This document shows, piece after piece, positions 1-64,000 of a stretch of DNA of 64,000 bases. The stretch is from an uncultured virus (IMG/VR IMGVR_UViG_2875459517_000002) (taxonomy: Duplodnaviria; Heunggongvirae; Uroviricota; Caudoviricetes): IMG/VR virus record IMGVR_UViG_2875459517_000002. One strand, given 5' to 3'. The translations under genes were made by a program, and so were the position numbers. How positions within the stretch are numbered: the first letter of the stretch is position 1; each line of letters begins with the position of its first letter. The notes beneath the pieces are model-generated. The model was not told the DNA's origin and ran no database searches. It saw only the letters and a list, made by a program, of their open reading frames with translations.

Positions 1-960
1 TTGGTTAGGCGGTCAAATATAATAGCGGCAGTCCCGGATACGGACAAGCCTGAAATTGAATTAACCGATTTTGAAACGGCATACAACGCATTCATACGAG
101 AATGTAAAATTAAGAATCTTTCGGAACATACGCTTAAGTATTACCGGAACGAACTACTGTCATTTCGCTCGATGCTCGAGCAGCAAGGCGTATCGACTAG
201 ACCTGAAAAAATAACGCTACCGATATTAAAAGAGAACGTTATTGTGTACATGATGGATAAACTCGGAAGGAAAGAGACATCGATCAATACAAGGCTTCGC
301 GCTATTAGGGCGTTCTTTAATTTCCTCGAAAAGAACCGTATGATAGACGATAATCCGGCGAAAGAACTTTCGTTGGTTAAACAGAAGAAAGAGGTAATTG
401 AGACGTTCAGCCGTGAGCAACTTCGGGATATTCTACGACAACCGGATCAGGGAACGTTTACAGGCTTTCGGGATTATACAATCATGTTATTACTCATCGA
501 AACTGGTGTGCGTGTAAGAGAACTGACTGATATAAGCGTCAAAGATATCCGTTGGGAGGATTCGCAAATACTGATTAATGGGAAGGGTTATAAAGAACGT
601 CTTGTACCGATTCAATCGACTGTTAAAACACGGTTAAGAAAGTACGTTCAGATACGCGGAGATGTACCGAATGGCGCTTTATTTGTTACGATAGACAATA
701 CCCCACTAACAACACGACAGGTTCAGAATCGACTTTCTAAGTATGGCCGTATGGCAAATATTAAGAATGTTCGGTGTTCTCCACATACATTCCGACACAC
801 CTTTGCAAAGATGTCTGTTCAAAACGGCGCAGATGTATTCGCACTTCAAGCCGTACTTGGGCATTCAAGTCTTGATATGGTTCGGAATTACGTGAATCTT
901 TTCAGCAGTGATGTTATGGATGCGCATAAAAAATTCAGTCCAGTAGAAAAGTTATTTTAA
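1..960 (+). CDS. int: Tyrosine recombinase/phage integrase (true start uncertain at window edge)
   Basis: Catalytic motifs TGVR, GKG.K, HTFRH, LGH and Y (VRNY); N-terminal SAM-like domain. Confidence 0.95.
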   Translation: MVRRSNIIAAVPDTDKPEIELTDFETAYNAFIRECKIKNLSEHTLKYYRNELLSFRSMLEQQGVSTRPEKITLPILKENVIVYMMDKLGRKETSINTRLRAIRAFFNFLEKNRMIDDNPAKELSLVKQKKEVIETFSREQLRDILRQPDQGTFTGFRDYTIMLLLIETGVRVRELTDISVKDIRWEDSQILINGKGYKERLVPIQSTVKTRLRKYVQIRGDVPNGALFVTIDNTPLTTRQVQNRLSKYGRMANIKNVRCSPHTFRHTFAKMSVQNGADVFALQAVLGHSSLDMVRNYVNLFSSDVMDAHKKFSPVEKLF

Positions 961-989
961 CCTCGTCTTTTAGGCGGGGTTATTTTTTT
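961..989 (+). terminator. Rho-independent terminator after integrase
   Basis: cctcgtct-tt-taggcgggg hairpin followed by a T-rich tract. Confidence 0.75.
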
Positions 990-1018
990 GTCCATTTTCC
1001 GGAGAGGATTCGCAGTTA
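989..1018 (+). promoter_or_regulatory. Bipartite motif TGTCCATT-N11-ATTCGCAGTTA, copy 1 (putative phage-sigma promoter)
   Basis: Identical boxes and spacing to 12523-12552; both copies sit upstream of operon starts. Confidence 0.6.
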
Positions 1019-1147
1019 TAAATGACGGACGAAAAAGTTTCGTAATACATGTCGCAAAATTGATGGTAGCCTACCCGTTATAGAAGTGTAAGGCAAACAG
1101 ATGTTAAGCCGGGGAGATAGCGACACACACACAGAGGAGGAATTCGA

Positions 1148-1600
1148 ATGTTACCACAAATGAGAATCAACGGAGCCGCAGCCGAACTTTTCGTAAAGGG
1201 TGATTTACTTATGAAGAATTACGTACCATTTGAACCGGAGATAGACAATACGGAGTGTGATATTGCGGTAATTCAAAACGGAAATCTTGTGCGCATTCAA
1301 GTGAAAAGTGCTCGCTCCGAAGACCTCGAAAAAGTTAAATTCGATCTAACGCGATCAAGTGCAGCCTGTCGTTTCTACACAAAAGACGATTTCGATGTTT
1401 TAGCGTTATATGATTTCGCAACAAATAAGATCGCGTATATTGATTGGCGGAGTATTACACACAAACGAAGCATTACGTTGAGATACACAGATACACCCTG
1501 CAAAAACGGATTCGTTGGAGAAAATGGTCGGCTGTTCTTTGATGATTATCGAGAGCTTCCACAGATTATACGAAGTGTATCGAAGGAGATATCCGCATGA
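1148..1600 (+). CDS. PD-(D/E)XK endonuclease, group I intron-associated (I-Ssp6803I-like) family
   Basis: G.AAE...D...RIQVKS...Y..DDFD..A.Y pattern; RBS gaggagg. Confidence 0.75.
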   Translation: MLPQMRINGAAAELFVKGDLLMKNYVPFEPEIDNTECDIAVIQNGNLVRIQVKSARSEDLEKVKFDLTRSSAACRFYTKDDFDVLALYDFATNKIAYIDWRSITHKRSITLRYTDTPCKNGFVGENGRLFFDDYRELPQIIRSVSKEISA

Positions 1601-2046
1601 ATAGCAGAGGAATGATCGGGTACGCATCAGAAAGACTAGTTGAATCAGATCTTCTTTTCCAAGGGATTGTCGTTTTAAATCCAAGCCAGCCAGATTTAGA
1701 GTACGATTTGGTTGCGCAAATTGGGAACGAAAATTTCAAAATACAGGTTAAAACAGGAAAGCGGAAAGATGACAAGGTTCTAGTAGCGGACATTAGAAAA
1801 TCAGCAAGCCCACGTAACCCATATAAAAAACTGCACTATACAAAAGACGATGTAGACATTTTTGCGATTACAGATCCGGAAACGAGAAGGGTAGCCTATT
1901 ATCCTGCGGGCGAAGTCAGTCGAGAAATAACTTTCCGTTTTGAAAAGCGAAAATGCAGAAACGGGTATGCTGAGAGGTTGTTCAATGATTTTACAGATAT
2001 TAAAGCTGCCATAGAAAAACTGTTTTCGCTGCAGAGAATATCCTAG
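1597..2046 (+). CDS. Second PD-(D/E)XK endonuclease of the same family
   Basis: G.ASE...YDLV...KIQVKT...Y..DDVD.FA; ATGA overlap with the upstream paralogue. Confidence 0.75.
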   Translation: MNSRGMIGYASERLVESDLLFQGIVVLNPSQPDLEYDLVAQIGNENFKIQVKTGKRKDDKVLVADIRKSASPRNPYKKLHYTKDDVDIFAITDPETRRVAYYPAGEVSREITFRFEKRKCRNGYAERLFNDFTDIKAAIEKLFSLQRIS

Positions 2047-2061
2047 ACGGGGTGATAACGA

Positions 2062-2481
2062 ATGACCGACGAACATCAGCGGCTCGTATCCGTAGAATCT
2101 CAATCGGAATACAACGTCACGTCCGGCAAGGCCGAAACGCGGATCTTCGTTAAGATGTACGTTGACGCCGTTAAGAAGGGCCTTATCGCGGACATCGGGG
2201 CGGAGCGTTGGCAGACACTTTGCGTACTGTCTTCGTTCATGAACGCTAATGGCGAATGCTATCCGACGCAAGACCAGATAGCCGGCGCGCTAAATCTCAG
2301 TCGAGCTGCGGCGAACAGGCGGATCAAAGCGCTGTGCGAATATCGGTGGCAGGAGCGGCCGTTAGTCGTAAAGCAGAAGGCGCGGGACCCGAAGACGCAG
2401 CGATGGGATAACGCGCGATATACGATCATGCCGATCAGTCAGCTCGCGATATTCGATGGAGATACGGAGGAGCTTACGTAG
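2062..2481 (+). CDS. Short winged-HTH protein resembling the N-terminus of phage replication initiators
   Basis: GECYPTQDQIAGALNLSRAAANRRIKAL HTH motif, terminal N.Y.I strand; iteron-like repeats follow the stop. Confidence 0.7.
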   Translation: MTDEHQRLVSVESQSEYNVTSGKAETRIFVKMYVDAVKKGLIADIGAERWQTLCVLSSFMNANGECYPTQDQIAGALNLSRAAANRRIKALCEYRWQERPLVVKQKARDPKTQRWDNARYTIMPISQLAIFDGDTEELT

Positions 2482-2496
2482 CCATGTGACGCCAAG

Positions 2497-2673
2497 CCAT
2501 ACACGGCGGACCCATACACGGCTCGACTTTACACTAACTAGAACCATCTTTTAACTAGAGCCATTAATAACTAGATAAATAATAGCGCTCAATTAAAACC
2601 TTTTCGCGCAGATACTTATTAAATATTAATTCTATCGCGGTAAGGAGCATCTGCAAGAGTGAGCGTAAGCGAA
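2497..2673. repeat. Origin-like module 1 (iterons plus conserved core)
   Basis: CCATACACGGC x2 (2497, 2512); TAACTAGA x3 (2535, 2552, 2568); TAAATAATAGCGC, CGCAGATA, ATCGCG; TGAGCGTAAGCGAA at 2660. Confidence 0.7.
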
Positions 2674-2873
2674 CGATTGCTAGGTCTTATTAATAAACGA
2701 AAGGATGTGCGGAATGGAATTTAAAGATTTAATCAAACGAATTGAATCCGGCAAAGAGGCGTTTTTCAAAAACATTACAAGGAAAGACACACGGTCTCCT
2801 GACGCTGAGTACGTAAAAGCCGGTAAGAATATCGACAAGTCACGACTAATTAACGAAAGGAGTAACGATAACC

Positions 2874-3197
2874 ATGGCGATTGAAATCCCGATCTCACCC
2901 GATTACAAACTAACGTCCGACTCGCTTAACATCATCGTAAATGAACGATATTTCACCGACCCGACAAAAGCGCCGAACTGGCCGAAGAAGCTTGCGGAGA
3001 ACCCGAACGCTGACCCGACGCCGAAGGAAAAATGGCGCGAAGTAGCGTATCACTCAACGGTCGAACGCGCGGTACTCGACGTAATGAATCGGCGGTTGCG
3101 CGACTCGGATGCGACATCTCTGGCGGAATTAGCACGATTAATACGGGAGTTTCGCGAGGGAATAGCGGCTTTACTGGCGGTCGAGGGCGATTGGTAG
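2874..3197 (+). CDS. Phage hypothetical protein
   Basis: ORF with RBS aaggag in the early operon. Confidence 0.65.
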   Translation: MAIEIPISPDYKLTSDSLNIIVNERYFTDPTKAPNWPKKLAENPNADPTPKEKWREVAYHSTVERAVLDVMNRRLRDSDATSLAELARLIREFREGIAALLAVEGDW

Positions 3198-3244
3198 GGT
3201 AAGCGGTAAAACGCGAAAATACACGGAATGGGGGCGAATAAAAT

Positions 3245-3640
3245 ATGGCTGACGGCTATTTAAGAAGAGCGGAGGACATAGCGGATGGATTACGCACACT
3301 TAAACGCGAGAACGAGCGGTTGAAAGAGAAAAACGAAATGCTCACCGGAGAGTTAGCGACTATACGCGATATGTTGCCGGACGAATATGGTTTCGAAGAA
3401 GGAACGGTCGAGTATGCGATAGGATATCCGGAAGGCGTAAAGGACCTCGTAAGGCAGACGATTGAGTGCATGCAAGCACGTATTGAGTTTGAACAGCTTA
3501 TGTACGAAATGTCCGACAAGAATGTCTGTGATCTTATGGAGTTGCTTATGAAATGCCTACCGGTTTTAGACGAGAGGAATCCTGCATTTAACGATTTATC
3601 AAAAGAGTTACGTGAAGAAATTGCGTCATTCTCAGTATAA
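3245..3640 (+). CDS. Hypothetical coiled-coil protein
   Basis: ORF with RBS, operon context. Confidence 0.6.
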   Translation: MADGYLRRAEDIADGLRTLKRENERLKEKNEMLTGELATIRDMLPDEYGFEEGTVEYAIGYPEGVKDLVRQTIECMQARIEFEQLMYEMSDKNVCDLMELLMKCLPVLDERNPAFNDLSKELREEIASFSV

Positions 3641-3865
3641 AGGAGGCGTTAAAGTGACCGAAGAAGTTAAACGATTGCGCTGTGCTGTGGCGGATTTGAG
3701 TGACGAGAATGAGCGGTTGAAGGCGAAGAACGCGCGGCTTGAACTACGGAATAGTGAGCTCCGGCGCTGTGTGCCTGCGCTTAGCACAATCGCGACAGTA
3801 TCGAGTATTTCTACGGGAGATATCGTTCTTAGGGAAATCAATAGAATCGCAAAGGAGGCGCTAAA

Positions 3866-4204
3866 ATGAAGCCGACACTCACGAAGGAACAGGCGGAGGA
3901 ATTAGAAGCGCATCGTCGATCCGGTGATCTCGATATACAGATCCTTGTGGCGGCATGCGACAACGTTTTAGGAGGTAAGCTTGCGAAACTAGACCCTCTA
4001 ACGCTTGCAGCCGCATTGATCAACGGGTACGAAGTCGAAGCGACGCCGGAAGACCGGGTACGCGAGTATTTCGCCGAACTTCAGGAAAAGCAACGGACTG
4101 CGCAATCCCGGGGCGTTACGTTCAGCCTTGAATGCGAAAGGGAAGGCGTTATCAATACGCTCAATCTTCTCGGAATCAAAATCGAAGGAGTGAACGCGCG
4201 ATGA
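3866..4204 (+). CDS. Phage hypothetical protein
   Basis: RBS aaggagg; ALINGYEVE motif common in Bacillus phage early proteins. Confidence 0.65.
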   Translation: MKPTLTKEQAEELEAHRRSGDLDIQILVAACDNVLGGKLAKLDPLTLAAALINGYEVEATPEDRVREYFAELQEKQRTAQSRGVTFSLECEREGVINTLNLLGIKIEGVNAR

Positions 4205-4331
4205 AACGACCGACACCGTACGAATTAAACGAAGCAATATCAGCGCTACAGCTCGGCGTACCCGAACACCTTTATCATCACGTTTGGCGCCTTCTCTACG
4301 AAATCGAAGCCTTACGTGAGGAGGTCAGAAG

Positions 4332-4682
4332 ATGACAACGTATGAAACGAAGCCTGTCGCCAAGTGGAAAACCCCCGATTTTATCGGCTACCTGCACGCC
4401 AAGCATAAAGAAACTTACGGAATTCCTTACGTAACGAACAATCGCGGCATGGAGGCGAAAAACCTAAAGCGGATGATCGACGAGCAAGGCGCCGAGGTTA
4501 CGCGGAGATTCATCGATAAATGTTTCGCGGAGAAAAAGCCGACGCTGAAGTATCCGGGCTGTAACTTTGCGTTCATGTTTTCATATATGCGCGAAAGTGT
4601 CTTATCGCGTGTGCTTACGGAAGTCCAAGCCGAACAGAAACGGGCTGATCGCAATGAAGGCGTGGGTGATGCGTGGTTCTAA
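4332..4682 (+). CDS. Hypothetical helical protein, possibly a stand-alone replication-initiator C-terminal-like domain
   Basis: RBS gaggagg; upstream of the helicase loader; function is inference only. Confidence 0.55.
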   Translation: MTTYETKPVAKWKTPDFIGYLHAKHKETYGIPYVTNNRGMEAKNLKRMIDEQGAEVTRRFIDKCFAEKKPTLKYPGCNFAFMFSYMRESVLSRVLTEVQAEQKRADRNEGVGDAWF

Positions 4683-4711
4683 CGAAAACAAAAACGAGGA
4701 GAGATTGCGTA

Positions 4712-5710
4712 ATGGCTGAAACGAAAAAGTATGCGCGGATTAAAAAGGCGGCTGTAGACGGTGTTTGGTATGCGGATAAGATCGGACAGATTTTCGAAGT
4801 TGTTCGCGAAAACTCCGTCGCGATACTTACGAAGTGCGGCGGCCATCATTCCGTATTGAGGGAAGACGCTGAGATCATTGTCACTGAAAATCGTCGCCCC
4901 AAAGTTGGCGAGCGCGTGTTGATTACGTACGGAATAACATCATCAGGCGACTATAAGACTGGCGATATCTGCACGGTACGAAGCGTAGTAGACATCTACG
5001 GTACGATTACCGTAAAAGAGTACGGCAATTACGTAATAGCAAGAGAATACGAAGTCATCGTCAATAACGAAGTTAAAAACGAGGAGGCTGACGGAATGGA
5101 AATCGATTTGAACGCAATGGGGGACCGTGAGTTATACGCGCATGGAGAAGCAGTTATGGAGGCGATAAAAAAGCGTATGTTCCAAGCAGGATTCCGAGCG
5201 GCTAAACAAGCTCAGCGAAAGTTGGCGAAAATGAATGCCGAGAAAAGCGCCCAAGCCCGCCGTGATGAAATCGTTGAGCAGGCGAAGGCGGACGTTGAGC
5301 GACTTAAGGAGAATAACATACGGCTGAGGACGTTTAACATTTCGTTAGAGGTTAATCGAAAAGACAGATCCGTTGAAGCTATCGCAAAGAGACCAAAGAG
5401 TAATAGGGCGTTCTATGGAATCGCCAAAGCCGCCCCGTCCGACTGCTTCAACGTTCACATCGGAAAGGCGATCGCGCTAAGACGTGCGTTGGGACTGACG
5501 GTGCCAGACGAATACTTGAACGCACCGCAGCCGACTGAGGTTCGTGTGGGTGACGTTATTAGGCATAGAACCCTAAACTATACTAACGTTGTAGATGATG
5601 TTGAAAGCGGAGAAATGCGATATACAGACGGAGAATACGACTTTATCGATGCCGTCGAAAAAGGGCGGATTAACATCATCGACGACTCACGCGAAGAGGT
5701 GGGCTCATGA
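4712..5710 (+). CDS. Phage hypothetical protein with repeated small beta-barrel-like modules
   Basis: KVGERV / KTGDIC / RVGDVI repeats; RBS gaggag. Confidence 0.65.
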   Translation: MAETKKYARIKKAAVDGVWYADKIGQIFEVVRENSVAILTKCGGHHSVLREDAEIIVTENRRPKVGERVLITYGITSSGDYKTGDICTVRSVVDIYGTITVKEYGNYVIAREYEVIVNNEVKNEEADGMEIDLNAMGDRELYAHGEAVMEAIKKRMFQAGFRAAKQAQRKLAKMNAEKSAQARRDEIVEQAKADVERLKENNIRLRTFNISLEVNRKDRSVEAIAKRPKSNRAFYGIAKAAPSDCFNVHIGKAIALRRALGLTVPDEYLNAPQPTEVRVGDVIRHRTLNYTNVVDDVESGEMRYTDGEYDFIDAVEKGRINIIDDSREEVGS

Positions 5711-6063
5711 CCAAGGCAAAAGCGTCCGTTGGAGATTTGATTCGATTGACCATTTATGGAGGCAAGAATTATCCGGAAGGGAGCGTTCTCCGTGTTCATG
5801 AAATTATCGACATGTCTCCGATTAGAGAAAAGATCGCAAACGGCGAGTATGATCGGGAATATGTAGAAATCAACTATCCGGAAGGGACTGCGGCGGATGA
5901 AGTTACGGCTTTTCCGACATGGGTTCGGATGGATGTAAACATTCACGAAGAATGCTTCGGAACGATGTTTTTCCTTGAGAACGAAGATTACGAGGTCTTA
6001 GCCGAAGAGGAGAAAGCTGCGTATTTAGAAAACGAGAAAAAACAAAAGGAGGAGTGCGAATGA
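5707..6063 (+). CDS. Hypothetical protein
   Basis: ATGA overlap, RBS gaggtg. Confidence 0.6.
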   Translation: MTKAKASVGDLIRLTIYGGKNYPEGSVLRVHEIIDMSPIREKIANGEYDREYVEINYPEGTAADEVTAFPTWVRMDVNIHEECFGTMFFLENEDYEVLAEEEKAAYLENEKKQKEECE

Positions 6064-6401
6064 CTTTAAAATATACGATGAGTGAGGCGGAGATCGTCGA
6101 AGCTATGGTCCAGTGGCTTAAGCAACGAGGCTACGTGGCGGCCAAAGGAAGGTTTGTACTCAATCAATGGAATCGGGAAGTAAAAGCGGAGTTTACTCTG
6201 CGCAAGCACTAACGAAAGGAGGCGCGTAAGTGACGTACCATAAACGCTTGAAAACAACGGTGTTTAAAAAATATAGCGGGTACGATTGGACTTACGACGC
6301 CATGTATCCAGAGCCTCGAGTGAAGGGCGCAGATAAGAGGATGCGCACGAAGCATGAAAGGACGATGAGAAAACGAATTGATCGGAAGGAGGTCCGCGAA
6401 T

Positions 6402-7184
6402 ATGACTAACGAAAACAATTGCGTACTTGCTAACGGATGCATGGGAGCAGGTACGGCGGCTTGTACGAAACACTGTACGGCTTTCATTCAGATGCACGGC
6501 GTAAGCGGAAACGGAGGACGTTCGGCGGCGGCAGGGCTTCCGCGTGAGTACCGGCTCGTGACGCTACAGAATTCGCCAGCGCGCGGTGACCAACCGGAGG
6601 CTTATAAAGCGGCTTATGCTTACGCGTCTACATTTAATCGTCAATTCGATCAGCAATCCGGTTCGGTAGCGGCAGCGGACCGCATCAAGTCGCTTTATCT
6701 CGTAAGCGAATCGCCCGGCACCGGCAAGACGACGACAGCAGCCGCACTTCTTAACGAATGGCTGCGCGTCCATTATAGCGGCTCCCTGCGGCGTGGCCTC
6801 GAACCGTTACAGCGACCAGCGTATTTCCTCGATGTGAACGCGTGGCAGAACGACTATAACGAATTCAACCGTCCGCGTGTTCCGGATTCAGTCGCAGAGC
6901 CGGCGGCCGCCCGTTATTATCGTGCGCTTGAGGCCGCAAAGATGGCGCCATTTGCCGTGCTGGACGATATAGGGGTTCGCGATACAACAGACGGTTTCCG
7001 TGGTGATTTGCATACCGTTATTAACGCAAGAGTAACGAATCAACTACCGACGATCTACACGAGTAACGTTGCGCTCGATCAAATTTGGCAAGTATTCGGT
7101 GAGCGACGTCTGGCCGATCGGGTGGGCGACCTATGCCGCGAGATTGAATTCGTAGGCGAATCGAAGAGGGGGATGCGTAGATGA
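6402..7184 (+). CDS. DnaC/IstB-like ATPase (helicase loader)
   Basis: Walker A PGTGKTT, Walker B VLDDIG, INAR...LPTIYTSN, C-terminal G.S.R; N-terminal Cys cluster. Confidence 0.9.
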   Translation: MTNENNCVLANGCMGAGTAACTKHCTAFIQMHGVSGNGGRSAAAGLPREYRLVTLQNSPARGDQPEAYKAAYAYASTFNRQFDQQSGSVAAADRIKSLYLVSESPGTGKTTTAAALLNEWLRVHYSGSLRRGLEPLQRPAYFLDVNAWQNDYNEFNRPRVPDSVAEPAAARYYRALEAAKMAPFAVLDDIGVRDTTDGFRGDLHTVINARVTNQLPTIYTSNVALDQIWQVFGERRLADRVGDLCREIEFVGESKRGMRR

Positions 7185-7687
7185 AAACGGAATTCGCCTT
7201 CGGAGACATCGTCTCGGTTGCCGGGTACGAAAATCGGATTTTCTACGTTGATGCTTGGCGCGAAGTAAAGGAAACCGATGAGTGGGGCGTAAGTGAATAC
7301 ATCGAGTTCGAGCTGACTGACGCCATAAACGGTGAATTCCTCGACGCGTTCGAAACGGATCTGCGGCTGGTCTGCCGGAAACAGTTCGTGGAAGATTACC
7401 TTTTAGAGTACGACGAGACGGATTATCCGGAGCCGTCGGGCGCGGCGTTCCACTTTACGGATGATTATTCTTTCGTAATAGGCTACGCGAAAAAGGAGGC
7501 GGCTGGGATGGCGAAAGGGCCGAAGGAAACGCCGAAGAAGGAACAGGCGGCCGGGGCGAAACAAATCAACGGGCTACTGGACGAATACAACGATTACATG
7601 CGCCTGCACGAGGCGTTCGGGGATGCGGAGTATAAAACGAAGGCTGACGCTGTGATGACGAAATTGAGACGGGAGGCGAGCGAATGA
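7181..7687 (+). CDS. Hypothetical protein (C-terminal IDEAL-like helix)
   Basis: INGLLDEYNDY...FGDAEY; translationally coupled. Confidence 0.6.
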   Translation: MKTEFAFGDIVSVAGYENRIFYVDAWREVKETDEWGVSEYIEFELTDAINGEFLDAFETDLRLVCRKQFVEDYLLEYDETDYPEPSGAAFHFTDDYSFVIGYAKKEAAGMAKGPKETPKKEQAAGAKQINGLLDEYNDYMRLHEAFGDAEYKTKADAVMTKLRREASE

Positions 7688-7908
7688 AGCGCAGAATTAG
7701 ATACGTTTATACGGATGAAGAGTGGGCTAAACAAGTACGCATAGAAAACGTGATCTTCTTCGTCCTATCTCCGATATACTTACCACTAGTCGCGATTTAC
7801 TATATCGGGGAAGGTGCTTTATATACGGCGGAAGGGATTGCGTTAGGAGTAAGAGCACTAATTAGACGGATTGTCTTTCGTAAAAATCGAAGGGAGGAGC
7901 GCCCATGA
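7684..7908 (+). CDS. Small membrane protein
   Basis: Hydrophobic segment, RBS ggagg, coupled overlaps. Confidence 0.55.
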   Translation: MKRRIRYVYTDEEWAKQVRIENVIFFVLSPIYLPLVAIYYIGEGALYTAEGIALGVRALIRRIVFRKNRREERP

Positions 7909-9320
7909 ACTACGGAACTCTACTAATATCGAAAGCCATCGAAGCGAACGATCCGAACGCCCTGCTGCGCTTCAACGTTTCGGAAGCCGACTTCCAAACG
8001 CAGGGCGAACGCAAGGCCTTCCGGTACGTTATGGATTACGCGGAGAAATACCGAGGCCAAGCGCCGACGGCCGAGGTGGTTGCGAATGAGGTGCCGGACT
8101 TCCAACCGGATTTTAACATCGAAGCCAGCTACGATTACCTTGCGAAAAACCTCAAGGATCGGGCGGCCGAGCGCGAATTTATCGAGCTGATGAACGGCCG
8201 TATTGATCCGGAAACTGGCCGCCAAGTGCAGGAGCCGCAACTCGAAAAACGATTTATTGAAGCGCAAAAAAGCGGTGATATGGGAAAATTCTTCGAGTGG
8301 TTGACGGGGCAGGCCGAAAGTCTTAAAATGAGAACAAACGTTCGAAATTCGGTCGGGACGGATATCAAACGGGACATCGACAAGTTTAAAGCGGAATATG
8401 AAAACCGTAAGGCCGGCGAGTCCTTTCGGATCTGGCGCAGCAAATTCGATTTTGTTAATAAGGCGATGGGCGGCTACGTTTCGTCGAACGTGTACGTGAT
8501 CTACGGAAAGTCGGGCCGGGGTAAATCGGCAATAGCGTTAGAGGAGGTCATTAACTGCGCGATGCAGGGGGCGAACGTTCTGATATGGTCGATGGAAATG
8601 GGCTGGTACGAAGTGCTTGTGCGCTTATACGTATCTATTTCAGGAGAATTCGGCATCGACAATAATCCGTTAGAAGGCGTCAATATGGAACGTGATATCG
8701 GTTATTTAGGACCGGGCGGATTCAATTCTCGCGATGTACGTCAGGGCAAACTATCCGACGAGTTCGAAGCGGGCTTTATGGAATTTCTCGATCGGCTCAA
8801 CGAAATCCTTCCGGGTAATATTACGGTGCGAGCCGTCGACGATGAAGACTTCGGCTCAAGAACCCTGCGCGACCTAAAATCGGACATTATTGAAACGAAG
8901 GCCGACGTCGTGCTCGTAGATCCGTTTTATTACCTCGATTACGAAGCCAACACGTCAAAGACTGCGGGCGGGGATGCGGCTAATACTTCGCAAAAACTGC
9001 GCCGTCTGGCCGGGCATACGAAAGCGACTATCTTTGCGCTGACACAGGCGGATGAGGATGACGAAAAGGCGGGAGACGGAGCGCGCGAGCTTAAACTGCC
9101 GCAGCGTAAGGACGTCAAGAAAACGAAAGCCCTGCTCGAAGACGCTGCGTTATTGATCGCGGTTGATACGAACGCGAAAGAAGGCCGTGGCTTGATCGGA
9201 TTGAATAAAGGGCGTGACGGAGGCGAGGGGGAAGTCGCGGAGATTATCTATCTGCCGCAAATCGGCGTGGTGAAACAACCGGAAACGGGTGCCGGAGCTG
9301 CGGACGTGTTCGAGTTTTAG
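7905..9320 (+). CDS. DnaB-like replicative helicase
   Basis: GKSGRGKS Walker A, SMEM motif, VLVDPFY, ALTQA, K.R.G. Confidence 0.92.
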   Translation: MNYGTLLISKAIEANDPNALLRFNVSEADFQTQGERKAFRYVMDYAEKYRGQAPTAEVVANEVPDFQPDFNIEASYDYLAKNLKDRAAEREFIELMNGRIDPETGRQVQEPQLEKRFIEAQKSGDMGKFFEWLTGQAESLKMRTNVRNSVGTDIKRDIDKFKAEYENRKAGESFRIWRSKFDFVNKAMGGYVSSNVYVIYGKSGRGKSAIALEEVINCAMQGANVLIWSMEMGWYEVLVRLYVSISGEFGIDNNPLEGVNMERDIGYLGPGGFNSRDVRQGKLSDEFEAGFMEFLDRLNEILPGNITVRAVDDEDFGSRTLRDLKSDIIETKADVVLVDPFYYLDYEANTSKTAGGDAANTSQKLRRLAGHTKATIFALTQADEDDEKAGDGARELKLPQRKDVKKTKALLEDAALLIAVDTNAKEGRGLIGLNKGRDGGEGEVAEIIYLPQIGVVKQPETGAGAADVFEF

Positions 9321-9454
9321 AGCGATTGGAATTTAACGGATGATATTGTCAACAATTACATCTAAATTTTTGAATATTTTCGACAAATTGCGACTGTAAT
9401 TCTCGTAACAATGTCGTAATATAATTTACAAGTCTCGAAAGGAAGTGTCTCGAA

Positions 9455-10450
9455 TTGCCGATATTAACTTTGAATGGACGTTTTGTGGACGTCGACATTC
9501 GGTATGAGCTCGAACAATTCGACTGGACCCGGCCGACGTGGGGCGATGAACGCCTGCTGGCCGCCAGTCCATTCAGATACGATCGGACTCCGAGCTTTTA
9601 CGTATACCTCGAAGACACAGCGTCGGCAAAAGCCGGCTATTGGGGCGACTCAGGCGCCTATGACGAAGAGTTTGCGCGGGGTGGGTTCGTTAAACTGCTC
9701 GCTTTCCTGCGCGGCGAAACCGAAGACGACGCAATCGATTACTTATTGGAAACGTATGCACCGGCGGCTGAAGGCGGGCGTATGGCGCTGCGGCTTCCGA
9801 AATTAAAGGCCGTCACGAAGCCGGAACCTTTAGCGGAATCGGTCCTCGCTGACACAACGCCGGGACCTAACGCTTATCTAACGGGCCGGGGCATTGCGGC
9901 CGCAGTACAAGAAGAGGCCGGCGTATCACTTGCCGGTAACGCAGTCGCGATCCCTTGGCGGCTTCCTAACGGGCGGCTGGCTAACGTTAAGTATAGGGGG
10001 ACGAAGGGGAAGGCGTTCTGGTACGTAAAAGGCGGCATGCCTATCCGGTATTTAGTTTACGGAATGGATCTCGTGTATGCGCAGCGGATTAAAAGCGCAG
10101 TGATATGCGAGGCCGAGATCGATGCCATGGCGTGGCGGTCTGCGGGCATACCGGCGATCGGAACCGGTGGCAGCACATTTAATTTACAAAAGGCGGACAT
10201 AATTGCGCAGTCACCTATCGAATATTTAACGGTGGTTACAGATAACGACAAAGCTGGCGAAAAGTTACGGCGGGAGATTGAGCGTTATTTGATCGGAAAG
10301 GTGCGGCTTGCGCACGGTTATATTACGGAGGTGAAAGACGCTGATGAACTACTTATAAAGCGCGGTACAGAAGCGTTGCGAGACGTGTATGATCGTGCGG
10401 AGGTCGTGAAGCATTCTTTACGTTTAGGTTCGGGAATTCCCGTACTTTAG
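9455..10450 (+). CDS. DNA primase (TOPRIM domain)
   Basis: YLTGRGI, NVKYR, CEAEIDA, TDNDKAG, KDADE motifs; next to the helicase. Confidence 0.9.
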   Translation: MPILTLNGRFVDVDIRYELEQFDWTRPTWGDERLLAASPFRYDRTPSFYVYLEDTASAKAGYWGDSGAYDEEFARGGFVKLLAFLRGETEDDAIDYLLETYAPAAEGGRMALRLPKLKAVTKPEPLAESVLADTTPGPNAYLTGRGIAAAVQEEAGVSLAGNAVAIPWRLPNGRLANVKYRGTKGKAFWYVKGGMPIRYLVYGMDLVYAQRIKSAVICEAEIDAMAWRSAGIPAIGTGGSTFNLQKADIIAQSPIEYLTVVTDNDKAGEKLRREIERYLIGKVRLAHGYITEVKDADELLIKRGTEALRDVYDRAEVVKHSLRLGSGIPVL

Positions 10451-10466
10451 GTCGGCGGAGGTTGTA

Positions 10467-10712
10467 TTAACCCTCCGTGTTGCTGTCGGATACCTCAATC
10501 CAATCGTACAGATCTTCGGGCGCACAGCCGAGCATCATCGCGATATTGTAGGTTCGTTCGATGCTCGGCAGATTCCGAAGGCTGACGTAATCGGACATTT
10601 GCGTTTTTGATACTCCGACCATTGCTGCGAGTTGACTGAGACTAATTCCGCGTTTCTTGCATAGTTCGGGTATCCGACATTTGCCGACCTTAAACGTAAT
10701 AAACACCTCCAT
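10467..10712 (-). CDS. XRE-family HTH regulator (true start possibly ATT at 10700)
   Basis: SLSQLAAMVGVSKTQMSDY...PSIE...IA..LGC..EDLY. Confidence 0.85.
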   Translation of the reverse strand: MEVFITFKVGKCRIPELCKKRGISLSQLAAMVGVSKTQMSDYVSLRNLPSIERTYNIAMMLGCAPEDLYDWIEVSDSNTEG

Positions 10713-10765
10713 TCGTAAAGGTGTCCGTAATATTTTATCTTAATTAAGTATTAATTTCCATTAGA

Positions 10766-10975
10766 TCATTCTTTAACAATTCTAATGACTTTTTCAACCG
10801 GGACATCAAGGAATAAACAAATTTTTTCCAAAGTGCCTATGTACATTTTTAAATTCGCTTGCATGTGGTTTTCTTTAATACTGGTCTGGGTGCGTGAGCT
10901 TATGACCTGTCTGAGATCGCTCAGGTTCATTTCTTTTTCTTCTAAGGTTTTGAACAATGGGGAAAAATCGACCAT
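10766..10975 (-). CDS. Cro/C1-type HTH regulator, divergent from aimR
   Basis: FSPLFKTL...TLEKICLFLDVPVEKVI; RBS aggagg. Confidence 0.85.
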   Translation of the reverse strand: MVDFSPLFKTLEEKEMNLSDLRQVISSRTQTSIKENHMQANLKMYIGTLEKICLFLDVPVEKVIRIVKE

Positions 10976-10996
10976 TTTAAAAATCCTCCTAAATAA

Positions 10997-11028
10997 ATGT
11001 TTACACGTCTAAACATTTTTATTATACT
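10997..11028 (+). promoter_or_regulatory. SigA-like aimR promoter overlapped by palindromic operator ATGTTTA-N6-TAAACAT
   Basis: TTTACA(11000)-17-TATACT(11023); perfect 7-bp inverted repeat 10997-11016. Confidence 0.65.
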
Positions 11029-11088
11029 TCAATTATACTTAACGAATAGATAAAAGTCATTCATTAATTCAAATAGGGGTGAAATTAC

Positions 11089-12315
11089 ATGGATTCCGTT
11101 CGGGATTTTTTGTTTAATAGTATAGAAGACAGGGATGACATTACAGACGATGATCTTGCTCGACATTTGAGAGTGGGAGGGAAACAGGTTAGGAACCTGC
11201 GGAACGGCGATCGCGAATTGACTTTTAGAAGTTTGCTTATTCTTACACAATTAGTTGATGGCAAGAAATACTCTGAACACATCTCCAATTGGTACGATTT
11301 ACTAGATAGCGACGACTGTATCCGTAATTTATTTGAATACGCGGCTATTACAAGAAATATAGAACTGCTGGATAGGCATATAAAAAAATATCAAGATGAA
11401 AAGAAATCCACTGTAGAGAAATACATCAAGGTTTACACATTCATCCGCGATTACATGAAAGGAGATATTAGCTTCTATGAGATCGATGATGAGATCGCTA
11501 AGCTCACGACACTTAAAAACCCCAAACTTAAGCTTCTAATTGAAATATACGAGTGTATTTCTTTACTACAAAGACGAGAATTTTCATATGTACTCGCAAA
11601 GGCTTCTGAAATTGAAAAACGTATCCGAAAGATGAGCGATAAAACTCAATTATTCGAAAAGGAATGTTACTTGTACAGAGTTTCAGAGGTATTAGCATTT
11701 ACACATTTATTTATGAATAATTTAGATGAAGCAAGGCACTATTCACACATCTTACTAAATGCTAAAATTAACAAAAGAGTTGATTCTGACGCTCTTTATA
11801 TATTAGGAATGACTAATTTACTGCACGATGAAGAACTATGCCTCCACTACTTAAAGCGTAGTTTATCCGCAGCTAAAGAAACGGGGATAGCTAGATTAGA
11901 GGGGTATGCATACTACAATTACAATTTCGCGAAAATTCTGATGTCCCGCAGCATCGATGACAACGCGCCTAGACCACTTCTTGCTGTTCAAAAGTTTCGT
12001 AATAATGAGATTAGTCAGGATAAAGCTCAAGAAGTAATTTTAGAAATGGGAGATCCTGATCTGACTACATATTTCGAATCGTGTTGCGGAAAAGAAAAAA
12101 GACACAAAAAGTTTTGCGAGCTGGTGTCCACTTCTAATCTTTTCTTCGCAGTTATTATTGTAAGGGATATGATTCAGTCCGGGGAGAACAGCGACTTTGT
12201 CAAGACCCTTACAGAAAACCTAAAAACTGTAGAAAAGGGAGATGTTGTTTTTGAAGAAGATTTTATTTGTTGCTTTAATGTGTGTAGCTTTGGTTTCAGG
12301 AGTGCTTGCGCTTAA
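11089..12315 (+). CDS. aimR: AimR-family arbitrium receptor/regulator (HTH plus TPR-like)
   Basis: 408 aa, helical; IRNLFEYA...KYIKVY resembles SPbeta-type AimR as recalled; directly followed by a peptide-precursor gene. Confidence 0.85.
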   Translation: MDSVRDFLFNSIEDRDDITDDDLARHLRVGGKQVRNLRNGDRELTFRSLLILTQLVDGKKYSEHISNWYDLLDSDDCIRNLFEYAAITRNIELLDRHIKKYQDEKKSTVEKYIKVYTFIRDYMKGDISFYEIDDEIAKLTTLKNPKLKLLIEIYECISLLQRREFSYVLAKASEIEKRIRKMSDKTQLFEKECYLYRVSEVLAFTHLFMNNLDEARHYSHILLNAKINKRVDSDALYILGMTNLLHDEELCLHYLKRSLSAAKETGIARLEGYAYYNYNFAKILMSRSIDDNAPRPLLAVQKFRNNEISQDKAQEVILEMGDPDLTTYFESCCGKEKRHKKFCELVSTSNLFFAVIIVRDMIQSGENSDFVKTLTENLKTVEKGDVVFEEDFICCFNVCSFGFRSACA

Positions 12316-12364
12316 TGCTAATGAGGGCAGCAAGGAGGTAGCAATAAACGCAATAGGGGGATAA
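12251..12364 (+). CDS. aimP: AimP arbitrium pre-pro-peptide MKKILFVALMCVALVSGVLALNANEGSKEVAINAIGG (predicted mature INAIGG)
   Basis: Hand-translated, not in the ORF track; TTG start after RBS aaaggga; Sec signal peptide; VA followed by a C-terminal hexapeptide; overlaps the aimR 3' end by 65 nt. Confidence 0.88.
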   Translation: MKKILFVALMCVALVSGVLALNANEGSKEVAINAIGG

Positions 12365-12373
12365 TTATTTCTA

Positions 12374-12401
12374 AGGGCCTGTATCAAACAGGCCTCTTTT
12401 T
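12374..12401 (+). terminator. Terminator after aimP
   Basis: ggcctgt-atcaa-acaggcc hairpin followed by tcttttt. Confidence 0.8.
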
Positions 12402-12421
12402 ATGTTTACATGTTTGAACAT
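12402..12421. promoter_or_regulatory. Second copy of the ATGTTTA-N6-TRAACAT operator
   Basis: atgtttacatgtttgaacat versus atgtttacacgtctaaacat (17/20 identical). Confidence 0.6.
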
Positions 12422-12522
12422 ATCTGTAAATTTACAATCTTGTTCCTTTTCAAATAACTTCAAAATATATGTGCTAATATATGGTCATGGAAGAAAATAA
12501 TAAAAAAAATCTTTCCTGAATG

Positions 12523-12552
12523 TGTCCATTCTGATATGTGCATTCGCAGTTA
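12523..12552 (+). promoter_or_regulatory. Bipartite motif TGTCCATT-N11-ATTCGCAGTTA, copy 2
   Basis: Same boxes and spacing as 989-1018; just upstream of the sigma gene RBS. Confidence 0.6.
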
Positions 12553-12573
12553 ATATTGAAAGGGGAAATCACA

Positions 12574-13209
12574 TTGCAAAATAATGAAAACTTAATAATC
12601 TTGATTGACGATTTTCGAGAAAAAGGAGATCAAAACTCGTTCAATGAGGTTTTTGAATACTTCCGGCCGCTAGTTCGGAATCTCGCTAGAAAATATGGTC
12701 GAGGATGTCCGATCTTGTTCGATGAAATTGTAAGCGAGCTGAACGAGAAGATATGGCGGATCGTTGAAAAGTTCGATAAGACTCGATCGAGAGAAGTAGT
12801 CGGTCATTTTAAGCTCCATCTTTCGCGGGCAGCAATCGATGTAACGCGGATGAAAAATGGGACTTATGCAAAGAAACGGGTACTGTTAGATGCTTCGGCG
12901 GAAGAGAATGCTGCAACATTCGAATCTGATTCCGATGATCTAATGGAGGATCACGTAATTGCGATGATTGATGGAGAAATAAAAACGGACCAAGATAAGC
13001 TGCAACTTATCAAGGCCCTAACGGAAAATTCCTGCTCACTAACGACTGCAATCGTTAAGGAGCATCTTGCAAGCGAACGACCTACATACGCTTCGATCGG
13101 CAGTAAGGTAGGCGTCCATTACAAAAAAGTAGAACGTGTAATCAAAGGGTTAGCGAAAAATTTCGACGCTTCTCACCACGGCGAACTTAACGCTTTTCTA
13201 TCTGTGTAA
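12574..13209 (+). CDS. Phage sigma-70-like factor
   Basis: Region-2-like GDQNSFNEVFEYFRPLVRNLARKY...IWRIVEKFD; C-terminal HTH; TTG after RBS aaagggga. Confidence 0.75.
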   Translation: MQNNENLIILIDDFREKGDQNSFNEVFEYFRPLVRNLARKYGRGCPILFDEIVSELNEKIWRIVEKFDKTRSREVVGHFKLHLSRAAIDVTRMKNGTYAKKRVLLDASAEENAATFESDSDDLMEDHVIAMIDGEIKTDQDKLQLIKALTENSCSLTTAIVKEHLASERPTYASIGSKVGVHYKKVERVIKGLAKNFDASHHGELNAFLSV

Positions 13210-13511
13210 CACACGCTATACGCAGCTAGGCCCGAAGGACTTTCGCTACGTCCTCATTGTATTGCATATTGTCAACAAATTCAAGGGAACAATTATGCGA
13301 ACAAGTCCTCGGCCTAGTGCGATTATCCTTAAAATAACGGAGGCTAACGTACTATGCATACATCGAATTTACCCACATTTAACGAATCTCAAACGCTTTT
13401 AGCGCTAGATGAGCGCAAACTAACCGATTTCATTTACCAAGGCGCATGGCTGCACGATGAAGACCCGGCCGACTATCTCCCGGCTACTCCGATTAAGGCG
13501 GTGCGCGTCGG

Positions 13512-14078
13512 ATGAAAAAATACGGAGTAACCAAGCATGCTGTTGATCGTGCAGTTGAACGACTTGGCTACGACCGCGGATCTGCTGTCGGATGTATAAA
13601 TAACCTTATGCAAACGGCTCATTATATCGGAGACGCGAATGATCATAACGGAAAGACGTCACGAATATTCGACCACATAAAGTCGCGTGTCAGACTCGTA
13701 GTAATCGATAATAAAGTCGTCACTGTGTATAAAATGCACGAAGGATTAGCGCCAATCGACGCTACGCCATCCGGAAGTCCGAATCCAATTAACGGTCTTC
13801 CAGACGAACTGAAGACGGTAATCAAACGTAAATCGGGTGCTATCATTGTCCGTCATAAACGCGAATTACGAAGCTTAACGATTCAGCTTGCGGAGAAGAA
13901 CCTCGAAATTGCGCAACTCGAATTAAACCGCGCAAAAGCTCGCGCACATAAGATTATCGCAGTCATTGACGCAAAGATCGCCGTTGCTCGTTCTGAATAC
14001 GCATCGATTAACGAAAAAGCTACCGCGATTAAATCCGAAATTGAATCGATTGAGAAAGGCGTGGCTGCGTATGTCTGA
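13512..14078 (+). CDS. Hypothetical protein (TKHA..R N-terminal domain plus coiled coil)
   Basis: VTKHAVDRAVER...VVTVY motif; RBS ggcggtg. Confidence 0.6.
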   Translation: MKKYGVTKHAVDRAVERLGYDRGSAVGCINNLMQTAHYIGDANDHNGKTSRIFDHIKSRVRLVVIDNKVVTVYKMHEGLAPIDATPSGSPNPINGLPDELKTVIKRKSGAIIVRHKRELRSLTIQLAEKNLEIAQLELNRAKARAHKIIAVIDAKIAVARSEYASINEKATAIKSEIESIEKGVAAYV

Positions 14079-14177
14079 TCTTTCGTGGGTGGGACCGATT
14101 GCTGCCGTCATCATCGGATTAATACTTTTCGGCATGTGGACGCAAATTGGCGAAGACGACGCATGATAGGCGCGTCG

Positions 14178-14282
14178 CGTCCTCGGAGAATGTCGGGGCG
14201 GCCGTTAGGTAATCCGTGTCGCGTCGCTACGGCCAAGCGCTGGCGGCGTTTCGGGCGCAGACACCGGCATTTTGCGAGGGCG
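14178..14282 (+). ncRNA. GC-rich structured RNA leader upstream of ssb, with possible pseudoknot
   Basis: Nested stems cgtcctcg/cgagggcg, gaatgtcgg/ccggcattt, gtgtc/gacac, gcgtcgcta/tggcggcgt; loop cggcc complementary to ggccg at 14200. Confidence 0.55.
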
Positions 14283-14315
14283 AAAAGCCTTAATAAAAAC
14301 GTAGGGGGAAAACGA

Positions 14316-15071
14316 ATGAGCATTCGAGATATCTTAAAGAAACGTGAAGAGGAGCGGGATAAAGCGTCAAGCGGTGAAAGTGAATTCCCGGAAGGTGTTA
14401 CGCGATATGTTCGCGTTGGAAGCTACGGAGAAATCAACAAAGACGGACGTAGCCTAGTCATTCTCGCGCAGCCTGACGATTGGTACATCTACTTTGTTCA
14501 CGAAAATAAAGAATACACGGGGAAAGGTTATGATCACAAATTCCGCAAACACACATGCCTGCACTCTCCACACGATAAAGTAGGTACGGAAGAATTACAG
14601 CAGTATTTCCGTCCCGGTAAGGATGAATGCATTTCGTGCAAAGCCGGAGCGCAACGTAAGATGTTTTTTATGATTCCGGTCTACGATCCGAAATATAAAA
14701 CCTATCGCGTAATTGATATCGCTGAGTTCCACGCGAACAATTTAATCGACGACTATGACAAGGCCGAGAAACCTGCGAAGAAGATCCTTCCGGATTACAC
14801 ACTCGTAGGTCAGGCGGTTCACTTTAAACAGGCAGATAAAACGTACTCGTTGGAAACGGGTGATCTCCCAGACGAAGCCATCGAAGAAGCAAAAGCATTT
14901 ATCGGCATCGATTACAAGTACGAAGAGCTCGCAAACTTCCGTGAAGAAAGCGACATCGTTAAGCTGTTGCACGAAGCGAAGGACGGCGTTAAGAAATCTG
15001 TATTGCCTCCGTTAGAGGACGGAAACTCGGCAGACTCTAACGAACCTACTTCCGAAGAATTACCGTTCTAA
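14316..15071 (+). CDS. Single-stranded DNA-binding protein (gp32-like, probable)
   Basis: Acidic tail ending ELPF; H/C cluster (HTC..CISC); RBS aggggg; real start is internal to the track ORF. Confidence 0.7.
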   Translation: MSIRDILKKREEERDKASSGESEFPEGVTRYVRVGSYGEINKDGRSLVILAQPDDWYIYFVHENKEYTGKGYDHKFRKHTCLHSPHDKVGTEELQQYFRPGKDECISCKAGAQRKMFFMIPVYDPKYKTYRVIDIAEFHANNLIDDYDKAEKPAKKILPDYTLVGQAVHFKQADKTYSLETGDLPDEAIEEAKAFIGIDYKYEELANFREESDIVKLLHEAKDGVKKSVLPPLEDGNSADSNEPTSEELPF

Positions 15072-15105
15072 TCACGTACCAACCAAACGAAAAGGAGGCG
15101 CTTAT

Positions 15106-15540
15106 ATGGCGCATAAAGCAGAAGATACCGGCAAGTATTCGGAGCTGATCGCTCGTGCTGCGCTGCTGGCTAGCGGCTGGCAGGCGGTCAGTACGTCCGA
15201 AACGGAAGAGGCATTCGATATTAGCGCAAAAGATCCGTTGAGTGGCGAGTGGAAAACGTTTCAGGTGAAGACGATTTATGATCGGAAGGAGCGCGGAAGC
15301 CTTATCGTTCAGGCGCGTAAAAGCGACCGGACACCGTATAAGCTCGATGAAGTCGATTACTTTATCGGCGTGCTTATTGGACGTAGTCCGGTGCCTACCG
15401 TGTGGATGTTCGAGAATCGCGAGCTCACCGAGTATTGGGGGCCGCAGTCGAAGGACGGCAAGCGGTGGGTACGGATGGATTTGAACTTTCGACGTGAAGA
15501 CGTAGATCTTACGAAAATTAACGAATCGGAGGCGGTTTGA
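15106..15540 (+). CDS. PD-(D/E)XK nuclease
   Basis: G..SE...FD...TFQVKT...Y..DEVDYF. Confidence 0.65.
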   Translation: MAHKAEDTGKYSELIARAALLASGWQAVSTSETEEAFDISAKDPLSGEWKTFQVKTIYDRKERGSLIVQARKSDRTPYKLDEVDYFIGVLIGRSPVPTVWMFENRELTEYWGPQSKDGKRWVRMDLNFRREDVDLTKINESEAV

Positions 15541-16847
15541 TGGCGAAATTAGACGGCGTTAAGACACTCGATATGGTGAACGGTGAAATTACGAAGGTTG
15601 CGTATGGCGGCGCGGCTTACGAGCGCGTGGAAGGCGAGGCGAAAGAATTCGGAAGTGTCGGCGATCTGGTACTTAATGGACGCATTCACTGCGACTTAAC
15701 TGTAGGCGCGTTTTACGAAATAGTAATCAACGAGGAGTACGGATGGACAACAGTTCGAGATGATATCGGGGATTGGCACAGTGACGTATTGTATAATCCA
15801 CGGAGCGTACTCTTCCGCAAAGTCGCCGCCAGCGCCAATCCGTCCTTAGAAGACCGCGTCAGCAGCGCGGAAGGCGAAATCGAATCGTTAAAATCCGACG
15901 TGGCTGCGTTGAAGGGTGAGCCGGAATATAAGCGGATTGACAGAAGCGAAGCGCGAGCAGGTGACTTCGTTAAGTTCGATGATCCTCCGAGCTATTTAAC
16001 CGATAAGGAATATTACGAAATTAAAGAATTTGCGCAAGGTTATCCCGTAATTATTGACGATGATGGCGATGAATACGACACCTACAGTGACGAATTCGAA
16101 GTCTATCGAAAAGTAAGCGCCGCAAGCGTAGAAGCTGAGCGCCTGAAGGTCGGTGATTATGCGAAGGTGGTCGAAGACCAAACGACTAGTGATGACGATC
16201 CGATCTCCGACGAAGCTTACGTTGGCGATTGCGTAGAAGTTTTAACGGACGATAAATCGAATGTTCCGTTTGAGGTTCGAATCATTACTGGTAAGAACGT
16301 AGGCGACACGGCGTGGGCGCGAGAATTTGCGTTAGTACGCGCCACTGACGAAGAAGTTGCCGAAGCTAAAGACGCAGCAGCACGCGCTAAATTCAAAAAA
16401 GGCGCTAAAGTGCGGTTGAAGTCGGGCGGCGGAAAGGTCCCTCTTATCGGATTCGAGAACGGTGAGATTTATGAGGTTTCCGATAACAATTTCGACCATA
16501 CGAAGAGGGGCAAACGCATTCGAATCGAAGGCGGCGCCATTCCGTTTAACGGCTCCGGATGCGCAACGCCGGATCAGCTCGAAATTTTAACCGAAGAGGA
16601 AGCCGCCGAGATCGAGCGTAAGCAAGCCGAAGAAGCGAAGTGGGCGAAGATCGGACGTGAGGTTGGCGAGTATAAGAGAGGAGATATCGCGCGAGTAGTA
16701 GACAACAAGTGTGCTGGACGTGTAGCAAACGGGGATATTATCGAAGTCCTCAAACAAGCCTCTGGTGGGTCCGTCGTGGATACAGTGCATGGATATTTTC
16801 TTAAAGTCGAACTCATTACGCCAGTCGAGGCGCGCTTTGACCGCTAA
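15537..16847 (+). CDS. Hypothetical multi-module phage protein
   Basis: Repeated VGD/AGD/KGA/RGD modules separated by helical linkers. Confidence 0.65.
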   Translation: MMAKLDGVKTLDMVNGEITKVAYGGAAYERVEGEAKEFGSVGDLVLNGRIHCDLTVGAFYEIVINEEYGWTTVRDDIGDWHSDVLYNPRSVLFRKVAASANPSLEDRVSSAEGEIESLKSDVAALKGEPEYKRIDRSEARAGDFVKFDDPPSYLTDKEYYEIKEFAQGYPVIIDDDGDEYDTYSDEFEVYRKVSAASVEAERLKVGDYAKVVEDQTTSDDDPISDEAYVGDCVEVLTDDKSNVPFEVRIITGKNVGDTAWAREFALVRATDEEVAEAKDAAARAKFKKGAKVRLKSGGGKVPLIGFENGEIYEVSDNNFDHTKRGKRIRIEGGAIPFNGSGCATPDQLEILTEEEAAEIERKQAEEAKWAKIGREVGEYKRGDIARVVDNKCAGRVANGDIIEVLKQASGGSVVDTVHGYFLKVELITPVEARFDR

Positions 16848-17202
16848 GCCGGCCACCGTCTGCGCCGCATGTAACGCTAACCTTTACGAAGGGCGATCCG
16901 CAATTTACGATTCGCTCTTCGAGGTTTATGCGTGCGATCCGTCTTGCTGGTCGGAATGGTATGCGGATAACGAAGCGGACTATAAACGAAGATGGACGGA
17001 GGCGGTCGATTTATGAAGAGATTACCGAGAGCGATTGCGTTTGTGTTCGGTGTATTAATGGCATTCATTGCCGGACAGTGCGTATTGAACATGGATGTGT
17101 TTGCTACTGTAACGTGCGTTCTAGGCGTTTTTGTATTCGGATGCCTTAACGTAATAATGAGCGAATAAGCGGTATATATTACGCGAGGAAGGAGGACGAC
17201 GA

Positions 17203-19359
17203 ATGGAAGGCTTACGGTTAAATATGAACGCGCTGAAGCCGGCGGCTCCGAAATCGGACGCAGTAGAGGCGACGGCCAAGCGGAAGGCGAAAGCCAAGAC
17301 CGCCGAGCCGATCGAGGAAAGCTGGCGGAAGATATTCGCGATGAAACTATCGGATGCCGATCGCAAAAGGGTAACGGAAGTCAAGGCGGCCATGGATGCG
17401 GGCAAACTAGCGCGCGATCCGGCTGACTGCGTGAACAAGGCCGGCAATCCTAAGGCGTTCAGCAAGGCGGAGGCACTCCGGCTATGGAAGACGTTACAAG
17501 AAGCCCAGCGCGAAGAAACCTTGCGGCAGATGGTCGAGAATACGCCGGATAATTACTGGCTGATTACGGATGTCGAACGTTTCAACGAATTTCTGGCGCT
17601 GCTGGCTGACGAAGAAGAGATCGTATTCGACGTAGAGACGACGGGCGCTGATACGTGGGAAGACCGGATTGTAGGTAACGTGATAAGTGCAGTCAAGTCG
17701 AACATACACGCTTACATTCCGACTAAGCACGTTACAGAGGCGCCACAGCTACCGCACGCTTACGTCATGGAGAAGCTGAAGCCGATTTACGAAGATGCTT
17801 CCGTTAAAAAGATCGCGCATAACGGCAAATTCGATATTCACATGTTATCACATGAAGGCGTTACGCTGCGTGGCTTAGCGTGGGATACGCAGTTCGCTAT
17901 GCATATTCTTAACGAAAATGAGCGCGTGACTGGCGGATCTTATCGACTAAAGGATCTCGTTACTAAATATCTCGGCATTCCTTCGCAGACATACGATGAG
18001 TTATTCGGTAAGGCCGGCTTTCACGAAGTCGCCGATTTAAGAGTTGCGCTGGCATATGCCGCAAAGGACGGTGACGTTACGCTCAAATTACGTAATTTCC
18101 AACGCGAACACTTACGAAAGATTGGACTGCTCGAATACTACGAACAAGTCGAGAATCCAACGATCAGTGTGTCGGTCGAGATGGAGGCAGCTGGCTTCGT
18201 ACTGGATATCGAGAAGGCTAAAACGTTAGGCGCCGAGCTGAAAGCGGAACTGATCGACATCGAAGAGGGTTTGCGTAAGCATTTCGGCGAGATTAACTTC
18301 AATTCGCCGGCACAGCTATCGGAAAAGTTTTTCGATGAATTAAAGCTCGACCGTTACTTGCCGAAGGGTTTCAAGAAATCGACTGACGTTAAGACGTTGA
18401 AATTACTGGCGCCACATCACGAAGGAATTAAGCTCTTGTTATCTTATCGCGAGAAGACGAAGCTGCTCGGAACGTATATCGAAGCTTTGCCGCAACAGGT
18501 AAAGGCAGACGGGCGCATTCACGGTAATTTCAATCAAACGGGCACCGTGACCGGACGCTTTTCTTCGAACAATCCGAACCTACAAAACCAGCCGTACTTT
18601 GCGCGTAAGTTATTCGTCGCTCCTCCGGGTCAGGTTATTTTATCCGGTGACTTCTCGCAGCAGGAACCGAGATTTCTATCACATTTTACTGGCGAAGAAG
18701 TCCTCGTAAATGCTTACCGTGAAGGACGCGATCTTTATTCAACGGCTGCCAGCGAATTATTCGGCTTGCCGATTGAGGAATGCGGTGACGGTTCTAAGTA
18801 TCGGAAGATGATGAAAACAGGCATACTCGCGGTTATGTACGGAACTGGCCCGAAAACACTTGCCGATCAGCTGGGCATAACGGAGAAGGAAGCGAAGGAC
18901 TTTATCGCTCAGTTCTACGAGAAATACCCGAAAGTTAAGGCGTGGATTGACGGCAACGAGCAATTTGCAAAGCGTTACGGATACGTTCAAATGTTTCACG
19001 GACGAAAGCGTAGGCTCCCGGAAGCTAAGTCGCGCGACCGATTTACACAGTTCCGAGCAATGCGCCAAGCTACAAACGCGATTATCCAAGGCAGCGCGGC
19101 CATACAGACGAAGCTAACGATGATCGAATTACAGAAGCTATGCCGCCACAAGGGATGGACGATGGCTTTCTCGGTACACGACGAAGTTGCCGTTTATGCT
19201 CCGGAAACTTTAACGCGTGATGATGTAGCGGATTTCGAGGCGGTGATGCTAAATACATTGCGGCTAGATGTGCCGAATAAGACGGATATTGAAATCAGCC
19301 GAAGATGGGGCGAAGGATTTCCGGTGGACGAATGGTTTAAAAACAAGGAGGCGGTTTGA
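17203..19359 (+). CDS. polA: Family A DNA polymerase with 3'-5' exonuclease
   Basis: FDVETTG, HNGKFD, YAAKD exonuclease motifs; TGRFSSNNPNLQN, DFSQQEPR, K...YG, VHDE polymerase motifs. Confidence 0.97.
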   Translation: MEGLRLNMNALKPAAPKSDAVEATAKRKAKAKTAEPIEESWRKIFAMKLSDADRKRVTEVKAAMDAGKLARDPADCVNKAGNPKAFSKAEALRLWKTLQEAQREETLRQMVENTPDNYWLITDVERFNEFLALLADEEEIVFDVETTGADTWEDRIVGNVISAVKSNIHAYIPTKHVTEAPQLPHAYVMEKLKPIYEDASVKKIAHNGKFDIHMLSHEGVTLRGLAWDTQFAMHILNENERVTGGSYRLKDLVTKYLGIPSQTYDELFGKAGFHEVADLRVALAYAAKDGDVTLKLRNFQREHLRKIGLLEYYEQVENPTISVSVEMEAAGFVLDIEKAKTLGAELKAELIDIEEGLRKHFGEINFNSPAQLSEKFFDELKLDRYLPKGFKKSTDVKTLKLLAPHHEGIKLLLSYREKTKLLGTYIEALPQQVKADGRIHGNFNQTGTVTGRFSSNNPNLQNQPYFARKLFVAPPGQVILSGDFSQQEPRFLSHFTGEEVLVNAYREGRDLYSTAASELFGLPIEECGDGSKYRKMMKTGILAVMYGTGPKTLADQLGITEKEAKDFIAQFYEKYPKVKAWIDGNEQFAKRYGYVQMFHGRKRRLPEAKSRDRFTQFRAMRQATNAIIQGSAAIQTKLTMIELQKLCRHKGWTMAFSVHDEVAVYAPETLTRDDVADFEAVMLNTLRLDVPNKTDIEISRRWGEGFPVDEWFKNKEAV

Positions 19360-20270
19360 TGAGCGAAATGAAAAAGTATACGGATATCGTGCGCCTTGGT
19401 CATCATACTACTGAGGGCGTTCTGACTGAGAATGATTACGTAGTTGTTTACGAAAAACTGGACGGAGCGAATGCATCGTTCACGCTCAATCCTGACACAT
19501 ATGAGATGGAAGCTTTTTCGCGTAATAGGAAGCTAGACAGCGAGAACAACTTACGGGGGTTCTATGAATATACGCAGAAAATCGACCCGGAGGACCTCAA
19601 CAGCGATTACATCTACTTCGGAGAATGGCTCGTTAAGCACAAGGTTGATTACGGTGTTAATAAGAATGAATTTTACCTCTTCGATATTTACGACAAGAAA
19701 GAGGGACTTTATCTCTCACATGTTGCCGTTGTTGCAGAGGCTTTCCGGCTTGGTCTTACTTTGGCCCCTATTCTTTACGCAGGTAAATATCGCGGCTTCG
19801 ATCATTTACAAAACTTTGTTGGGCGCAGTGCACTAGCGAATGAGTCGGCCGGGGGCGAGGGTGTTGTTGTGAAAAACGTAAGCTATCGCGATAATTTCGG
19901 CAAGCAACTTTTCGTAAAAGTCGTCAGTGATTCGTTCAGAGAGATGCAGCCACAGAAAGCTCCGCGTGATCCTGCGAAATTAAACGCCGAGCAAACATTT
20001 GTAAGAACGTTCGCAACGAAAGGACGTGTCGATAAACTCCTACGAAAGATGGTGGACGAAGGGGTTATCGAAGAGAAGTTCGATCTATCGGACATGGGCG
20101 TAATCCTCTCGCATTTAGGAGGCCGAGTACACGACGACCTTATTAAAGAAGAATCCGACAGTTTGCCGCAAGACTTCGAAGAAAAAGCTGTACGTAAGGC
20201 AATCGGAAAATATGTTCCGGTGCTTGTGCGCGAAATTATCGAGGAAGAAACGAAACGGGAGGCGGTTTAA
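19356..20270 (+). CDS. RNA ligase (Rnl2-like nucleotidyltransferase)
   Basis: EKLDGANAS, SRN, FGEW, FYLFDI, EGVVVK, VKVVS motifs. Confidence 0.8.
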   Translation: MMSEMKKYTDIVRLGHHTTEGVLTENDYVVVYEKLDGANASFTLNPDTYEMEAFSRNRKLDSENNLRGFYEYTQKIDPEDLNSDYIYFGEWLVKHKVDYGVNKNEFYLFDIYDKKEGLYLSHVAVVAEAFRLGLTLAPILYAGKYRGFDHLQNFVGRSALANESAGGEGVVVKNVSYRDNFGKQLFVKVVSDSFREMQPQKAPRDPAKLNAEQTFVRTFATKGRVDKLLRKMVDEGVIEEKFDLSDMGVILSHLGGRVHDDLIKEESDSLPQDFEEKAVRKAIGKYVPVLVREIIEEETKREAV

Positions 20271-21332
20271 TTGACGAACGCAAACGCACGATCAGCCGCA
20301 AACTCACTGCGCGCCCAATTAGCGCCGTCGCCGCCCGAACCAACCGGCTATGCACAGCAGATTGCGGATGAGCTCATCGAATATCTAAACGAATGGCACT
20401 CGCTGCCGGAAACGTGGGATAACGCATTGGACGCGCAGATCCACCGATGGTACGCAGAAGCTCCGAAAGTATTTCCGAAGAAACCGTATTTTTCGCCGTC
20501 CTCTGCGAATGCCTGCCCGCGTGAACTTTACCATAAGGCGTTGGGCGATTCGCGAGACATAACGCGAAAGCCTCCGTATCAGGGGCGCTGGACTCGCATC
20601 GGAACGGCAATAGGCGATGTGATTCAGCGCGATTTGCTCTTCATGGAAAAACATTTCGAAAAGAAAGTCGGCCGCCCCTGCCCGTTCCGCTTCGAACGCA
20701 ATCCGGACGGTACGCCGATGTTCGAGGACTTCGCCAAGCGGAACCATAAGATCGAGCGCGCCGGCAAGACGTTTCATCTCTTCGGAACGTGCGACGGTAT
20801 TATGCGCTATGTCACCGTAGATGGCGAAGTATTGCGCGTAGGCCTCGAAATCAAGTCGAAGCAAACGAGCGCGGCCCGTACGTCTTTCTATTCGCTGAAG
20901 AAGCCGGATGAAAAACACGTTAAGCAGTGTGTCGCTTATGCGGAGATGTATGGCGTCGACTTATACGTGATCCTCTACGTAAACGCATCGAAGAAAGCGT
21001 GGGAGTACGATGAGGGGGAATTCGAAAAGTCGCCGGACATCCGGGCGTTCGGCCTCGAAATCGGACGCGAAGACATCGATGTGCTACTCGATAGATTCGT
21101 AGAAATTCAGAATTCGATTGACGACGGCAAGCCAATGGCGGTCGACCTTAACGGCTGGACATTCAACGGATACAAAACGGCTATTGCGCAGTCACTTACG
21201 GCGGCCGAGCTGGAAGCCATCCGCGATAAGGTTTCGCGAGTCAAACGGTCGAACGTCTTTGATTCTACGAAAAGGCAGTACGCCGGGGCGCTTGAGTTTA
21301 TCGAAAAAGTACGCAAAGGGGAGGCGGTCTGA
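20271..21332 (+). CDS. PD-(D/E)XK exonuclease (Cas4/lambda-exo-like)
   Basis: FSPSSANACPR, GTCDGI, LEIKS, Q...Y motifs. Confidence 0.75.
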   Translation: MTNANARSAANSLRAQLAPSPPEPTGYAQQIADELIEYLNEWHSLPETWDNALDAQIHRWYAEAPKVFPKKPYFSPSSANACPRELYHKALGDSRDITRKPPYQGRWTRIGTAIGDVIQRDLLFMEKHFEKKVGRPCPFRFERNPDGTPMFEDFAKRNHKIERAGKTFHLFGTCDGIMRYVTVDGEVLRVGLEIKSKQTSAARTSFYSLKKPDEKHVKQCVAYAEMYGVDLYVILYVNASKKAWEYDEGEFEKSPDIRAFGLEIGREDIDVLLDRFVEIQNSIDDGKPMAVDLNGWTFNGYKTAIAQSLTAAELEAIRDKVSRVKRSNVFDSTKRQYAGALEFIEKVRKGEAV

Positions 21333-21485
21333 TGGCGCGGTTTATTCTTTACACGTTAATTGCGGTATTGCTTTCGATTATCATTAACGGTTCGATTTCG
21401 CTGATGAATCCGGAAGCTGGCGACACACTATCGTTTCCTATCTCTATTCTTCTAGGGCTCATCGCAGGGTGGAAGGCGGTATTAG

Positions 21486-22019
21486 ATGACTAGCGCCAAG
21501 CCTATCCGCATTCTCGCGTTAGACATATCGACTAATCCCGGCTTCGCGGTCCTCGAAGTCAAACGGCTGAAGTCAGGTCCGCGCGTGAATCTCGTACACG
21601 TAACGTCTGTCAGCACGACGAGCCAGTCGCCGGATAGTCACCGTTATTCCTATATCGAGGCCGCAGCGACAATGGTTCTGCACGAACACGGACCATTCGA
21701 CGTTGTCGTCCGCGAACATTACACGAAAGGGCGTAATAAGCGATCGACACAAACGGTGTTTGGTGCGTGGGCTGTCATCGACTTGGCGCTCGGTAAATAC
21801 GGCTATAAGGCGGATGTCGAGATCACGCCGACAACAGTTAAGAAGGACGTAACCGGAAAAGGCAGCGCATCAAAAGACGAAGTTGAGGCGGGAGTACGGC
21901 GGATACTTTCGCTTCCAGCCGACTTTACGTTTCGGACAGATGACGAATCGGATGCGGTTGCGATTGGGCTTTCGTATCTTGTCCGCGAGAAGATTATAAA
22001 ACCGGGGGAGGCGGAATGA
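21486..22019 (+). CDS. RuvC-like Holliday junction resolvase
   Basis: ILALDIS, VVREH, PTTVKK.VTGKGSASK, DDESDAVAI. Confidence 0.9.
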   Translation: MTSAKPIRILALDISTNPGFAVLEVKRLKSGPRVNLVHVTSVSTTSQSPDSHRYSYIEAAATMVLHEHGPFDVVVREHYTKGRNKRSTQTVFGAWAVIDLALGKYGYKADVEITPTTVKKDVTGKGSASKDEVEAGVRRILSLPADFTFRTDDESDAVAIGLSYLVREKIIKPGEAE

Positions 22020-22384
22020 TGGAGCGCTTAATTAAATGGGGAACGATCGCAGGGATTGCGCTGGCTGTGTTTGCTTTCGTGGTAGCGGCGCCGGCATATA
22101 CAATTGCGTCTTACCATAACGCAAACACTTACGTAATAAAGGTAACGGATAAAGAAACGAAAACCTCCAAAGATTCCTCGAAGTATCTGATTTTCGGAGA
22201 TGACGAGAAAGGTAACGCAAAAGTGTTCGAAAATACCGATGCAATATTTGCGCGGAAGTTTAATTCCAGCGACCTGTACGCGGAGATTGAAGTCGGTAAA
22301 ACATACGAATTCAAGACGGTCGGCTTCCGTATTCCATTCATGTCGAGCTACGAAAACATAATGACGGTAAAGGAGGCGGAATGA
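22016..22384 (+). CDS. Membrane-anchored phage protein (DUF1523-like)
   Basis: N-terminal TM; FENTD...KFNSSD...GFRIPFMSSYENI. Confidence 0.65.
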   Translation: MMERLIKWGTIAGIALAVFAFVVAAPAYTIASYHNANTYVIKVTDKETKTSKDSSKYLIFGDDEKGNAKVFENTDAIFARKFNSSDLYAEIEVGKTYEFKTVGFRIPFMSSYENIMTVKEAE

Positions 22385-23032
22385 TGCGAATGGAGGATAC
22401 TCCGGATATGACTGTTGCGCAAGAGGTATTCGACGCTCTTATTAATTCGTCAGTTGCTTTAACTAAACAAATTCAAGCGAAACAGGGCAGAGAAAATGAA
22501 ATTATAACACAAGAAGAGGCCGATTTTGTCAATGCATTTCTTGTATACGCTAAGGTATTAGCAGACACTTTACATGAACGGTACAAAGACGAATTAGGAG
22601 AGTGATGCGAATGTTTAAGCGGAGATTATTCGAAACACTTTCGTGGATATGTTCAGGTGCGGCGTATTTGGTGTTCGTTAGCTTAATGATTTGGTCCGCG
22701 GAGTTTCCCGTAGCAAAAGCGATCCTTACAGTAGCGGCCGTATTCGGCCTGCTTCTCGTCGGGCTTTACGGAATCGTCCGTTTTATCTTATGGCTGATCG
22801 TCGAACCCTACCGCGCATATAAACGCGAGAAGGCGAGGTCGGCCGAATGATTTACGGAGCGACCGACGAAGGTTTGCGGAACATGAGACGCTGGCTTAAC
22901 GAAAAACTGATCGAAAGCGAAACCGCCATCAGCTTCCACGACCGGAAACTGATCGAAGAGCGTATCGAGCGCGAACGGACACAGGCGCGGCTGGACGAAG
23001 TAGTGGCGGAAATTGAGAGACGGAAGGGGTGA
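22381..23032 (+). CDS. Three short coupled hypothetical genes (22381-22605, 22602-22850 membrane, 22847-23032)
   Basis: ATGA/GTGA overlaps and RBSs. Confidence 0.5.
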
Positions 23033-23036
23033 TCGT

Positions 23037-23393
23037 ATGCTGATCGCTTACTATTCGCTGACCGGCAACGTCCGCCGATTCGTCGCTAAAACCGGCCTAG
23101 CAGCCGTCGAAATTAAGCCGGGGCTGATGATCGCCGAGCCGTTCGTTTGCGTGACCGGTACGTATGGCTTCGGTCAGGTCGCCGGCACGGTTTCAGATTT
23201 CCTTGCGGATAACAGCGACTATCTTGCGGGCGTGGCTGCGTCGGGGAACCGTAACTGGGGCGATAACTTCGCAAAGGCTGCCGATGTGATAGCGGCACAA
23301 TACGGCGTGCCGATATTCGGGCGCTTTGAATTGGCGGGAACGGACGAAGATGTACGACAATTTATCGAAAGGGTGAACGCGCTTGACGAATAA
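23037..23393 (+). CDS. nrdI: Class Ib RNR flavodoxin NrdI
   Basis: YSLTGNVRRF, TYGFG, ASGNRNWG, FELAGT. Confidence 0.95.
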   Translation: MLIAYYSLTGNVRRFVAKTGLAAVEIKPGLMIAEPFVCVTGTYGFGQVAGTVSDFLADNSDYLAGVAASGNRNWGDNFAKAADVIAAQYGVPIFGRFELAGTDEDVRQFIERVNALDE

Positions 23394-24102
23394 ACACGCA
23401 AGTTATATCGAACTTAATAACGAAATCATGATACAGAAGGACGGCCGGTTCCAATTCGAAAAGGATCTCGAAGCCGTCCGCGCTTATTTTATCGACTACG
23501 TAAATCAAAACACCGTATTTTTCCACGACCTTCGCGAAAAGCTCGACTATCTGCGCGAGAACGATTACTACGAAACCGAATTCCTTGACGCCTATACGTT
23601 CGACGAAATCAAGGCGGTCTATCAGGCGGCCTATGCGCACAAGTTCCGATTCCCTTCGTTCATGAGCGCGTTCAAATTCTATAACGACTATGCGCTGAAG
23701 ACGAACGACGGCAAAAAGATTCTCGAACGCTACGAAGATCGCGCTTCTATTGTCGCATTGTTCTTTGCGGGAGGAGACGCAGCCAAGGCGATCGAGTACG
23801 TAGATTTGATGATGCGACAAGAATACCAACCGTCAACGCCGACGTTCTTGAATGCGGGCCGGAAGCGTCGGGGCGAGCTCGTTTCCTGCTTCCTGCTCGA
23901 GGTTAACGATTCCCTTAACGATATTAGTCGCGCAATTGATATTTCGATGCAGCTTTCGAAGCTCGGCGGCGGCGTGTCGCTTAATTTATCGAAGCTGCGG
24001 GCGAAAGGCGAGGCGATCAAAGACGTAGAGAACGCGACGAAGGGCGTAGTCGGCGTAATGAAGTTGCTGGACCATGCGTTCAGATATGCGGATCAGATGG
24101 GT
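23383..24102 (+). CDS. nrdE: Class Ib RNR alpha subunit, exon 1
   Basis: TPTFLNAG, VSCFLL, GGGVSL; ends YADQMG at the intron 5' splice site. Confidence 0.95.
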
Positions 24103-25042
24103 TAAATTGGCCCCTTTCGTCAGTAATGGCGATCGAAAACCTCTTTAATTCATGGGAACTCCTCGAAGCGGTAGGGCCACAAACTACTAAAGGAGGACAA
24201 TCATGAGCGAAGCAAGACGGAAACCTCACAACAAATTGGAGATAGATGAAGATTTTATTCGCGAAAATTACCACAAGATGAGTGCTAGAGAAATCGGTGA
24301 GATATTAGGAGTATCTAGGGAAGCGATTAATCATCGAGTTATACGTATGGGGCTTAGGAAGACAAAGATACCTTTCGAATTACAAAATGGTGAAGAACTA
24401 AAACCAATAAACGGGATACCTGAATACGGAATTACCAGCCTAAGCCGCGTGGTTAACTTGAGAACAATGACCGAAGTAAAACCTAAGATTGACGGATCAG
24501 GCTATTTAAAGGTAGTCCTCTTTCGAAACAAGGTTCGATTCGAGAGGAAGGTACATCGATTGGTTGCGCTGCATTTTATTCCTAATCCTAAGAACTTACC
24601 GATGGTTAATCATATTGACGGAAACAAAGCAAACGCCGATATCAAAAACCTAGAATGGGTAACTCCGAAAGAGAATGCGCAACATGCATCAAGAACGGGT
24701 CTTTTGCGGAAAGGAGCGCGTCATCCAGCATCAAAAATCACTGAGGAACAAGCGCGGGAAATACTTTCGGATTATCGCAGCGGCCTCTCACTCAACGAGG
24801 TTCGGATTAAGCACTCATACGCGAGTAAGTCTATCGTAGATAAAATCTGTTGTAGGCAACGGTGGAATCATCTGGACCAAACGTCTTGAACGTGCAACGA
24901 CTAGCCGAAAGGCGTAGGCCGCAAGCGATAGGCGGTCGAAACGGGAGGCGCCCCAAGCGGGCGAAGATATAGTCTAATCTTCGTGGTAACACGGAGCAGC
25001 CGGAAGGCGGGGCGTGCCTAGCGAACACGTCCGAATGGTCTG
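24103..25042 (+). mobile_element. Group I self-splicing intron in nrdE
   Basis: Exon ends in U with P1 gggt/gccc; intron ends in G; core-like gactag and aagatatagtc; removal restores YADQMG-QRQGSGA and a 699-aa NrdE. Confidence 0.93.
24203..24889 (+). CDS. Intron-encoded HNH homing endonuclease
   Basis: VHRLVA..FIPNP.NLP.VNHIDGNKAN....NLEWVT..EN..H; HTH-like segments on both sides; RBS aaggagg. Confidence 0.92.
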   Translation: MSEARRKPHNKLEIDEDFIRENYHKMSAREIGEILGVSREAINHRVIRMGLRKTKIPFELQNGEELKPINGIPEYGITSLSRVVNLRTMTEVKPKIDGSGYLKVVLFRNKVRFERKVHRLVALHFIPNPKNLPMVNHIDGNKANADIKNLEWVTPKENAQHASRTGLLRKGARHPASKITEEQAREILSDYRSGLSLNEVRIKHSYASKSIVDKICCRQRWNHLDQTS

Positions 25043-26422
25043 CAAAGACAAGGATCGGGCGCGGCTTATCTCAACGTATTCCATGCGGACATTAACGATT
25101 TCCTTGATACGAAGAAAATCTCGGCAGATGAAGACGTCCGTGTCAAAACGTTGTCCATCGGCGTTGTTATCCCGGATAAATTCATCGAACTGGCGCGAGA
25201 GAATCGGCCGGCTTACGTTTTCTATCCGCACACCGTTTACAAAGCGTATGGCCAACACTTAGACGAAATGGATATCGGAGAGATGTACGATCAGCTCCTC
25301 GATAATCCGGCCGTCCGTAAAGACAAAATCGATGCGCGCAAGCTTCTCGAAAAGCTCGCCGTGTTGCGTTCTGAATCGGGCTATCCGTACATCATGTTCG
25401 AAGGTAACGTAAACGCAGAGCACGCGAACGGTCACGTATCGAAGGTTAAATTTTCGAATCTGTGCTCGGAGGTGCTTCAGGCGTCACAAGTATCGGAGTA
25501 CACCGACTACGGCGAACCGGACGAAATCGGCCTCGATATTTCGTGCAACCTCGGATCGCTCAACGTTGCAAACGTTATGAAAAACGGTGACTTCGAAACG
25601 ATCGTTAAGCTGTCTGTCGATGCCCTCACGCGAGTCTCGGAAACATCGAATATCAAGAACGCGCCGGCTGTTGCGCGAGCTAACCGGGAGATGCGTTCGA
25701 TCGGGCTCGGAGCGATGAACTTGCACGGCTATTTAGCGCAGAATGGTATCGCTTATGAATCGGAGGAAGCGCGCGATTTCGCTAACGTATTCTTCGCGCT
25801 CGTGAATTATTGGTCGCTTGTGCGTTCGAATGAATTAGCGAAAGAAACCGGCAGCACGTACGAAGGATTCGAGGGGTCGACGTATGCGGACGGTAGCTAT
25901 TTCGATAAGTACGTCGTAGAAGATTTCCGTCCTAAAACGGAGAAGGTCGCGAAGCTGTTTGAAGGCGTTGAAATTCCAAAGCGCATCGATTGGGTTCGCT
26001 TGGAGGCTAACGTTATGCTCCACGGACTCTATCATTCGTACAGACTTGCGATCGCGCCAACGGGGTCTATTTCGTATGTGCAGTCGGCAACGGCGTCGGT
26101 CATGCCGATTATGGAGCGCATCGAGGAGCGTACGTACGGCAATTCGAAGACGTATTATCCAATGCCGGGATTATCGCCGCAGAATTGGTTCTTCTACAAG
26201 GAAGCGTACGACATGGATATGTTCAAAGTCGTCGATATGATCGCAACGATTCAGCAGCACGTCGATCAAGGTATTTCATTTACGCTGTTCTTGAAAGATA
26301 CGATGACGACGCGCGATCTGAACCGGATTGACTTATACGCTCATCATAAGGGAATCAAGACGCTTTATTATGCACGGACTAAAGATACGACACAGGAGGG
26401 GTGTTTGTCATGCGCGGTTTAA
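25043..26422 (+). CDS. nrdE: Class Ib RNR alpha subunit, exon 2
   Basis: In frame with track ORF 25151; SNLCSE, CNLGS, APTGSIS, TLYYAR, C-terminal CLSC. Confidence 0.95.
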   Translation, partial: QRQGSGAAYLNVFHADINDFLDTKKISADEDVRVKTLSIGVVIPDKFIELARENRPAYVFYPHTVYKAYGQHLDEMDIGEMYDQLLDNPAVRKDKIDARKLLEKLAVLRSESGYPYIMFEGNVNAEHANGHVSKVKFSNLCSEVLQASQVSEYTDYGEPDEIGLDISCNLGSLNVANVMKNGDFETIVKLSVDALTRVSETSNIKNAPAVARANREMRSIGLGAMNLHGYLAQNGIAYESEEARDFANVFFALVNYWSLVRSNELAKETGSTYEGFEGSTYADGSYFDKYVVEDFRPKTEKVAKLFEGVEIPKRIDWVRLEANVMLHGLYHSYRLAIAPTGSISYVQSATASVMPIMERIEERTYGNSKTYYPMPGLSPQNWFFYKEAYDMDMFKVVDMIATIQQHVDQGISFTLFLKDTMTTRDLNRIDLYAHHKGIKTLYYARTKDTTQEGCLSCAV

Positions 26423-26657
26423 GTGAGGAGAGACAGAAGAGTATACGACGTGGAGACATAATTATCTACTACTTCGGGGGTACATTAATTAGTGCGAAAG
26501 TTATTCAAGCGTATGAAGGTGGGTACCTCGAAGTTCGCCATAAAGACTCCCCGATACTGAATTGCTTATTAGGATACCGGGACGAGATCAAGACATCGGA
26601 AGTGTTGGGTGTAGTTAAGCATAAAGGCAAACGGGGCGGGGAAAGGAGGACGAATAA

Positions 26658-27641
26658 TTGACGAACGCAAACGAAATCCATACGGCGGCCAATTGGTCGC
26701 GGCACGAAGACGACTTTACGCAAATGTTCTACGCGCAGAACGTTAAGCAATTCTGGCTTCCGGAAGAGATTTCGCTTAATGGCGATCTCCTTTCGTGGAA
26801 GGCGTTGGGCCCTGCCGAGCAGATGACATACATGCGAGGCCTTGCGGGTCTGACGTTATTAGACACGGAGCAGGGAAATACCGGAATGCCTACCATCGCG
26901 CAACATATCGACGGCCACCAACGTAAAGCCGTCCTGAATTTTATGGCGATGATGGAGAACGCAGTCCATGCGAAGTCCTATTCGAATATATTCATGACGC
27001 TGGCGCCGACGGAGACGATCAACGAAGTATTCGAATGGGTTAAGACCAATCCGTATTTGCAGCGGAAGGCGGCGCTGATAACCGGCCTATATCGCGACAT
27101 AAAAGAAGGCGATACCCTTTCGCTGTATAAGGCGCTTGTGGCTTCGGTTTACCTCGAAAGCTTCCTGTTTTATTCCGGATTTTATTATCCGTTATATTTC
27201 GCTGGCCAAGGCAAGCTAACGAGCAGCGGCGAGATTATTAACCTTATCATTCGCGATGAGGCGATCCACGGCGTGTACGTCGGCTTATTGGCGCAAGAGG
27301 TCTACGGAAAGCAAGAGCCGGACGTCCAGCTTGAGATGCGCGACTTTGCCGTCGAACTGCTGACGGAACTGTACGATAATGAGGTCGCATATACCGAGGA
27401 TCTATACGATGCGGTCGGCTTAACGCACGATGTAAAACGATTCCTTCGTTACAACGCGAATAAGGCGCTGCAAAACCTCGGCTTCGATCCGTATTTCGAA
27501 GAGGAAAGGCCGAATCCTATCGTCATGAACGGCCTGAATACGAAGACGAAATCGCACGACTTCTTCTCGCAAAAAGGCAACGGCTATAAGAAGGCGACGG
27601 TCGAATCGCTAAAGGATTCGGATTTTTATTTCGAGGGATAA
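26658..27641 (+). CDS. nrdF: Class Ib RNR beta subunit
   Basis: [42 protein letters not shown]. Confidence 0.96.
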
Positions 27642-27720
27642 TTGCGCGGTTTTTCTACTAGGTGCATATTATTTCACGTAGGATGTCGCAAAAGTACGCA
27701 TGCCGTGGAGGTCATCGCCT

Positions 27721-27867
27721 GTGAAACGATTTATCAGCGCCGCGGCAACGATCATCGCCGGATTCCTTTTCGTTCTTCCGTACATCCATACGATAGGATT
27801 CCGGTGGTTTTCGATAGTGGCCGTGTTCGCCTTGATTGCGATATTAACGAAGGAGGAAACGAAATGA
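27721..27867 (+). CDS. Small two-helix membrane peptide (MKRFISAAATIIAGFLFVLPY...)
   Basis: Hand-translated; GTG after ggagg; stop overlaps the dUTPase start. Confidence 0.5.
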   Translation: MKRFISAAATIIAGFLFVLPYIHTIGFRWFSIVAVFALIAILTKEETK

Positions 27868-28385
27868 ACGTAAATATTAAACGGTTATCACCGGACGCAC
27901 AGATTCCGGCTTATGCGCACGCAACGGACGCCGGCTTCGATTTAGTGGCGTCAGAGGACGTTATTATCGAACCGGGCTGGGCAGAGCTTGTGCCGACGGG
28001 TTTGGCGTTCGAGATTCCGAAGGGATACGAAATGCAAATCCGTCCGCGATCAGGCATTACGCTGAATACTAGACTGCGTGTGCAACTCGGAACAGTTGAT
28101 TCGGGCTATCGAGGAGAGGTCGGAGTAATCGTCGACAATATAAATCGTTATACAGATATTGAAAAGGACTTTTTTTTCGATATCAGAGATAAAATCGTCA
28201 GTGCTCTCGATTACCTCGGAGCTTGGGATCATTTTGCGAAAGGTTCGTACATCATCCGAAAAGGCGATCGCATCGCGCAAGCCGTTATCAAGCCGGTCGA
28301 GCAGGTGGCATTTACGGAAGTCATTACACTCGGCGATAGCGATCGAGGTGCGTGTGGTTTCGGGAGTAGCGGGGTGTCGTCGTAA
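27864..28385 (+). CDS. dut: Trimeric dUTPase
   Basis: AGFDL, RPRSG, GTVDSGYRGE, GDRIAQ, RG..GFGSSG; insertion between motifs III and IV. Confidence 0.95.
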   Translation: MNVNIKRLSPDAQIPAYAHATDAGFDLVASEDVIIEPGWAELVPTGLAFEIPKGYEMQIRPRSGITLNTRLRVQLGTVDSGYRGEVGVIVDNINRYTDIEKDFFFDIRDKIVSALDYLGAWDHFAKGSYIIRKGDRIAQAVIKPVEQVAFTEVITLGDSDRGACGFGSSGVSS

Positions 28386-28696
28386 TGGCGCCACTTCCCC
28401 GCAAAAGTAGTAAAACGCGATGGGCTATGCAGTTTCCCTTCCGAATACTTGACGAAAGAGCGCCGAAATTCATCGCGCTACACATGTCCGTATATCACAA
28501 GCCGTTTAAAACTACGTTGCGCTGGATTGCGAAAAATAGGCGTGGGCTATTCGTTAATCTGAACGCGATTTCAGACGAACAGTACGCGGAGCTTGAGCGC
28601 GAAGTGAGTATGCATTCGCTTGCAATTTCGGACGCGAGTCGGAATGCGCTTAAACGAGACTACAGACGATTGTTACAACGATTGGAGGACGAATAG
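28385..28696 (+). CDS. Hypothetical protein
   Basis: Fills the gap between dut and thyX with coupled boundaries. Confidence 0.5.
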   Translation: MAPLPRKSSKTRWAMQFPFRILDERAPKFIALHMSVYHKPFKTTLRWIAKNRRGLFVNLNAISDEQYAELEREVSMHSLAISDASRNALKRDYRRLLQRLEDE

Positions 28697-29482
28697 ATGG
28701 CGGAAACCAAAATGAACGTACAGCTTATCGCACATACGCAAGTCTCTCGTAGCTTCTTAGATACGTTTGTTCCGTGCGGTGATGAAACGGACGGCCAAGC
28801 GGTCGCCCTAACCGCAATCCGAACGTGTTATAGCGCCAACAAACCGACCGAAATCGTCGCAATGGAAGGCGCCAAGTATTTCGGCTCCAAAGCGTCAGAC
28901 GGCGGCGCAGGCACGGACGCCGACCGGCTTTTCCGGCACATCTTCGCATCCAAACATACGTCGACGTTGGAGCATATCTCGTTTACCTTTGCGATTGAGG
29001 GCGTCAGCCGGGCGTTACTGGCGCAACTTACGCGGCATCGCGTCGGATTTAGCTTCAGCGTCCAGTCACAGCGTTATGTGCGGATGGGGAGCGATGATAG
29101 ATCCGGAGGGTTCGATTACGTGATCCCGGAAAAAGTTACGAGCGATAAAACGGCGGACATGTACGATTTTGTATACGGAGTGCCACTCAGCGACCGTCCT
29201 GCTACAGAAATATTCGCGGAAGCTATGGAGATAGCGCAACAAGCCTACGATAAATTACGAGAAGCAGGGGTGCCCGCAGAAGATGCGAGAGCCGTCCTTC
29301 CGAACGCAGCCGCAACGAATCTCGTTATGACTGCGAACCTGACCGCGTTGCTTTCGTTCTATTCTAAGCGTCGTTCTGGAAAGGGCGCACAAAAGGAGAT
29401 TTCAGATCTGGCGGAAATGTTGAGAAGGGAAGTGGAATCTGTAGAACCTTGGACTTCACAGTTCTTTGAGGCGGCAGGATGA
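28697..29482 (+). CDS. thyX: FAD-dependent thymidylate synthase
   Basis: H.S.LEH, QLTRHRVGFSFSVQSQRY, EDARAVLP, AQKEI. Confidence 0.95.
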   Translation: MAETKMNVQLIAHTQVSRSFLDTFVPCGDETDGQAVALTAIRTCYSANKPTEIVAMEGAKYFGSKASDGGAGTDADRLFRHIFASKHTSTLEHISFTFAIEGVSRALLAQLTRHRVGFSFSVQSQRYVRMGSDDRSGGFDYVIPEKVTSDKTADMYDFVYGVPLSDRPATEIFAEAMEIAQQAYDKLREAGVPAEDARAVLPNAAATNLVMTANLTALLSFYSKRRSGKGAQKEISDLAEMLRREVESVEPWTSQFFEAAG

Positions 29483-30036
29483 AAACGTGTAAATTAGTGG
29501 GTTGTTTTAAGTCCTCTTATTGTAAAGACTTATGCAAAGCTCATTACAATAAGCTACGGGAATATGGAGACGTTAGGCATAACGGAAGACTATCCAGACG
29601 GAAACCTATTAGGTTTCGTGTTTCAGCAGATGGTTGCTTTGAATGTACTTCCCATTTATTAAATTCAAGTGGCTATCCCGAATATCACTTCAACGGGAAA
29701 AAGACTACAGTCTATAAGTACATTTATGAAGAATGCTTCGGTCATGTCGAGGACGGGAAAATCGTTAGACACAAGTGTGATAATCGTCTATGCATAAACC
29801 CAGAACACCTCTTAGTAGGGACTCACATAGATAATATGCGCGATATGACATCAAGAAACAGGCAATGCAAAGGGGTAGATTCTCCTTTTGCTAAATTAAA
29901 CGAAAAGGATGTCAAGAAAATTAGGGAATTGTTCGACGAAGGCCTTAGCAATACTAAAATAGCGGATCTGTTTAACGTGTCAAGAACTACTATTTACTAT
30001 ATAAGAAAAGGAAAGACGTGGAGGCATGTTTCTTAA
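29479..30036 (+). CDS. Free-standing HNH endonuclease with C-terminal HTH
   Basis: VRHKCDNRLCINPEHL..GT..DN..D; N-terminal Cys/His finger. Confidence 0.9.
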   Translation: MKTCKLVGCFKSSYCKDLCKAHYNKLREYGDVRHNGRLSRRKPIRFRVSADGCFECTSHLLNSSGYPEYHFNGKKTTVYKYIYEECFGHVEDGKIVRHKCDNRLCINPEHLLVGTHIDNMRDMTSRNRQCKGVDSPFAKLNEKDVKKIRELFDEGLSNTKIADLFNVSRTTIYYIRKGKTWRHVS

Positions 30037-30054
30037 CAAGAAAGGACTGATTTT

Positions 30055-30645
30055 ATCGGTATACTAACGAATCTAGCGATGTCAACGCAATTACTTACGA
30101 ACCCGGCCGCCAAGCCACCGGAACCTCCGCCACCGAGTCCGCCGCGCATTACCGAAGAAGAATACGCGCTCCAAGAGGCGGAGGCCGTTATCAAAGGTAA
30201 GGACGCTGAGTTGGCGGCCAAGGATGCGAAGATAAAAGCGCTCGAATCCGAACTTGCTTCCGTAAAAGGCGAAGTTAAGGCGCGGGCTAACGAAAAGCGC
30301 GAGAAGACTTCGCATAAGCACGTACAAACATCCGGATGGCAAACGTTCGAGGCGACTGCGTATACGGCTTATTGCGCGGAAGGATGTACCGGAACAACAG
30401 CGACTGGCCTCGACGTCAGCCATACGATCTACCACGCCGGCAAGCGTATTATAGCGGTCGATCCGTCAGTGATTGCGTTAGGCTCGACGGTTGAGGTGCG
30501 GCAGGCAGACGGCACGACGTTCGAAGCAGTGGCGCAAGATGTTGGAGGCGCAATTAAAGGCGCCAAGATTGACGTTTTAGTTGCGGACGAAGCCGACGCG
30601 GTTCAGTTCGGACGGCAGTCGGTGCAGGTTCGCGTAATAAATTAA
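30055..30645 (+). CDS. 3D-domain cell-wall-binding/lytic protein (start ATC 30055 or ATG 30079)
   Basis: FEATAYT..C...TG.TATG, IAVDP.VI.LGS, A.DVGGAIKG.KIDV. Confidence 0.88.
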   Translation: MGILTNLAMSTQLLTNPAAKPPEPPPPSPPRITEEEYALQEAEAVIKGKDAELAAKDAKIKALESELASVKGEVKARANEKREKTSHKHVQTSGWQTFEATAYTAYCAEGCTGTTATGLDVSHTIYHAGKRIIAVDPSVIALGSTVEVRQADGTTFEAVAQDVGGAIKGAKIDVLVADEADAVQFGRQSVQVRVIN

Positions 30646-30919
30646 CGGGAGGGGGTCCGTGTATTGGCGGATATAACACGAAAGGATTTAATCGCGCTTA
30701 CAGAACGCTTCTTAGACGAATACCCGACCAAGCGAGAAAAACGAGAACTTGACGACCTTGCGAGAGCTGGACTTACGCTGCCCAACTTCTCGACGAAATC
30801 ATCACGCCAAGTCTTTGCGAAATATGTGCGGAAGAGGTGATCGGATGGGTTGGTTCCGTGATGAGGCGGAAAGAGCTAAATCAGAATATGATCGAATATT
30901 AAGGAGGAATATCGATAAT

Positions 30920-31855
30920 ATGGCGAAGGATATCGTAAACGCAAACGCTAAAATCCACGTACTGGCTGACGAAACACTTGGCGGCATCAAACGCGAATAC
31001 GTAGAGGTCGATCGGAAGGCGGAGGTCGGCGAGAAGATTATCGTATCTTCTATCGAAACTCACACCATGCGGGATATGACTGTAGGTAATGTATACGATG
31101 TGATTTCGGGATCAGGTGCGGGGGTTACATCGGTACTTGTCAAGGACGATGTAGGCGACGAGGCATACGCAGACCATAGCGGGTATCTCGTACTCGAACC
31201 GACTGATATCATTATCGTTAATGGTCAACGTTTCGAAATGGTTAATGACAACGCGGAAAAAGGCGATATGGTTATCGTAACCGATAGTTATGATTTTCCG
31301 GTTGGTCATGTCGATACAGTTAAAGAGGTGGATGACGATCGCCCTGATGGATCCGTTTATCTAGTCGAGGGGGCAAACGATGAGACGTACTTAGACAGAT
31401 CTGAAGAAGAATATCGCGTCCTCGTCCCGGTTGAAGACGAACCGAAGCCAGCCGACCCAATCGACGTTATCGCCAGTTTAGCGCAGGAGGTAGCGGAGTT
31501 AAAAAAGGCGGCGGTTCATTCGAAAGGTCAGACGAGAGCTTTGGCGGATATTCAAGAAACCGAAGCTAAAGACCTGCGGAAGAAAATTGCGAAATTACAA
31601 GACGAAATCGACACGCTGCACAAAGACAACCGAACGCTCGACGAAGAGTTGGCGCGGTTGAAGTATCCGGCTAAGAACGAAAGTATTATCGAAAGCGCAC
31701 CGTTTGTTCTCGTTATTCATGGAGGGCGGGGAGAGTTCGACGTTTATCAACGAGGAAAAAAGATCGAAAATATTTCACGCTTGGAGATTGAGGCGGATTC
31801 TCGAATAGGTAGTTCGATTGACCTCGAATTTAATAACGTCGGTGAGCGCCCATGA
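30920..31855 (+). CDS. Hypothetical multi-module protein with coiled coil
   Basis: EYVEVDRKAEVGEKII / AEKGDMVIV repeats; RBS aaggagg. Confidence 0.65.
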   Translation: MAKDIVNANAKIHVLADETLGGIKREYVEVDRKAEVGEKIIVSSIETHTMRDMTVGNVYDVISGSGAGVTSVLVKDDVGDEAYADHSGYLVLEPTDIIIVNGQRFEMVNDNAEKGDMVIVTDSYDFPVGHVDTVKEVDDDRPDGSVYLVEGANDETYLDRSEEEYRVLVPVEDEPKPADPIDVIASLAQEVAELKKAAVHSKGQTRALADIQETEAKDLRKKIAKLQDEIDTLHKDNRTLDEELARLKYPAKNESIIESAPFVLVIHGGRGEFDVYQRGKKIENISRLEIEADSRIGSSIDLEFNNVGERP

Positions 31856-32427
31856 AGCTCGCCCTAACCGCACCACTACGCGCAGGCAAGTCGCAGGCAG
31901 CCGGCTATCTATCGATGTATTACGATTTCCAAAAGTTCGCCTTCAGCGACGAATTAAAAGCGGCTTTCCATCGCGCATTCCCTTCCGTGCCTGAAAATCC
32001 GAAGCCACGCGCGTATTATCAAGAATTCGGTCAGGCGGTGCGGAAGATACTCGGAGAGAACGTCTGGATAGACGCATGTATGGCGAAGATTGACGCATAT
32101 AGGGCGCTCTTTTCTCGCAAATGTGACTGTGGCTTATCTCCGTCCCTGAAGAATCGCGTACTGATCGAAGACGTCCGGCAGCAGAACGAATATGACCGGC
32201 TGCGCGCCGAAGGATTTACGATCGTCCGCATCACAGCGCCGGAGGAACTACGGATCGAACGTGCACGAAAGGCCGGCGACGATTTCGATTTAGCAGCGCT
32301 CGATCATCCGACTGAAAAAGCGCTGCAAACTTTCGAAGTTGATTACGAAATCGTGAACGATGGGACGTACGAGCAGCTTTACGCGAAATTAGATGCGCTG
32401 GCTGCCGAGTTACTTGGCCGAGCTTAA
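31852..32427 (+). CDS. Nucleoside monophosphate kinase-like P-loop protein
   Basis: RAGKS, AFSDELK, IEDVRQ.NE, H.TE, IVNDGT. Confidence 0.85.
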   Translation: MKLALTAPLRAGKSQAAGYLSMYYDFQKFAFSDELKAAFHRAFPSVPENPKPRAYYQEFGQAVRKILGENVWIDACMAKIDAYRALFSRKCDCGLSPSLKNRVLIEDVRQQNEYDRLRAEGFTIVRITAPEELRIERARKAGDDFDLAALDHPTEKALQTFEVDYEIVNDGTYEQLYAKLDALAAELLGRA

Positions 32428-32802
32428 ATCGAAAGCATAAACGCCGGAAGGGTACGCCATATACGCCTGCTTAGCGGCTTCCTCTTCGCCAATCATCTGA
32501 AAACGTAGCGGAAGGTCCTCGTCTTTGAAGCCGGCCGCCTTAATTACTTTGCTTGCGGCTTTATTATACGAACGCTTATCAAATTTGAACGGAGTCGCAT
32601 CGGCCTTAACGCTTTCCGGCTTTGCGCAAACAAGGCGATTCGCTTCGTCATCGTAGCCGATCGTCAGGTAAAACGGCGCTTTGTCGGGCAGGCCGATGAT
32701 CTTACGTGCGCCGGACGAAACGTATATTCTTCGTTGTTTATCAAGCGTTATGTAAGCGTCATTACTTTGCGCTGAAATCCAATTAATAACCACGCAATTC
32801 AC
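32410..32802 (-). CDS. Hypothetical protein, divergent from the methyltransferase
   Basis: RBS gaggtg; ITLDKQRRIYV suggests an AbrB-like fold (weak). Confidence 0.6.
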   Translation of the reverse strand: MNCVVINWISAQSNDAYITLDKQRRIYVSSGARKIIGLPDKAPFYLTIGYDDEANRLVCAKPESVKADATPFKFDKRSYNKAASKVIKAAGFKDEDLPLRFQMIGEEEAAKQAYMAYPSGVYAFDLSSAK

Positions 32803-32837
32803 CTCGATTATACATTATACGGAAATTATATTCGCTT

Positions 32838-34097
32838 TTGGGACGAAAGTCAAACGAAAAGGGGGCGATTGATATAGGGAAAGCCGATCGTAAACGCTGG
32901 GAAGGAAACGTTAAGTCGATGGAAATCATCGCGAAAGCCCTCGACCAAATAACCGAAGAAGATATCGAATTCTTACGGCAAAATTATACGTCGGCAGGCG
33001 GGTTACTGCCGAATGCGTTTAGCGGTGGGGCCTTTTTCACACCCACTCACGTTGCAAAGTTCGTATGGGATATGTTAAAGCCGCGGCTGCCTGAGACTCC
33101 GAAGGTTCTGGAACCTTCCGTTGGTGCCGGCGTATTTCTTGAACATGCGCCGAAGGATGCCGAAATTACAGCATTAGAACTTGATAGTACGAGCGCAAAA
33201 GTAACCTCGCTGCTATATCCAGACGCTGAGATTATCGAAGGGAACGCGCTAGTGCATGGCCGCCGAGATTATTACGATCTAGTAATCGGCAACCCGCCAT
33301 ACGGAGTAAGCGTTAAGCTCGAGCCGCAAGAAGACGAGGAGTGGCGGTCAATTACTAAAAAGAAGGGAGAATACGGAGGCAAGTCAGAGGTTGCTTTTAT
33401 CGAACTCGCAATCAAATCAGCTAAACCCGGAGGTTATATTGCGTTTGTACTTCCGTTAGGTATATCCTTCGCTAACTATGCATCCAAGCTTCGAAAGCTC
33501 ATGCACGAAACGTGCTGGCAGATCGCGACTATTTTACTTCCGGGAGAAACGTTCCAACACGTAGGTACTACGATTCCTACGCAGATATTAATACTACGGA
33601 AAGCACCGCCTAGAACGGAGTTGATACCGCCAGCAACTACGAAATGGCGCTCAAATTTCAGAAGAGGCGGTGACACTGACATATCGGAATATAACGCAAA
33701 ATTTCTCCAAGGTCAGCCGCCTGCTTATTTCGCACAAGTAACAGACATTGGGTGGGATGTGAAAGGAAAGTCAACCGATGCGTCGGGCGATGGTCTGACG
33801 CAACTTGACGAACTCCTTGACGATTTCACTGACGATAACCTTATGCGCGAAAATCTATATCCACACTTACCTAGCTGGCATGGAATCGACAAAGGAAACG
33901 AGGCGTTCTTCTTCTCACACGGCAACGGTCAGTGTGACGGCTTAAGGGATGCAGCGACCACTTTTCCGGAAGGTCCTTATCGCTGGAATGAACTAACGTT
34001 AGGCGCCGGGGATGAGATCGAATGGAATGGACGTATGGTGAGCTCGTTTGATTTCGATTGGCAGGACGAAATCGTTCGCAATTATTTCGATAGATAG
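32838..34097 (+). CDS. Amino (probably N6-adenine) DNA methyltransferase, orphan (start possibly ATA 32874)
   Basis: GAFFTP, VLEPSVGAGVF SAM motif, IGNPPYG catalytic motif. Confidence 0.9.
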   Translation: MGRKSNEKGAIDIGKADRKRWEGNVKSMEIIAKALDQITEEDIEFLRQNYTSAGGLLPNAFSGGAFFTPTHVAKFVWDMLKPRLPETPKVLEPSVGAGVFLEHAPKDAEITALELDSTSAKVTSLLYPDAEIIEGNALVHGRRDYYDLVIGNPPYGVSVKLEPQEDEEWRSITKKKGEYGGKSEVAFIELAIKSAKPGGYIAFVLPLGISFANYASKLRKLMHETCWQIATILLPGETFQHVGTTIPTQILILRKAPPRTELIPPATTKWRSNFRRGGDTDISEYNAKFLQGQPPAYFAQVTDIGWDVKGKSTDASGDGLTQLDELLDDFTDDNLMRENLYPHLPSWHGIDKGNEAFFFSHGNGQCDGLRDAATTFPEGPYRWNELTLGAGDEIEWNGRMVSSFDFDWQDEIVRNYFDR

Positions 34098-34130
34098 CGC
34101 GATTACTAGAGCGAGAAGGAGGTTTTACGT

Positions 34131-34514
34131 ATGGGAACGGTAAAAATCGATCTACACCGCAAGGACCGCGAATTCCACGCAGCCTATGCGCTCGATAACG
34201 CAGAGGGCGTCAAGTTGCTACTCGCCGATTACCAGAAGTTCGTCAGCCGGAAGCGATGCGGCGACTATGCGGCCGTGGAAGTGCTGATCGATATTCATAA
34301 AGCGATTGAGCTCGCCGGCTTAACGGATCGGCAACGGCAGGCGATCGAGCTCGTTTACTTCGGCGAATTAACGCAAACCGAGGCGGGCGAACGGATGGGC
34401 ATAACGCAGCAAGGCGTCGTATCTCATTTGAACGCTGCAGCCGATAGCTTGGCGGAAATTTATTATTATTGGGCGAGCCATGACGAAGGCTACGCGATAA
34501 GGGGGACGAATTAG
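34131..34514 (+). CDS. Sigma-70 region-4 HTH protein (putative late regulator)
   Basis: LTDRQRQAIELVYFGELTQTEAGERMGITQQGV. Confidence 0.8.
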   Translation: MGTVKIDLHRKDREFHAAYALDNAEGVKLLLADYQKFVSRKRCGDYAAVEVLIDIHKAIELAGLTDRQRQAIELVYFGELTQTEAGERMGITQQGVVSHLNAAADSLAEIYYYWASHDEGYAIRGTN

Positions 34515-35143
34515 TGGATAACGGTTTATTGCACGAAATGATTACGGAATTGCAGCTCGAAGTTAGACACGATTATAAGACGGGCGGTCCGTTAGCTTGG
34601 CGCTGTGTTTCCGGCCAGCCGCGAGAAGGCGATCACGTATTAGTTGACGGCGAAATCGTTACGTATAAGGACGAAGAGCACGCCGCCTTAGATTTGCGGA
34701 CCATTTATATCTCCGATCGTGTAGCTCGCTTAGAGCGAATTACAGCGCTTACTGACGCTTATATGGACGCGACTGACAAAGAACCGGATTCCATCGCGTT
34801 AGACCGCATGGCGGATCTCGTACTTTTCGAAGAATTAACCGATACGAATAAAAACAAAATGAAGGCGGAATATCCGATCATGAGCGAACGCCTGGAAACG
34901 ACGCGCAAGAACGGAGAGCGTTCCGGTAAGCTGGCGGAAGAGTACGATCAAACGGGCCGCAATCGCGCCGAACCTACGCGCCGTTCACTATCGACTTACG
35001 AATCTATTTTCGTTGATGCGCGCGCCAAGTCGCTAAATAAGCAGCGCCGCAAGCGCTATAGCGATTTTGTTAACGGACGCACGGACGGCCAATTTACGGT
35101 TAATATCGCAACAGGCGAAAGGGTAGAACATACGGGCGCATAA
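34514..35143 (+). CDS. Hypothetical protein
   Basis: Coupled ORF followed by a small terminator hairpin. Confidence 0.6.
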   Translation: MDNGLLHEMITELQLEVRHDYKTGGPLAWRCVSGQPREGDHVLVDGEIVTYKDEEHAALDLRTIYISDRVARLERITALTDAYMDATDKEPDSIALDRMADLVLFEELTDTNKNKMKAEYPIMSERLETTRKNGERSGKLAEEYDQTGRNRAEPTRRSLSTYESIFVDARAKSLNKQRRKRYSDFVNGRTDGQFTVNIATGERVEHTGA

Positions 35144-35180
35144 GCGCCTTTTATTTATCTATTTACGGAGGTGCGACCGA

Positions 35181-35360
35181 ATGCAAAACGGATATTATTA
35201 CTGCTATTCTGCGAATCTATACGAATTCCTGCGCGACCATGACCAGCGCTATATCTGCGTAGGCTTAAACGAAAATACTTTACGGAAGTTTTGGCAATAT
35301 GCACGCACACCCGAACTCGATCGTTTGTTAACGGAGTGGCAGCGCCGCAAGCCGGATTAA
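35181..35360 (+). CDS. Small DUF5659-like protein (MQNGYYYCYSANLYEFL...FWQY...)
   Basis: Hand-translated, 59 aa; RBS ggaggtg. Confidence 0.65.
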   Translation: MQNGYYYCYSANLYEFLRDHDQRYICVGLNENTLRKFWQYARTPELDRLLTEWQRRKPD

Positions 35361-35392
35361 GTCGAATAGTTATTTAAGTGGAGGACGATTAT

Positions 35393-35821
35393 ATGAGCGA
35401 CAAAGCGAAGGCCCTTCCGTTTGATACTGCGGCGGGCTATACGGGCATACCTAACGTTATTCTTACGCATTATCAATACTTTCCGAAGCTGAACGGTAAC
35501 GCCGTGTTGGTATACGCGTTTCTACTGAAATTTTATAATGCGGACTACGGTTACGCTTTTCCAACGCAAGAACAGGCGGCCAGGGCGCTCGCGATGAGCG
35601 ATTCAACGTATCGTAACGCAGTTAAAACACTAGTTCAGGCGCAGCTTATACAAACGGTAGAGAACGGAGGCGGCGCGAAGAACCTCATCTATTATTTCCG
35701 CAAACCGATCGAAGACGAAACCGAGTTTTTTCGTATGTTTCCGGAAGCTGCCGAGAATAAACGGAAGCAGGACGCGATATGGTCGAATATTGGTGCGAAA
35801 AGGAAAGCGCGCGTGGTATAA
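35393..35821 (+). CDS. Short winged-HTH replication-initiator-like protein
   Basis: YT.IPN, YGYAFPTQEQAARALAMSDST...VKTL...LI...NLIYY. Confidence 0.75.
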   Translation: MSDKAKALPFDTAAGYTGIPNVILTHYQYFPKLNGNAVLVYAFLLKFYNADYGYAFPTQEQAARALAMSDSTYRNAVKTLVQAQLIQTVENGGGAKNLIYYFRKPIEDETEFFRMFPEAAENKRKQDAIWSNIGAKRKARVV

Positions 35822-35822
35822 T
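35793..35822 (+). promoter_or_regulatory. Extended -10 SigA promoter for the peptide gene
   Basis: TG-G-TATAAT at 35814-35822; weak -35 gtgcga. Confidence 0.65.
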
Positions 35823-35846
35823 TTTACTTTATCGGAGGTGAGACGA

Positions 35847-35921
35847 ATGGGAGAGATTAAACCGGGAGCTAATCCGTTGGAAAGCGCAATTAGAGGAGCG
35901 AGCCCGTCACGCGGAGCATAA
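35847..35921 (+). CDS. 24-aa poly-arbitrium mimic peptide MGEIKPGANPLESAIRGASPSRGA
   Basis: Hand-translated; strong RBS GGAGGTGA 35834-35841; own promoter and terminator; contains SAIRGA, SPSRGA and EIKPGA. Confidence 0.85.
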   Translation: MGEIKPGANPLESAIRGASPSRGA

Positions 35922-35925
35922 AACG

Positions 35926-35957
35926 AAAAAGGACGCCTTATACGGGCGTCTTTTCTT
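35926..35957. terminator. Bidirectional terminator
   Basis: aaaaag-gacgcct-tatac-gggcgtc-ttttctt. Confidence 0.8.
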
Positions 35958-36099
35958 CGTCATCTTCCGTTTGTAATTCAAGAACTTCGATCTGCGATTT
36001 TAAGATAGCTATGTCTCGGCTGTTTAGGTTCGTAGGTAATTCAAAGCGCGCAATCTGCCCGTTTGTAAGCGCAATGCGAGCGTATTGTTTTTCGTCCAT
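35938..36099 (-). CDS. Small hypothetical protein (MDEKQYARIALTNGQ..., 53 aa)
   Basis: Hand-translated; RBS aaggag. Confidence 0.5.
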   Translation of the reverse strand: MDEKQYARIALTNGQIARFELPTNLNSRDIAILKSQIEVLELQTEDDEEKTPV

Positions 36100-36138
36100 T
36101 CGTATAGCTCCTTCGGTGTTTATGCCTTAAATATATCA

Positions 36139-36951
36139 TCAGCTCTTCCACGAATCAAACGAAGGTATACGCAGCAGTCCTTTGCGCGTCTTAAATCGGT
36201 GCTTAACACGGCATTTTATCGGCTCTATATTCACGTATTTATCCGTTTCTCCTACGTCTGCCCGCTCCGAATGAAATCTCCGCCGATCTGCGTGCGGCAT
36301 AAACTCCATCATACCCGCATAAGAACCGTCTTCATACGCTAAAACGAGCGCATTATCCTCTTTCCGATATCCCGTAATCCAAACGTCAGTGTATTCGTAA
36401 TTAACGATCTTCAGCCAACGATCTGACCGATTATTTTCCGCGTAGGATGAATCTGCGCGCTTCATAACCACACCTTCAATGCCGGAGCTTTTCGCTAATT
36501 CGAAAACAGCGCGGCCATTGCCGGTAACGCTATCGACAATCTTAACGTTTGGATGATCGAGGGCAAGGCCGCTTAATAATTCCTTCCGCTCATATAACGG
36601 CTTCGACGCAACCGATGCGCCGTCAAGACGCAATATATCAAACACGCAGAATACTATCGGATGATAACTTCTTCGCGATTGAAACCGCTCCATCATAGCC
36701 TCGAAGTCTCCGGCGCCTGTCGTTCCGGGCACGATAAGCTCGCCGTCAAGTACGGTGCCGTCCGGAATCTGTAACGTGTGGAGTTCGGGGAATTTAGCGG
36801 TGACTTCGTTGTTGTGGCGCGTGTAGAGGCGTATTTGTCCGTTAGTTTTGGACGCGATCAGACGTATGCCGTCGAATTTGATTTCCGTAATGTAGTCGTC
36901 AGAGTCAAACGGGTCTTTTGCAGACTCTAATAGCATTGGCGAAATAAACAA
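36139..36951 (-). CDS. ATP-dependent DNA ligase
   Basis: PMLL, EIKFDGIR, LDGELI, VFDIL, EGVVMK, WLK. Confidence 0.93.
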   Translation of the reverse strand: MFISPMLLESAKDPFDSDDYITEIKFDGIRLIASKTNGQIRLYTRHNNEVTAKFPELHTLQIPDGTVLDGELIVPGTTGAGDFEAMMERFQSRRSYHPIVFCVFDILRLDGASVASKPLYERKELLSGLALDHPNVKIVDSVTGNGRAVFELAKSSGIEGVVMKRADSSYAENNRSDRWLKIVNYEYTDVWITGYRKEDNALVLAYEDGSYAGMMEFMPHADRRRFHSERADVGETDKYVNIEPIKCRVKHRFKTRKGLLRIPSFDSWKS

Positions 36952-37042
36952 AAAATCACCTCGTTTCAGCTTCGTATTACTTTAATGATATAGTAATATT
37001 AGGCTAGAGCGAAGTGATTAGGCATTGGTAATGTATGGTTAA

Positions 37043-37438
37043 TTAATTCTCTTTAAATATGCCGGAAGCTTTAAATCTATTTAATAACCTATTCATTTCC
37101 TGTAGGGTGAAATCATGGCTATTAATAAGAGTGACAACATCCTCGTCAGTCAATTTTCTTCTCTCAATCACCTTACGTCTTTCGATAACCTCGCCATCCG
37201 CAGTTACACTTTGTTCTTTTTCTTCCAAGGAGATGTTCCACCCGTGAAGATTGATTCCTAGAAAACGGTGTCTCGAATCTCCAATAGGTTTATATGCGAT
37301 AATTGCTCCTGGATTTCTTCCGCCGTCTTGTTCATACGCCTTTTTGTTAAGATCTTGCTCTATTTCTCGTAATTGAATGATTTCTTGTAATAATTCCAAA
37401 CGATACACCTCTTTTATATATTCTTTTTCATTCCGCAA
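37043..37438 (-). CDS. Hypothetical protein
   Basis: AT-rich ORF coupled to the upstream small ORF. Confidence 0.55.
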   Translation of the reverse strand: MRNEKEYIKEVYRLELLQEIIQLREIEQDLNKKAYEQDGGRNPGAIIAYKPIGDSRHRFLGINLHGWNISLEEKEQSVTADGEVIERRKVIERRKLTDEDVVTLINSHDFTLQEMNRLLNRFKASGIFKEN

Positions 37439-37596
37439 CGTCTACATTCACGCAAAAATTTTCCGTTCTTCACTGAGCTTTTGAACAGAGTGTAGTCACA
37501 GTTATCACAACGTCCTGCGCGTACATCCGGCATTTCTTTGTACTCGTAAGTTATGCTCGTATCATATCCCTTTGTCTCGTAATCTTTTCCCTCCAT
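37414..37596 (-). CDS. Small zinc-ribbon protein
   Basis: CDNC...CRRC; RBS ggagg. Confidence 0.65.
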   Translation of the reverse strand: MEGKDYETKGYDTSITYEYKEMPDVRAGRCDNCDYTLFKSSVKNGKFLRECRRCGMKKNI

Positions 37597-37777
37597 ATGC
37601 TCAACCTCCCTGTATGTTCATGTTGTATAGGCAGATTATAACATGCCTCAACAGGGGTGGACTGACTAAAACTAGCACCAATCACGAAATTCTGTACAAA
37701 TTAACAGAAAATGGGCCGCCTCAGACGCGTTCAGGTACGATAGGTATCCGAAAGCTCGGAGCGGCTCATTTCGTTCA

Positions 37778-38215
37778 TTATTTAACGTTGAATTTCGCTG
37801 ACTCAAACGTGCCGACGTATTTGCGCTTGCCTGAATCCGAATAGCAGTCGATCTGTATAACGTATGCGCCTTTGCCGGTCTTGCTGCGGATCGACTTCGC
37901 ACTAAACGACTTCAGAGGCGTTGTCGTTTTGAAGCTTCCGCGCTGTACCAAGCCGGTATCAGTCAGCCCGCCACCACTACGCTTTTTATAAACGCCTGCC
38001 GTATAATACAGTGTGGCGCCGCCTTTCTTCTCGGCTTTCCAATCGACCGTCTTTGCGCTGCTGCTATACGTAGCCGCATCCGTATATACGCGAGCTTTAT
38101 GTCCGAACTTCTCCGTCTGCCATCCCGACCACGCTGCGTCTGCTTGCGGTGCCAAAGCGATAGTACTCGTCAATAAAGCCGCGGTGATTACGATTGATTT
38201 AAATAAACGTTTCAT
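37778..38215 (-). CDS. Secreted basic protein
   Basis: Sec signal peptide MKRLFKSIVITAALLTSTIALAPQADA; RBS gaggagg. Confidence 0.75.
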   Translation of the reverse strand: MKRLFKSIVITAALLTSTIALAPQADAAWSGWQTEKFGHKARVYTDAATYSSSAKTVDWKAEKKGGATLYYTAGVYKKRSGGGLTDTGLVQRGSFKTTTPLKSFSAKSIRSKTGKGAYVIQIDCYSDSGKRKYVGTFESAKFNVK

Positions 38216-38320
38216 ACGATTTCCTCCTCGACTTCCAGCCGCGTACCACACGTAGGGCAGCACGCGTCCGGTTTGATTTCGATATCTAATTTTACGTAAT
38301 TACAATCGTGACAAGCGTAT

Positions 38321-38524
38321 TCAATCATCGTTAATGTCTTCCGTTTCCTTTTCGATACGATATCCGAAATATTGCATCAGCGTATTAATCCCGATTTGGT
38401 AAGCGCGCCCGCATCGACCGAAATTGGCGGCGGGACGCACGTATAATTCGAGGATCTGCGCTTCCTGCTGCGGTGTTAATGCCGGCACATCCGGCCATAC
38501 TTTACGAATCATAAGCTGTTCCAT
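38321..38524 (-). CDS. Hypothetical protein
   Basis: RBS ggagg; operon context. Confidence 0.6.
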   Translation of the reverse strand: MEQLMIRKVWPDVPALTPQQEAQILELYVRPAANFGRCGRAYQIGINTLMQYFGYRIEKETEDINDD

Positions 38525-38528
38525 ACCG

Positions 38529-38618
38529 TTATCGCCTCCGTTTTAGTGCTACGACAAGACCCGCGATTGCTACGATCAGGGCCGCCGCCGTAATGCCGAT
38601 GGTTAATACCGTTAACAT
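38529..38618 (-). CDS. 29-aa hydrophobic peptide MLTVLTIGITAAALIVAIAGLVVALKRRR
   Basis: Hand-translated; RBS aaggagg; single TM helix with basic tail. Confidence 0.7.
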   Translation of the reverse strand: MLTVLTIGITAAALIVAIAGLVVALKRRR

Positions 38619-38668
38619 GGCGCGCTCGCCTCCTTGTGTTTGCGTTATGGTTACGGTACTATAAGAGA

Positions 38669-38740
38669 CACGGGGCGGACTCTCCAATCAACCCCGTATC
38701 AATGTTCTGGCGCTAGTCGTTTTTGCGATTAGCGTTTTTT
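38669..38740 (+). ncRNA. Putative antisense antitoxin RNA
   Basis: Promoter TTGTGT(38634)-17-TACTAT(38657); hairpin 38670-38697; terminator cgctagtcgt-tttt-gcgattagcg-tttttt overlapping the toxin 3' end. Confidence 0.6.
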
Positions 38741-38826
38741 GCGTTAACGCAGGCGGTTGCCAGATTCGTTATCGCAATGACGAAGTTTACTATCGCCGTT
38801 ATGATTAGTACCGTTTCCGCGTTCAA
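38713..38826 (-). CDS. 37-aa putative type I toxin MNAETVLIITAIVNFVIAITNLATACVNAKNANRKND
   Basis: Hand-translated; TTG start, RBS aaggagg, promoter TTGACA-17-CATAAT; TM helix plus charged tail. Confidence 0.7.
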   Translation of the reverse strand: MNAETVLIITAIVNFVIAITNLATACVNAKNANRKND

Positions 38827-38853
38827 TCGTTTTTCCCTCCTTTCTATATCTCT

Positions 38854-38882
38854 ATTATGCGCTAGCGCATAGAAAATGTCAA
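38854..38882 (-). promoter_or_regulatory. SigA promoter containing palindromic operator TATGCGCTAGCGCATA
   Basis: TTGACA-17-CATAAT on the minus strand; perfect 16-bp palindrome 38856-38871. Confidence 0.8.
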
Positions 38883-38883
38883 G

Positions 38884-40644
38884 TTAAATCGGAATATTTT
38901 GATATTCTGTGTCGGTTTCATTGAGCGATAGGGTTCCGGCTATCTTATTTCCGATGACCCGCGAATTAATAGAATCGGAAGTCTTTATCGGATTGTACAG
39001 CCCGAAAGAGTTGGCCGAATACACAACGTTTTCCTTCACGAGCGCACCGTCGGTGTTTTTCGTTTGAATTCCATAACCACCGGAAGCTTTCCGGTTAAAC
39101 GTTACGTCATTGCCGGATATCTCAGGTTTTTTACCACCAACAACGTAAATCGGTATCAAACATTTCGCGTCAGTGATGTCGTTGTTCTTAATGCGAACGG
39201 TTCGCCCCTCAGCGCTTTCTCCGTAAATAGCCATGTTTGCCGGTTTTGGTATGCGGCTGTATTCGATATCCACGTCGCTTCCCTTATCGAAAGATATAGC
39301 GTAGCCTGTTGCGCCAGAGTAGTCGGTAAGATCAATGTCATTATCTATCAGTTTCGCCGAAGACCGCGTAACTACGACGCCTTGCTTACTGCGTTTAATG
39401 TCGTTCGACTTCGCTTTAACGTTAACGGAATCGGCAATCTCTATCGCAGCAATATCCGAATCGTGGAGATCGTTACCTTCGAACGTTATATCTTTTGAGT
39501 TACGCGCACTACATAATTTACCCGGACAATGGTTTACGATGTTATCCGAAAACTTAACGTTCTTGGCTTCGAAGGTAGCCAATGCGGTGCCGTCCGCGCT
39601 AAGCTCCGAAATTGTATTGCCGGATACTGAAACGTCTGCTCCGCGAACGTCAATACCACTGCTGAAGCCTTTTATCGTATTTCCTGTGATTGTCGTGTTA
39701 TTTCCGGTAAAGCCAGCCGACACACCAAGGCTCGTAATTGCGGTATATTTCTTGTCCGTACGTACTAACGTATTATTCGAAATGGCAGTGTCGGTTCCGA
39801 ATCCGTAAGAGATCGAGTTATCCGAATAGTTGCCGGAGATAACGACCTCGTATCCGCTGAAATTACAAACGGACTGCAGCACATTTCCTTTGAAAGTATT
39901 GTTCGTTATCCTCACATTGCGAGGCTCTTCGTAGTCGATATCGCCTTCACCGTAACCTTCGATATCAATGCCGAACATAGGCTTACATCCATCGTTTATG
40001 CCGGCGTTGGTTATTACGTTTTTATCGATCTTTACATCTTCGCCGCCGGTGACCGATATATTGTTTCGACGAGCACCGTCCAATTTACAACGCTCAATCG
40101 TAATATTGCGGGCGGGTCGGTAAGTCGTCCAAGGAACGTTTAACATGCCTTGCGCGTTCACCATAATACAATCGCCCGTACATTCCGAAATATCCACGCC
40201 TTCAATCACGACATTCTTGGCGCCATGTACGTTTATGCCGTATCCCCATTCGTGCGTTTCTTTCTTTACGCGATCACCGTGCCCGGTAAAGTTGTGCTGA
40301 TAACGGTCACCACGTATCTTACCGCCTTTTATCGTCACGTTTTCGAATTCTCCAATGTAGATACAGGAATATCCGTAAGAACTATTTGGCTCTACAATAA
40401 GTTCTGCTTTTGGATGCAATATTAGGGTCATATGTGACGGTACACGTATCCCGGCACCTTCTTCCGGGTTAACTGCAATACGGTTTACTGCGTCGATAAG
40501 GTATTTTCCCTTAGGGATTTCTACCTCAGAATAACCAGCCTCAGCCGCCTCGTATATTGCGCAATTAATTCCTTGTGTAGTCATAGCCGCCTCAGTCCCG
40601 TCCCAACGCACATCGTACTTTTCAGCTTCCAACGTATATCTCAT
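38884..40644 (-). CDS. Right-handed parallel beta-helix protein (pectate-lyase-like, putative polysaccharide depolymerase)
   Basis: IPKGKYLI, WGYGI, GDCI, RRNNISV, GIDIE and many I..N.I repeats. Confidence 0.85.
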   Translation of the reverse strand: MRYTLEAEKYDVRWDGTEAAMTTQGINCAIYEAAEAGYSEVEIPKGKYLIDAVNRIAVNPEEGAGIRVPSHMTLILHPKAELIVEPNSSYGYSCIYIGEFENVTIKGGKIRGDRYQHNFTGHGDRVKKETHEWGYGINVHGAKNVVIEGVDISECTGDCIMVNAQGMLNVPWTTYRPARNITIERCKLDGARRNNISVTGGEDVKIDKNVITNAGINDGCKPMFGIDIEGYGEGDIDYEEPRNVRITNNTFKGNVLQSVCNFSGYEVVISGNYSDNSISYGFGTDTAISNNTLVRTDKKYTAITSLGVSAGFTGNNTTITGNTIKGFSSGIDVRGADVSVSGNTISELSADGTALATFEAKNVKFSDNIVNHCPGKLCSARNSKDITFEGNDLHDSDIAAIEIADSVNVKAKSNDIKRSKQGVVVTRSSAKLIDNDIDLTDYSGATGYAISFDKGSDVDIEYSRIPKPANMAIYGESAEGRTVRIKNNDITDAKCLIPIYVVGGKKPEISGNDVTFNRKASGGYGIQTKNTDGALVKENVVYSANSFGLYNPIKTSDSINSRVIGNKIAGTLSLNETDTEYQNIPI

Positions 40645-41441
40645 TATTCGTTGCCTCCAACGTTATAGTTTTCGTTAATGAAATCCGACAGCAGCCCGGT
40701 AAACTTATAGAACGTCTCGGTTTCGGTTCCGGCGCGTCCGTTAAGCGAGAACTTAACGAACATGCTTTTACGCAATCCGGTACTGAGCTCGATCTGTAAG
40801 CTTTCGCCGGTTATGCACTTATTCGCTATGTTCGCGCTGCTTGCGCCTGCGAATCGATGTCCGGCGCCTACATGTTCGGCACTAAAGCCGGCCGCATTCA
40901 AGCGATCTACTAATGTACGGCCGCGGACCGGATCGGTGCCGCCTACGATAATATGCTCGGAGCTTTCGTTATAGCCGTGGAGCGATATAACGCGTTGGTG
41001 GCGCGCAACTAAGGATAGCGCGGTCGGTTCATCGAAATGGGTACTCGTGATGTGAAGGTCGGAGCCGTTCGGCGTCTTAAGGGATTCGAATAGATACGTA
41101 GAATAGTCGTTGCTGAGTTCGCGAGCAAGTTCGCTAGTTCCGCCTTCAATACTGCCGCCATGTGGCGCTAGTATCAGGACGGGCGTGTCGTGGTCGATTG
41201 CGGAAATATTGTAGTTCGTATCGGGTTCGTTGGCTTGGAGTTCGGCAAAGTTGCGGTAAACGTCGGTGGCTTGCGCGGTGACTGAAGTGGATGCGAATAA
41301 CATTGCGCATAGAATAAACGCTGTGATATACTGGAAGTGCTTCGTTCGATTCGGACGGTGCAGCTTTGCTTTGGTCGGTGGGGCTGCGCCTCCGTTTCGT
41401 TCTTTAATCGCCTTATTCAGTTTTCGTGGATCGTTAATCAT
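40644..41441 (-). CDS. Poly-gamma-glutamate hydrolase (PghP family) with signal/anchor segment
   Basis: APHGGSIEGGTSE, HITSTHFDEP, SLHGY, NIAN, QIELS. Confidence 0.9.
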   Translation of the reverse strand: MINDPRKLNKAIKERNGGAAPPTKAKLHRPNRTKHFQYITAFILCAMLFASTSVTAQATDVYRNFAELQANEPDTNYNISAIDHDTPVLILAPHGGSIEGGTSELARELSNDYSTYLFESLKTPNGSDLHITSTHFDEPTALSLVARHQRVISLHGYNESSEHIIVGGTDPVRGRTLVDRLNAAGFSAEHVGAGHRFAGASSANIANKCITGESLQIELSTGLRKSMFVKFSLNGRAGTETETFYKFTGLLSDFINENYNVGGNE

Positions 41442-41490
41442 TTCGATACCCCTCTCGGATTTTATTAACGAGGGCCCTTCGTTACTTTAA

Positions 41491-41554
41491 ACTATACGCT
41501 AGCGCATAGGTATCGTCAAGGGTATTTGCGAAAAAATATCCTCTAGCGTATAAT
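41491..41554. promoter_or_regulatory. Divergent SigA promoters, each carrying a copy of the palindromic operator
   Basis: Minus strand TTGACG-17-TATAGT with TATACGCTAGCGCATA (41493); plus strand TTGCGA-17-TATAAT with TATCCTCTAGCGTATA (41537). Confidence 0.8.
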
Positions 41555-41572
41555 TGTAACGAGGTGATCGAA

Positions 41573-41794
41573 ATGAAAATTACGGTAAAGCCTCGTCTTG
41601 GAGCGCTACTTTCGCAATTAGGGTGGTCCCAATCCGAATTATCGCGTAGATCCGGCGTTACTCAGTCCGCAATCTCTCGGTTCGATAATTCCGAAAGGCA
41701 TTACGACTGGCACGTAGCATCTATCATGAAAGCAACCGGAGTTAAATACGAAGAATTATTCGAAGTAAAAGAAACGGAAGAGGACGCTGAGTAA
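41573..41794 (+). CDS. XRE-family repressor
   Basis: WSQSELSRRSGVTQSAISRF...EELFEV; RBS gaggtg. Confidence 0.88.
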   Translation: MKITVKPRLGALLSQLGWSQSELSRRSGVTQSAISRFDNSERHYDWHVASIMKATGVKYEELFEVKETEEDAE

Positions 41795-41810
41795 ATCGGC
41801 GTCTTTTTTT
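41783..41810 (+). terminator. Terminator after the XRE gene
   Basis: gacgctga-gtaaa-tcggcgtc-ttttttt. Confidence 0.8.
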
Positions 41811-41892
41811 GTGTTGAAATTCGAGCGCGCGTTGGTATAATTATCCTATCGAATAAAGTTCGGGAATTCCCGAACTGAAAGGGCGGTTATAA

Positions 41893-42915
41893 ATGAATCC
41901 GAAAATGAGCGTTATTATACCGGTATACAATGGCGAAAAATATCTTTGCGATTGTATCGACAGCGTGCTCGGACAGACGCTTAAAAACATCGAGGTTTTG
42001 GTCGTAGATGACGGCTCAACTGATGCGACGCACAATATTTTGCGGTACTATTCCACGATAGATGAACGAGTCAAACCGATCTATCAGGCGAATCAAGGGC
42101 CCGGAACGGCGCGTAATACAGCGTTGAAGCAGGCGCGCGGTGAATACGTAGCGTTTATCGACTCGGACGACTGGATTGAGCCGGAAGCTTACGCAGTTAT
42201 GTACGAAGCAGCCCGTGAAAACAACGCAGATATTGTGTTTACGGACATGCGTTGGGATTACGAAGACGCGTCGAAAAGCTATACGAAAAGTTATAGCGCA
42301 AAAGCGAATGAGCCGATCGGACGGGCCGAAATTAAAGCGACTATATTAACGGACTTCTTATACAACGGATCGTACGGCGGCGTCGGTAAGGTAATCCGCA
42401 GGAGCATACTCGATACGTGTAACATTACGTTCCCTGACGGCAAGTATCTCGGCGAAGATTGGCTATTCAACATGGACGCATTTACGTATTGTCAGATGGC
42501 ATACTATATCGATAAGCCGCTGTACCATTACCGGCAGATCAATGACGGCAGTTTGATGCGCGAATATAATCCGGAACTATTCGATTCGTACATCGATAGC
42601 GATACGCTTGAACGGTATGCGAAACGGTGGGGCTTGTATAGCGAAAAGGTTGCGGTAGATCTGGCGAGGCGGAAATGTTATATCGCGGTTAACGGCTGCA
42701 TACAAAACGAATTCAAACCGGGCTGCCGTAAAACAGTGCGCGAAAAGTTGACGTTGATTAAGCGCATAGTCGAACATCCAAACGTAGGGAAGGCGGTTGC
42801 TATAGCGTTGGAGCACGAGGAGAGCTGGGGAAGGCGGCTGTACCTGGCGATGCTGAAACGGAAGGCGGTCGTTGGATTGTTTCTGACGGGGAAAATACTG
42901 TCGATGCGGGCATAG
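41893..42915 (+). CDS. Family 2 glycosyltransferase
   Basis: SVIIPVYN, VDDGSTD, N.G...ARN, FIDSDD, GED; own promoter TTGAAA-16-TATAAT. Confidence 0.93.
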   Translation: MNPKMSVIIPVYNGEKYLCDCIDSVLGQTLKNIEVLVVDDGSTDATHNILRYYSTIDERVKPIYQANQGPGTARNTALKQARGEYVAFIDSDDWIEPEAYAVMYEAARENNADIVFTDMRWDYEDASKSYTKSYSAKANEPIGRAEIKATILTDFLYNGSYGGVGKVIRRSILDTCNITFPDGKYLGEDWLFNMDAFTYCQMAYYIDKPLYHYRQINDGSLMREYNPELFDSYIDSDTLERYAKRWGLYSEKVAVDLARRKCYIAVNGCIQNEFKPGCRKTVREKLTLIKRIVEHPNVGKAVAIALEHEESWGRRLYLAMLKRKAVVGLFLTGKILSMRA

Positions 42916-42921
42916 GCGGAT

Positions 42922-43159
42922 TTGTCCGGTGATTTTTACTGGATCATACAGCGATTTTCACTGGACGTTCCAGTAATTTTCACTGCGTATAAAGACTTAC
43001 TATACATACTTACTTATAAAGACTTACTAAATAATAGCGCCACTATTCGCTTACGCTCATTAGCGGACGCAGATATTAATTACTTATATCTTGATCGCGA
43101 TTAGAATTTAATAATACAAAGAGAAGCCAAATTACGTTGTCCGGTGATTTTTACTGGAT
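42922..43159. repeat. Origin-like module 2
   Basis: ATTTTYACTG x3 at 22-bp period; TATAAAGACTTACTA x2; TAAATAATAGCGC, TTCGCTTACGCTCA, CGCAGATA, ATCGCG; 23-bp direct repeat at 42922 and 43137. Confidence 0.7.
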
Positions 43160-43670
43160 GAAAATAATTTGGTTTTTTATTTGAAAAATACTTGTTAAAG
43201 TGTCCAATATGCTGTCTTACGTTATGAAGCTCGATCGAGGTTTGCGGTTTTCAGTATGTACGGTAAAGGACGCCACCCCTACGGAATAACAACGGGCACT
43301 AGCCGCAACTTGGCGTCCTTTTAATACATATTGCGGCGGTATATCAAACGGAGGTGTTCGCGAATGAAGTACGCCGTATTTAGCGACTATTGCGACGCTG
43401 GTCAAAGAACGCATTAGCGACGATTCTTGGAACGGCGTAGACGCGTACCTCTGCGTAGTCATTGACGAATATAAAGCGAAATAAGCACGCCACATCCGTT
43501 TAAATCCATCCGGAGGGTATTCGGTAGGGTGAACGTTGCGAAACGCTAATTTCGTGTGAATTTAACTAGAAGAGAAACTAAGTTACTCGTAAAAAACGTT
43601 CGACAAATTCCGCAAACACTACCATCTTTTTCATATTTGTATAATAATTATGATGAGAGGTGGGGATGTC

Positions 43671-44378
43671 TTGAGGAATTATGGTGCGAACAGGTTGGAA
43701 ATAAGGTTACCCGAAACCTTATACCACGCTACAACAAGTGATAATATTGAATCCATAAAAAACCGTATAGATTTGAATGAGTGTAGTGAAAAAACAGACT
43801 TTGGGCAAGGCTTTTATTTAACAACAAATGTAGAGCAAGCTGTCAAGTGGGCTCTGCGTAAAGAGAGTTTACATAACAAACACGAGGCCTTGCGTCAAAA
43901 AACAAAAACCCCTAATTTTGTAAAGGGAGTTGTTATTGAGTACGATGTAATTCATAAAGTACTGAACGAATTAAGGCAAAAAAATTTCACCCATCAAAAC
44001 GCTGATTGGGCAGATTTTATTTACCTAAATCGGTCCAATCTCCCTACCATTGAGAAATTACAAAAAATTGGGGTGTTAGGTTTAGAACGCGCATTTATTG
44101 ACGATGACGCTATACCACGGTACGATATTATAAAAGGACCTTTAGGCGATGGTCAATCTATCTTTAAGGAGACACATATCCGAGATAACTCGCCTTCCCT
44201 AGATTCACAAATCTATTTAACGGGTATAAAAAGCAAGAGCCGTGAATTTTCGTCATATGATCAAGTTTCCCTTCATACAACAAAAGCGCTAAGGCTCATA
44301 AAATACCGAAAGGTGGTGGTTGCTAGTGAATTACTCAGATCAGGAATGGAAAGCAATATTCACTCAAAAGGTGATTGA
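43671..44378 (+). CDS. DUF3990-like protein (ADP-ribosyltransferase-like fold, inferred)
   Basis: LYHAT, DFGQGFYLTT...QA.KWA, W..FI..NR, YDII.GP..D, Q.S.HT.KA. Confidence 0.75.
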   Translation: MRNYGANRLEIRLPETLYHATTSDNIESIKNRIDLNECSEKTDFGQGFYLTTNVEQAVKWALRKESLHNKHEALRQKTKTPNFVKGVVIEYDVIHKVLNELRQKNFTHQNADWADFIYLNRSNLPTIEKLQKIGVLGLERAFIDDDAIPRYDIIKGPLGDGQSIFKETHIRDNSPSLDSQIYLTGIKSKSREFSSYDQVSLHTTKALRLIKYRKVVVASELLRSGMESNIHSKGD

Positions 44379-44547
44379 AGAGTTATGTACTTTGCAGCAG
44401 ATCACTGATGCAGAGGCAGAACGTATGCTGGATGATTATAAATTTCCTGAGTTACTGGAATTCGACAGTGAATTTATTATGCACTATTCACCAGCGTATT
44501 GGGCCAAAAAAGTGGGAAAGTGTGTTAGAGTTTTTGCCGGCTTTTAA
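44326..44547 (+). CDS. Small helical partner protein (DUF3791-like)
   Basis: Overlaps the DUF3990-like gene; MHYSPAYWA; GTG after aaggtgg. Confidence 0.6.
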   Translation: MNYSDQEWKAIFTQKVIEELCTLQQITDAEAERMLDDYKFPELLEFDSEFIMHYSPAYWAKKVGKCVRVFAGF

Positions 44548-44559
44548 AGCGTAATCAGA

Positions 44560-44880
44560 ACGAGGCTTCCGCACCCTACGGCGGAGGTCTTTTTGTGCTT
44601 GCGTACTCCGGCGGAAAACGGAGCTGCAAACACTGTCTCACCGTATAGGGTCGCGACCTGTACGTAGATCTACCGTTTTTACTGTACGTTCCGCAAACAG
44701 GACGAGGCTGCCAACGATTTTGGCGGTCTTTTCGTGCTTGCGTCTAGCAATAGAGCCGTAAAGGCATTCGGTTGACGTACGTACATTCACCGGCTGGGTA
44801 GTGTAGGGATCAGTTAGAAGCGCCTGTATCTAAATCGACATATGGGCGTTTCTCGTAATAACAAAGCCGGTCGGTGTGGC
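44560..44880 (+). ncRNA. Cluster of structured non-coding elements
   Basis: Two ACGAGGCT-[hairpin]-GGTCTTTTYGTGCTTGCGT units (44560, 44702); long stem accggct/agccggt with inner agaagcgcctgtat/atatgggcgtttct. Confidence 0.5.
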
Positions 44881-44884
44881 AAAT

Positions 44885-44943
44885 AGGGGCGCATGTTCCT
44901 CGGTGGCGGATTATTTGGGCAGGTTCGATCCCTGTCGCCCCTG
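44885..44943 (+). pseudogene. tRNA-like element lacking the anticodon arm
   Basis: Acceptor stem AGGGGCG/CGCCCCT; T-arm GCAGG-TTCGATC-CCTGT; D-like arm; only 10 nt where the anticodon and variable arms should be; no encoded CCA. Confidence 0.75.
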
Positions 44944-44998
44944 TAAAAGCGGGTTTCATGTTGGAGCGCGCTTTAAGAAACGAAAAGGAGACGATTGA

Positions 44999-46500
44999 AT
45001 GGCGGACAAACGCGTATCAACGGATTTTATTGTAGACGAGAAGGGCAACGCAGAGGATGTACGAAAGCCCAAAACGCGAATTAAACTAACCGATAAGCAT
45101 TTTGCTAAACTTCCTGACGGAAAGGATAGCGTCTGGGCTACCGATGAATTTTCGTTTGATGAAGCCGAGAAATCGCTTCGGAAAGAGACGGTCGATACGG
45201 GCGACAGCAGCGTAAAAGTAAACGTAGAGGTATCCGAAGCTATAACCGGACTCAAAGCGTTACAGCGCGAAGCAAAGGCGGCGACCAAGGCGTTGGCTGA
45301 ATTGCGTGAGGAGCAGGCGAAGGGTCCGTACAAAGGCTACATCGCCGGCGAAAGGGTAGACGGAAAGAAACTCGTATGGTTAGACGAAGGAGAGAAGATC
45401 GTACCTATCACGGAGCCTACGGTTTATCTGGACGGAAAGGGATTGCGCCGATGAGCGATAAGAAACAGTGTACACGGCGCATGTGTGTAGTTGACGAATA
45501 TATCGGATGCGATGTTTCTTCTGAGCTTCGCAATGAGAAAGGGCGAATGGCTCTCGTCATAGGACGGACCGTTAGCGAAGCCAAAACGATATGGAACCGC
45601 GTGAAAGCGAACTGTCCGAACTATAAATATACGAAATTTGTATCGCGTAATCCTTGCGGAATTGACGGTATAAACGCGGAAGACGTAACGCTATATATGC
45701 TGCCGGGTTATGTGGAAAATCCAATCGTAAAAGATACGCATTTTCAGTGGCTTATCAGATTGGCAACCGAAGTGATTTACGTGGAGGAGGAGGCGGACGA
45801 ATGAACATAAACGTTAATCAGATGGAGCGTATACGAGACTCGATATTTTTTAACGATAATGGCGTATTGCCTCAGCAGCACCGTATAGGAACAAAAGTCG
45901 AAGCTACAATCGAATTTGAATCCGGTAATCGCGCGCAAGCTGTATTTGAATTTCCGGATGCCGCCGACCTTTCTTTCGAAGAAGCCGAGCGATTGATTCG
46001 GAAGGAGTTGGGCGCTGAGTGAAGACCGCATTTAGAATATTGATCCTCTTTCTAGTGAACCTGGTTTTTGGTTGTCTCGGAGTAATAATGGAATACATCT
46101 TCGACGATCCATATTTAAGATTAGGGTACGTATCTAGTGGTGGGCTTGTTATGGGGTACTTGGTTCGTGGGTGGTGGCCTCCGAAGAAGGAGGGCGCAGA
46201 ATGAACGCTAATTGCGATAAATGCGGCCGTTCATTCGCTGTTGTGCCGCAAGAGAAAACGCACCGTAAAGGCATTATTGAAACCTACTTCGCGTGCCCGT
46301 TCTGTCGGCGTCATTATTCGGCGAGCGTAACGAATCACAGAGTACGGAAGCTTATCGACGAGCTCAAGACGTTACGGTTAGCGGGACCTCCAACGAGTGC
46401 TAAAGCGTTAGAGTTACGTGAGAGAAAGGCGACGCGGTTAAAGACGGAGATAGACGCTAAGATGGCGGAACTGAAACGGAGGTATTGCGGAGATGAGTAA
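44999..46500 (+). CDS. Five short coupled hypothetical genes (44999-45454, 45451-45804, 45801-46022, 46019-46204 membrane, 46201-46500 Zn-binding)
   Basis: ATGA/GTGA overlaps and RBSs; CDKC/CPFC in the last gene. Confidence 0.55.
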
Positions 46501-47032
46501 CGTTGTAGCGCTAAATGGCGGCGATCAACCCGACCGCAAGCCGATGCCGAATGACAAAGCCGCGCTCTTAGACAGTCCGCAAGGGTTCGAAGTATACAGC
46601 CGCGAGCTTATGCGTAAAGTATTTCCCCGCTTGATTAACGAAGCCTGTGACGTAGCTTATGCCGATTACAAACGTAAGCCGGAGATACGCGACGTGGTGG
46701 CGTTTTACTTTCTGCTGCAATCGTACATCGACGGTAATCATACGCGTAGTGACGGCAGCACAAACGATAGGTTCGGCGCATGCTTCTTAAACTACGATAC
46801 GATTCAGCAACACTTGCGAATAGATAAGCACCGTATCAATTTGCTGGCCGCGATCTTAGAGACGAACGGGATTATACGGACGACCGGACACTACGAAGGG
46901 ACGAAGCGATTCAAGTGGTACTTTCCGTCATTCTGTCCGCACATAACTGACGATGGGTATATCGTTAATGAAGACGGTGAGAAGATCGTTCCGGACTTCG
47001 ATGTGTACCGGATGAGACGGCGCAAACGTTGA
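46493..47032 (+). CDS. Winged-HTH replication-initiator-like protein (divergent)
   Basis: FGACFLNYDTIQQHLRIDKHRINLLAAILETNGII...KWY parallels the other two wHTH proteins; iterons follow the stop. Confidence 0.55.
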   Translation: MSNVVALNGGDQPDRKPMPNDKAALLDSPQGFEVYSRELMRKVFPRLINEACDVAYADYKRKPEIRDVVAFYFLLQSYIDGNHTRSDGSTNDRFGACFLNYDTIQQHLRIDKHRINLLAAILETNGIIRTTGHYEGTKRFKWYFPSFCPHITDDGYIVNEDGEKIVPDFDVYRMRRRKR

Positions 47033-47052
47033 TATGACGCTTCATGTGTTCT

Positions 47053-47227
47053 GACCACACTATCGGTAATGGGGCTAGACCACACTATGGGTAATGTGTT
47101 CAGACCCCACTGTAAAAAGAGAAAGAAGTAAAAGAGCAATTTGTAAAAGAGAAACAAGTAATAGCGATCTATTCGCTGCGCTCATACGATACGCAGATAT
47201 TGTAATCTATTAAGTACCTTATCGCGA
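47053..47227. repeat. Origin-like module 3
   Basis: GACCACACTATSGGTAATG x2 plus a partial third at 25-bp period; GTAAAA(A)GAG x3; TAATAGCG, TTCGCTGCGCTCA, ACGCAGATATT, ATCGCGA. Confidence 0.7.
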
Positions 47228-47341
47228 TAAAGAACTTATATAAAAGATAAAGACAAAGTGCAACGGTATTGGTGGGCCGCGTCGGGTTGGTTAGCCACTG
47301 TAGAGTGATTGACGCTTTACTATCTGAAAGGGGTGGAGTTC

Positions 47342-47980
47342 ATGAAGTATAAATTAAACCTGGCTAAGTATAGTATCTCAGAGACACTCGAGAAGGCAGC
47401 AGTTGATCGTGAGTTGGTTTATGTTAGAGCCGGGCAAAGGTGTTTAGGAAAGACCACCGCGCTCGTAGAGTTTGCTTGTAAGCACGACTGCGAAATCGTG
47501 GTTCATCATAATATGTTAGGCTACTACAAAACAGAGCATCCGGATATTAAGGTTAGATCCCATTCAAGTGGGAAGTGGGTTACTCCTAGCGATAGGTTTG
47601 TCTGCGATGAAGGTGTGCCTCAAGACGTAATCGACGCATTGAGACGAGGCGGCAACCTTATCACTGGATTCGTAAGAGTAAGTGATCCACTCCGCGATAG
47701 CTTTCATGACCAATTAATACGCGAGAACACGACGAACCTACTAACGATAGAACTAACGGATGAACAATCGATGCCTCGCGTTATATACAAAGGCGAAGAG
47801 CTTACGGGTAAGGTTGCGATAGAGTTTCTGTGGCATACCGATAATGCAGACGGAAAGGTTCCAACGTATATCAATATCGAGAAGCATAACGGCAACTGTA
47901 ATATCGAAAGGATAACGTACAATCCGGACTCTGCTGAGGTTAAGCGTTATAACTTGTACGGCGATCCAGTAGATGAATAG
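47342..47980 (+). CDS. Hypothetical protein with degenerate P-loop
   Basis: GQRCLGKTT...VCDEG; RBS ggggtgg. Confidence 0.55.
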   Translation: MKYKLNLAKYSISETLEKAAVDRELVYVRAGQRCLGKTTALVEFACKHDCEIVVHHNMLGYYKTEHPDIKVRSHSSGKWVTPSDRFVCDEGVPQDVIDALRRGGNLITGFVRVSDPLRDSFHDQLIRENTTNLLTIELTDEQSMPRVIYKGEELTGKVAIEFLWHTDNADGKVPTYINIEKHNGNCNIERITYNPDSAEVKRYNLYGDPVDE

Positions 47981-47991
47981 AGAACGGAGGG

Positions 47992-48312
47992 ATGACGTTG
48001 GATAACCCGATCAATAATGCGCTCGATTCCGTTGTGTATTTATATAATCGCAACTACGGTATAACGCCTGCATATATTAGGGCTTATCCCGGATATACAG
48101 AACCTATTACACTAGCTGTCTCAGCGTACGAGGACTACGGAAAGGTGAAGCTTCCGGGATACACTACGGAAGGAGAACGGGAATTCATTAAAAGGTACGT
48201 ATCTGCTCTAATAAACGATGAGGAAATCCAGCTTATCTTTACGAAGAGTTGCGATGGAACATTCGAATTACATCATAAACGCAAGACGAAAGGTGATACG
48301 GTCGATGCCTAA
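47992..48312 (+). CDS. Hypothetical protein
   Basis: RBS ggagg; coupled to the HNH gene. Confidence 0.5.
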   Translation: MTLDNPINNALDSVVYLYNRNYGITPAYIRAYPGYTEPITLAVSAYEDYGKVKLPGYTTEGEREFIKRYVSALINDEEIQLIFTKSCDGTFELHHKRKTKGDTVDA

Positions 48313-48640
48313 CTACTACGACAAACACAAGCGCGATCCCGAAGCACGAGCGTTCTATAAGTCGAAGGCATGGGCGGAATGCAGAGCGTTGGCTCTTACG
48401 CGCGACCACGGCTTATGCCAAGACTGTCTCAAAGAACGTAAGATAACGAAGGCTCAGACGGTTCATCATATCAAGGAGCTGCGTGATCATCCGGAACTCG
48501 CGCTAACGCTCGAAAATCTCGTAAGTTTGTGCAATCCGTGCCACAACCGAAGGCACCCGGAAAAAGGCGCTGGACCGGCTGGAAAGGCGAAGAAGCGCAG
48601 AATAAACGTGGTGAAGGCGCAGGCTAATCCGGAGCTATAG
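48305..48640 (+). CDS. Terminase-associated HNH endonuclease (HK97 gp74-like)
   Basis: FY.SKAW...R...L.RD..LCQDC, VHHI, NLVSLCNPCHN..H; precedes terS. Confidence 0.92.
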   Translation: MPNYYDKHKRDPEARAFYKSKAWAECRALALTRDHGLCQDCLKERKITKAQTVHHIKELRDHPELALTLENLVSLCNPCHNRRHPEKGAGPAGKAKKRRINVVKAQANPEL

Positions 48641-48745
48641 CCCCCCTACCGTTGGGATTTCGAAGGCAAAAACGTAAGGACCGGCGGGGCCCCTTCGCTT
48701 GTAGCGCGACCGGAAATTTTACATTAAAGGGGGTAAATCCCCCGA
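48641..48745. other. Probable cos packaging region
   Basis: Intergenic between HNH and terS; C-run, GC-rich GACCGGCGGGGCCC, then a G-run; exact nick sites not determinable. Confidence 0.55.
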
Positions 48746-48762
48746 ATGAAAGGAGCGATCAT

Positions 48763-49086
48763 ATGGCGGTACCCACTGCGAAAAGGCTGCGCGAATATCT
48801 TGGCGACAGGTATACGGAATCGGACGAAGAGCTTATCGATCTTTACGTCGATACGCATAAGTTCTACCGCCGATTAAAAAAGGAAGTGGCGGAAAACCCT
48901 TTAATGATGCGACATACGAACAAGGCAGGCGCGGAAAACCTCGTCAAAAATCCGTTAGCGATTGAGCTTACGAAGACGGTTACGACGTTGAATAACCTTC
49001 TGAAATCGCTCGATCTAACGCCGGCACAACGCAAAGAATTAAACGCGGGCGGTGATGACGATGACGACGATTTCAGTAAATTCTAA
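48763..49086 (+). CDS. terS: Terminase small subunit (P27-like)
   Basis: TNKAGAENLVKNP...L.LTPAQR, acidic tail; RBS aaggag. Confidence 0.88.
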   Translation: MAVPTAKRLREYLGDRYTESDEELIDLYVDTHKFYRRLKKEVAENPLMMRHTNKAGAENLVKNPLAIELTKTVTTLNNLLKSLDLTPAQRKELNAGGDDDDDDFSKF

Positions 49087-50842
49087 CGCCACAGAGGTCG
49101 AAAAATGGTACGAAAACTGGCTAAAAACGCAAAAAATAGCCGGATTTATACGCGAAAAACCGTCCGAAAAGTTGCTGACGACTTGGTATGCGGAAAAGGT
49201 AGCTGCGGGTGAAATAGTCGCGAGTAAGAAAAATATTCTCGCCTGTAAACGTCACCTTCGCGATCTTGAACGCGCCGGTACAGACGAATTCCCTTACGTC
49301 TTTGACGAAGAAAAAGGGCACCGGCCGATCCAATTTATCGAGCGGTACTGCAAGCCGTCACAGGGCCGTTATTCAAACTTAACGCTTCAGCCGTGGCAGC
49401 ACTTCGTAATCGGATCGCTGTACGGTTGGGTTCATCGCGATACTGGACTACGGCGTTTCCGCGAAGGTCTTATATTTGTCGGCCGTAAGAACGGAAAAAC
49501 AACGAAAATCAGCGGTTTAGCCAACTTTGCGATAACAAAAGACGGTGAACCAGGCGCTAGAGCCTACGTTTTAGCCAACTCGAAGCAGCAAGCGGGCGTG
49601 CTTTTCGAAGAGAGTCGCGCCATGATTAGAAAATCGCCGAAGCTTCGTAAACATATTCGCGAAAATCAGAAAGGCATTTATCACGACGCATCAATGAGTC
49701 AGATCGAAGCGCGGGCGTCAGATAGCGAAAAGTTGGACGGTTTGAACACGCATCTCGGTATATTCGATGAGATCCACGAATTCAAAGATTCGAAGCTTAT
49801 CAGCGTAATCAAGAACTCAAGGGCTGCGCGGACCCAGCCGTTAATCATTTACATCACGACGGCGGGCTATCAGCTCGACGGTCCCTTAGTCGAATATTAC
49901 GAAATTGCCTCCGATGTTCTTGACGGAAGCAACGTTCAGGAGCGTAATTTCTACTTTATGGCGGAATTAGACGACATATCCGAGGTCGAAAACCCCGAAA
50001 TGTGGATCAAAGCGAACCCCAATATCGGTGTAACGATGGATATTCCGTCAATGATCCAAGACTTTAACGCGGACCGACACGTACCACGCGAATACAACGA
50101 CTGGCTGGTCAAGCGGTTCAATATCTTCGTTGACAACGGCGAAGAAAGCTTTATTGACTTCGAAGTCATCAAGCGCAATAACGGACGGGTCGATCCGGAA
50201 TCGTTGCGTGGTATGAGATGCATAGGCGGCTTCGACTTATCGCAGACGGAAGATTTTACGAGCGCGTGTCTGGAATTTATTTTGCCGGATAATCGCGTTT
50301 TTGTTTTGTCTCATTCGTGGGTTCCGGCGGCAAAAGTACAAAAAGATAACGAAAAAATTGACTACCGTGGGTTTGAAGCTGACGGTTATTTGACGATTAT
50401 TCCGGGTGAATACGTAGAATACGAGTACGTTTACGATTGGTTCGTTGAAATGTCACGCAAATATCAGATCGAAAAGATCACGTTTGACCCAGCGAATGCG
50501 ATGCGGTTGGTGCAAGACCTGCAGAACTACGGATTCCAAACGGAGGTCGTGCGGCAGGGCTATATTACGCTGAGCGATCCATTGAAGAACGTTAAAGAAT
50601 TATTGCTCGACGGAAGAGTCGTATATAACGAAAACAAACTCTTCACGTGGTACTTAAACAACGTCAAACTCGTCGAGGATCGTAACGGAAACTGGCTGCC
50701 GACCAAACAGACGCGCTACCGAAAAATAGACGGCTTTGCTGCGTTCCTTAACGCCCATTCGCAGGTATATCTCGACATGACGAAGCCGGTTGGAGGCGGA
50801 AGCGTCGGGTTTATCTCAATTAACGATCTATTAAACGGTTAG
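49052..50842 (+). CDS. terL: Terminase large subunit
   Basis: LQPWQ.F, GRKNGKT, FDEIHE, ITTAG, GGFDLS, KIDG. Confidence 0.97.
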   Translation: MMTMTTISVNSNATEVEKWYENWLKTQKIAGFIREKPSEKLLTTWYAEKVAAGEIVASKKNILACKRHLRDLERAGTDEFPYVFDEEKGHRPIQFIERYCKPSQGRYSNLTLQPWQHFVIGSLYGWVHRDTGLRRFREGLIFVGRKNGKTTKISGLANFAITKDGEPGARAYVLANSKQQAGVLFEESRAMIRKSPKLRKHIRENQKGIYHDASMSQIEARASDSEKLDGLNTHLGIFDEIHEFKDSKLISVIKNSRAARTQPLIIYITTAGYQLDGPLVEYYEIASDVLDGSNVQERNFYFMAELDDISEVENPEMWIKANPNIGVTMDIPSMIQDFNADRHVPREYNDWLVKRFNIFVDNGEESFIDFEVIKRNNGRVDPESLRGMRCIGGFDLSQTEDFTSACLEFILPDNRVFVLSHSWVPAAKVQKDNEKIDYRGFEADGYLTIIPGEYVEYEYVYDWFVEMSRKYQIEKITFDPANAMRLVQDLQNYGFQTEVVRQGYITLSDPLKNVKELLLDGRVVYNENKLFTWYLNNVKLVEDRNGNWLPTKQTRYRKIDGFAAFLNAHSQVYLDMTKPVGGGSVGFISINDLLNG

Positions 50843-50853
50843 GAGGTGAGAAA

Positions 50854-52119
50854 ATGGGCTTTTGGAGCAACGTACGAAGCTTTTTCGGAGGCGCAACCGA
50901 AGCAAAGGCGGCCGTTAAAAAGGACCTACCGCATTGGTTTATTCCTCGCGCCAGTATTTTCGGCAACTACGGGGAGACAACGCTGGCAGATAACGAAACG
51001 GTCTTTTCGGCAGTATCGCGGCTGTCAAATACGATGGCAAGCTTACCGATCAAGGCGTACAAAAATTATCAGCCGATTGAGTCGCAGGCATCCGAATTAT
51101 TAACGTACGCGCCGAACCATAACATGACTTCCGGTGAAATGATCGGACTTTTAGAGACTCATCGGGATATTTTCGGGAATGGATACGCGTTAAAGCGGTA
51201 TGGAATGCGTTATGAAGTCATCGGATTGGATGTTTTAGACCCTTCGAGAGTGCAGCCGGTCATTGAAGAATCGACTCGCGAGCTCTGGTACGAGATATTC
51301 GGTGATAACGGAAATTATTTCGTTCATAACATGGATATCATTCACGTTAAGCATGTATCCGTTGACGGACTGAAAGGAATCTCGCCGTTAAAGGTACTGC
51401 GGAACGCGCTCGACTTTGATCGCGATGTAAGGACGTTCAGTCTCGAACAGATGGACGGCGCCAAGATATCGTTCATTCTAAAAGTCGCCAACCAACTCGA
51501 TGATGATCGGAAAACAGCGATGTTAGAGAACTTCCGGAACTTCTATTCGAACAATGGCGGCATTCTAATTCAAGAACCTGGTGTAGAAATTAAGGATTTA
51601 AAGAAAGAATTCATCGATACTAAGGCGTTTGAGGTCGAAAAAGTGACTCGTTCTAGGGTTGCGCAGGCTTTTAACATTCCGTTATATATGCTCGGTGAAA
51701 CGCAAGGCAGCGTATCGAACATGGAGCAACTTTACATCGATTATGTACAAGGCACACTGATGCCTATCGCAACTCAATACGAGAAGGAATTTAACCGGAA
51801 GCTGCTGACCGAAAAGGAACGCAAGGCCGGCTATTATTTTAAGTTCAGTATGAACGCGTTATTGCGTGGAGACATGCAGACTCGCGGTAATTTCTATCAA
51901 CAAGGCATCCGGAGCGGTTGGTTTAAGCCGAACGAGGTGCGTGCATGGGAGGATTTACCGCCAGAAAAGGGCGGAGACACGCTTTATTTGAGCAAAGATT
52001 TATTCCCGATCGATCAAGTCGCACAGCAGAAAATCATGAGCACCGACGCACCGACACCTCCAACATTAAAGAATGACGAAGCTGATAACGAAGACTCGAA
52101 AGGAGGTGAGGACGATTAA
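50854..52119 (+). CDS. Portal protein (HK97 family)
   Basis: GNGY, IIHVK, GISPL, VAQAFNIP, LLRGD, NEVR..EDLPP..GGD. Confidence 0.95.
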   Translation: MGFWSNVRSFFGGATEAKAAVKKDLPHWFIPRASIFGNYGETTLADNETVFSAVSRLSNTMASLPIKAYKNYQPIESQASELLTYAPNHNMTSGEMIGLLETHRDIFGNGYALKRYGMRYEVIGLDVLDPSRVQPVIEESTRELWYEIFGDNGNYFVHNMDIIHVKHVSVDGLKGISPLKVLRNALDFDRDVRTFSLEQMDGAKISFILKVANQLDDDRKTAMLENFRNFYSNNGGILIQEPGVEIKDLKKEFIDTKAFEVEKVTRSRVAQAFNIPLYMLGETQGSVSNMEQLYIDYVQGTLMPIATQYEKEFNRKLLTEKERKAGYYFKFSMNALLRGDMQTRGNFYQQGIRSGWFKPNEVRAWEDLPPEKGGDTLYLSKDLFPIDQVAQQKIMSTDAPTPPTLKNDEADNEDSKGGEDD

Positions 52120-52852
52120 GAAGTTCTGGGAAATCAAAGCGGCGAAGAATGACGCTAAAGCTGGCGAGGTTTACATTTACAGCGAAATCAGCTCGGCTCA
52201 ATTTTGGGGCGACGAGGTAACAGCACAGACTTTTAAAGCGGATTTAGACGAACTTGGCGACGTTTCAACGCTAAATATCTATATTAACTCGCCCGGCGGT
52301 TCCGTTTTCGAAGGCAATTCGATCTACAACATCATAAAGCGGCACAAAGCCCACGTTAACGTTTACGTCGACGGGCTGGCGGCCAGTATCGCAAGCGTCA
52401 TCGCAATGTCCGGTGACGCTATTTTTATGCCCGCAAACGCGATGATGATGATTCACAACCCGTGGACGTTAGCGCAGGGCAACGCGGACGAACTTCGCAA
52501 GCAGGCCGATGACATGGACCGTATTCGCGAAAGTCTTATCGAGGCTTATCTCGGAAAAGCAGGCGAAAAGCTTGATCGCGACCGTTTAATCGCGCTTTTG
52601 GACGCAGAAACGTGGCTTACAGCGCAAGAATGCCTCGAATTAGGGCTCTGCGACAGTATCGAAGCCCCTAAACAAGTGGCCGCGAAGGTAGATACAAAGT
52701 TATTCGCGAGTTACAGGAATACGCCTGACGCTTTACTTAATCAGACGCAAGATGACGAAAAACAGGCGGAAAGAGAGCGCTTGTTCCGTGAGCAACTTAT
52801 CGCGGAATCACAAACAAATCTAATGAAATTACAAACTGGAGGAATTTATTAA
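52115..52852 (+). CDS. ClpP-type prohead protease (probable ATT start)
   Basis: INSPGGSVFEG, DGLAASIASVI, MIHNPW, ETWLTA; RBS ggaggtga precedes ATT. Confidence 0.93.
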   Translation: MKKFWEIKAAKNDAKAGEVYIYSEISSAQFWGDEVTAQTFKADLDELGDVSTLNIYINSPGGSVFEGNSIYNIIKRHKAHVNVYVDGLAASIASVIAMSGDAIFMPANAMMMIHNPWTLAQGNADELRKQADDMDRIRESLIEAYLGKAGEKLDRDRLIALLDAETWLTAQECLELGLCDSIEAPKQVAAKVDTKLFASYRNTPDALLNQTQDDEKQAERERLFREQLIAESQTNLMKLQTGGIY

Positions 52853-54006
52853 TGGAACTTTTCGATCTTAAAAGAAATTTGAGCACAGTAGCAAGCCAGT
52901 TGAAAGCAACAGAAACTTCTATCACAGAGAAGGCGGCAGATCCGAATGTACCTCTCGAAGATGTTAAGGCCCTTAAAGAAAAGAGAGACGATCTTAAAGA
53001 GCGTTATGATTTGTTGAAAAATCAGCATGATGCGCTTGAGAACGAGCAAAAAGCACAAATTCAAGCCAGTCTTGATAGAGCACAGGCCGGCGTAACCCCA
53101 GGCCTAAACAGTCCTGATCCTAAAGTGCAAAAAACAGCGGCAAAAGCAAGTCTTATTCGTGCTGCTATGCGGGGTAAAACTCCGTCCCAAGAAGTTCGCG
53201 CAGCGTTAGGTGATAACAACGGAACTGGCGGCGAAAAATTACTCCCTAAAACGGTATCACAAGAGCTGTTATATGAGCCGTTTGTTAAAAACCCACTTAG
53301 AGAAGTTTCAACTTACACAAGCATTACTAACTTGGAGTTGCCAAAAGTAGACTTCACTCTTGGAGATGATGGATTCATCCAAGATTTAGAAACAGCTAAA
53401 GAGCTAGAAGTTGAAGGCAGCTCACTTTCTTTCGACCGTAACAAATTTAAAGTAATGGCTCTAGTCTCTGAAACTACAGTGGCCGCAACTGACACTGATC
53501 TTGTAGCAACTGTTGATCGTGCGCTTCAGTCCGGTCTTGCTGCGAAGGAGAAAAAGGTCGCATTTGCAACCGCACCGAAAGCTGGCGAAGAGGAGATGTC
53601 ATTCTACGGCGCCAAAATCAAAGAAGTTGAAGGTGCGGATTTATATGAAGCCATTACGAATTCAATTGCGGATCTTGCTGAGGACTTCCGTGACAATGCG
53701 AAAGTCATGATGCGTTACTCTGATTACATGAAAATCGTACGCGATTTAGCTAATGGAAGCTCTACTCTATACGGTGCTCAGCCGGAGCAAATTATCGGTA
53801 AGCCAGTCGTATTCTCTGACGCTGCTGTTAAACCGATTATCGGCGACTTCCGTTACTCTCACTTCAACTACGATCCAGCGATCACTTACGAGAGCGACAA
53901 AGACATCAAGACTGGCGAAAACGCATTCGTGTTGACTGCTTGGTTCGATCATAAAATCAAGCTTAAATCTGCGTTCCGTATTGCATCCGTAGTAACTGCG
54001 CCCTAA
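52852..54006 (+). CDS. Major capsid protein (HK97 fold with delta domain)
   Basis: N-terminal coiled coil, GG..LP, IIGKPV; position after the protease. Confidence 0.92.
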   Translation: MELFDLKRNLSTVASQLKATETSITEKAADPNVPLEDVKALKEKRDDLKERYDLLKNQHDALENEQKAQIQASLDRAQAGVTPGLNSPDPKVQKTAAKASLIRAAMRGKTPSQEVRAALGDNNGTGGEKLLPKTVSQELLYEPFVKNPLREVSTYTSITNLELPKVDFTLGDDGFIQDLETAKELEVEGSSLSFDRNKFKVMALVSETTVAATDTDLVATVDRALQSGLAAKEKKVAFATAPKAGEEEMSFYGAKIKEVEGADLYEAITNSIADLAEDFRDNAKVMMRYSDYMKIVRDLANGSSTLYGAQPEQIIGKPVVFSDAAVKPIIGDFRYSHFNYDPAITYESDKDIKTGENAFVLTAWFDHKIKLKSAFRIASVVTAP

Positions 54007-54535
54007 TGCGCCCCAAGGGTTAACGGCGACTCCTAAAGACACATCGGTGTCCCTTAATTGGGACGCCGTAACCTTCAATGGGGGCATTAAAGAATACGAG
54101 GTATACAGAGACGGAGTATCTATCGGATCTCGCGTAGGGACTTCGTTCGCAGACAGCGGCTTGACGCAATTAACAACGTATAAGTATCAGGTGCGCGCAA
54201 TTCCTAACGCCGGCGACCCGTCGCCACTTAGCGCCGAGCTTTCGGTGACTACGTTAGCGACCGAACCTACAGGCGTCAACGTAACGGAAACCTCCAAGAC
54301 CTTAACGGTGGGCGATACGTATAAGATTAACGCAACGGTCACGCCTTCAAGCGCAGACCAAAGCGTGACTTTTACGTCTAGTAGCACCGCGACAGCAACC
54401 GTATCTAGCTCCGGCTTAGTAACGGCTAAAGCGGGCGGCACAACCACGATCACTGTCGCGTCTAAGTCGAAACCTTCGGTTAAGAAAACGGTGGCTATTA
54501 CGGTCAACGAACCGGCACCTCCGGCAGGTGAATAA
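54002..54535 (+). CDS. FN3 plus Ig-like (Big_2) capsid extension, reached by +1 frameshift at CCC-TAA
   Basis: +1 frame reads PNAPQGLTATPKDTSVSLNWD... straight from the capsid stop; no RBS; TTYKYQVRA and VTFTSS...ATVSSSGLVTA. Confidence 0.85.
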   Translation, partial: PNAPQGLTATPKDTSVSLNWDAVTFNGGIKEYEVYRDGVSIGSRVGTSFADSGLTQLTTYKYQVRAIPNAGDPSPLSAELSVTTLATEPTGVNVTETSKTLTVGDTYKINATVTPSSADQSVTFTSSSTATATVSSSGLVTAKAGGTTTITVASKSKPSVKKTVAITVNEPAPPAGE

Positions 54536-54537
54536 CG

Positions 54538-54777
54538 ATGGCACTTACGCTTGATGAAGCAAAAGAATACTTGCGGATTGATGGAGATGAGGATGATAAC
54601 CTCGTCTCCTTTTTTATTTCCGCAGCAGAAAAGCATATGGAAAACGCAGGCGTAAAGGATACCGAATCGGACCTGTACAAAATGGCGGCACTGATCTTTG
54701 TTGCGGACGCCTACGAAAACAGGACGACAGCTAACAGTGGAACAAAAATCGCCGGTATGATCCTTCAATTGAGGTGA
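54538..54777 (+). CDS. Head-tail connector (gp6-like)
   Basis: LDEAKEYLRIDGDEDD...AAE...YENR. Confidence 0.9.
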   Translation: MALTLDEAKEYLRIDGDEDDNLVSFFISAAEKHMENAGVKDTESDLYKMAALIFVADAYENRTTANSGTKIAGMILQLR

Positions 54778-55124
54778 GCGCTATGGCGGTAAACATCGGA
54801 AGTTTTAATAATCGGATCACGTTTTTGCAATACGCAAACACAACGAATGACGAAGGGTTTGAGATCGATGGCTGGACGCCGGTTGCCACGGTTTGGTCGG
54901 CAGTAAAGACGTTACAGGGCCGAGAATTTATTGCGGCAGCCACAATTCAGGCCGAGAGAACGACCCGTTTTATCATTCGTTATTCAAAGCGAATGAAGAC
55001 GCTGCTTAATAACAAGATGCGCGTTAAATATGACGGACGAGAGTTCGAGATCGAAAGCATTATCAACGATAACGAAGCAAACGTTACCTTCACGATTATT
55101 GCGAAGGAGGTCGACGTTAAGTGA
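54774..55124 (+). CDS. Head closure/head-tail adaptor
   Basis: NRITF, VWSAV..LQGREF, F.IRY, FEIESI. Confidence 0.88.
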   Translation: MSAMAVNIGSFNNRITFLQYANTTNDEGFEIDGWTPVATVWSAVKTLQGREFIAAATIQAERTTRFIIRYSKRMKTLLNNKMRVKYDGREFEIESIINDNEANVTFTIIAKEVDVK

Positions 55125-55549
55125 GTTCAAGATCAAACGTTAAAGGCATGCGCGAGCTGATGGCGAGGCTAAACCGGATGGGACGGGAATCTCAGTCCGT
55201 TAAGAAAGGCGCGCTTGAGGCCGGCGCTAAGCCGGTATTTGACGAGATGGAAGCGCGAAAGCCTAGCGCACAAAGTAAGATCCTGGTCAGCGACGTTAAG
55301 AATGACATTATCGAAATCGGACCGAGCGACCTTGATTTTATATCGCGATTCGCTGAGTTCGGTACTAGTCCGCACTTAGAAAAAGCGAAGAACAAAAAGG
55401 TCATGAGCGACGGTTCTACGTTTTACGGAAGAGAAGTCGATCACCCAGGGCACCAAGCGATACCTTTCATTGAGCCGTCTTTCAACGCGAAAAAGAACGA
55501 AGCACAGCGCGAAATCAGACGCTATTTAGAAAGGGAGTTATTTCGATGA
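55121..55549 (+). CDS. HK97 gp10-like neck protein
   Basis: FAEFGTS...HPG....PFIEPSF. Confidence 0.85.
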   Translation: MSSRSNVKGMRELMARLNRMGRESQSVKKGALEAGAKPVFDEMEARKPSAQSKILVSDVKNDIIEIGPSDLDFISRFAEFGTSPHLEKAKNKKVMSDGSTFYGREVDHPGHQAIPFIEPSFNAKKNEAQREIRRYLERELFR

Positions 55550-55890
55550 GTGCACGGGCAATCGTTAACTCGGCGCTTAAACCGTTGGGCGTGCCCGTTG
55601 TTTTTCTTAAGTATCGCGGAGAGGACGAAACATACGTCCGGTTTTTCTTCTACGACGAAAAGAGCGCACTCAATGCGGAAGACGCTGAAGAAGCAACGGG
55701 ATTTTACGTTCAAGTTGATATTTATACGAAGGACCCAAGCGAATACGCTCGGTTAGAAACTGGCGTTAAGAAACAGCTCGTCGATGCGGGCTTTGGGCGC
55801 TTAGGGCAGTACGACCTATACGAACATGAAACGGAGATCTACCACAAGGTTCTCCGTTTTTATTATGCGCAAAATACGGAGGAGGAATAA
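55546..55890 (+). CDS. Tail terminator/completion protein
   Basis: VQVDIYT, GF, YE.ETEIYHK.LRF; synteny. Confidence 0.8.
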   Translation: MSARAIVNSALKPLGVPVVFLKYRGEDETYVRFFFYDEKSALNAEDAEEATGFYVQVDIYTKDPSEYARLETGVKKQLVDAGFGRLGQYDLYEHETEIYHKVLRFYYAQNTEEE

Positions 55891-55892
55891 AT

Positions 55893-56495
55893 TTGGCAGG
55901 AACACGCATGGGATTACGCGATATTTACTTTGCGAAATTGATTAAGGACGATGAAGCGGGCGCCACTTATGATAAACCGGTTAAGATCGGTAAGGCAATT
56001 GAAGCGTCCATTTCACCGAACACAAACAGCGAAACTTTGAACGCGGATGATGGACCGTCTGAGATCGAAACGGCTTTCGGCGGCGTCGAGGTAGAGATCG
56101 GCGTTGACCAGTTGTCCCACGACATTCAGGCGTTATTACTCGGACATACGGTTAATGCTGATGGCGTACTTGAAAAGAAAGACACCGATTTGGCGCCATA
56201 CGGTGCGTTACTCTTTAAATCGCAAGTATCGGGCGGCGGCGATAAGCTCTACGCGCTGTATAAAGGTAAATTCCAGCTGCAGGAAGAAGAGTTCGCTACT
56301 AAAACGGATAGTCCGGAATTCCAAACGGATTCAATTTCCGGCACATTCATGCGTCGTGAGTTTGATGGTGTTTGGGGCCGTTCAGTTTACACGAAAGGTG
56401 AAGGCGTTAATCAAACGGTTATTAACGAATGGTTCACGAAAGTTTACGAGCCTTCATCGTCTACCGGCGGCGAAACACCGCCTTCAGGCGAGTAA
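55893..56495 (+). CDS. Major tail tube protein (phi13-like)
   Basis: GL..IYFA, L.ADDG, APYGAL.F, LYKGKF, F.TD.I.G.F. Confidence 0.9.
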   Translation: MAGTRMGLRDIYFAKLIKDDEAGATYDKPVKIGKAIEASISPNTNSETLNADDGPSEIETAFGGVEVEIGVDQLSHDIQALLLGHTVNADGVLEKKDTDLAPYGALLFKSQVSGGGDKLYALYKGKFQLQEEEFATKTDSPEFQTDSISGTFMRREFDGVWGRSVYTKGEGVNQTVINEWFTKVYEPSSSTGGETPPSGE

Positions 56496-56508
56496 TAGAT
56501 TCATATCG

Positions 56509-56541
56509 GAGAGTCCGGCTGCGGCCGGCTCTCTTTTATTT
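56509..56541 (+). terminator. Terminator after the major tail gene
   Basis: gagagtccggc-tgcg-gccggctctc-ttttattt. Confidence 0.75.
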
Positions 56542-56580
56542 GTTCACTCAAAAAAAACAACAAATTAGGAGAGTGTTTGC

Positions 56581-56919
56581 ATGCAAATTACATTACTTAT
56601 CAAAGGTGAAGAAAAGGTATTTCACGCACCATTTATTAAAGGAAGAATGCTTCGCGAAGCTATCAAGCTATCGAAAACAAGCAATTTTGACGAACTAGAC
56701 GTCGGCGATCTCGATAACCTCGTTGATTACGTCGTTCGTGTTTATGACAACCAGTTCTCACTTGACGAATTCTACGACGGCATTGCTTCCGAAAAAATGA
56801 TTCCAACTATTTCCGATACCATTCAGGGCGTTGTCGGGACGGTAAATGCAGGCGTTGAACAGTCTGAAGCTGCGAAAGGTGAAGGCGAAGCCACTGCGGA
56901 GACTCCGGCAAAAAACTAA
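56581..56919 (+). CDS. Tail assembly chaperone (gpG-like)
   Basis: YDNQFSLDEFYDG; position before the tape measure; ends in slippery A-AAA-AAC. Confidence 0.85.
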   Translation: MQITLLIKGEEKVFHAPFIKGRMLREAIKLSKTSNFDELDVGDLDNLVDYVVRVYDNQFSLDEFYDGIASEKMIPTISDTIQGVVGTVNAGVEQSEAAKGEGEATAETPAKN

Positions 56920-57146
56920 CGCCGGGGTACCTTTTCCCGTTAGACTTCCTCGAAAAGCTTGAGAACGACCTTAAAAAACTTTATCTCGATAACATGGAGC
57001 GTCCACAAGATATCTATTACTTTGACGAAATGGATATCGGTTGGTTCTTCGAGCTTATGCACTATTCCGATAGCGGACAAAACAAGCGCGGCGGTTCAAG
57101 CGGCGGGAAGAAGGAAGTCTATATCGATCAGGTACTCGGTTTTTAG
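56916..57146 (+). CDS. Tail chaperone gpGT-like extension in the -1 frame
   Basis: Hand-translated LTPGYLFPLDFLEKL...DEMDIGWFFEL...VYIDQVLGF; open from the slippery site to the tape-measure RBS. Confidence 0.8.
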   Translation, partial: LTPGYLFPLDFLEKLENDLKKLYLDNMERPQDIYYFDEMDIGWFFELMHYSDSGQNKRGGSSGGKKEVYIDQVLGF

Positions 57147-57160
57147 AAAGGAGGTAAAGC

Positions 57161-60100
57161 ATGGCGGAATCACTCGGCGCTTTGCGCGTCAGTATCGGAT
57201 TGGACAGTGCAGACTTGACGCGAGGCCTTGCGGATATTAACCGTAAACTTGGAGCGCTTAACAGTGAGTTCAAGGCGACAATGGCCGGTGCAGGTAAATT
57301 CGATAACAGTCTCGATACTCTCAATCAGAAAGCAAACGTGCTTAACCGTACGCTTCAGGTACACAAAGCGAAGCTGTCCGACCTTAAGCGCCAGTACGAA
57401 GAAAGTGTTCAAACGAAAGGAAAAGATGCGGCTGCCTCCGTCCGGTTACTGACGCAGTACAACAAAGCATTAGCGGCCATGAGGAAAACCGAGGACCAAC
57501 TCGACCTCGTTAATAAACGGATTAGAGAGCAGAGTACAGGATTCGCACAACTGGGCGCTAAACTAAATGCGAGCGTCAATACGATCACGACGAAAATGCG
57601 TGCGCTTGACGCGGCGTTTAAAGCGACAACGGCCGGTGTTGATAATTTCGGATCGACCTCGGATCAACTGAGGCAGAAAGCCGACCACTTAAATAAATCG
57701 ATTGATCTTCAGCAAAAACGCTTAAAAGATCTTCGCCGGCTATATCTCGAAGCCAAGCGCGCCAAGGGCGAGGACGCTCAGGAGACGCAAGAACTTAGCG
57801 CAAGAATGAACGAAGCTACTGCACAGCTTCGCGAGACACAAGCACAGTTAAGAGCGACCAATACGCAGATTGAACAGCAGGCCAACGCGTGGCACCGTAT
57901 GGGAACGCAAGCTCAAGAGAGCGGCGAAAACCTTCGAACGATTGGCGGAAAATTACAGTCGATTGGCTCCGAAATCGCAACATCATTCGGCGCTGCAACG
58001 TTGGCAATCAGCGGAGCCCTCGGACTCGCGACAAAGAAATCGATGGACTTCGAGCAGCAAATGTCGAACGTTAAATCGGTAATGGACCCGGCAGAGGCGA
58101 ACAAATACAGCGATGCTTTGACGAACCTAGCGGTTAAACTCGGTGCGGATACGAAATACAGCGCGTTAGAGGCTGCACAGGGTATGGAAGAGCTCGTTAA
58201 AGCAGGCGTATCTACCAAAGACATCATGGGCGGAGGCCTTTCCGGCGCACTTTCATTAGCGACAGCTGGTGATCTTGAACTAGCAGACGCCGCAGAAATC
58301 GCCTCTACCGCGCTTAATGCGTTCAAAGACGATAATTTAAGTGTAGCGAAGGCTGCCGACATTCTAGCAGGAGCGGCCAATGCTTCGGCTACTTCTGTCG
58401 GAGAAATGAAGTACGGACTGTCCATGACTTCAGCGGTAGCCGCGGGCATGGGTTTATCTTTCAAAGACACGTCTACCGCACTCGCAGTATTTGCGCAGAA
58501 TGGACTAAAGGGTTCTGATGCTGGTACATCACTAAAAACAATGTTAAGTCGTTTAGTGCCAATGACAGACGGTGCTTATACAACAATGGAGTCTCTCGGC
58601 CTTGTTTCATTAGATACGAAAAAAGCGTTTGAGCAGTTGGCTAAACAGGGATTTAAACCGGCTAGCCAAGATCTCGGAGATATTTACAAAGCGATGGATG
58701 CTTACGTTACCAAGACAACCGGCTTAAAGAAGGGTACGGCCTCATTTGAAAAAGCATTTTCTAAGGCATCGATTGCACTTGGGGTTATGGACAATAAGTT
58801 TTTCGATGCTCAAGGAAACATTAAAAGTATGACCGAGATATCCGGAGAACTCTCTAAGGCCCTGGATGGTATGTCCGCCAAAGATAAACAGGAAGCACTG
58901 TACAAAATCTTCGGCTCCGATGCTATCCGCGGAGCATTAATTCTTGGCAAGTCCGGGGCTAAAGGTTTTACCGAGATGGCTAATGCGATGGATAAGATCA
59001 AAGCGGCAGACGTTGCGGCCGAGCGTATGAACAACTTGAAAGGGCGAATCGAAGAGCTTTCAGGAGCATTCGAGACGGCACAAATAAATGTCGGTAAAGC
59101 GTTAACCCCAGCCGTATCCGCGCTAGTTGCCGTTTTGCAAAAAGTTGTAGACGCGTTTAATAATTTATCGCCAGGTATGCAGAAGTTCGTTACCATCACA
59201 CTAGCGGTGACAGCAGCTATTCTAGGCGTCGTCACCGTCCTGGGCGTTTTGTTAGCAGGAATCGGCGGTGCGCTCGTCGGTTTAGGTTCGTTGCAAATCG
59301 CGTGGGGGCTTTTATCGGTTCAAATAGCGGCTGCAGGCGGTATGATGGGCGTCTTCACATCGATATTAGCGACCTTGACGAGTCCAATTGCGTTAACAAT
59401 AGCAGGCATAACGGCGTTAGTGACCGTTTTTGTTCTCGTATACAAACACTCGGAGCAGTTACAGAAGCTTTTGGGCGTAGTGTTTAACGCAATCAAATCC
59501 GGTGCCTTAGTCGCATACAACGGCGCGAAGGTGGCATTTGACGGAATCATTGCGGCTGTAGATCGAGTCTCAGCGTACTTGCTCGAAAAAGGTCCGGCCA
59601 TGTGGAACGGATTTGCAGCCGGTGCGGTTAACATTGGAACCGCCATTCAGAGCGGGTTCAATAGTGCGATCGCTGCAATAGGTTCGTTCTTTTACTCGCT
59701 CGGACAGAAAGCCTCGGAATTCTTCGGTCAAGGAGTCGCAGCTAAAGTAGCGGACGCGGCGGGGATATTTTTCGCACAATTGAAAACCGCATTCTCAAGC
59801 GTCAGCGGCGTTATCTCCATTGTTGCGCCCGCGATTACGGGGTTTGGTTTGGCGTTAGCAGGCGTATCGGGGCCGATCGGATTCGCGATTACGGCGTTAG
59901 TTAGTTTGTCGGGGTTTTTATTCCGCCTCTATCAGTCTAACGAGCAGTTCCGTAACTCAGTAACGACTGTCTGGTCGCAAGTCTCAAGCGTAATTAGTAG
60001 TGCAATGACGGCTCTGCAACCGGTATTTGACGCATTTAGTCAATACTTCGGTGAAATAGCGGCTGAACTGGCACCCGAGTTCGCGGAAACGATGAATGTC

Positions 60101-62509
60101 ATGGTTACGAGTCTGGCTACGTTAAAGCCGGCTTTTGCGGAGTTAGGCGCAGCTATTGCAGAGCTCGGACCGTCTTTCGCACAATTAGGCGCGACGTTCG
60201 CAAGTTTAGCGGGAGAATTAGGTATAGCATTTTCGAATGCGGTCGTTCAAATTACGCCTTTACTCGGGGAATTAGCGAGTGCTTTTACGCAGATGCTTCC
60301 AGGAATAATTAGCTTGGTTAGCGGGCTATTAAACGTATGGGTACAGGTTCAAGGTACGTTGTTACAGGTAATAACGTCAATTGTAACGACAGTTCTACCG
60401 ATTCTCGTCGAAGGATTTACGTCACTGCTGCCGATTGTTTTGAACGTAGTTCAAGCGGTATTTCCAGTGATACTAAGCCTTATCCAAGCGATTGCGCCGG
60501 TGATTCAGATGATTGCAACTACAGTTTTACCGGTTTTGTTGAGCGCGGTTCAGGCGATTTTTCCAGTCGTTTTAGCAGTGGTAAAAGCGGTGATGCCATT
60601 CGTGGCTACTATCATTCAGTTAGTTGCGTCAGTAATCAAGGATCTGGTAGTTAACGTCCTGCCGTTAATTTTGGAAGTCGTAAAAGCGGTCTTTCCGTTG
60701 ATCGTACCTATCATTCAATATGCGACACAAATTATCATTCAGGTATTAAAGGCGGCAGCCATAATTATCAAAACTGTTTTAATTCCTGCCGTAAAGTTTA
60801 TTCTGAGCATTGTTCAAGCAGTTTTCCCTGTAATAGTTTCCGTCATTAGGGCCGCGCTAAATATAGTGACTAACGTAATCAAGTTGTTCTCGGCTGTGTT
60901 GAGAGGGGATTGGAAGGCCGCATGGAACGCCGTCCTCGGAATCTTAAAAGCTATATTCTCGCCGATTGTAAAATTGGTAACCAACATGGGAAAAGCAATT
61001 TCCGATAAATGGACTTATGTTAAGAATAAGATGGCGCTTTTAACTTACGAGATGAAGAAAAAAGTAATGGAACGTTTTAACAGTATAGTAGATGGCGCGA
61101 AAAAGCTTCCAGGAAGAATTGGAGACGGAATCAAAAGTATGGCCGGTAAAGCTGTCAACGGAGTCAAGTCTCTTGGGAACAAGATGATCGGCGGCTTCGA
61201 GGGCATCGTAAACGGTCTTACGCAAAAAGGTATCAATAAGGTTCTCGGATTGGTTGGCGTCGATAAGAAGCATTTCATCCCGAAATTAGAGATTCCTAGA
61301 TATGCGAAAGGTACGGCAGCAGGCGGACACCCAGGCGGTCCAGCGATCCTCGGAGATGGTGGCGGTCCTGAGCTATTCCGAACACCTTCCGGATTTACCG
61401 GTCTAAGTCCTGGCAGAGATACGCTGTTTAATTTACCGAAAGGAACGCAAGTCCTTCCGCACGATATGACGAAAAAGCTTATTGCGCAAGGTATTCCGGC
61501 ATTCAAGAACGGGACGAAAAAGAAAAACCTATTCGAAAAAGGTGTCGATGCGGTTTCGGGCGCAAAAGACACTGTCGTAAATGTCGCAAAAGGCGCCGTG
61601 AATAAAGTCAAAGACTTCGCGTTTGACGTATGGGATTACGTTTCAGATCCGAAGAAACTAGTTTCGAAGGTTGTCAATAGCCTCGGACTAAAGCTTCCGG
61701 AAATTTCTGGCGCATTCGGCAGTTTGGCGAAAGGGTCTTACGAAAAGATTAAATCGTCAATGGTCGGTTTCGTTAAGAAGCAGATCGATGATTTTGGCGG
61801 CGGCTTCGGAAGCGGAGAAAAAGCGACGGGTAACGTTAAACAGTGGATTCGTAAAGCGATGGCAGTCACAAAAGTTCCGAGTAGTTGGTTTAACCCATTA
61901 ACAACAATCGCAATGAAAGAATCCGGAGGACGGACCGGTCCTTCAACGATCAATAAATGGGATAGCAACTGGAAGCGCGGAACACCGTCGATGGGTCTGA
62001 TGCAGACGATTAGACCGACGTTTGACGCGTATAAAATGAAGGGAATGGGCGATATCATGAATCCGGTTCACAACGCGGTTGCGGCCATTCGCTACATCAT
62101 TTCCCGATACAAAACGGTTTTCAATGTGCCCGGAATTAAATCAATGCGTGCCGGCGGCCCTTACAAGGGTTACAAAATCGGCGACATTGTAACGCAAAAG
62201 CAACTCGCCTGGGTTGCAGAAGAGGGTCCGGAAGCAGTCATCCCGTTAAAGAATAACCGTCAGCGGGCGCTTCAGCTTTATAAAGAAACCGGTAAGAAAT
62301 TAGGCGTAGAGAGCGGAACAGATCAGACGGTTGTAGCGAATCTACTTGAGCGGTTGGTTAGCGTGGAGCAACGATCTTTAGCGGCGCTTAATATAATCGC
62401 GCAAAAAGATCCGAGCGTACGGGTAGATAAGGATGCTTTAACTAACTACGTCGACAGCTCTCAGGCGCAACAAGCTACGATGAAAAGATTATTTAGGGGT
62501 GATCGGTAG
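57161..62509 (+). CDS. Tape measure protein with C-terminal lytic transglycosylase domain
   Basis: 1782 aa; TP901-like core (GLKGSDAGTSLKT); amphipathic repeats; KESGG...GLMQ...AIRYI. Confidence 0.95.
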   Translation: MAESLGALRVSIGLDSADLTRGLADINRKLGALNSEFKATMAGAGKFDNSLDTLNQKANVLNRTLQVHKAKLSDLKRQYEESVQTKGKDAAASVRLLTQYNKALAAMRKTEDQLDLVNKRIREQSTGFAQLGAKLNASVNTITTKMRALDAAFKATTAGVDNFGSTSDQLRQKADHLNKSIDLQQKRLKDLRRLYLEAKRAKGEDAQETQELSARMNEATAQLRETQAQLRATNTQIEQQANAWHRMGTQAQESGENLRTIGGKLQSIGSEIATSFGAATLAISGALGLATKKSMDFEQQMSNVKSVMDPAEANKYSDALTNLAVKLGADTKYSALEAAQGMEELVKAGVSTKDIMGGGLSGALSLATAGDLELADAAEIASTALNAFKDDNLSVAKAADILAGAANASATSVGEMKYGLSMTSAVAAGMGLSFKDTSTALAVFAQNGLKGSDAGTSLKTMLSRLVPMTDGAYTTMESLGLVSLDTKKAFEQLAKQGFKPASQDLGDIYKAMDAYVTKTTGLKKGTASFEKAFSKASIALGVMDNKFFDAQGNIKSMTEISGELSKALDGMSAKDKQEALYKIFGSDAIRGALILGKSGAKGFTEMANAMDKIKAADVAAERMNNLKGRIEELSGAFETAQINVGKALTPAVSALVAVLQKVVDAFNNLSPGMQKFVTITLAVTAAILGVVTVLGVLLAGIGGALVGLGSLQIAWGLLSVQIAAAGGMMGVFTSILATLTSPIALTIAGITALVTVFVLVYKHSEQLQKLLGVVFNAIKSGALVAYNGAKVAFDGIIAAVDRVSAYLLEKGPAMWNGFAAGAVNIGTAIQSGFNSAIAAIGSFFYSLGQKASEFFGQGVAAKVADAAGIFFAQLKTAFSSVSGVISIVAPAITGFGLALAGVSGPIGFAITALVSLSGFLFRLYQSNEQFRNSVTTVWSQVSSVISSAMTALQPVFDAFSQYFGEIAAELAPEFAETMNVMVTSLATLKPAFAELGAAIAELGPSFAQLGATFASLAGELGIAFSNAVVQITPLLGELASAFTQMLPGIISLVSGLLNVWVQVQGTLLQVITSIVTTVLPILVEGFTSLLPIVLNVVQAVFPVILSLIQAIAPVIQMIATTVLPVLLSAVQAIFPVVLAVVKAVMPFVATIIQLVASVIKDLVVNVLPLILEVVKAVFPLIVPIIQYATQIIIQVLKAAAIIIKTVLIPAVKFILSIVQAVFPVIVSVIRAALNIVTNVIKLFSAVLRGDWKAAWNAVLGILKAIFSPIVKLVTNMGKAISDKWTYVKNKMALLTYEMKKKVMERFNSIVDGAKKLPGRIGDGIKSMAGKAVNGVKSLGNKMIGGFEGIVNGLTQKGINKVLGLVGVDKKHFIPKLEIPRYAKGTAAGGHPGGPAILGDGGGPELFRTPSGFTGLSPGRDTLFNLPKGTQVLPHDMTKKLIAQGIPAFKNGTKKKNLFEKGVDAVSGAKDTVVNVAKGAVNKVKDFAFDVWDYVSDPKKLVSKVVNSLGLKLPEISGAFGSLAKGSYEKIKSSMVGFVKKQIDDFGGGFGSGEKATGNVKQWIRKAMAVTKVPSSWFNPLTTIAMKESGGRTGPSTINKWDSNWKRGTPSMGLMQTIRPTFDAYKMKGMGDIMNPVHNAVAAIRYIISRYKTVFNVPGIKSMRAGGPYKGYKIGDIVTQKQLAWVAEEGPEAVIPLKNNRQRALQLYKETGKKLGVESGTDQTVVANLLERLVSVEQRSLAALNIIAQKDPSVRVDKDALTNYVDSSQAQQATMKRLFRGDR

Positions 62510-63327
62510 TGCATCTGATAATTATAAAAAACGGTGAGACGATCGATCACCGTAATTTCGGTTTGCGGCTCCTTAGTTTTCGTAAGGACTCGTTAACCCA
62601 CCGTACAGATCTTCAGGAAATAGACGGCCGTAACGGATCAATCGATGTAGGTACGACCTTCGATATCCGGAAGTTAACGGCCGTCTTTCTTTTTAAAGGC
62701 GTGGATCATCTCGATTATCATTTGTTACTAGATGAGATATACGATCTATTCGCGACACAAAACGAAATGGAAATTATAGATTCGCGCCAACCCGGAAAGG
62801 TTTGGTCCGTAAAAGTAAGCAGCACGTACGAACCGGAAGACATTACGCCAAGGAGCGGAAAACTTACGGTTGAGTTTACGGCTGCTTTTCCTTTTGCGGC
62901 TTCTTTAGGTTCGACGCTCGACCCATTAACGTTTAACTCCGATAAGTGGCAAGTCGCACAAGGTATGTTACCTTCGGACGATTTATCGTATCGACACAAA
63001 ACGAACAGATTCCGTATTTATAACGCAGGTAACGTCACAATTGATCCAGCCGAAGACGTACCGTTAGACATCGTTTATAAAGGCGCCTCATCTAATTTTA
63101 AGCTCGCGAATAAAACGACTACCCAAACGGTGGCTTATTCGGGGAGCTCCGGATCAACCGATGTGCTGAAGCTCGAAGGCCTCCGGCATTTGAAGAACGG
63201 AACAAGCATATACGCGAATACGAACCGAGGCTACATTTCGCTTGCTCCCGGATGGAACGAGATCGAACTTTCCGGAACGGTGGGAAGCTTCGAAATATCT
63301 TTCGATTTTCATTATTTGTATAAGTAG
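62509..63327 (+). CDS. Distal tail protein (Dit)
   Basis: IDGRNG, IYNAGNV.IDP, LAPGWNEI; follows the tape measure. Confidence 0.85.
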   Translation: MHLIIIKNGETIDHRNFGLRLLSFRKDSLTHRTDLQEIDGRNGSIDVGTTFDIRKLTAVFLFKGVDHLDYHLLLDEIYDLFATQNEMEIIDSRQPGKVWSVKVSSTYEPEDITPRSGKLTVEFTAAFPFAASLGSTLDPLTFNSDKWQVAQGMLPSDDLSYRHKTNRFRIYNAGNVTIDPAEDVPLDIVYKGASSNFKLANKTTTQTVAYSGSSGSTDVLKLEGLRHLKNGTSIYANTNRGYISLAPGWNEIELSGTVGSFEISFDFHYLYK

Positions 63328-63338
63328 GTGCAGCGACG

Positions 63339-64000
63339 ATGGCTATTTTAGCAGTAAAAGATATATCGGGAATCGCGGAACCTTTGCCGGGCTTCTTTGC
63401 TACGCGTAGTAACGGAATCGAAGGAGAAAAAACGCTAAATGTAACGGGGTATAAGACGGATCTAAATCAACACGGTTATAAACTCGTTAAAAACGAAAAT
63501 ATCCTTATTTATAAAGACGAAGAATACATTATCAAAACGCACAAGGAAAAAACGTCCAAAAACGGCGTGGGCGTTGAAGTAACGGCACTTCACCGGATAT
63601 TTGACGACTTGATAAATTATCGGATTTACGAAGAGAAATCGGGAACGCTGCGAATAAATGCGATGCTCGATTTTGCGTTAAAAGGGACCGGATACACGTA
63701 CGAAGTAGACTATACGGATCTTCCAACATCAGTAGAGGTTCAAAACTTCGGATGGGATAATTCGTTAGCTTTACTGCGAAGCATTCTCGAAAAGTTTGGC
63801 GCAGAGTTTGATTACGCTGGTAAGCGTATTTACATTGCGAAAAAGATCGGCAGCAAGAAAGACGAACCTTTTCTGCGATACAAGTACAACGTCAGTGAGC
63901 CGGAAAAAGAAATCGATACTAGTAGCTTTGCGACATATATTCGCGGCTACGGTAAGCAAAAAGATGACGGTACCTATGTTGTGCAGGCGGAGTATACAAG
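63339..64000 (+). CDS. Tail-associated (Tal/endopeptidase-family) protein, 3' truncated by the window
   Basis: Open from ATG 63339 to the window end; NFG..N.L.L, FGAEF, TYIRGYGK. Confidence 0.8.
   Translation, partial: MAILAVKDISGIAEPLPGFFATRSNGIEGEKTLNVTGYKTDLNQHGYKLVKNENILIYKDEEYIIKTHKEKTSKNGVGVEVTALHRIFDDLINYRIYEEKSGTLRINAMLDFALKGTGYTYEVDYTDLPTSVEVQNFGWDNSLALLRSILEKFGAEFDYAGKRIYIAKKIGSKKDEPFLRYKYNVSEPEKEIDTSSFATYIRGYGKQKDDGTYVVQAEYT

What the first reader, a model, noticed from the sequence alone, without database searches (positions are those of the whole stretch)
35793..35957. Stand-alone mini-gene stringing together other phages' arbitrium signals (EIKPGA-SAIRGA-SPSRGA): candidate communication jammer
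Seen: 35847-35921 encodes MGEIKPGANPLESAIRGASPSRGA. It has a strong RBS (GGAGGTGA), an extended -10 promoter (TGgTATAAT, 35814-35822) and a terminator right after the stop, so it looks like a monocistronic unit that host SigA could transcribe in a lysogen. It has no signal peptide, no adjacent aimR, and lies about 23 kb from this phage's own aimR-aimP, whose peptide is different (INAIGG). Known: SAIRGA is exactly the phi3T arbitrium hexapeptide, and SPSRGA fits the xxxRGA class of SPbeta-like phages. From memory (needs checking), SPSRGA is a predicted natural signal and EIKPGG is the Wbeta signal, one residue from EIKPGA. Binding of AimP to AimR shuts off lysis. Inference: 18 of 24 residues are three arbitrium-like hexamers, so the prophage may make a cytoplasmic poly-signal decoy that inactivates non-cognate AimR receptors. 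That would push superinfecting or co-resident phages into lysogeny and protect the host. The terminal SPSRGA has a free C-terminus; the internal units would need proteolytic release. I am not aware of such an element being described.
Basis: partly seen in the sequence, partly recalled or inferred. Interest (0 to 1): 0.96.

Follow-up and report, generated by a model that had tools for sequence, protein, structure and literature searches.

The report
Phage mini-gene stringing rivals' arbitrium signals
A family of temperate Bacillus phages carries a tiny, fast-changing gene whose product is a chain of the lysis-or-dormancy signal peptides used by other phages, never its own, which suggests that viruses keep a dedicated gene for feeding false signals to their competitors.

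Summary
Window 35847-35921 (+) encodes MGEIKPGANPLESAIRGASPSRGA, with a strong ribosome-binding site, a conserved TATAAT box and a strong terminator.

The same cassette lies at the same site in 24 other records. These give 16 different peptides, and 2 more come from a protein collection. All are built from shuffled units.

- **Matches to known signals:** 8 of 11 SPbeta-type units are exact natural clade-2 arbitrium signals: GMPRGA, SAIRGA, SASRGA, SIIRGA, SPSRGA, GIVRGA, GFTVGA and GFPRGA (Table S2 of PMC13220667).
- **Never the phage's own signal:** this holds in 0 of 14 records where both are known.
- **Selection acts on the peptide:** identical units are spelled by up to 6 DNA versions that differ only silently. 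The expression signals are 96% conserved, while the ORF is 70%.
- **Accessory gene:** it is present in 19 of 47 informative relatives. The cultured B. subtilis phages phi18-2 and 268TH002 have empty sites.

Most likely it is a receptor-less, leaderless poly-signal precursor that silences rival phages' AimR receptors. Expression, processing and binding are untested. I found no description of such a gene in five literature searches. Interest is high.

The parts
35814..35822 (+). TGgTATAAT; the -10 box TATAAT is 35817-35822 and holds the stop codon of the upstream gene. It marks the left edge of the cassette.
   Evidence: GTATAAT is kept in all 25 cassettes behind two unrelated upstream genes. 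The -35 is weak, and the consensus scan made no call.
35834..35841 (+). Ribosome-binding site GGAGGTGA, five bases before the ATG.
   Evidence: The promoter-to-ATG stretch averages 96.4% identity over 78 pairs, above the flanking gene at 90.6%.
35847..35921 (+). Mini-ORF of 24 codons plus TAA: MG | EIKPGA | NPLE | SAIRGA | SPSRGA.
35853..35870 (+). Unit 1, EIKPGA. It is in the style of the signals of sibling phages and of Wbeta.
   Evidence: Natural signals of relatives are ELRPGG and EIKVGG. EIKPGG is the Wbeta signal (passage in PMC8878798). No exact natural match was seen.
35871..35882 (+). Linker NPLE.
   Evidence: Four DNA versions of NPLE differ only at third codon positions.
35883..35900 (+). 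Unit 2, SAIRGA, the exact phi3T signal.
   Evidence: Table S2 of PMC13220667 lists it in 19 of 281 clade-2 systems. Four DNA versions have 5 variable sites, all silent. It differs in 5 of 6 codons from a natural aimP.
35901..35918 (+). Unit 3, SPSRGA, an exact natural clade-2 signal with a free C-terminus.
   Evidence: Table S2 lists it in 8 of 281 systems. The phi3T AimR responds to it (passages in bioRxiv 10.1101/2025.10.13.681967).
35923..35960 (.). Two-way intrinsic terminator shared with the converging minus-strand genes. It marks the right edge of the cassette.
   Evidence: -19.9 kcal/mol, z = -5.9. The scan called the hairpin 35932-35950 on the minus strand. It is also present at empty sites.
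35378..35821 (+). Upstream gene of 147 aa, HTH_36 / DnaD-like. It is not part of the cassette.
   Evidence: Pfam and PHROGs. In 20 of the 25 records a different 273-aa gene takes its place.
11089..12315 (+). The phage's own aimR.
   Evidence: Pfam AimR, 76 bits. It is 22% identical to a clade-2 AimR.
12242..12364 (+). The phage's own aimP: 40 aa with a signal peptide, ending ..EVAINAIGG.
36139..36951 (-). Converging ATP-dependent DNA ligase gene, given for context.
   Evidence: Pfam. It is 61-63% identical to SPbeta YoqV/LigB.

Best explanation
The stretch is a self-contained accessory cassette: a -10 box, a strong ribosome-binding site, a 17-39 codon ORF and a terminator. It sits at one fixed site of a family of temperate, integrase- and arbitrium-bearing Bacillus subtilis phages.

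Its product is a leaderless poly-signal precursor, a chain of hexapeptide units. Each unit is the arbitrium signal, or a near copy of it, of other phages. Most belong to SPbeta/phi3T-type (clade-2) phages, and one optional N-terminal unit is in the style of sibling phages. Short linkers separate the units.

Inferred steps, none of them shown:
1. The host RNA polymerase transcribes the cassette from the prophage and early in infection.
2. The peptide stays in the cell.
3. Methionine aminopeptidase removes the start Met. In 9 of the 18 variants this exposes the native N-terminus of GMPRGA or GFTVGA.
4. Host peptidases free the hexamers.
5. The hexamers occupy the AimR receptors of incoming or co-resident rival phages. 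This shuts off their aimX, so the rivals lysogenise or stay dormant instead of killing the cell that carries this prophage.

The set of units is reshuffled quickly, as expected in an arms race with the local phage community.
For: **Shown here**
- **One cassette, many contents.** There are 25 records and 16 peptides, plus 2 more in the protein collection. All stay in frame from the same ATG to a stop directly before the same terminator.
- **Exact signals.** 8 of 11 SPbeta-type units are exact natural clade-2 signals. Together these eight are used by 151 of the 281 catalogued clade-2 systems (Table S2).
- **Selection on the peptide, not the DNA.** GMPRGA has 6 DNA versions, SAIRGA 4 and SASRGA 5, and all differences are silent. 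They include Ser AGT/TCA and Arg AGA/CGC switches. A natural SAIRGA is spelled differently in 5 of 6 codons.
- **Conserved signals, variable cargo.** The expression signals are 96.4% conserved, the ORF 70% and the flanking gene 90.6%. There are 12 different peptides in 13 near-identical backgrounds.
- **Never self.** The phage's own signal appears in the mini-gene in 0 of 14 records. The own AimR is only 22% identical to a clade-2 AimR.
- **Rivals share the host.** Two provirus records also hold a clade-2 arbitrium locus. The adjacent ligase is SPbeta-like. Cultured relatives infect B. subtilis.
- **Gain and loss.** The cassette is present in 19 of 47 informative loci behind the 273-aa gene and in 4 of 6 behind the 147-aa gene. 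Exact empty sites exist.

**From papers**
- Non-cognate clade-2 peptides, including SPSRGA, SASRGA and SIIRGA, switch off the phi3T AimR, raise lysogeny and lower induction (sections and passages of bioRxiv 10.1101/2025.10.13.681967).
- Crosstalk favours lysogeny of incoming phages (abstract and Discussion of PMC13220667).
- Internal units of tandem phage Phr propeptides are released and active (abstract and passages of PMC11343458).
Against: - **No direct evidence of transcription or translation.** RNA-library contigs of two runs cover a relative of the region that is about 94% identical, but contigs cannot show a transcript. Two raw-read RNA runs held nothing.
- **Weak promoter.** The consensus scan called none in either context.
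- **Both peptide ends seem to matter.** AimR contacts both ends of the hexapeptide: P1 through T296/Q299/E300 and P6 through R228 (Table S4). Internal units must therefore be cut out.
- **Linkers unlike natural cleavage sites.** The residue before a hexamer is E, Q, Y, A or the start Met. Natural pro-AimPs are cut after [VT]A.
- **No processing or export gene nearby.** None lies beside the cassette.
- **Unmatched units.** Three SPbeta-type units (SIVRGA, GPVRGA, GPVRGV) and all five first-position units match no catalogued signal exactly.
- **A gap in the repertoire.** GFGRGA, the commonest clade-2 signal (56 of 281), never appears.
- **Sampling.** Most records are proviruses of related isolates, so they are not independent.
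Confidence: 0.55

Rival explanations
1. The targets are the same, but the route is public. The peptide builds up during the lytic cycle and is spilled at lysis. Secreted Bacillus proteases cut it, and neighbouring cells import the pieces through Opp.
For: - Extracellular proteases free internal pheromones from tandem phage Phr propeptides (PMC11343458).
- Linkers end in E or Y before the next unit. This would suit secreted Glu-specific and subtilisin-type enzymes of Bacillus; those specificities are recalled, not tested.
- The cassette ends a block of replication and nucleotide-metabolism genes.
- Exogenous non-cognate peptides work in the published assays.
Against: - All 18 variants lack a signal peptide, although the phage's own aimP has one. 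A broadcast signal would gain from secretion before lysis.
- One linker ends in Q and one is SSLE, so the cleavage rule is loose.
- Timing of expression is unknown.
Confidence: 0.2
2. The peptides act on the bacterium rather than on rival phages, for example by pushing the lysogen towards sporulation or a changed biofilm state through an AimR-independent sensor.
For: A 2026 preprint reports that SAIRGA changes B. subtilis colony development and raises sporulation without AimR (abstract of bioRxiv 10.64898/2026.08.23.746533).
Against: - That response is described as sequence-specific for one peptide. Here the content varies among at least 16 units, and most of them track the natural repertoire of receptors.
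- The never-self rule (0 of 14) has no reason under this reading.
Confidence: 0.07
3. The units tune the phage's own receptor, as weak agonists or antagonists, or they are a silent store from which a new own signal can be drawn by recombination.
For: - The first-position units resemble signals of the same AimR clade.
- Unit gain and loss by short repeats is evident.
Against: - The own AimR is 22% identical to clade-2 receptors, whose signals make up most of the cargo.
- A silent store would not keep a strong ribosome-binding site, an intact frame and only silent changes in internal units.
- The own aimP lies 23 kb away and shares no DNA with the units.
Confidence: 0.06
4. It is not a gene. It is either a chance ORF in an intergenic spacer or a small RNA or attenuator.
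For: The ORF is very short. The promoter is not called by the scan. Few annotation pipelines name it: the exact-sequence look-up found two variants, both without a name.
Against: - The frame is kept in 25 of 25 records across 11 lengths, and variation within units is silent only.
- There is no Rfam match, and the transcript shows no unusual fold (z = -0.98).
- No gene lies downstream on this strand for an attenuator to control.
- Two RGA within 12 residues occur once in the six frames of the window.
Confidence: 0.03

Closest known systems
AimP, the arbitrium propeptide of SPbeta, phi3T and related Bacillus phages
   Same: The units are the same hexapeptides that mature AimP yields. The last unit ends the protein, as in AimP.
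   Different: - There is no signal peptide and no neighbouring aimR.
- It has several different signals in one chain, none of them the phage's own.
- It is 17-39 aa long, against 40-43 aa for the aimP genes of this family.
- The residues before each unit are unlike the [VT]A of natural propeptides.
Tandemly duplicated Phr propeptides of phages phi3T and phi105 (PMC11343458)
   Same: One small precursor holds more than one pheromone, and internal units can be released and are active.
   Different: Those are secreted, paired with their own Rap receptor, and carry copies or near copies of the cognate signal. Here the units are foreign, there is no receptor and there is no export signal.
Arbitrium crosstalk between natural phages (PMC13220667; bioRxiv 10.1101/2025.10.13.681967)
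   Same: The proposed effect is the same: a non-cognate peptide silences a rival's AimR, which favours the rival's lysogeny and protects the emitter.
   Different: In those studies the manipulating peptide is the emitter's own working signal. Here a separate gene is devoted to foreign signals. Neither paper mentions such a gene in the parts I read.
Prophage 'morons': accessory genes with their own promoter and terminator set between phage genes (recalled concept)
   Same: The layout is the same: a -10 box, one small ORF and a terminator. Presence is polymorphic, with exact empty sites.
   Different: The cargo is a chain of communication signals, which is not known for morons as far as my searches reach.
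Multi-copy peptide precursors elsewhere, such as the yeast alpha-factor precursor and cyanobactin precursors with several cores (recalled)
   Same: Repeated short active peptides are separated by spacers that serve as cutting sites.
   Different: Those carry copies for the producer's own signalling or product and use known dedicated proteases. Here the units are different signals that belong to competitors.

Membership tests
AimP (arbitrium signal propeptide) | Encoded directly downstream of, and expressed with, its cognate aimR | tested here: not met
   The nearest aimR is 23.5 kb upstream. The neighbours are an HTH/DnaD-like gene and a ligase.
AimP (arbitrium signal propeptide) | N-terminal Sec signal peptide | tested here: not met
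   None of the 18 variants has a hydrophobic N-terminal stretch, by inspection. The phage's own AimP has one.
AimP (arbitrium signal propeptide) | C-terminal hexapeptide of the xxxxG[GA] type that is the mature signal | tested here: met
   The ORF ends in SPSRGA. 17 of the 18 variants end in RGA and one ends in RGV. SPSRGA is in Table S2.
AimP (arbitrium signal propeptide) | The signal is the ligand of the same phage's AimR | tested here: not met
   The own signal appears in the mini-gene in 0 of 14 records. Binding itself cannot be tested with these tools.
Tandem-pheromone RRNPPA propeptides (Phr type) | Several pheromone units in one precursor | tested here: met
   There are 2 to 4 units per ORF.
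Tandem-pheromone RRNPPA propeptides (Phr type) | Secreted, and paired with a cognate receptor gene | tested here: not met
   There is no signal peptide and no receptor gene beside it.
Prophage moron-type accessory cassette | Own promoter and terminator, one ORF, present or absent at a fixed site among relatives | tested here: inconclusive
   The terminator and the presence/absence pattern are met. The promoter is only a conserved -10 box with no experimental or scan support.
Functional ligand of clade-2 AimR receptors | Free hexapeptide binds AimR and abolishes aimX activation | not testable with these tools
   Published for the synthetic hexapeptides SAIRGA, SPSRGA, SASRGA and SIIRGA on the phi3T AimR. 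Release from this precursor is not shown.

The most novel reading that the evidence does not exclude
Temperate phages keep a dedicated, hypervariable 'password list' gene. It is a receptor-less, leaderless chain of their competitors' communication signals, reshuffled unit by unit as the local phage community changes. A lysogen uses it to force any incoming or co-resident arbitrium phage into dormancy. On this reading, deception between viruses is a selected trait with its own genetic locus. The unit content of each cassette would then record which phages compete in nature.
Probability: 0.5. Interest if true: 0.93.

Novelty: new variant of a known kind. Interest (0 to 1): 0.9.

Why it matters
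Arbitrium crosstalk was shown only in 2025-2026, and it was read as a side effect of similar signals. A separate gene made only of foreign signals, under selection for peptide identity and turning over faster than its flanks, would show that manipulating rivals' lysis-lysogeny decisions is itself an evolved function.

It would also offer:
- a compact natural tool to lock several SPbeta-type phages into lysogeny at once;
- a ready experimental system, since cultured B. subtilis relatives have an empty site;
- a sequence signature for finding similar spoofing genes in other peptide-signalling systems.

Tried and rejected
**Searches for relatives that found nothing**
- blastn of the region and tblastn of a 39-aa variant against 50,697 phage records gave no match.
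- The 147-aa upstream protein hit only a Sporosarcina phage.
- A pattern scan of one genome per prokaryote species gave 12 hits, none of them the cassette.
- A metagenome scan gave 33 hits, 1 of them the cassette.
- phmmer of the 39-aa variant against 1.84 billion representatives found only itself, one 29-aa variant and three long low-complexity proteins.
- Three further viral pattern scans (a unit-junction pattern, a stop-plus-terminator pattern and a second ribosome-site pattern) found no cassette outside this phage family. Their 8, 0 and 1 extra hits were unrelated.
- These patterns are exact-match probes taken from this family, so diverged analogues elsewhere would be missed.

**RNA evidence**
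- Two raw-read RNA runs of the species label of a DNA holder held no reads.
- Two RNA-library contig sets cover a relative that is about 94% identical, but they cannot show a transcript, a start or a strand.

**Other dead ends**
- Rfam gave no hit.
- The whole-transcript fold is unremarkable.
- The window's own assembly is not held, and the nearest record lacks the region.
- A complex prediction of AimR with the peptide could not be run.
- The search for homologous proteins does not take queries under 40 aa.
- Earlier findings of this scan: three look-ups, nothing.

**Readings considered and dropped**
- RiPP precursor: there are no modifying enzymes nearby.
- Attenuator leader peptide: there is no downstream gene on this strand.
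- Recent capture of an aimP 3' end: the codons differ.

**Supplements I could not see.** The supplementary tables of the bioRxiv preprints are closed, and Stokar-Avihail et al. 2019 Table S1 was not read. They may list signals that match the first-position units or SIVRGA and GPVRGA.
Full report
**1. The observation**

Window 35847-35921 (+) reads MGEIKPGANPLESAIRGASPSRGA and ends in TAA.
- GGAGGTGA lies at 35834-35841, five bases before the ATG.
- TGgTATAAT lies at 35814-35822, and its TAA is the stop codon of the upstream 147-aa gene.
- A hairpin at 35923-35960 folds at -19.9 kcal/mol. Shuffles average -7.4, z is -5.9, and 0 of 200 shuffles fold as well. An A-run precedes it and a U-run follows.
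- The phage's own aimR (11089-12315; Pfam AimR, 76 bits) and aimP (12242-12364; 40 aa with a signal peptide, ending ..EVAINAIGG) lie 23.5 kb upstream.

- SAIRGA is the phi3T signal.
- SPSRGA is a natural clade-2 signal to which the phi3T AimR responds (passages; Table S2 of PMC13220667).
- EIKPGG is the Wbeta signal (passage in PMC8878798).

As a control, the six frames of the window hold 26 RGA tripeptides. Only one place has two within 12 residues, and it is this ORF.

The promoter is the weak point:
- The nine-base motif occurs 4 times in the window against 2.3 expected.
- The consensus scan calls no promoter here.

**2. The same cassette in relatives**

I searched with the upstream protein, with four DNA motifs of the cassette, with a unit-junction pattern and with the alternative upstream protein. 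Together these gave 23 IMG/VR records and one metagenome contig that carry the cassette. With the window that makes 25 records.

All share the TATAAT box, the ribosome-binding site, the ATG and the terminator. The ORF between them differs, giving 16 peptides of 17 to 39 residues. Two more variants turned up in the protein collection.

Every peptide can be read as units:
- an optional first unit: EIKPGA, EIRPGA, ELNPGA, ELKPGG or EIKLGA;
- one to three SPbeta-type units: GMPRGA, SAIRGA, SIIRGA, SASRGA, SPSRGA, GIVRGA, SIVRGA, GPVRGA, GPVRGV, GFTVGA or GFPRGA;
- linkers: NPLE, SPLE, SSLE, SPLQ, GPAE, GPTE, GPQLY, FPQRY or KELPKPKY.

Examples:
- M-GMPRGA-NPLE-SAIRGA-GPAE-SASRGA
- MG-ELNPGA-GPQLY-GMPRGA-SPLE-SIIRGA-GPAE-SASRGA
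- M-GFTVGA-KELPKPKY-GFPRGA

**3. The units are real signals**

Table S2 of PMC13220667 lists 26 mature peptides for 281 clade-2 AimR/AimP pairs. Eight of the 11 SPbeta-type units are in that list:

| Unit | Clade-2 systems (of 281) |
|---|---|
| SASRGA | 42 |
| GMPRGA | 32 |
| GFTVGA | 23 |
| SAIRGA | 19 |
| SIIRGA | 17 |
| SPSRGA | 8 |
| GIVRGA | 5 |
| GFPRGA | 5 |

Together they account for 151 of 281 systems.
- SIVRGA, GPVRGA and GPVRGV are not listed. Each is one residue from a listed peptide.
- GFGRGA, the commonest signal (56 of 281), never occurs in a mini-gene.
- The first-position units match none of the natural AimPs that I read in relatives: 12 loci and 29 of 31. They do share the style of ELRPGG, EIKVGG, GIKPGG, TIKPGG and ETRPGG found there, and of the Wbeta signal EIKPGG.

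**4. It is under selection as a peptide**

- **Frame.** All 25 ORFs keep the frame across 11 lengths.
- **Silent variation within units.**
  - GMPRGA has 6 DNA versions with 3 variable sites, all at third positions.
  - SAIRGA has 4 versions with 5 variable sites, all at third positions.
  - SASRGA has 5 versions with 8 variable sites. These include a switch of the Ser codon family (AGT against TCA/TCT) and of the Arg family (AGA/AGG against CGC).
- **The RGA tail.** Across all SPbeta-type units Arg uses 5 codons, Gly 2 and Ala 4, with a single amino-acid change (the V of GPVRGV). I made this tally by hand.
- **Window against L149.** They encode the same peptide with four silent differences behind different upstream genes.
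- **Not a recent capture.** A natural phi3T-type aimP found in one record spells SAIRGA differently from the window in 5 of 6 codons.
- **Conserved signals, variable cargo.** In 13 loci that share the 273-aa upstream gene (78 pairs), mean identity is 96.4% for the promoter-to-ATG stretch, 90.6% for 600 bases of the flanking gene, 86.2% for the terminator and 70.0% for the ORF. These 13 loci hold 12 different peptides.

**5. It never holds the phage's own signal**

Thirteen of 15 related records have an AimR of the window's type. The two without are fragments.

Their AimPs are ordinary, with a signal peptide, 42-43 aa, next to aimR. They end in INAIGG, DIRVGA, DIRIGA, EIKVGG, ELRPGG or ANQLGG.

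In the 14 records where both the own signal and the mini-gene are known, the own hexamer is absent from the mini-gene (0 of 14). The window's AimR is 22% identical to a clade-2 AimR over 208 residues.

**6. The phage, its host and its rivals**

The window is a temperate siphovirus-like genome. It has:
- an integrase at its left end and a repressor-like regulator;
- arbitrium, two sigma-like factors, DNA polymerase, helicase and primase;
- ribonucleotide reductase, dUTPase, ThyX and a methylase;
- a poly-gamma-glutamate hydrolase, and structural genes from about 46 kb onward.

The cassette sits where a rightward block of replication-type genes meets leftward genes. The first sizeable leftward gene is a ligase 61-63% identical to SPbeta YoqV/LigB.

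The cultured B. subtilis phages 268TH002, 268TH007 and phi18-2 belong to the same family. Their 273-aa gene is 88-90% identical and their AimR is 56% identical.

Two provirus records also contain a clade-2 arbitrium locus:
- one has an integrase, a repressor-like gene, an AimR (240 bits) and an AimP ending GFGRGA;
- the other has a phi3T-type aimR split by a transposase gene, with an intact aimP ending SAIRGA.

In both, the mini-gene lacks the neighbour's signal.

**7. Gain and loss**

- Behind the 273-aa gene the cassette is present in 19 of 47 informative loci. Four further loci end too early to tell.
- Behind the 147-aa gene it is present in 4 of 6 loci, plus the window.
- Empty sites go straight from the upstream stop codon to the same terminator.
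- phi18-2 reads ..GTATAA then the terminator leader. 268TH002 reads ..GCATAA, the six bases that end the mini-ORFs, which looks like a deletion scar.

**8. Mechanism**

Shown so far: a conserved, frame-preserving, peptide-selected cassette whose cargo is a changing set of other phages' signals.

From the literature:
- Free non-cognate clade-2 hexapeptides silence the phi3T AimR, raise lysogeny and lower induction. A prophage gains if a superinfecting phage lysogenises instead of lysing.
- Crosstalk favours lysogeny of incoming phages.

Inferred: the product is a poly-signal precursor aimed at rivals' AimR. I favour a cell-autonomous route, for three reasons:
- All 18 variants lack a signal peptide, although the phage's own aimP has one.
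- The cassette has the layout of an independently expressed accessory gene.
- Nine of the 18 variants begin M-GMPRGA or M-GFTVGA. Removal of Met before Gly is a general rule of methionine aminopeptidase (established knowledge), and it would expose the native N-terminus.

The open step is release of the units:
- AimR contacts both ends of the hexapeptide (Table S4).
- The residues before units (E, Q, Y, A or the start Met) differ from the [VT]A of natural propeptides.
- No protease or exporter gene is nearby.

The public route is the main rival: release at lysis, cutting by secreted proteases and import through Opp. It has a precedent in tandem Phr propeptides of phages (PMC11343458).

RNA data do not settle expression.

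**9. Novelty**

Five full-text searches used the hexapeptides, the new units, and words for orphan, decoy, stand-alone or tandem AimP. I also read the relevant parts of the two crosstalk papers, a 2026 review and the tandem-Phr paper. None gave a description of a receptor-less gene made of foreign arbitrium signals.

The library lacks most subscription journals, and I could not open preprint supplements.

The element fails three of four defining features of AimP. It is best called a new variant within peptide-signalling precursors: an orphan, leaderless, heterologous poly-signal gene.

Noticed in passing
L137 (IMG/VR locus, AimR-adjacent small ORF): A canonical AimP with a signal peptide ends ..SDKVGG-FILF-SDKVGG. 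This is a tandem duplication of the mature unit inside an ordinary aimP.
   Followed up: no
L142 2865-5425 (record G003): A phi3T-type aimR is split by a DDE transposase ORF, while its aimP (..TVASAIRGA) is intact. It lies 3-5 kb downstream of that record's mini-gene and is followed by an integrase.
   Followed up: partly
L141 3663-7300 (record G010): A second integrative element lies next to the phage. It has an integrase, an HTH_3 regulator, a clade-2 AimR (240 bits) and an AimP ending GFGRGA. That signal is not in this record's mini-gene.
   Followed up: partly
window 10001-14000: The phage's own arbitrium locus is 40-42% G+C, against about 49% for most of the genome. This suggests it arrived by horizontal transfer.
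   Followed up: no
window 36139-36951 (-): The ATP-dependent DNA ligase is 61-63% identical to SPbeta YoqV/LigB, a sign of gene exchange with SPbeta-type phages.
   Followed up: no
L221 2318-2345 and L222 2313-2340: The cultured B. subtilis phages 268TH002 and phi18-2 have empty sites. In 268TH002 the upstream gene ends in the same six bases that end the mini-ORFs, as if the cassette had been deleted.
   Followed up: partly
window 40644-41441 (-): A poly-gamma-glutamate hydrolase gene (Pfam, 215 bits) points to a host that makes a PGA capsule or slime.
   Followed up: no
window 29479-30036 (+): An HNH endonuclease with an HTH domain sits directly after thyX. It looks like a homing endonuclease insertion in the nucleotide-metabolism block.
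   Followed up: no
window 12538-13209 and 34131-34514 (+): There are two sigma-factor-like genes. One follows aimP directly and the other lies 1.3 kb upstream of the mini-gene.
   Followed up: no
window 34131-38836: Contigs from two RNA libraries of one coded organism cover a relative of this stretch that is about 94% identical, including the mini-gene region, at depth 36-170. This is presence only, not proof of transcription.
   Followed up: partly
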